Below are positions 1 through 64,000 of a stretch of 64,000 nt of DNA, one piece after another. Both the position numbers and the translations under genes were made by a program. The notes under the pieces were generated by a model that was not told the DNA's origin, did not search any database, and saw only the letters and a program-made list of their open reading frames with translations. The stretch spans positions 12,834,001 to 12,898,000 of the forward strand of contig OZ024751.1 of NCBI GenBank assembly GCA_964016885.1. Reading direction: 5' to 3'. Source of the DNA: Eledone cirrhosa. Its lineage: Eukaryota. The first letter of the stretch is position 1, and the number at the start of each line of letters is the position of its first letter.

Positions 1-42939: not shown

Positions 42940-43700
42940 AACGGTAGAAAGTGATATCATGTGGCATTATTGTTATGCTTTGCGGTGGATTGGCAGTATC
43001 GGTAGAGGGTCGGACGCCATGCTTTCCAGCATAGTTACGTCCCTTTACGATCTGAGTTCAAATCCCGCCGAGGTTGACTTTGCCTTTCATCCTTACGGGG
43101 TCGATAAAATAAAGTACCAGTAATGCACTGGGTAATTGCTGGCCTTGTGCCTAAAGTAGAAACAATTATTGTTATGCTTTGCGGCATATAGTTATGGCCC
43201 TTTACGCTCTGAGTTCAAATCCAGTGGAGGTTAGCTTTGCCTTTCATCCCCCTTACGGGGTCAATAAAACATATTACCAGTCACGCATTGTGGTCGATTT
43301 AATCGACTTTCTCAGCTCCAAAAGAAATAGCTGAACTTGTGCCTAAATCAGAATACATTATTATTACTATTCGAAACCTACAAAATGAAGTACCAGTCAA
43401 AAACTGGGTCGATTAAGACATACATTCCGTCCCGACCTAAATGAGTTATTTCGTGCCTAATTATCATCTTTATTATTAGTTGTAGTATTAATATTATTAA
43501 GATAGTGGATTAATGGAATCATTTATGGACTGGGACGAGATACTTTAGTTAACGTTCCGAGCTCAAATCCCGCCTAAGTCAACTTTGTCTTTCATCCTTA
43601 CGGGGTGGATAAAATAAAGTACCAGTAATACACTGGGTCGATTTAATCGACTTTCCTCTTCCCCATAATTGCTGGCCTTGTGCCTATATTAGAAACGATT
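42940..43700 (+). mobile_element. Cluster of S1 SINEs including a nested insertion
   Basis: A young copy at about 42982-43169 is flanked by the direct repeat attattgttatgctttgcgg (42966-42985 and 43165-43184). Older copies extend to about 43360 and 43505-43700. Confidence 0.85.
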
Positions 43701-43941
43701 AATATTATTAATATGTACCCTTGTGGAAAATATTGATATCACCATTTATTCTGTCTAAGTATATATATTTATTTACACAAACTCACACACCACGTGTGTG
43801 TGTATTTCAAGTATCTACATATATTTGTACTTACCTACTTAGATTATTTCCTTAAACAATGAGATATGACACACGCAATATATATATGTATATATACATA
43901 CACACACACACTATATATATGTGTATATATACATACACACA

Positions 43942-43990
<49 letters not shown>

Positions 43991-43995
<5 letters not shown>

Positions 43996-44254
43996 TATTC
44001 TATTCTAGGGCGGGTAAAATTCCCGAGATCCATGACGAGTTCTCTCCAGCGGTCTCTGTCCCTCATTATCGATGCCATGTCCTGCGTCTCCAACAGACCA
44101 GTGTCTGTCCTTAGGGCATCAACATACGTTAACCTAATTGAGGTTAGCTGGACATGCTCACCGACATCCAGAGTTGACATTGCACCCAGTGCTCCTGTGG
44201 GAGCCCCTACATGGATACACTGGAAGAGGAAGACCAAGGTTAACGTATGTTGAT
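43991..44254 (-). mobile_element. Second copy of the same RTE-like LINE: 3' end with an inverted 5' segment
   Basis: About 44004-44135 is the reverse complement of about 15068-15200, followed by a (TAGAA)n tail. 44139-44254 matches 14970-15085 in plus orientation. Confidence 0.9.
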
Positions 44255-44482
44255 ATATATATTCCATAATATATATATTAGGAGTAAAGAGACATATAAA
44301 AGGTAAATATTATTTTAACGCTCAGGTGTGTGTGAGATACAGTACATAAACGTTTCAGAGAATCACCCTTCATCTGAGAGTTGAGAAAGGAAGAGAAAGT
44401 GTGTATAAAATTAGATTTACACACACACATATATATATTTATATATATAATGTACACATACACATATATATAATGTACACAT

Positions 44483-44575
<93 letters not shown>

Positions 44576-45430
44576 CCACACAGGAGTGGCAACAATTTTC
44601 TCCTAATAGATATGTATATACAAACACTATCTTATATATTGAGTACCTTTCTTTACTTTTATAAACGTCAAACTTTTACTAAACCTTTATATCTTCATAC
44701 GTTAGCATTATATACATTCATAAATATATATATAAATATATTTATGTGTATATATTTATGTGTGTATATATATACATATGTGCGTGCGTGTTTACAGAAA
44801 CATGTATTATTTTATATATACCCGCACACAGACACACACACATTATATACTGTATATATACTCACACAGACACACACATATATATATATATATATACTCA
44901 CATACACCACACACAGGCATTGTCAGTAGACAAAAGATTTATCTCATTCCACTTCTTTTTTTCACTTAGTGAGTGTGTGATGTAGGGTGATAGTTCTCGA
45001 CCTACTTACCCGTGTTATAACACCACCAAATCTACCCCCACAGTCACCCTCAACTGTTTATTATACCCGACAGAGCCAGTTTCAACCTAAACACAACACA
45101 AACCTTCTCTCTCTTAGACATAACTCCATAATAACTCACGAGTCACTAGTCTATTGAATACAACAGAACGTACAGCACCAGAGTAAAGTAAACACACATA
45201 CACAGAACAAGAGAGGCAGGCAGCATCAGCTAGCTAGCAAGAAAAGACCTCGCACACACGCACAATTGCAGTCCCGTTTAAACCGCACAAACTATTGTTA
45301 GCGATCAGATATTTTCATTTTCACTCCATCCAACCATCCATCCATCCATTCATTCAATCAGCCAGTCAAGGTTTCTTTCCTACTACAGCCAACCAGCCGC
45401 CGTATAGCGCTCACTCACTCCTATATATAT

Positions 45431-45612
45431 ATAGGAAAAAGTTTAACCCCGATGGCAGAGCTGAAGCCGTTTCGACGGCTATTTCTGGAAATAGCCGTCG
45501 AAACGGCTTGAACTCTGCCGTCGGGGTTAAACTTTTTCCTATTACCCACTCTACTACCCTAAGTATTGAGTACTCTTGTGCGTTATGGTCCATTTGGTTC
45601 CTTACCACACCT
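45431..45612 (+). mobile_element. Family A Penelope-like element: inverted-repeat head with a hammerhead 3' half, plus the conserved box
   Basis: Palindromic head at 45431-45542 containing GAAACGGC-ttgaactct-GCCGTC-GGGG, then ACTCTAC..GTATTGAGTAC. Related copies are at about 9866-10017(-), 17405-17513(-), 18891-19080, 23505-23655, 23887-24000, 31486-31545, 59431-59585 and 59610-59740(-). Confidence 0.7.
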
Positions 45613-45929
45613 CCTGCGTTATATATATATATATATATATGATGATGATGATGATGATGATTTCCTTGGAATGAAACAGTTCTAGTCCTGTAGAAGCCAT
45701 TTTTATATTAAATATTATATTTTGTATACACTCTACATTAGTAGAGTGTGAACAACAAATTTAATATAGAAATGGCTTCTACATGACTAGAAATGTTTCA
45801 TTTGGATGAAACTAGTCCTGTAGAAGCCATTTCTATATTAAATTTGTTGTTCATATATATAAATACATATATATATATAGATAAATATATTATAGATAGA
45901 TAGATAGATAGATATCCGTATATGGTTGG

Positions 45930-46045
45930 CGACTGAGGGAGCAGAGTACTCAATACCGAAGTATGGTTTAAATACTCATTTTGGTTCCTGTTTGATGACA
46001 TCGCGATAAAGTCAAAACTCCAGAGTAACAAGACTCACTATTTAA
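45930..46045. mobile_element. Family D Penelope-like remnant with a decayed hammerhead
   Basis: CCTGT-TTGATGA-CATCGCGATAAAGTC-AAAA-CTC-CA-GAG-TA-ACAAG on plus, with an inverted copy of the shared box upstream. A related copy is at about 50235-50320(-). Confidence 0.5.
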
Positions 46046-46429
46046 CCTTACTAAATTGAATACACACACACACAGGGTGTCTCAAATAAATGTATACACA
46101 CTTATAACCAAAGTGTGTATACATTTTTGGGACACCCTCTATATATATTAATATATATATATATATCGAGATATATTATCTACCACACGAAACCTTATAT
46201 ATTTATATATCAATGTATTTCTATAACTATTTACCTACCTATCTCTCACACACAGATATATCACATATCTATTTATTTATCTATATAGATATTATCTGCC
46301 CTTTGAAAGGTTGGCACCGTAGTAAAAGCTTATATTGTCTTTAAATTTAAACTGAAAGTAAATAAATAGATTCTACAATTTAGCCTGTATGGAGTCTTTT
46401 TTTTTATATGACTGGATTAAATATATATA

Positions 46430-46590
46430 TAAACAAATTTAAAATAGAAAGGGCTTCTACAGGACTAGAACTGTTTCATTCGAAGGAAATCACCAGGAAA
46501 AGCCTATATTAAATTTGTTGTATACACTCTACTAATGTATTGAGTACTTTACTTGCTGTGGTTACCCCCCGATTAAACCACTGACCCACA
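46430..46590. mobile_element. Family B Penelope-like element with a hammerhead motif
   Basis: Minus strand reads TTTC-CTGGTGA-TTTCCTTCGAAT-GAAACAG-TTCTAGTC-CTGTA-GAAGCC, followed on plus by the shared box. Related copies are at about 16210-16520, 17295-17390, 45652-45855 and 49461-49518. Confidence 0.65.
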
Positions 46591-46636
46591 CACACTAATA
46601 TACATATAATTCTCAAGATATATTACATATAATACT

Positions 46637-46674
<38 letters not shown>

Positions 46675-46763
46675 TAAATTAACGGAGCCAAAGACTCGCG
46701 TTATTCCCTGTCAATTATGTGCTCAAAGGAAACCTGAGCTCTTCAAATATATATATATATATA

Positions 46764-46932
46764 TAATTGTTTCTACTTTAGGCACAAGGCCAGCAATCAC
46801 CCAGTGCATTACTGGTACTTTATTTTATCGACCCCGTAAGGATGAAAGGCAAAGTCAACCTCGGCGGGATTTGAACTCAGATCATAAAGGGACATAATAC
46901 TCAAATATATATATATATATATATATAATACT

Positions 46933-46969
<37 letters not shown>

Positions 46970-46971
46970 CT

Positions 46972-47011
<40 letters not shown>

Positions 47012-47107
47012 TACTTTTTTGCACAAGGCCAGCAAATATTCCAGTGTATTACTGGTACTTTATTTTATCGACCCCATAAGGATGAAAGGCAAAGTTTAAC
47101 CTCCGCC
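46764..47107 (-). mobile_element. Two 5'-truncated S1 SINEs in TA tracts
   Basis: Tail plus core at 46764-46893 and 47004-47107. Confidence 0.8.
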
Positions 47108-48076
47108 CGTCACTCCCTCTATCCAGCAATCATGTTGTATCAATATAACTACTATTACTCTCTCTGTATCTATCTACTAGAGAAAGGGATAGGGTATTAT
47201 TTACACTGTAAGGTGTGGGTAATTGTGGTGAGGGACACTCAAACTTCTTTTATGTGGCACACACACACACACATACACCGTCTGTCTTTATACAATGAAG
47301 TGTAGGTGTTGTTTTCGTTGTAGTTGTTATACAGTATGTTCACTGGAGCATGGCTGACTGGGTAAGAGCAGGGAGGGTGGTAGGGGCTTGAGGAGTGGGT
47401 GGGGGTGATAGTGAATGTCTTACACTACACTACAACAACAACACTATATAAACAACAGCAGCTCTTACACAACTGATGATTATAAAAAAAAAAAGCTAGC
47501 AAGTTTCACCTTCCCTCATCCATAACCTACTTTTCATGTCACACACATTTAGGGGAGGGGGTATATATATATGAATGTGTGTGTGTGTGTCTATGTGTGT
47601 GTATTTCTTTGAATGAAAAGGCAATAACAACAGAAAAAAAGGCCTTTTTAATCCTTTAAACGAACCGAGGAGAAGAAAAGTGCATAAATCTACCCACCCA
47701 TTTCTCACTTTCTTAAGAACCCTCATCCGGAATATGAGAGAAATTCCCCGACACTTTTTACAGTCCCCGTGGAGAGAACGCTAGTCTAAAATATAAATAC
47801 GCCATTTACTTCTCCAACGTACAATTTTAACTAAATATAAAAGCAGTTAACCCCAGAATGCCCTCAGTCAATCGACTGGAACAATTAAAGATGTAAAAAA
47901 TAGTTCAAGCAACCGTAAGAATCCAATAATGTTGAGACTCAAGTTTTTTCTCTCTGATCCGTGGCGAACGGATGGCAACGAATTATCTAGTGCAACACCC
48001 GGATAGGACGCTAGTCATTATACATATTAAGTTCTCCATTTTCAAGAAACGGCAAGAGTCCCATCTATCCAATAAT

Positions 48077-48260
48077 TTTTTCTACTTTAGGTACAAGGCC
48101 AGATTAAATCGACCCCAGTGCATTACTGTGCTTTTATTTTATCGACCCCCGTAACGATGAAAAGCAAAGCTAACTTCGGCGGGATTTGAACTCAGAACGT
48201 AAAGGGCCGTACAGCTATGCCGTGAAGCATGGTGTCCGACGCTCTACCGATTCTGCCAAA
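48077..48260 (-). mobile_element. S1 SINE
   Basis: Core and B-box match the family; atccaataat occurs on both sides as a possible TSD. Confidence 0.8.
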
Positions 48261-49177
48261 TCCATCCAATAATGTAGAGACATAATTTAAATCAGTTTTT
48301 TCCTCTGATCTTCTGGCAAACGGATGAGAGAGGAATATCTATTTCACCACCTGGAAAGTGCGCTAGTCTTTATTCATTCATGTTAACTACTATAATAGTT
48401 TTAGTGTCTAATTGTAAATATTTCGTTAGTCAATAATCTTAAGAATCCAATAAAATCGAAGTTCGAACCTTAAGCAACGATTTTGACTGGGGCCACATTG
48501 AACTGTATTTATCATGCGAGACAATAATATATTATATGCTCATGGATGGGTCGACAGTCCGTCACACTTAACTTTCCTTTTCACCAAAGATTTACCATTT
48601 CAATTATCCATATAAAGATTGTAAATATATAAACACCTTATTACTTATTTTTGTTTTACATTTTGCCTTAGTATTTATTGTGCCCTACGCCTTGGGCCCG
48701 TGTGGTCCCGTGACCAAGGAAAGAAATTATTATTAGTTAAATCAATGAAGTGCGAATATAGGCTGTCCCCTTTAAAAAGGTATACATACTTCAACAGCAT
48801 TCTAATAAATATTGCCTGTAGAGGTAATCAAAGTGTGTGTACATTTTGCGGGGACATCCTGTATTTTCAAGCATTTTTAGATAGACAAAAAATGAAGACC
48901 CTTTGGCGAAAATTGAACCCGCATCACTATCAGTCGCCTATATTGTACCAGTAATGTACTGGGTCGATTTCATCGATTTACCCCAAACAAACCCAATCCT
49001 TGGTGGCCTTGTGCTTAAATCAGAAACCACTATTATCATTATTTAGTATTTATAATGAAAGATACGGAGGAAAGACGCACGACCCGATGAATGCGTGTGT
49101 ATATATATTTATGTGTGTGGGTGTATACATATATCTGTGTGTGTGTATATATATTTATCTGTGCATATATGTGTGTG

Positions 49178-49209
<32 letters not shown>

Positions 49210-49426
49210 AAGAATGGATGTGCTCATGCGGACAGGTGGTATAGGATAAATAACTTATAAAGTAAGTTGAAGACCATTAAAAAAAAAAAGGGGGGGACGG
49301 TGCCCCAGCATGGCCTCAACCGGGTGGGTGGAACAGTAAAAAAGTAAGTTGCCATCGGTCGCTATGCGGAATCGAACACCATATCATACATTATCTATAT
49401 AAATAAAATTCGAACGGTGTCCGCTC

Positions 49427-49466
<40 letters not shown>

Positions 49467-50453
49467 GACTTCTACAGGACTAGAACCGTTTTATTCAAAA
49501 GAAATCATCAGGAAATCATGTATATGGAGGCCGGAAAGACTGCTGGTGAGTACTACATGATACATGATAATGTAGAAGTACCGATTATATATAAATACAG
49601 GGGCGGTGGGACTGGGGGAGTCAAGGCCCCTTCGATAGTTATTTTACTCCCCAAACTACCAAAACACGTATCTATCTGTATATTCGCTACAATTAATGTA
49701 CGTTATATTTATATTTTTTTCATATATCTTGGTTGATATTTGATAATAAACTGCTAAATTAACCAAATATATATATATATATATATTTATATACACACAG
49801 GGTGTATATGTATACACACTTCAACATAAATATAATTAAAGTATATATACATTTTGGGGGGAACACCCTGTAATATATATATATATATACGCAGTAGTTT
49901 GGTGTAGAGTTGAAAACCGTGTCTAAATTTAGCCGCAGAGAATTATAGCAATGGCGCGAGATGTAGGGAGTTCGAAACTGGGTTGTGATTATGTCTCCAC
50001 CCTGGGTGGGTTGGTTGCTCGTTCCTTACTAGAAACGTCTAACTGCACAAGAAGAAATGAATGAATACCATATATATCTTTATAAATATGTATGTTGAGT
50101 GTGTGTGTATATGTCAAAATATTAACCAATATATATATATATATATGACAATACTGTCTTATTTATAACTAGATACGTGCACACACATAATATTATATGT
50201 GTGTGTGCATGTGTATGGTTGACTGCTGAGAGAAAGGAGTACTCAATACCACCGAAGTAGAGTTTTAATATTCATTTCATTGAGTCTTATTCTGGAGTTT
50301 CGCTTATTTATCACGCGTACCACAAAATTGTATACGTTCTTAGATTAAAAACTGTAAGGCAATATTTATTAGAATGCTGAAGTGTGTATACATTTTTGGG
50401 GGACACCCTGTGTGTGAAGTGTGTATACATTTTTTGGGGACACCCTGTGTGTC

Positions 50454-50635
50454 ATCATCATCCTCGTTTAACGTCCACTTTCCACGCTAGCATGGGTTAG
50501 ACGGGAGTTGTCCCACTTGAGGCAAGATTGGTCGGGAGACCGTGTCTCGCTTATATAGGACTATCTGGCATGTTTTCTACGGCTGGATGCCCTTCCTAAC
50601 ACCAACCACATTTACAGTGTGGACTGGGAACTTTT
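50454..50635 (-). mobile_element. SINE 3' portion with a (GAT)n tail
   Basis: Minus strand ends CCCATGCTAGCGTGGAAAGTGGACGTTAAACGAGGATGATGATG. The same tail occurs at 13-48(+) and about 36058-36090(+). Confidence 0.65.
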
Positions 50636-50739
50636 TACCGTGCTACCTATGTATATGTGTACTATATATATATGTGTGTGTGTGTGTACTATATATATAT
50701 ATGTGTGTGTGTGTGTGTATTAGTTATATATGTGTGTGT

Positions 50740-50802
<63 letters not shown>

Positions 50803-50989
50803 ACTATATACATAAGCAGCCTTAAAATTTCGTTGACATTAATGTTGATTGACTTCCACTATGCGCCGCCCGTAATTTAATAATTAGACAAATAGAGATC
50901 GATATCGATAAGATATAAAAATCGGGTTCAATATTATTAAAAACTTTGAAAACATTGGTCCAGTATGGCCGTATCACTATGACGGAACA

Positions 50990-51243
50990 TAAAGGGCCAT
51001 AACTCTGTGCCGCAAAGTATGGTGTCCGACTCTCTACCGATACTGCCAATCCACCGCCATAATAACAATAATTGTTTCTACTTGTGGCACAAGGCCAGCA
51101 ATTATCCCAGTGCATTACTGGTACTTTATTTTATCGACCCCGTAAGGATGAAAGGCAAAGGTAACCTCGGCGGGATTTGAAGTCAGAATGGCAAGGGCCA
51201 TAACTCTATGCGTCATAGTATGGCGTCCGACCCTCTACCGATA
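50990..51243 (-). mobile_element. S1 SINE head fragment plus an adjacent near-full copy
   Basis: Matches the family consensus. Confidence 0.8.
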
Positions 51244-51770
51244 ATAATGACGTTTGCTTTCTCTTCATAATAACCCTGATATGGACACACAGACACAATA
51301 TGCACAAATATATAGATAAAACACACACATACACACAATAATGTGTATATATCTATCATTTTCTTAAGTTTATCTAATGTGACGAACGTGTCTCCCTCCC
51401 CATTTATTGCAATGTCTTAAATGTTTTAACACATCTTACTTCATACATGACTCTCGTGCTACGAGGCACCAATCCTTTTCCTTGATGTCACACAAAATTC
51501 TATGTGTATTTAGCTTAATACCTTATAAATTAATGTTTTGTCTCTCGTCTCTTGTTCCACTTGGCAGCGTTTGGCTTATACCAGACGCTGTGACCCTGGG
51601 TGGACCAATAGTATCGTTGGTAGGGGTCGAAACTGCCAAAGTACATCTCAACAGCCGATGACCCTGGAGTTCTGTGTCTTTCGTTTGTCTTTTTTTTTCT
51701 AAAGATTTTTCGTTTTGTTTCGTTGTCTCATCATATCTTTGTTCATTTTCTTAAGTTTACACACACACAC

Positions 51771-51801
<31 letters not shown>

Positions 51802-52053
51802 AACACATGTGTGAGTGTGTGTCTGAATACATGCTTCTATATATTCGCCTCGCCCATTAATAATAATAGTCGTTTCTAATATAAGCAGAAGGATAGAAAT
51901 TGAAGTTTTACCGGGTAAAACCTGGCATTTTATTTTATCGAGCCCAGAAGGATGAAAGGCGATGTTGACTTCAGTTGGTTTTGAACTCGGGTTCCTATAT
52001 CCCGGAACAAATATCACAAGTCATTTGCCGCCTGCCCACCTCTCTAATGACAG

Positions 52054-52087
<34 letters not shown>

Positions 52088-52532
52088 GATGTGCGTGTGT
52101 TAAGTATATATATGTGTGTGTATGTAAGTATATATGCATAGATACACACAATATATATAAATATAATGCATAAAATCAGTGTTTATTTTGTAAAGCCCTT
52201 GTAGGAAAATAGCAAAATCGGCATTATTTTGCCTATTTAACTGGTCTCCTCTCATAGGAAATGTCTTGGGTGTTTTAGTGATAGACAAGTGATCATGACA
52301 AGCAACGTGAAAAAAAGCATTTTCCTCAAATTCAATGACACAACGCGCTGCCCAGGTCGCGAACCGAACTTTCGATCTTATGAACGGGAATTCAACATCC
52401 TAACCACTAGGCTTCCAGGGTGTGATGTGCACTCATAAACAGACTATTAATGTGAATAACTAAACAATTCAGGACCATTTAAATTTGATTTGACACACTG
52501 ATGATTTCTATCAAACACTTGAACAGTTAATG

Positions 52533-52735
52533 ATATTGCTTTCTGATTTAGACACAAAGGGGGAAGTCAATTGAATCGACCCAAGTACATTACTGGTACT
52601 TTATTTTATCGACTCTGTAAGGATGAAAGGCACAGTTAACCTCGGCAGGATTTGAAATCAGATCGTAAAAGGGGCGTAGCCCTATGCTATAAAGCCTTTT
52701 TTGTCCGACGCTCTACCGATAATGCAAATCCACCG
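52533..52735 (-). mobile_element. S1 SINE (diverged)
   Basis: Core actggtactttattttatcgac..ggatgaaaggc and B-box are recognisable. More decayed copies follow to about 53100. Confidence 0.75.
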
Positions 52736-53484
52736 TCCTTGAGCATTTAACGATATTAATAATTGTTTCTACTATTGTTAGCAGGCCAGCAAAGTCGAAT
52801 ATATCGACCTTAGTACTTAAATAGTCCTTATATTTTACCGAGCCGAGAATGAAGAAAGGCAACGTTTGTCTTGCCGCAGCAGGATTTGAACTTAAAACGT
52901 AAAGAATCTTAACTAAGCCGTACAAAGGGCCACGAAGAAGGAGTTCGTCAACCACTTCCCTACTTCTATATGTTATCAATCCTGGAAGAATGAAAAATTA
53001 AATTCACTTCACCGGGATTCAAACTCGGAACGTATACACCAAGAATCAGAACAAATACCGCGAGGTATTTCCGATCCTCTGCCGATTTCGCTATTATTCA
53101 AATCCTTTCATTTTATTAGCCACGCGGGTTCGTATATAGAATACAATAAATGTGTTTCAACTTTAATTTATCGACCCAAGAGGTGCGAAAATTCAGCTTA
53201 TTGGGATTAGAAGTCTAAACTATTAGAGTGTAATTAACTGATTAATAAAATAATTAATAAAATGAAATTATATATGTGTGTGTATATATATATATATATA
53301 GTATACAAGGATCGGAATTAAGAGTATTCTGCAGTTCACAGTAATAATAATAATATTAGCTTAAGAATAGAAGAATAGAGAATTTTCATCTGAGCTCAAA
53401 TACAAATATATTACACAGAGGGATAATTGTAATAATTCTTTACACACATCTCACTGTGTAACACTCTTCTCTCTGTGTAATATT

Positions 53485-53527
<43 letters not shown>

Positions 53528-54649
53528 GGGCCCCTCAAAAATGTATACATACTTTGATTACCTGTACAGGCAATATTTATTAGAATGCACAACCTTTCCC
53601 TCAAATAAAATGATCTACATACATAATTCAATTGTTTACCTAATTTAAATAAATAATGTATATAAAATAAAATTTATTTTAATGCATTTTTTAAAGATTT
53701 TGTTGTGTATACATTTTTTGGGGGACACCTTGTATATATATATATATATAATTTCACTGTATTTCGCACACCGTAACAATAATAATAATAATTATTATTA
53801 TTATAACAACAAACTATCCAGTACATTGTTTCCGACACAAGCAGTAATGAGATGTTGTGGGGTTTATGTGCTGTGCAGAAATGCAATATTTTAAAGCCCT
53901 CGGTTAATTTGTGTGAAGTGAAACGTGAGACAGAATCGAAACCATGACCCACGGGGAGCTGTTGGTTGGTCTGTCGGTATTCATTACTTGTGTTATTTCC
54001 AGAAAATAGAAATTTGGATGTTGTGACATTCATTCCTTTTTAGCATTGGTATATTTTACTAATAAGTTATTTGACTTAGGTGGGGGGATATACTATTTTA
54101 GAGTCGGGCTGAGATAGGCGTTGATGCGGTGGAGTTTATGCCTTGCCCAAACAAGAAAAAAGCCTGAACGAGCAAAGTAATGAGCCCTTACGTGATCGCA
54201 TAATCTGCTAGAAACAGCAGCTAAATCTCCCTCATAACAATGTACCGTCTTTAAACAAACACACAATATAGGATGAAATGAAACACGATGGTGGTCACGA
54301 CTAGAATGTCTTTAATCATAGGTCTGTTTGATCAGGGGTGACATAGTCTAAATAATGACTTCTAATTTCGAGGAAGAGATAATCGAGCATAACTGGTACT
54401 TTATTTTATCGAACCCGCGATGATGACATGCAAAAAAAAAAAAAAAAAAAAAAAAAAAGTTGACCTCGACGGTATTTGAACTCGCACTAAATACTGCAAA
54501 ATATTTTGTACGTCACCCTAACGACTACCAAATCGCCGCCTTGGTCTAAATAGTAACATAACTAAATAGTACTAAGAACAATTATTGACATGAGTAAATA
54601 AGAAATTGCTCTAGGTGAATCTAAAGACGAAATCGAAACCCCTGTGTAC

Positions 54650-55745
54650 TTTCGGTTTGCCAAGAAACCTCCTTACCTTTCTGCTCTACAGCGCCTGATT
54701 CCTGCAGTACTCCCGATTTTTGACGCTCGCTTTTTACAACGGCGTCCCACACGCTGTGTTTACTGTCTATCACTATCAGCTTGCTAGCTACCCAAGACAC
54801 CTTACGCCCTGCCCTCTGCTTTACAGCATCACCAGCTCGAAGTAGATACCCGAGACACCTTGCGCCCTGCTCTATAACGTCGCTCCCGCTCGTTGTAGCT
54901 ACCCAACATCCCGTTTACCTTCTAGTCTATCTAGCATCCCATTCACTGTACTTATTACCCTACTCTACGACGGCCGACTCGTTGTACTCACGGCTTGCCA
55001 ACAAACCACACGTTCTGCTTAACAGCTTTGATGTACTCTCAGCTGCCCAAAGAAACTTTCACGTTCCATTTCTGCGAAATTACCATACCAAGTATTCATT
55101 CCGTTTCATTCTACAATTCTACATAATTAATATTCTAAACTACTCAAGAGCCCTTACTTTCAATTCCACGGCTTCGTTGTATTTAGGGTTACTCAAGAAA
55201 ACTTACGTTCCACGCTACGGAAACACCGTACTCTGTTACGCAAGAAAATCTTACGCCCCGCTTTATGTAATTAGCGTACTCTCGGTTACCCCCAAAATCT
55301 TACGCTCCTCTCTATTGAAATACCGTTCTCTCAGTTACCCAAGAAATCTTACTTACGCTCATCCTCTCTATAGAAAAGCTGTTCTCTCGGTTAACCAAGA
55401 AATCTTACTTACGCTCCTCTCTATTGAAATACCGTTCTCTCGGTTACCCAAGAAATCTTACTTACGCTCCTCTCTATTGAAATACCGTTCTCTCGGTTAC
55501 CCAAGAAATCTTACTTACGCTCCTCTCTATTGAAATACCGTTCTTTCAGTTACCCACTAAATATTACGCTCTGTTCTGTTACCCAAGAAATCTTACTTAT
55601 GCAATAGGGAAATACCGTACTCTAAGTTACCCAAGAAATTGTACGTTCCACTCTATGTAAATGATATTAAATGAACCTTATGTTTTTCATTACGAAGTTC
55701 CATACGCTGCACTCTCGGATACCCAAGAAAACCTGCACCATTTCA
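54650..55745. repeat. About 53-bp minisatellite with a homogeneous core and diverged flanks
   Basis: Unit tacccaagaaatcttacttacgctcctctctattgaaataccgttctctcggt is near-perfect at about 55390-55550. The tacccaaga-like motif recurs about every 50 bp on both sides. Confidence 0.8.
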
Positions 55746-56446
55746 CACCAAAATTCCAGACAAATTATTTCTATAGTGCTGTTGATTTTATCATTATTAT
55801 TATTATTATTATTATTATTTCCTGTGCTTATATAATAATTTGAGAGAAATTGATGACAAAAATAATCAACATATCATAGCACACACACACGGAGATAACT
55901 AATTAAAAAAATGGAATTAGCAGAAACAGGAAAGACGTTATAAATGCGCCATAATACAGGTATACCAGTATACATTTTTGGTAGATTTATCTACATATAT
56001 ATATAAAGAATTAGTATATTTACTAACATATATATACAGATGCATACCTATGCCAGCAAATATATAGGTTTTGTCTTAGTAATATATATAACATACACAC
56101 ACACACATTAAAACTGAAAGTACAATTTTGATGACTACCTCGGGATGCCAAATTATTTTTTAAAGGAATTGCGAGTATTTTCCTAGTCACTAAAGAAAAA
56201 TTTCATCTGGAATACACACACACACATTATTCTCTCATACATTATATACATAGACATATATACACACGCACATATATTTTTCTCTTTAAAAATTAGATAT
56301 GTAAAGACATATGTATATAATATTCTCTCATACTATATATGAAATGAATAAATAACTAGGGTTAAATTACACTAGTAAAAAATATTTACGAACGTTTTTC
56401 AAATACAGAAGTACCATTTTATCTCGCTGTACTGAATTCTTCAGAT

Positions 56447-56482
<36 letters not shown>

Positions 56483-56681
56483 AATATATATATAAATATA
56501 TATATAAATATATATATAAATATATATATAAATATATTTATATTTATATATATATATGTGGGGGGTGAGTTTTATTGTAGCACAATAAATCAATGCAAAT
56601 GTCGGATAAGTAGCACTCTACAGTTTGTAGGACTGGAGTATAAATAATATAAGATCAAAAGATGGTTAAAAGAGTTCCAAG

Positions 56682-56753
56682 TATTTTATTATGCGCATTT
56701 CAAAAACAAAATATCATCATGGGACGATATCTGCGTTCTCATCAGATAAAATA
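56682..56753 (-). ncRNA. Type I hammerhead ribozyme, exact inverted twin of 56849-56920
   Basis: Exact reverse complement within the 144-bp inverted repeat. Confidence 0.8.
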
Positions 56754-56848
56754 GGGAGACATGATATGAAGCTTAAAAAACACTTGTTGTAGTGAAGTTT
56801 TAAATCAACTGCTCACAAGTGTTTTTTAAGCTTCATATCATGTCTCCC

Positions 56849-56920
56849 TATTTTATCTGATGAGAACGCAGATATCGTCCCATGATGATATTTTGTTTTT
56901 GAAATGCGCATAATAAAATA
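56849..56920 (+). ncRNA. Type I hammerhead ribozyme (Penelope-like terminal repeat)
   Basis: Stem I is TATTTTAT/ATAAAATA (8 bp). CTGATGA lies at 56857-56863, then a long stem II, then GAAA at 56901-56904. Stem III is the palindrome ATGCGCAT. The predicted AUA cleavage is after 56912. The base of stem II is imperfect (G-U). Confidence 0.8.
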
Positions 56921-57398
56921 CTTGGAACTCTTTTAACCATCTTTTGATCTTATATTATATATATTATATATATATATATATATTATATATACTCTGCTCT
57001 GTGAGAGTATCGAGTACTCAAACGGCCTACCCCATACACCAATTATATATATATGTATATGATTTTTGCGTTTCGCTTCGCCTTTCCTGCCCGCGAAATG
57101 TGATTTTCGCTGAATCTTTATTTGTATATATATATATATTGTGTGTGCGTGTGTACATATATTTTTAAATGTGTGTGTATGTAAAATATTTCTGTGTGTA
57201 TGTAAAATATTTCTTAGTTCTAAAGTGAGAACTTAATTTTAAGAAATATATTTCTTTACTTTTCATTATTTGATGTGAAAACCTATAATATCTACTCTCC
57301 TTAAGTATGGAGTACCTGCTGAGTTGAATAATAATAGCTTTTGCTTGCCCCAGTATGCGTGTGTGCGTGTGTGTGTGTATTCATGTATGCATATAAAT

Positions 57399-57435
<37 letters not shown>

Positions 57436-57450
57436 TGTATGCATATAAAT

Positions 57451-57493
<43 letters not shown>

Positions 57494-57511
57494 TGTATGC
57501 ATATAAATGTT

Positions 57512-57561
<50 letters not shown>

Positions 57562-57788
57562 ATGTATGCATAAATATATGTGTGCGTGTATGTATGCATA
57601 AATATAACAAATATGACTGATAATGGAGTGTCAAGAAAAGTTTATATTTAAAATTAATTATTTTTAGCTAGGAGGATTTTAATTGAAATGGAATGAAGAA
57701 TATTTACGCTATGTACATACACACACACACCCACACACACACATTATTTCTGTAAAATAGTTTTTAAATAATGGTGTGTGTGTGTGTG

Positions 57789-57832
<44 letters not shown>

Positions 57833-58042
57833 CACACACACACTCATTTTCATACCATATATATATATATGTGTGTGTATATAATTTACACACACACATA
57901 TATATATATATGTGTATATAATATACACACGTACATATATATATGTGTATATAATACACACAGACACACACACACATATATATATATGTATATAATATAT
58001 ACACACACACACACACACACATATGTGTGTGTGTGTGTATAT

Positions 58043-58104
<62 letters not shown>

Positions 58105-58429
58105 ATGCGATGAAATACCAATGATCGTTGGCAAATCACTGATGAGGGACTCATTTTATAACATGTTATCCATGTGCAACCATGCAGTATTCTTCTTCTT
58201 CTCCCAATATTTTTTAGATATATATATATATATATATATAATGTGTGTGTGTGTGTGTGCGCGCAGTAGGTTGTAACTAGCTATGGCATATCTTCACACA
58301 AATATGCAAATACAAAAAATACTAATTTGTGATTTAATATATATATATATATATATATACACACACTCTTTATTATAAACATGTATATACACTCGCATAA
58401 GCACAATATGATGCACATCGACACATGTA

Positions 58430-58762
58430 TTCATTCATTCATTTCATTTTACGTCCGCTTTTTCCTTGCTTGCAAGGGTGGGACGAGAACTGATTCTGGC
58501 TTGATTTCTACAGCTGGATGCCCTTCCTAACACCAACCTCATTTACAGTGTGTGCTGGGTGCTTTTTTGCCGTGGCACCTCCACGACCACTTTACAGTGG
58601 AATGATAGGGACCCCAGTCCCTATCATCTCATTTCTACAGCTGAGTAAACTGGAGCAATGTGAAATAAAGTGTCTTGCTCAAGGAAACAACACATCACCC
58701 GGTCTGAGAATTGAACTCACAACCTTTCGATTGCAAGGCCAATGCTCTAACCACTAAGCCAT
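58430..58762 (-). mobile_element. Composite SINE remnant: S2-type head plus a second-family body and tail
   Basis: 58630-58762 matches the S2 head. 58430-58600 (tttacgtccgcttttcc, ctggatgcccttcctaacaccaacc) matches 50454-50630, 1-48 and 9565-9650. Confidence 0.65.
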
Positions 58763-59184
58763 TAAGTGTGTGTTCAATGTTGAACACACACACGCATGCC
58801 TCCATATATATATATATGCATGCGTGTGTGTGTTCAACATTGCTTAAATAATATATAATATTCCCCAATATTTTTCCTACCAGGAATATATTTGCTCAGG
58901 TAGGTAATTGAAATATAATCGAAAGGGTAACTAGCAGAGTGTGTACATGTGTGTGAATGTGACTGTATGTGTGAATGTGTCTGTCTGTCTGTCTGTGTGT
59001 AGACATAGTGTGTGCTATGCACTAATTCTTGATGAAGATACGCACTAATTCTTCAAACAAAACAATGTCTTTTAAATTAGGTTACCCGCCCGATATACAA
59101 AATATGTCGTGTATATGTATATATATACATTCATTTATATATATACATACATATATAATATATATATATATACACACACACACG

Positions 59185-59220
<36 letters not shown>

Positions 59221-59366
59221 CATATATACACGTATATATATATATATACATACATACATGTGTATATTAGGTCTTGATTTTCCTCTAATACTCTACGTGG
59301 TTATTACCGACTATATTAAGTACTCTTCCCACGTGTCGAACACACTTAATGAGCCGACATAGTAGA

Positions 59367-59433
<67 letters not shown>

Positions 59434-59743
59434 GAAGAATTCGGGACCCCGACGGAAGAGCTCCTGTCGTTTCAACAGCTAAATCCGTCGGGTTCCCGAA
59501 TTTTTCATATTTCCCACTCTACTACCTTAAGTATCGAGTACTCTGATGAGTAATGGTCTAACTGGTTTTTACCGCTTCCATTCTGATATATATATATATA
59601 TAAAACGAAGGAAATGTGGTAAGGAACCAGATGGATCATAACGCACCAAAGTACTCAATACTTAAGGTAGTAGAGTGGGTAATAGGAACAAGTATGACCC
59701 CGACGGCAGAGCTCAAGCCGTTTCGACGGCTAATTCTGGACTA

Positions 59744-59803
<60 letters not shown>

Positions 59804-60751
59804 GTCGCACAGAAATATATGATTTCTCCCTTATGACATACGTGTATATATGTTTTTACCCTTACAAAAAGACACCCGCCCCGTTAAGTTTTGTAATATT
59901 TACTGTTTAAGATAAGTCTTAATATCTCATAGTTAGTATAATTTACGATACGACGGAAATATATTATAACTTAAGATATACCAGGCAACATCATATAGTT
60001 TATGACGAAAGAGTCATGTAATATTGTACAGTTTAAGTTGAGATTTGTTATATCTTATTATAGTTTAAGATGAAGCATAAATATTTTATAACTTATCATT
60101 AGTCTTGTAACATCATATAATTTATGATGAAGTATAAATAAATAAAGATCTGATTTCTGACAGTTTTCAATATCTACTTAAGAATGACATTGTTATCATT
60201 TCTGAATAACATATATCAAACTACTAATTTCTTTTATAATTTGACAAGACGACGAGGGAGAACAGGAATACAGATTTTTTAGGGATTAGTAGAAGCGTTA
60301 GAGCGTCAGACAAATAAATAAGTTCTGGGTCTTTACGTTAAGAGTTCAAATCCCTTCAGGGTTGGTAAATAAGATGTTCCCGTCCTTTCAACTCTTATCC
60401 TTCCAGGATAGGTAATATATATAACGCCAGCTCTTTAAATTCTGAGTTTAAATCTCGGGGCGCCCAGCGATCGATCGGCTTTGTCCTCCGTTCTTGCGGG
60501 ATCGATAAAATTAAATACCAGTCAAGAACTACTGGGTTTAATCCAATCGACTTTCACCTGCCCCTAAATTAAAAACTATCAATCTTTAGACGCGTGCCGT
60601 ATGTACTGGGGCTGCTTGTTAAAACTGACACTCACACGTGTGTGTGTATGTAGACAATGTATGTTTAACATTTGACTGTATGAGCACCTAATAACTGGTA
60701 GGACGAGTGTAGAAAAGTAACAGTAACATCGAAGTTTCAGCTTGTTTGCTT

Positions 60752-60888
60752 AAGAGATAGAATATATCTCAAGAGATAGAATATATCTCAAGAGATAGAA
60801 TATATCTCAAGAGATAGAATATATCTCAAGAGATAGAATATATCTCAAGAGATAGAATATATCTCAAGAGATAGAATATATCTCAAGA
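60752..60888. repeat. 19-bp tandem repeat, 7 perfect copies
   Basis: Unit aagagatagaatatatctc. Confidence 0.95.
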
Positions 60889-60897
60889 TTGCAATCA

Positions 60898-61150
60898 ATC
60901 TTAGCCGTGTGTATATTTAATGGTATTAAATTGATATATTTAATGTATTAAATTGATAAGCCCATAGCTGTGGAAACATCTATCGTCATGGGTCCCTGAA
61001 CCAACTCCCTACATAATGCAATCAAAACGGGAGATGGCCTTCCGTAATGACGAAACCCAAGAGATGGACTGGTGGGTTTCACCACATCTTCCTCGGTATT
61101 CTTCCGGGTATAAAATAAACGCATTTGGAATCATGTCTGCCGGGATCGTG
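60898..61150 (+). pseudogene. Decayed C-terminus of a restriction-like-endonuclease non-LTR retrotransposon (CRE/NeSL-like)
   Basis: Across stops and frameshifts it reads PIAVETSIVMGP*..KREMAFRNDETQEMDW..FHHIFLGILPG..NAFGIMSAG. This resembles the recalled PxAVETxGxxG...FQRxSxAxxRGNA motif. Confidence 0.55.
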
Positions 61151-61394
61151 AAGCAATATCTTCCAGTAAATTTATATTGTTATAGCCGTTTCCAAGACGA
61201 GTGGGGGAACCAGAGAAAACGAGAAAATTTTTTAATTGTTTTCAAGGCCATATTTGTTATAAACACAATTTAAAAATCACAGGAAAAACAAATTTCAATT
61301 TTAAAATTCTAACCAACCTTTTCAACTAACTTCCTGAATATTTTTAAAAACTATCTATTACACTCGTATCTAGGATGGGTGTAATAAAAATAAT

Positions 61395-61585
61395 TGTTTC
61401 TACTATTGGCACAAGGCCAGAAAATTACCCAGTACATTACTGGTACTTTATTTTATCGACCCCGTAAGGATGAAAGGCAAAGTTAACCTCGGCGGGATTT
61501 GAACTCAGAATGGCAAGGGCCGTAACTCTATGCGTCAAAGCATGGCATCCGAACCTCTACCGATACTGCCAATCCACCGCCATTT
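61395..61585 (-). mobile_element. S1 SINE, full length with a 16-bp target-site duplication
   Basis: gtgtaataaaaataat occurs at 61379-61394 and 61586-61601. Confidence 0.9.
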
Positions 61586-61858
61586 GTGTAATAAAAATAA
61601 TAATAATAATTTACTCATCTATCTATCTGGGGTTTTGCTAACGACAAGGCAGTTTTTGTTATCAACTGCAATCTATTAAAAAACTACACACACTTAACAG
61701 AATGAAACCTGCCCAGGTCAATATTTATATCTTCGAGGGTTTGATTGATTCTTCCTTATATATCACGCGGTAGCTTTCAGTCCCGATTTCTCTGGAAACA
61801 ATCCGCAATGTTCTGACATTGAAAGGGACACACACACTGCCTGGTTTAAAAATCCCAA

Positions 61859-62326
61859 GCCACGCCGTAAACCTCTACGGTAAGGTCCCGTCATATCACA
61901 GGCCCGGGAGGCCACGCCGTAAACCTCTACGGTAAGGTCCCGTCATATCACAGGCCCGGGAGGCCACGCCGTAAACCTCTACGGTAAGGTCCCGTCATAT
62001 CACAGGCCCGGGAGGCCACGCCGTAAACCTCTACGGTAAGGTCCCGTCATATCACAGGCCCGGGAGGCCACGCCGTAGACCTCTACGGTAAGGTCCCGTC
62101 ATATCACAGGCCCGGGAGGCCACGCCGTAGACCTCTACGGTAAGGTCCCGTCATATCACAGGCCCGGGAGGCCACGCCGTAAACCTCTACGGTAAGGTCC
62201 CGTCATATCACAGGCCCGGGAGGCCACGCCGTAGACCTCTACGGTAAGGTCCCGTCATATCACAGGCCCGGGAGGCCACGCCGTAAACCTCTACGGTAAG
62301 GTCCCGTCATATCACACGCCTGGGAG
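61859..62326. repeat. GC-rich 52-bp tandem array, 9 copies
   Basis: Unit gccacgccgtaaacctctacggtaaggtcccgtcatatcacaggcccgggag; an A>G variant occurs in copies 5, 6 and 8. Confidence 0.95.
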
Positions 62327-62539
62327 TTTTAATTCCTGTGACAGGGTATATATCAATAGTATACTCATATTAAGTATATTAACAGTGTATAATCAACATT
62401 CAACTATATTATATATATATATAGTATATATAGTATATATATATATATAGTATAATTATATCATTGAGTGAGTAGGTGACGGCCGGAGCTTAACCGATTC
62501 TCTTCGACTAGCTTCATAATATATGTGTATGTATATATA

Positions 62540-62580
<41 letters not shown>

Positions 62581-62864
62581 ATAAATATATATATATATAT
62601 ATATATATACATAAATATATATATATATATATACATAAATATATATATATATATATACATAAATATATATATATATATATACATAAATATATATATATAT
62701 ATATATATATTTTTATATATATATATATATATAGATATATATATTTTTATATATATATATATATATATAGATATATATATTTATATATATAGATATAGAT
62801 ATTTTTATTTATATATATAGATATATATATTTATATATATATAGATATATATATATATACATAA

Positions 62865-62895
<31 letters not shown>

Positions 62896-63086
62896 GATAT
62901 ATATATATATACATAAATATATATATATATATATTTATATATAGATATATATATATATATACATATACATAAATAGATATATATATATACATATACATAA
63001 ATACATATATATATATACATATACATAAATACATATATATATATACATATACATAAATACATATATATATACTTATATATATATAC

Positions 63087-63119
<33 letters not shown>

Positions 63120-63257
63120 GATATATGTATATATATACATAAATATATATATATATTATATATATTTATATATATATACATATATATACATACATATATA
63201 TACATATATATATACATATATATATTTATACATATATATATTTATACATATATATAC

Positions 63258-63332
<75 letters not shown>

Positions 63333-63504
63333 TATACATATATATATACACACACACATTCCTATAAGAAGAAATGACAAGCCGTGGTCGAGTGGTTTGA
63401 TATTCAGCTACTAGTAAATGTTTATCAGGAAGTTGATAATGGAGCTTTGTTATATTTATATATTTTAGACTTTAAAAAAATGAATCTACACACACACATA
63501 TATA

Positions 63505-63585
<81 letters not shown>

Positions 63586-63778
63586 TATATATATATATAT
63601 ATATATATTAGTATATATATATATATATATATATTAGTATATATATATATATATATATATTAGTATATATATATATATATATATATTAGTATATATATAT
63701 ATATATATATATTAGTATATATATATATATTAGTATATATATATTAGTATATATATATATTAATATATATATATATAT

Positions 63779-63897
63779 AAGGCGTGTGGCTGAGTGGTTA
63801 GAGAATTGGAGTCCCAATCGTGAGGTAGTGAGTTCGATTCCTGGACCAGGCGATGCGCTATGTCCTTGAGCAAGACACTTTATTTCACGTTGCTCCT
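63779..63897 (+). mobile_element. S2 SINE 5' half
   Basis: A-box TGGCTGAGTGG, B-box GAGTTCGATTC and GTCCTTGAGCAAGACACTT. Confidence 0.8.
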
Positions 63898-64000
63898 TCT
63901 ACCTGGAGTTGCGACCGATAGATAGTATTAGCAAATGGAAAGACCAACGGAAACGTTGTTTCCTTGGTCCGATTTGACGAAAGTCGATCGTCCAAAAAAT

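Follow-up and report, generated by a model that had tools for sequence, protein, structure and literature searches.

A hammerhead-bearing hairpin in a presumed NR2F intron of Eledone cirrhosa as a very probable two-armed 3'-end insertion of a Hydra-type Penelope-like element

What kind of element leaves a perfect inverted repeat with a hammerhead ribozyme in each arm, how does it acquire the second arm, and does the resulting hairpin matter to the gene in whose intron it lies? These questions are raised by a locus in a 64,000-nucleotide stretch of the Eledone cirrhosa genome (GenBank assembly GCA_964016885.1, contig OZ024751.1, positions 12,834,001 to 12,898,000; hereafter the window, in whose coordinates features are given). 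We conclude with high confidence that the hairpin arose by two-armed insertion of 3'-terminal sequence from a Hydra-type Penelope-like element into a (TA)n target in intron 1 of NR2F, that both cut DNA ends likely primed cDNA on one RNA, and that the insertion is likely neutral, with hammerheads predicted to be unfolded. The inverted layout, the tail and the idea of a dimeric ribozyme are already published, and the locus, as one of many stubs, matters little. The family to which it belongs is useful for an open question, the origin of inverted copies and one-sided tails in Penelope-like elements, since it includes copies with an intact frame of 821 codons and has two sharply defined 3' ends and a sharp hot spot at the 5' side.

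The host gene is read on the - strand. The best zf-C4 match of the whole genome lies 3.5 kb beyond the end of the window, in an exon that terminates in a GT donor and whose reading frame continues into a ligand-binding exon near 30,300. By its protein sequence we take this gene to be NR2F/COUP-TF. Its first coding intron runs from 67,500, outside the window, to 30,308 (about 37.2 kb), the part inside the window being 30308..64000, and the hairpin sits within it, as the first-pass annotation had presumed. Untranslated exons may exist upstream of the first coding exon.

The arms, at 56644-56787 and 56815-56958, form a perfect 144-bp inverted repeat around a 27-nt spacer and carry a type I hammerhead each, as first annotated; a second inverted-repeat comparison gave 149 nt at 99% when the AT run is included. 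The two motifs, in sense at 56849-56920 on the + strand and at 56753-56682 on the - strand, face outward, and the antisense copy therefore precedes the ribozyme on either strand, again in agreement with the earlier description. The left arm (56644..56787, - strand) is the 3' part of the element's pLTR and has its ribozyme in sense on the NR2F pre-mRNA strand (56682..56753, cleavage-site A at 56690). It is followed in the element RNA by a tail of about 85 nt (56556..56643, - strand), which is present on this arm only and which continues into the 5' UTR in full-length copies. The right arm (56808..56963, + strand) is a shorter pLTR copy without the tail; it stops, within (TA)n, at the shorter of the family's two 3' ends, and its hammerhead (56849..56920, cleavage-site A at 56912) is antisense to NR2F. 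An unpaired 5' extension of the left arm (56788..56809, - strand) stops 3-4 nt from the family's 5'-end hot spot, and the inversion junction at 56808..56809 consists of two bases common to both arms, that is, of microhomology.

Mapping on a natural copy, locus L048, places the left arm from 56809 to 56556 and the right arm from 56808 to about 56963, and both arms and the spacer are element sequence throughout. In the insertion copy L001 the arms occupy 1242-1495 and 1494-1649, of which 1242-1495 corresponds to reference 3419-3672. The originally proposed extent, 56644..57025, was thus too short on the left, where it omitted the tail (and the spacer is element too), and too long on the right, where the true edge is about 56958-56963, a position known only to this range and blurred by AT microhomology. 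Positions 56960-57025 are an AT run and a stretch without a second match in the genome search, and lie outside the element. The flanks are (TA)n-rich target sequence (56455..56555 on the left and 56959..56990 on the right), and a target duplication is unreadable because both insertion ends sit in (TA)n.

The repeat is not a chance fold. A search of the 3.0-Gb genome assembly with the arm gave 79 matches in 40 scored of 1,150 candidates, and for a 27-nt piece of the motif the exact matches number 17,206 (8,651 + 8,555), against none for its reversed control. A Penelope-like origin with linkage to a RT/GIY-YIG ORF had been anticipated, and the genome-wide arm search proposed for it has now supplied that link. 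Several arm copies have the end of an ORF located upstream, and the window sequence adjoins this ORF in 19 of 21 loci examined. Over 249 nt, the left arm with its flanking tail matches the 3' terminus of the ORF-bearing copy L048 at 96.4% identity, and its identity to copies with intact 821-codon frames is 88-89%; in a protein search with 340 aa of the ORF, 10 of 119 scored matches had such a frame open.

The element protein (800 aa from Met) shows RLRW, DKT, YRDD, CxCx5C, CxxC and CxH in the order of the Hydra clade, with the nuclease last; DKT lies at residue 123 and CxCx5C, CxxC and CxH at residues 659, 759 and 787, the motif definitions being taken from the available text of Craig et al. 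(2021; PMC8557442). The CCHH motif is absent inside the GIY-YIG core, where the translations, inspected by eye, hold one cysteine only. Pfam returned no domain match in the protein, and five matches of a PDB sequence search (E 0.76-0.81) were rejected. Fifteen homologues were found at 33-38% identity, and in the neighbouring Atlas clusters 25-38% of members carry HTH_animal, with GIY-YIG and RVT_1 lower down. The features of EN+ Penelope-like elements are all present: a single RT plus GIY-YIG ORF linked to the repeat, partial pLTR tandems, inverted 5'-truncated copies, a one-sided tail and a hammerhead motif within the pLTR. The copies examined are flanked by (TA)n, which is the target preference of the Hydra clade. 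The hairpin is accordingly placed as the putative 3' end of a Hydra-type Penelope-like element, a clade placement that rests on motifs, and its family was matched here to none of the named families.

As far as the clade is described in the available parts of PMC8557442, the likeness is close: RT and then GIY-YIG in a single ORF, DKT, the CxCx5C linker, CxxC/CxH and no CCHH, with (TA)n targets and a type I hammerhead near the 3' end. The same source describes inverted 5'-truncated copies, often with the tail at one end only, together with (TA)n bias and hammerheads, and its supplement lists, besides an octopus Hydra family (Hydra-1_Obim), an inverted, 5'-truncated copy of Penelope-13_HM that has a hammerhead on each strand. 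Several features differ. The unit, at about 3.7 kb, exceeds the 'generally <3 kb' of Hydra units; the tail measures about 85 nt compared with 30-40 bp for published EN+ Penelope elements; stem II has 15-16 pairs compared with 3-7 in the Hydra rows of File S2, its closing pair is G-U or A-U, and stem III has a 6-nt palindromic insert. At the N-terminal position of RWK the protein has RLRW followed by T or I instead of K, and the hammerhead listed for Hydra-1_Obim is another sequence. Within our own sample, L058-L063 form a sister subfamily in which the 821-codon frames are intact and the pLTRs nearly identical; it is likely the most recently active branch.

The first-pass annotation had treated the hairpin as something special, and this is not supported: the layout is in print and recurs by the thousands when extrapolated. 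Among the first 100 listed matches of the 27-nt piece, all 15 pairs no more than 400 bp apart are back-to-back, as are 29 of the 34 pairs no more than 7 kb apart; extrapolation from these 100 matches, which lie on one contig, gives about 2,600 short back-to-back pairs genome-wide. Exactly one tail is present in 25 of the 29 back-to-back pairs (P=5e-5 against 50%), which were drawn blind to tails; three have two tails and one has none. Of these four exceptions, L146 consists of two separate one-tail pairs, an arm of L119 continues into a tandem copy, L128 carries duplicated host flank and L138 is unexplained. A larger set (125 of 146 loci, 21 being left out as duplicates or window neighbours) has one tail in 60 of 66 short pairs, part of this sample having been chosen by tail or arm queries. 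L128 (G000:C1:24999900-25000970) and L004 are inverted pairs without any tail; the host flank of L128 is duplicated on both sides, which suggests a later DNA fold-back.

The arm ends are sharp. Of the 241 arms in the 125 loci, 100 have the same 3'-terminal base and 119 terminate at the tail end inside a five-base range. At the 5' side, 61 of 132 ends fall in a 14-base stretch, 28 of them at one base (17 of 30 fall in this stretch in the 15 unbiased short pairs), and eight of 132 fall at the stem II hairpin. Junction positions vary among loci. The arms of one locus mismatch at 53 of 893 subfamily-variable sites, compared with 40% for shuffled partners (lowest 31%, 200 shuffles), so both arms come from one source. 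It is the strict one-tail rule (25/29) and the single-source arms that give the family its residual interest; the long/short-end pairing rule is stated nowhere in the literature searched, with subscription papers mostly outside the search.

How could such a product arise? In the route outlined here, the GIY-YIG domain would nick both strands of (TA)n, and RT would start at two fixed internal RNA sites, one for each DNA end. Each of the two cDNAs would preferentially end about 60 nt upstream of the hammerhead, probably where the RNA begins or at a palindromic ATAT joint, and they would then join by microhomology. We propose tentatively that the family preserves an unusually clear record of Penelope insertion, in which each target end primes on its own fixed site of one RNA, yielding a long and a short end, and the cDNAs run off at the RNA 5' end, some 60 nt upstream of the hammerhead. 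The order of events is unreadable from DNA alone. The closest experimental system is the Poseidon element of Anolis carolinensis, for which Frangieh et al. (2024; PMC11167929, available text) report in vitro that both strands are cut and extended and that two RT start sites bound the tail. The two fixed 3' ends bounding a tail, the AT-rich targets and a hammerhead upstream of the tail are shared with the present family, whereas Poseidon belongs to another clade, its tail of 30-40 nt lies inside the ORF start, and that text mentions no strict rule by which inverted insertions combine a long end with a short one.

A different order of synthesis, which we consider rather unlikely, is that a single cDNA folds back on the palindromic CATATG or on the stem II hairpin and is copied, the nuclease resolving the second end at the other fixed site. 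Such a snap-back would fit the perfect or near-perfect palindromes at the hot spot in L120, L131 and L124, the eight arm ends at the stem II hairpin and the common source of both arms of a locus, and PMC8557442, in its available text, ascribes the tail to nuclease-mediated resolution. Against this, a copy of a short-ended cDNA cannot gain a tail, and many junctions, including that of the window copy, are staggered by tens to hundreds of bases; the cutting and extension of both strands and the paired RT start sites of PMC11167929 also speak against it. If instead priming by each end on its own site is true, the commonest product of the element would be a ribozyme-silencing hairpin, and the element would in this way seed dsRNA sources by the thousand, which could restrain it.

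The age of the insertion bears on both its origin and its significance. Between the arms of other inverted pairs 173 of 5,932 ordinary sites differ (about 2.9%), and zero differences in 144 at that rate have P of about 0.015 for an average copy, so that the hairpin is young for its family. The earlier description of the insertion as very recent stands in this relative sense, but it is tempered by a private 3-4 nt change in the spacer and left-arm extension, found in no other locus compared, and by closest other copies that are only about 96-97% identical over arm and tail. Arm-to-arm gene conversion was considered as a reason for the perfect match and set aside, since compared with 141 other hits the arms have no private substitution. 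Each of four tail differences is shared with 9-24% of copies. Youth is the simpler explanation, because the arms lack private substitutions and the tail differences are all shared.

Identity of the arms over 144 bp is also compatible with an assembly artefact or with a later DNA fold-back of a single-arm insertion, either of which we regard as very unlikely. The junction at the NR2F locus rests on the genome assembly. Four short-read runs (from at most two samples) gave no junction-bridging contig at 99%, which speaks neither for nor against the junction, and their assembly at 90% likeness mostly gathered other family copies; further, L128 shows that fold-backs with host flank exist. In the window copy, however, the arms end at two different family ends and the flanks are not duplicated, and dozens of loci repeat this layout at different junctions, their arms differing by 0-7%. 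The two-armed insertion remains the preferred reading.

The hammerhead in each arm has an 8-bp stem I, CUGAUGA, GAAA, the palindrome AUGCGCAU and an AUA site, with a stem II of 15 pairs, one C-U mismatch and one bulged U. The core CUGANGA...GAAA...UH with its three helices is present, stem III comprising 2-3 bp as a monomer. The proposed covariance-model search, run with Rfam, did not detect it: no family gave a match at gathering score in the whole window, and the 29 matches at E<=10 in 56500-57200 were microRNA-type hairpins and other unrelated models, none of them a hammerhead, and were rejected. Also, the core is intact in 78 of the 106 arms that span it, and pairing in the stems is kept in 97.6% of cells in an alignment of 95 arms (91 of them distinct, with 11 identical arms excluded). 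Copies are abundant, and all nine common stem variants (at least five rows) keep the pair, compared with nine of 45 rare variants and 25 of 46 possible transitions (P=0.004, the copies being related); covariation, on the other hand, is one-sided only (G-U/A-U, C-G/U-G), its two double-change pairs being equalled in 117 of 500 shuffles. The pair-keeping common variants are indicative of selection on the ribozyme strand in source elements, and hence of selection on the fold.

Folding predicts that the ribozyme is masked, as had been proposed. In the NR2F strand the duplex between the arms wins outright (-262.8 kcal/mol, mean pair probability 0.997, stem I probability 0), and the sense hammerhead is predicted to be fully paired to the antisense arm. 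Two isolated motifs are predicted to form a dimer by strand swapping, its stem III being 8 bp long, consistent with the suggested dimerization through the palindrome. The extra U in stem II of the window copy occurs in seven of 95 rows and is predicted to pull G8/A9 into stem II (probability 0.85-0.95, compared with about 0.2 for G8 in three-U copies). By this modelling the window hammerhead would be masked by the duplex and misfolded even alone.

For Penelope-like hammerheads in general, Cervera and de la Pena (2014; PMC4209133, available text) describe a palindromic helix III, a proposed dimer and poor cleavage in vitro. The present motif agrees in being type I, with a palindromic helix III, a predicted dimer and an enlarged helix II, and low in vitro activity is to be expected of it as well; it differs in a helix II about twice their 6-8 bp and without the conserved G10.1-C11.1 pair. 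The hammerhead of the anole element depended on protein, and insertion in vitro did not require the ribozyme (PMC11167929, available text). The hammerhead here likely serves the element's own cycle as a dimer or a protein-assisted ribozyme, not the host gene.

Could the hairpin nevertheless have been co-opted as a switch, or as an editing or small-RNA substrate, that regulates NR2F? In the pre-mRNA the arms would form a 144-bp duplex, which might undergo editing or dicing as other hairpins of intronic repeats do, and the position in the first coding intron and the very stable predicted duplex are in favour of such a role. In transformed Drosophila, inverted repeats of Penelope yield siRNAs (PMC3681739, available text); those copies are likewise able to form dsRNA. 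We find co-option highly improbable, given the roughly 2,600 similar pairs extrapolated genome-wide, the distances of 10.5 kb to the donor and 26.2 kb to the acceptor, the presence in the same intron of a second fold-back insertion and of some 50 further inverted matches of at least 50 nt, the youth of this copy for its family, and the extra U predicted to draw G8/A9 into stem II. No evidence of any effect of the hairpin on NR2F was found, and it is likely a neutral passenger. Should the family's duplexes be transcribed, ADAR and Dicer would meet an increased dsRNA load, an effect known for inverted repeats in general.

A MITE (DNA transposon remnant), for which the long terminal inverted arms, the absence of an ORF and the TA target would speak, or a retrozyme unit, suggested by a hammerhead inside a non-coding repeat, is practically negligible, since the repeat is directly linked to the RT/GIY-YIG ORF, the arms are unequal with variable junctions, single-arm and ORF-linked copies exist, and in place of ORF-less tandem monomers, of which no array of the unit was seen in the loci compared, the tandem copies are separated by an ORF.

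Other repeats of the same intron carry similar motifs. The second fold-back, at 39374-39937, has arms at 39374-39558 and 39760-39937 that are identical at 168 of 178 positions, and a hammerhead at 39635-39587 (- strand), in sense to NR2F. This motif is predicted to fold because it lies in the loop, outside the duplex, and the second fold-back is the better predicted candidate for cutting of the pre-mRNA than the 144-bp hairpin; its stem III likewise suggests a dimer. Its family has 1,768 candidates and forms tandem units of about 433 nt in L157/L158, which are retrozyme-like. A third hammerhead-like motif (41518-41585, + strand, antisense to NR2F) belongs to an older repeat family with 1,960 candidates, the best other copies of which are 76-84% identical.

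Next to the insertion, 56987-57043 is a 57-nt island between AT runs without a second match in the genome search and is not part of the element. Neither is 57044-57125, a repeat of about 70-80 nt between (TA)n with 2,278 candidates, possibly the end of another (TA)n-targeting element. A tandem array with a 53-nt unit, its central copies 90-95% identical, occupies 55253-55644, and an assembly gap of 200 N lies at 20229-20428. Open frames at 14501-15196 (+ strand) and 25959-25252 (- strand) resemble the 3' parts of non-LTR retrotransposon ORFs, and are presumably RTE-like and L2/Tx1-like. Elsewhere in the genome, at G000:C6:25133438-25150264, an open frame of 2,931 codons and its neighbours hold about a dozen tandem zf-C4 matches, a possible array of nuclear receptors with multiple DNA-binding domains.
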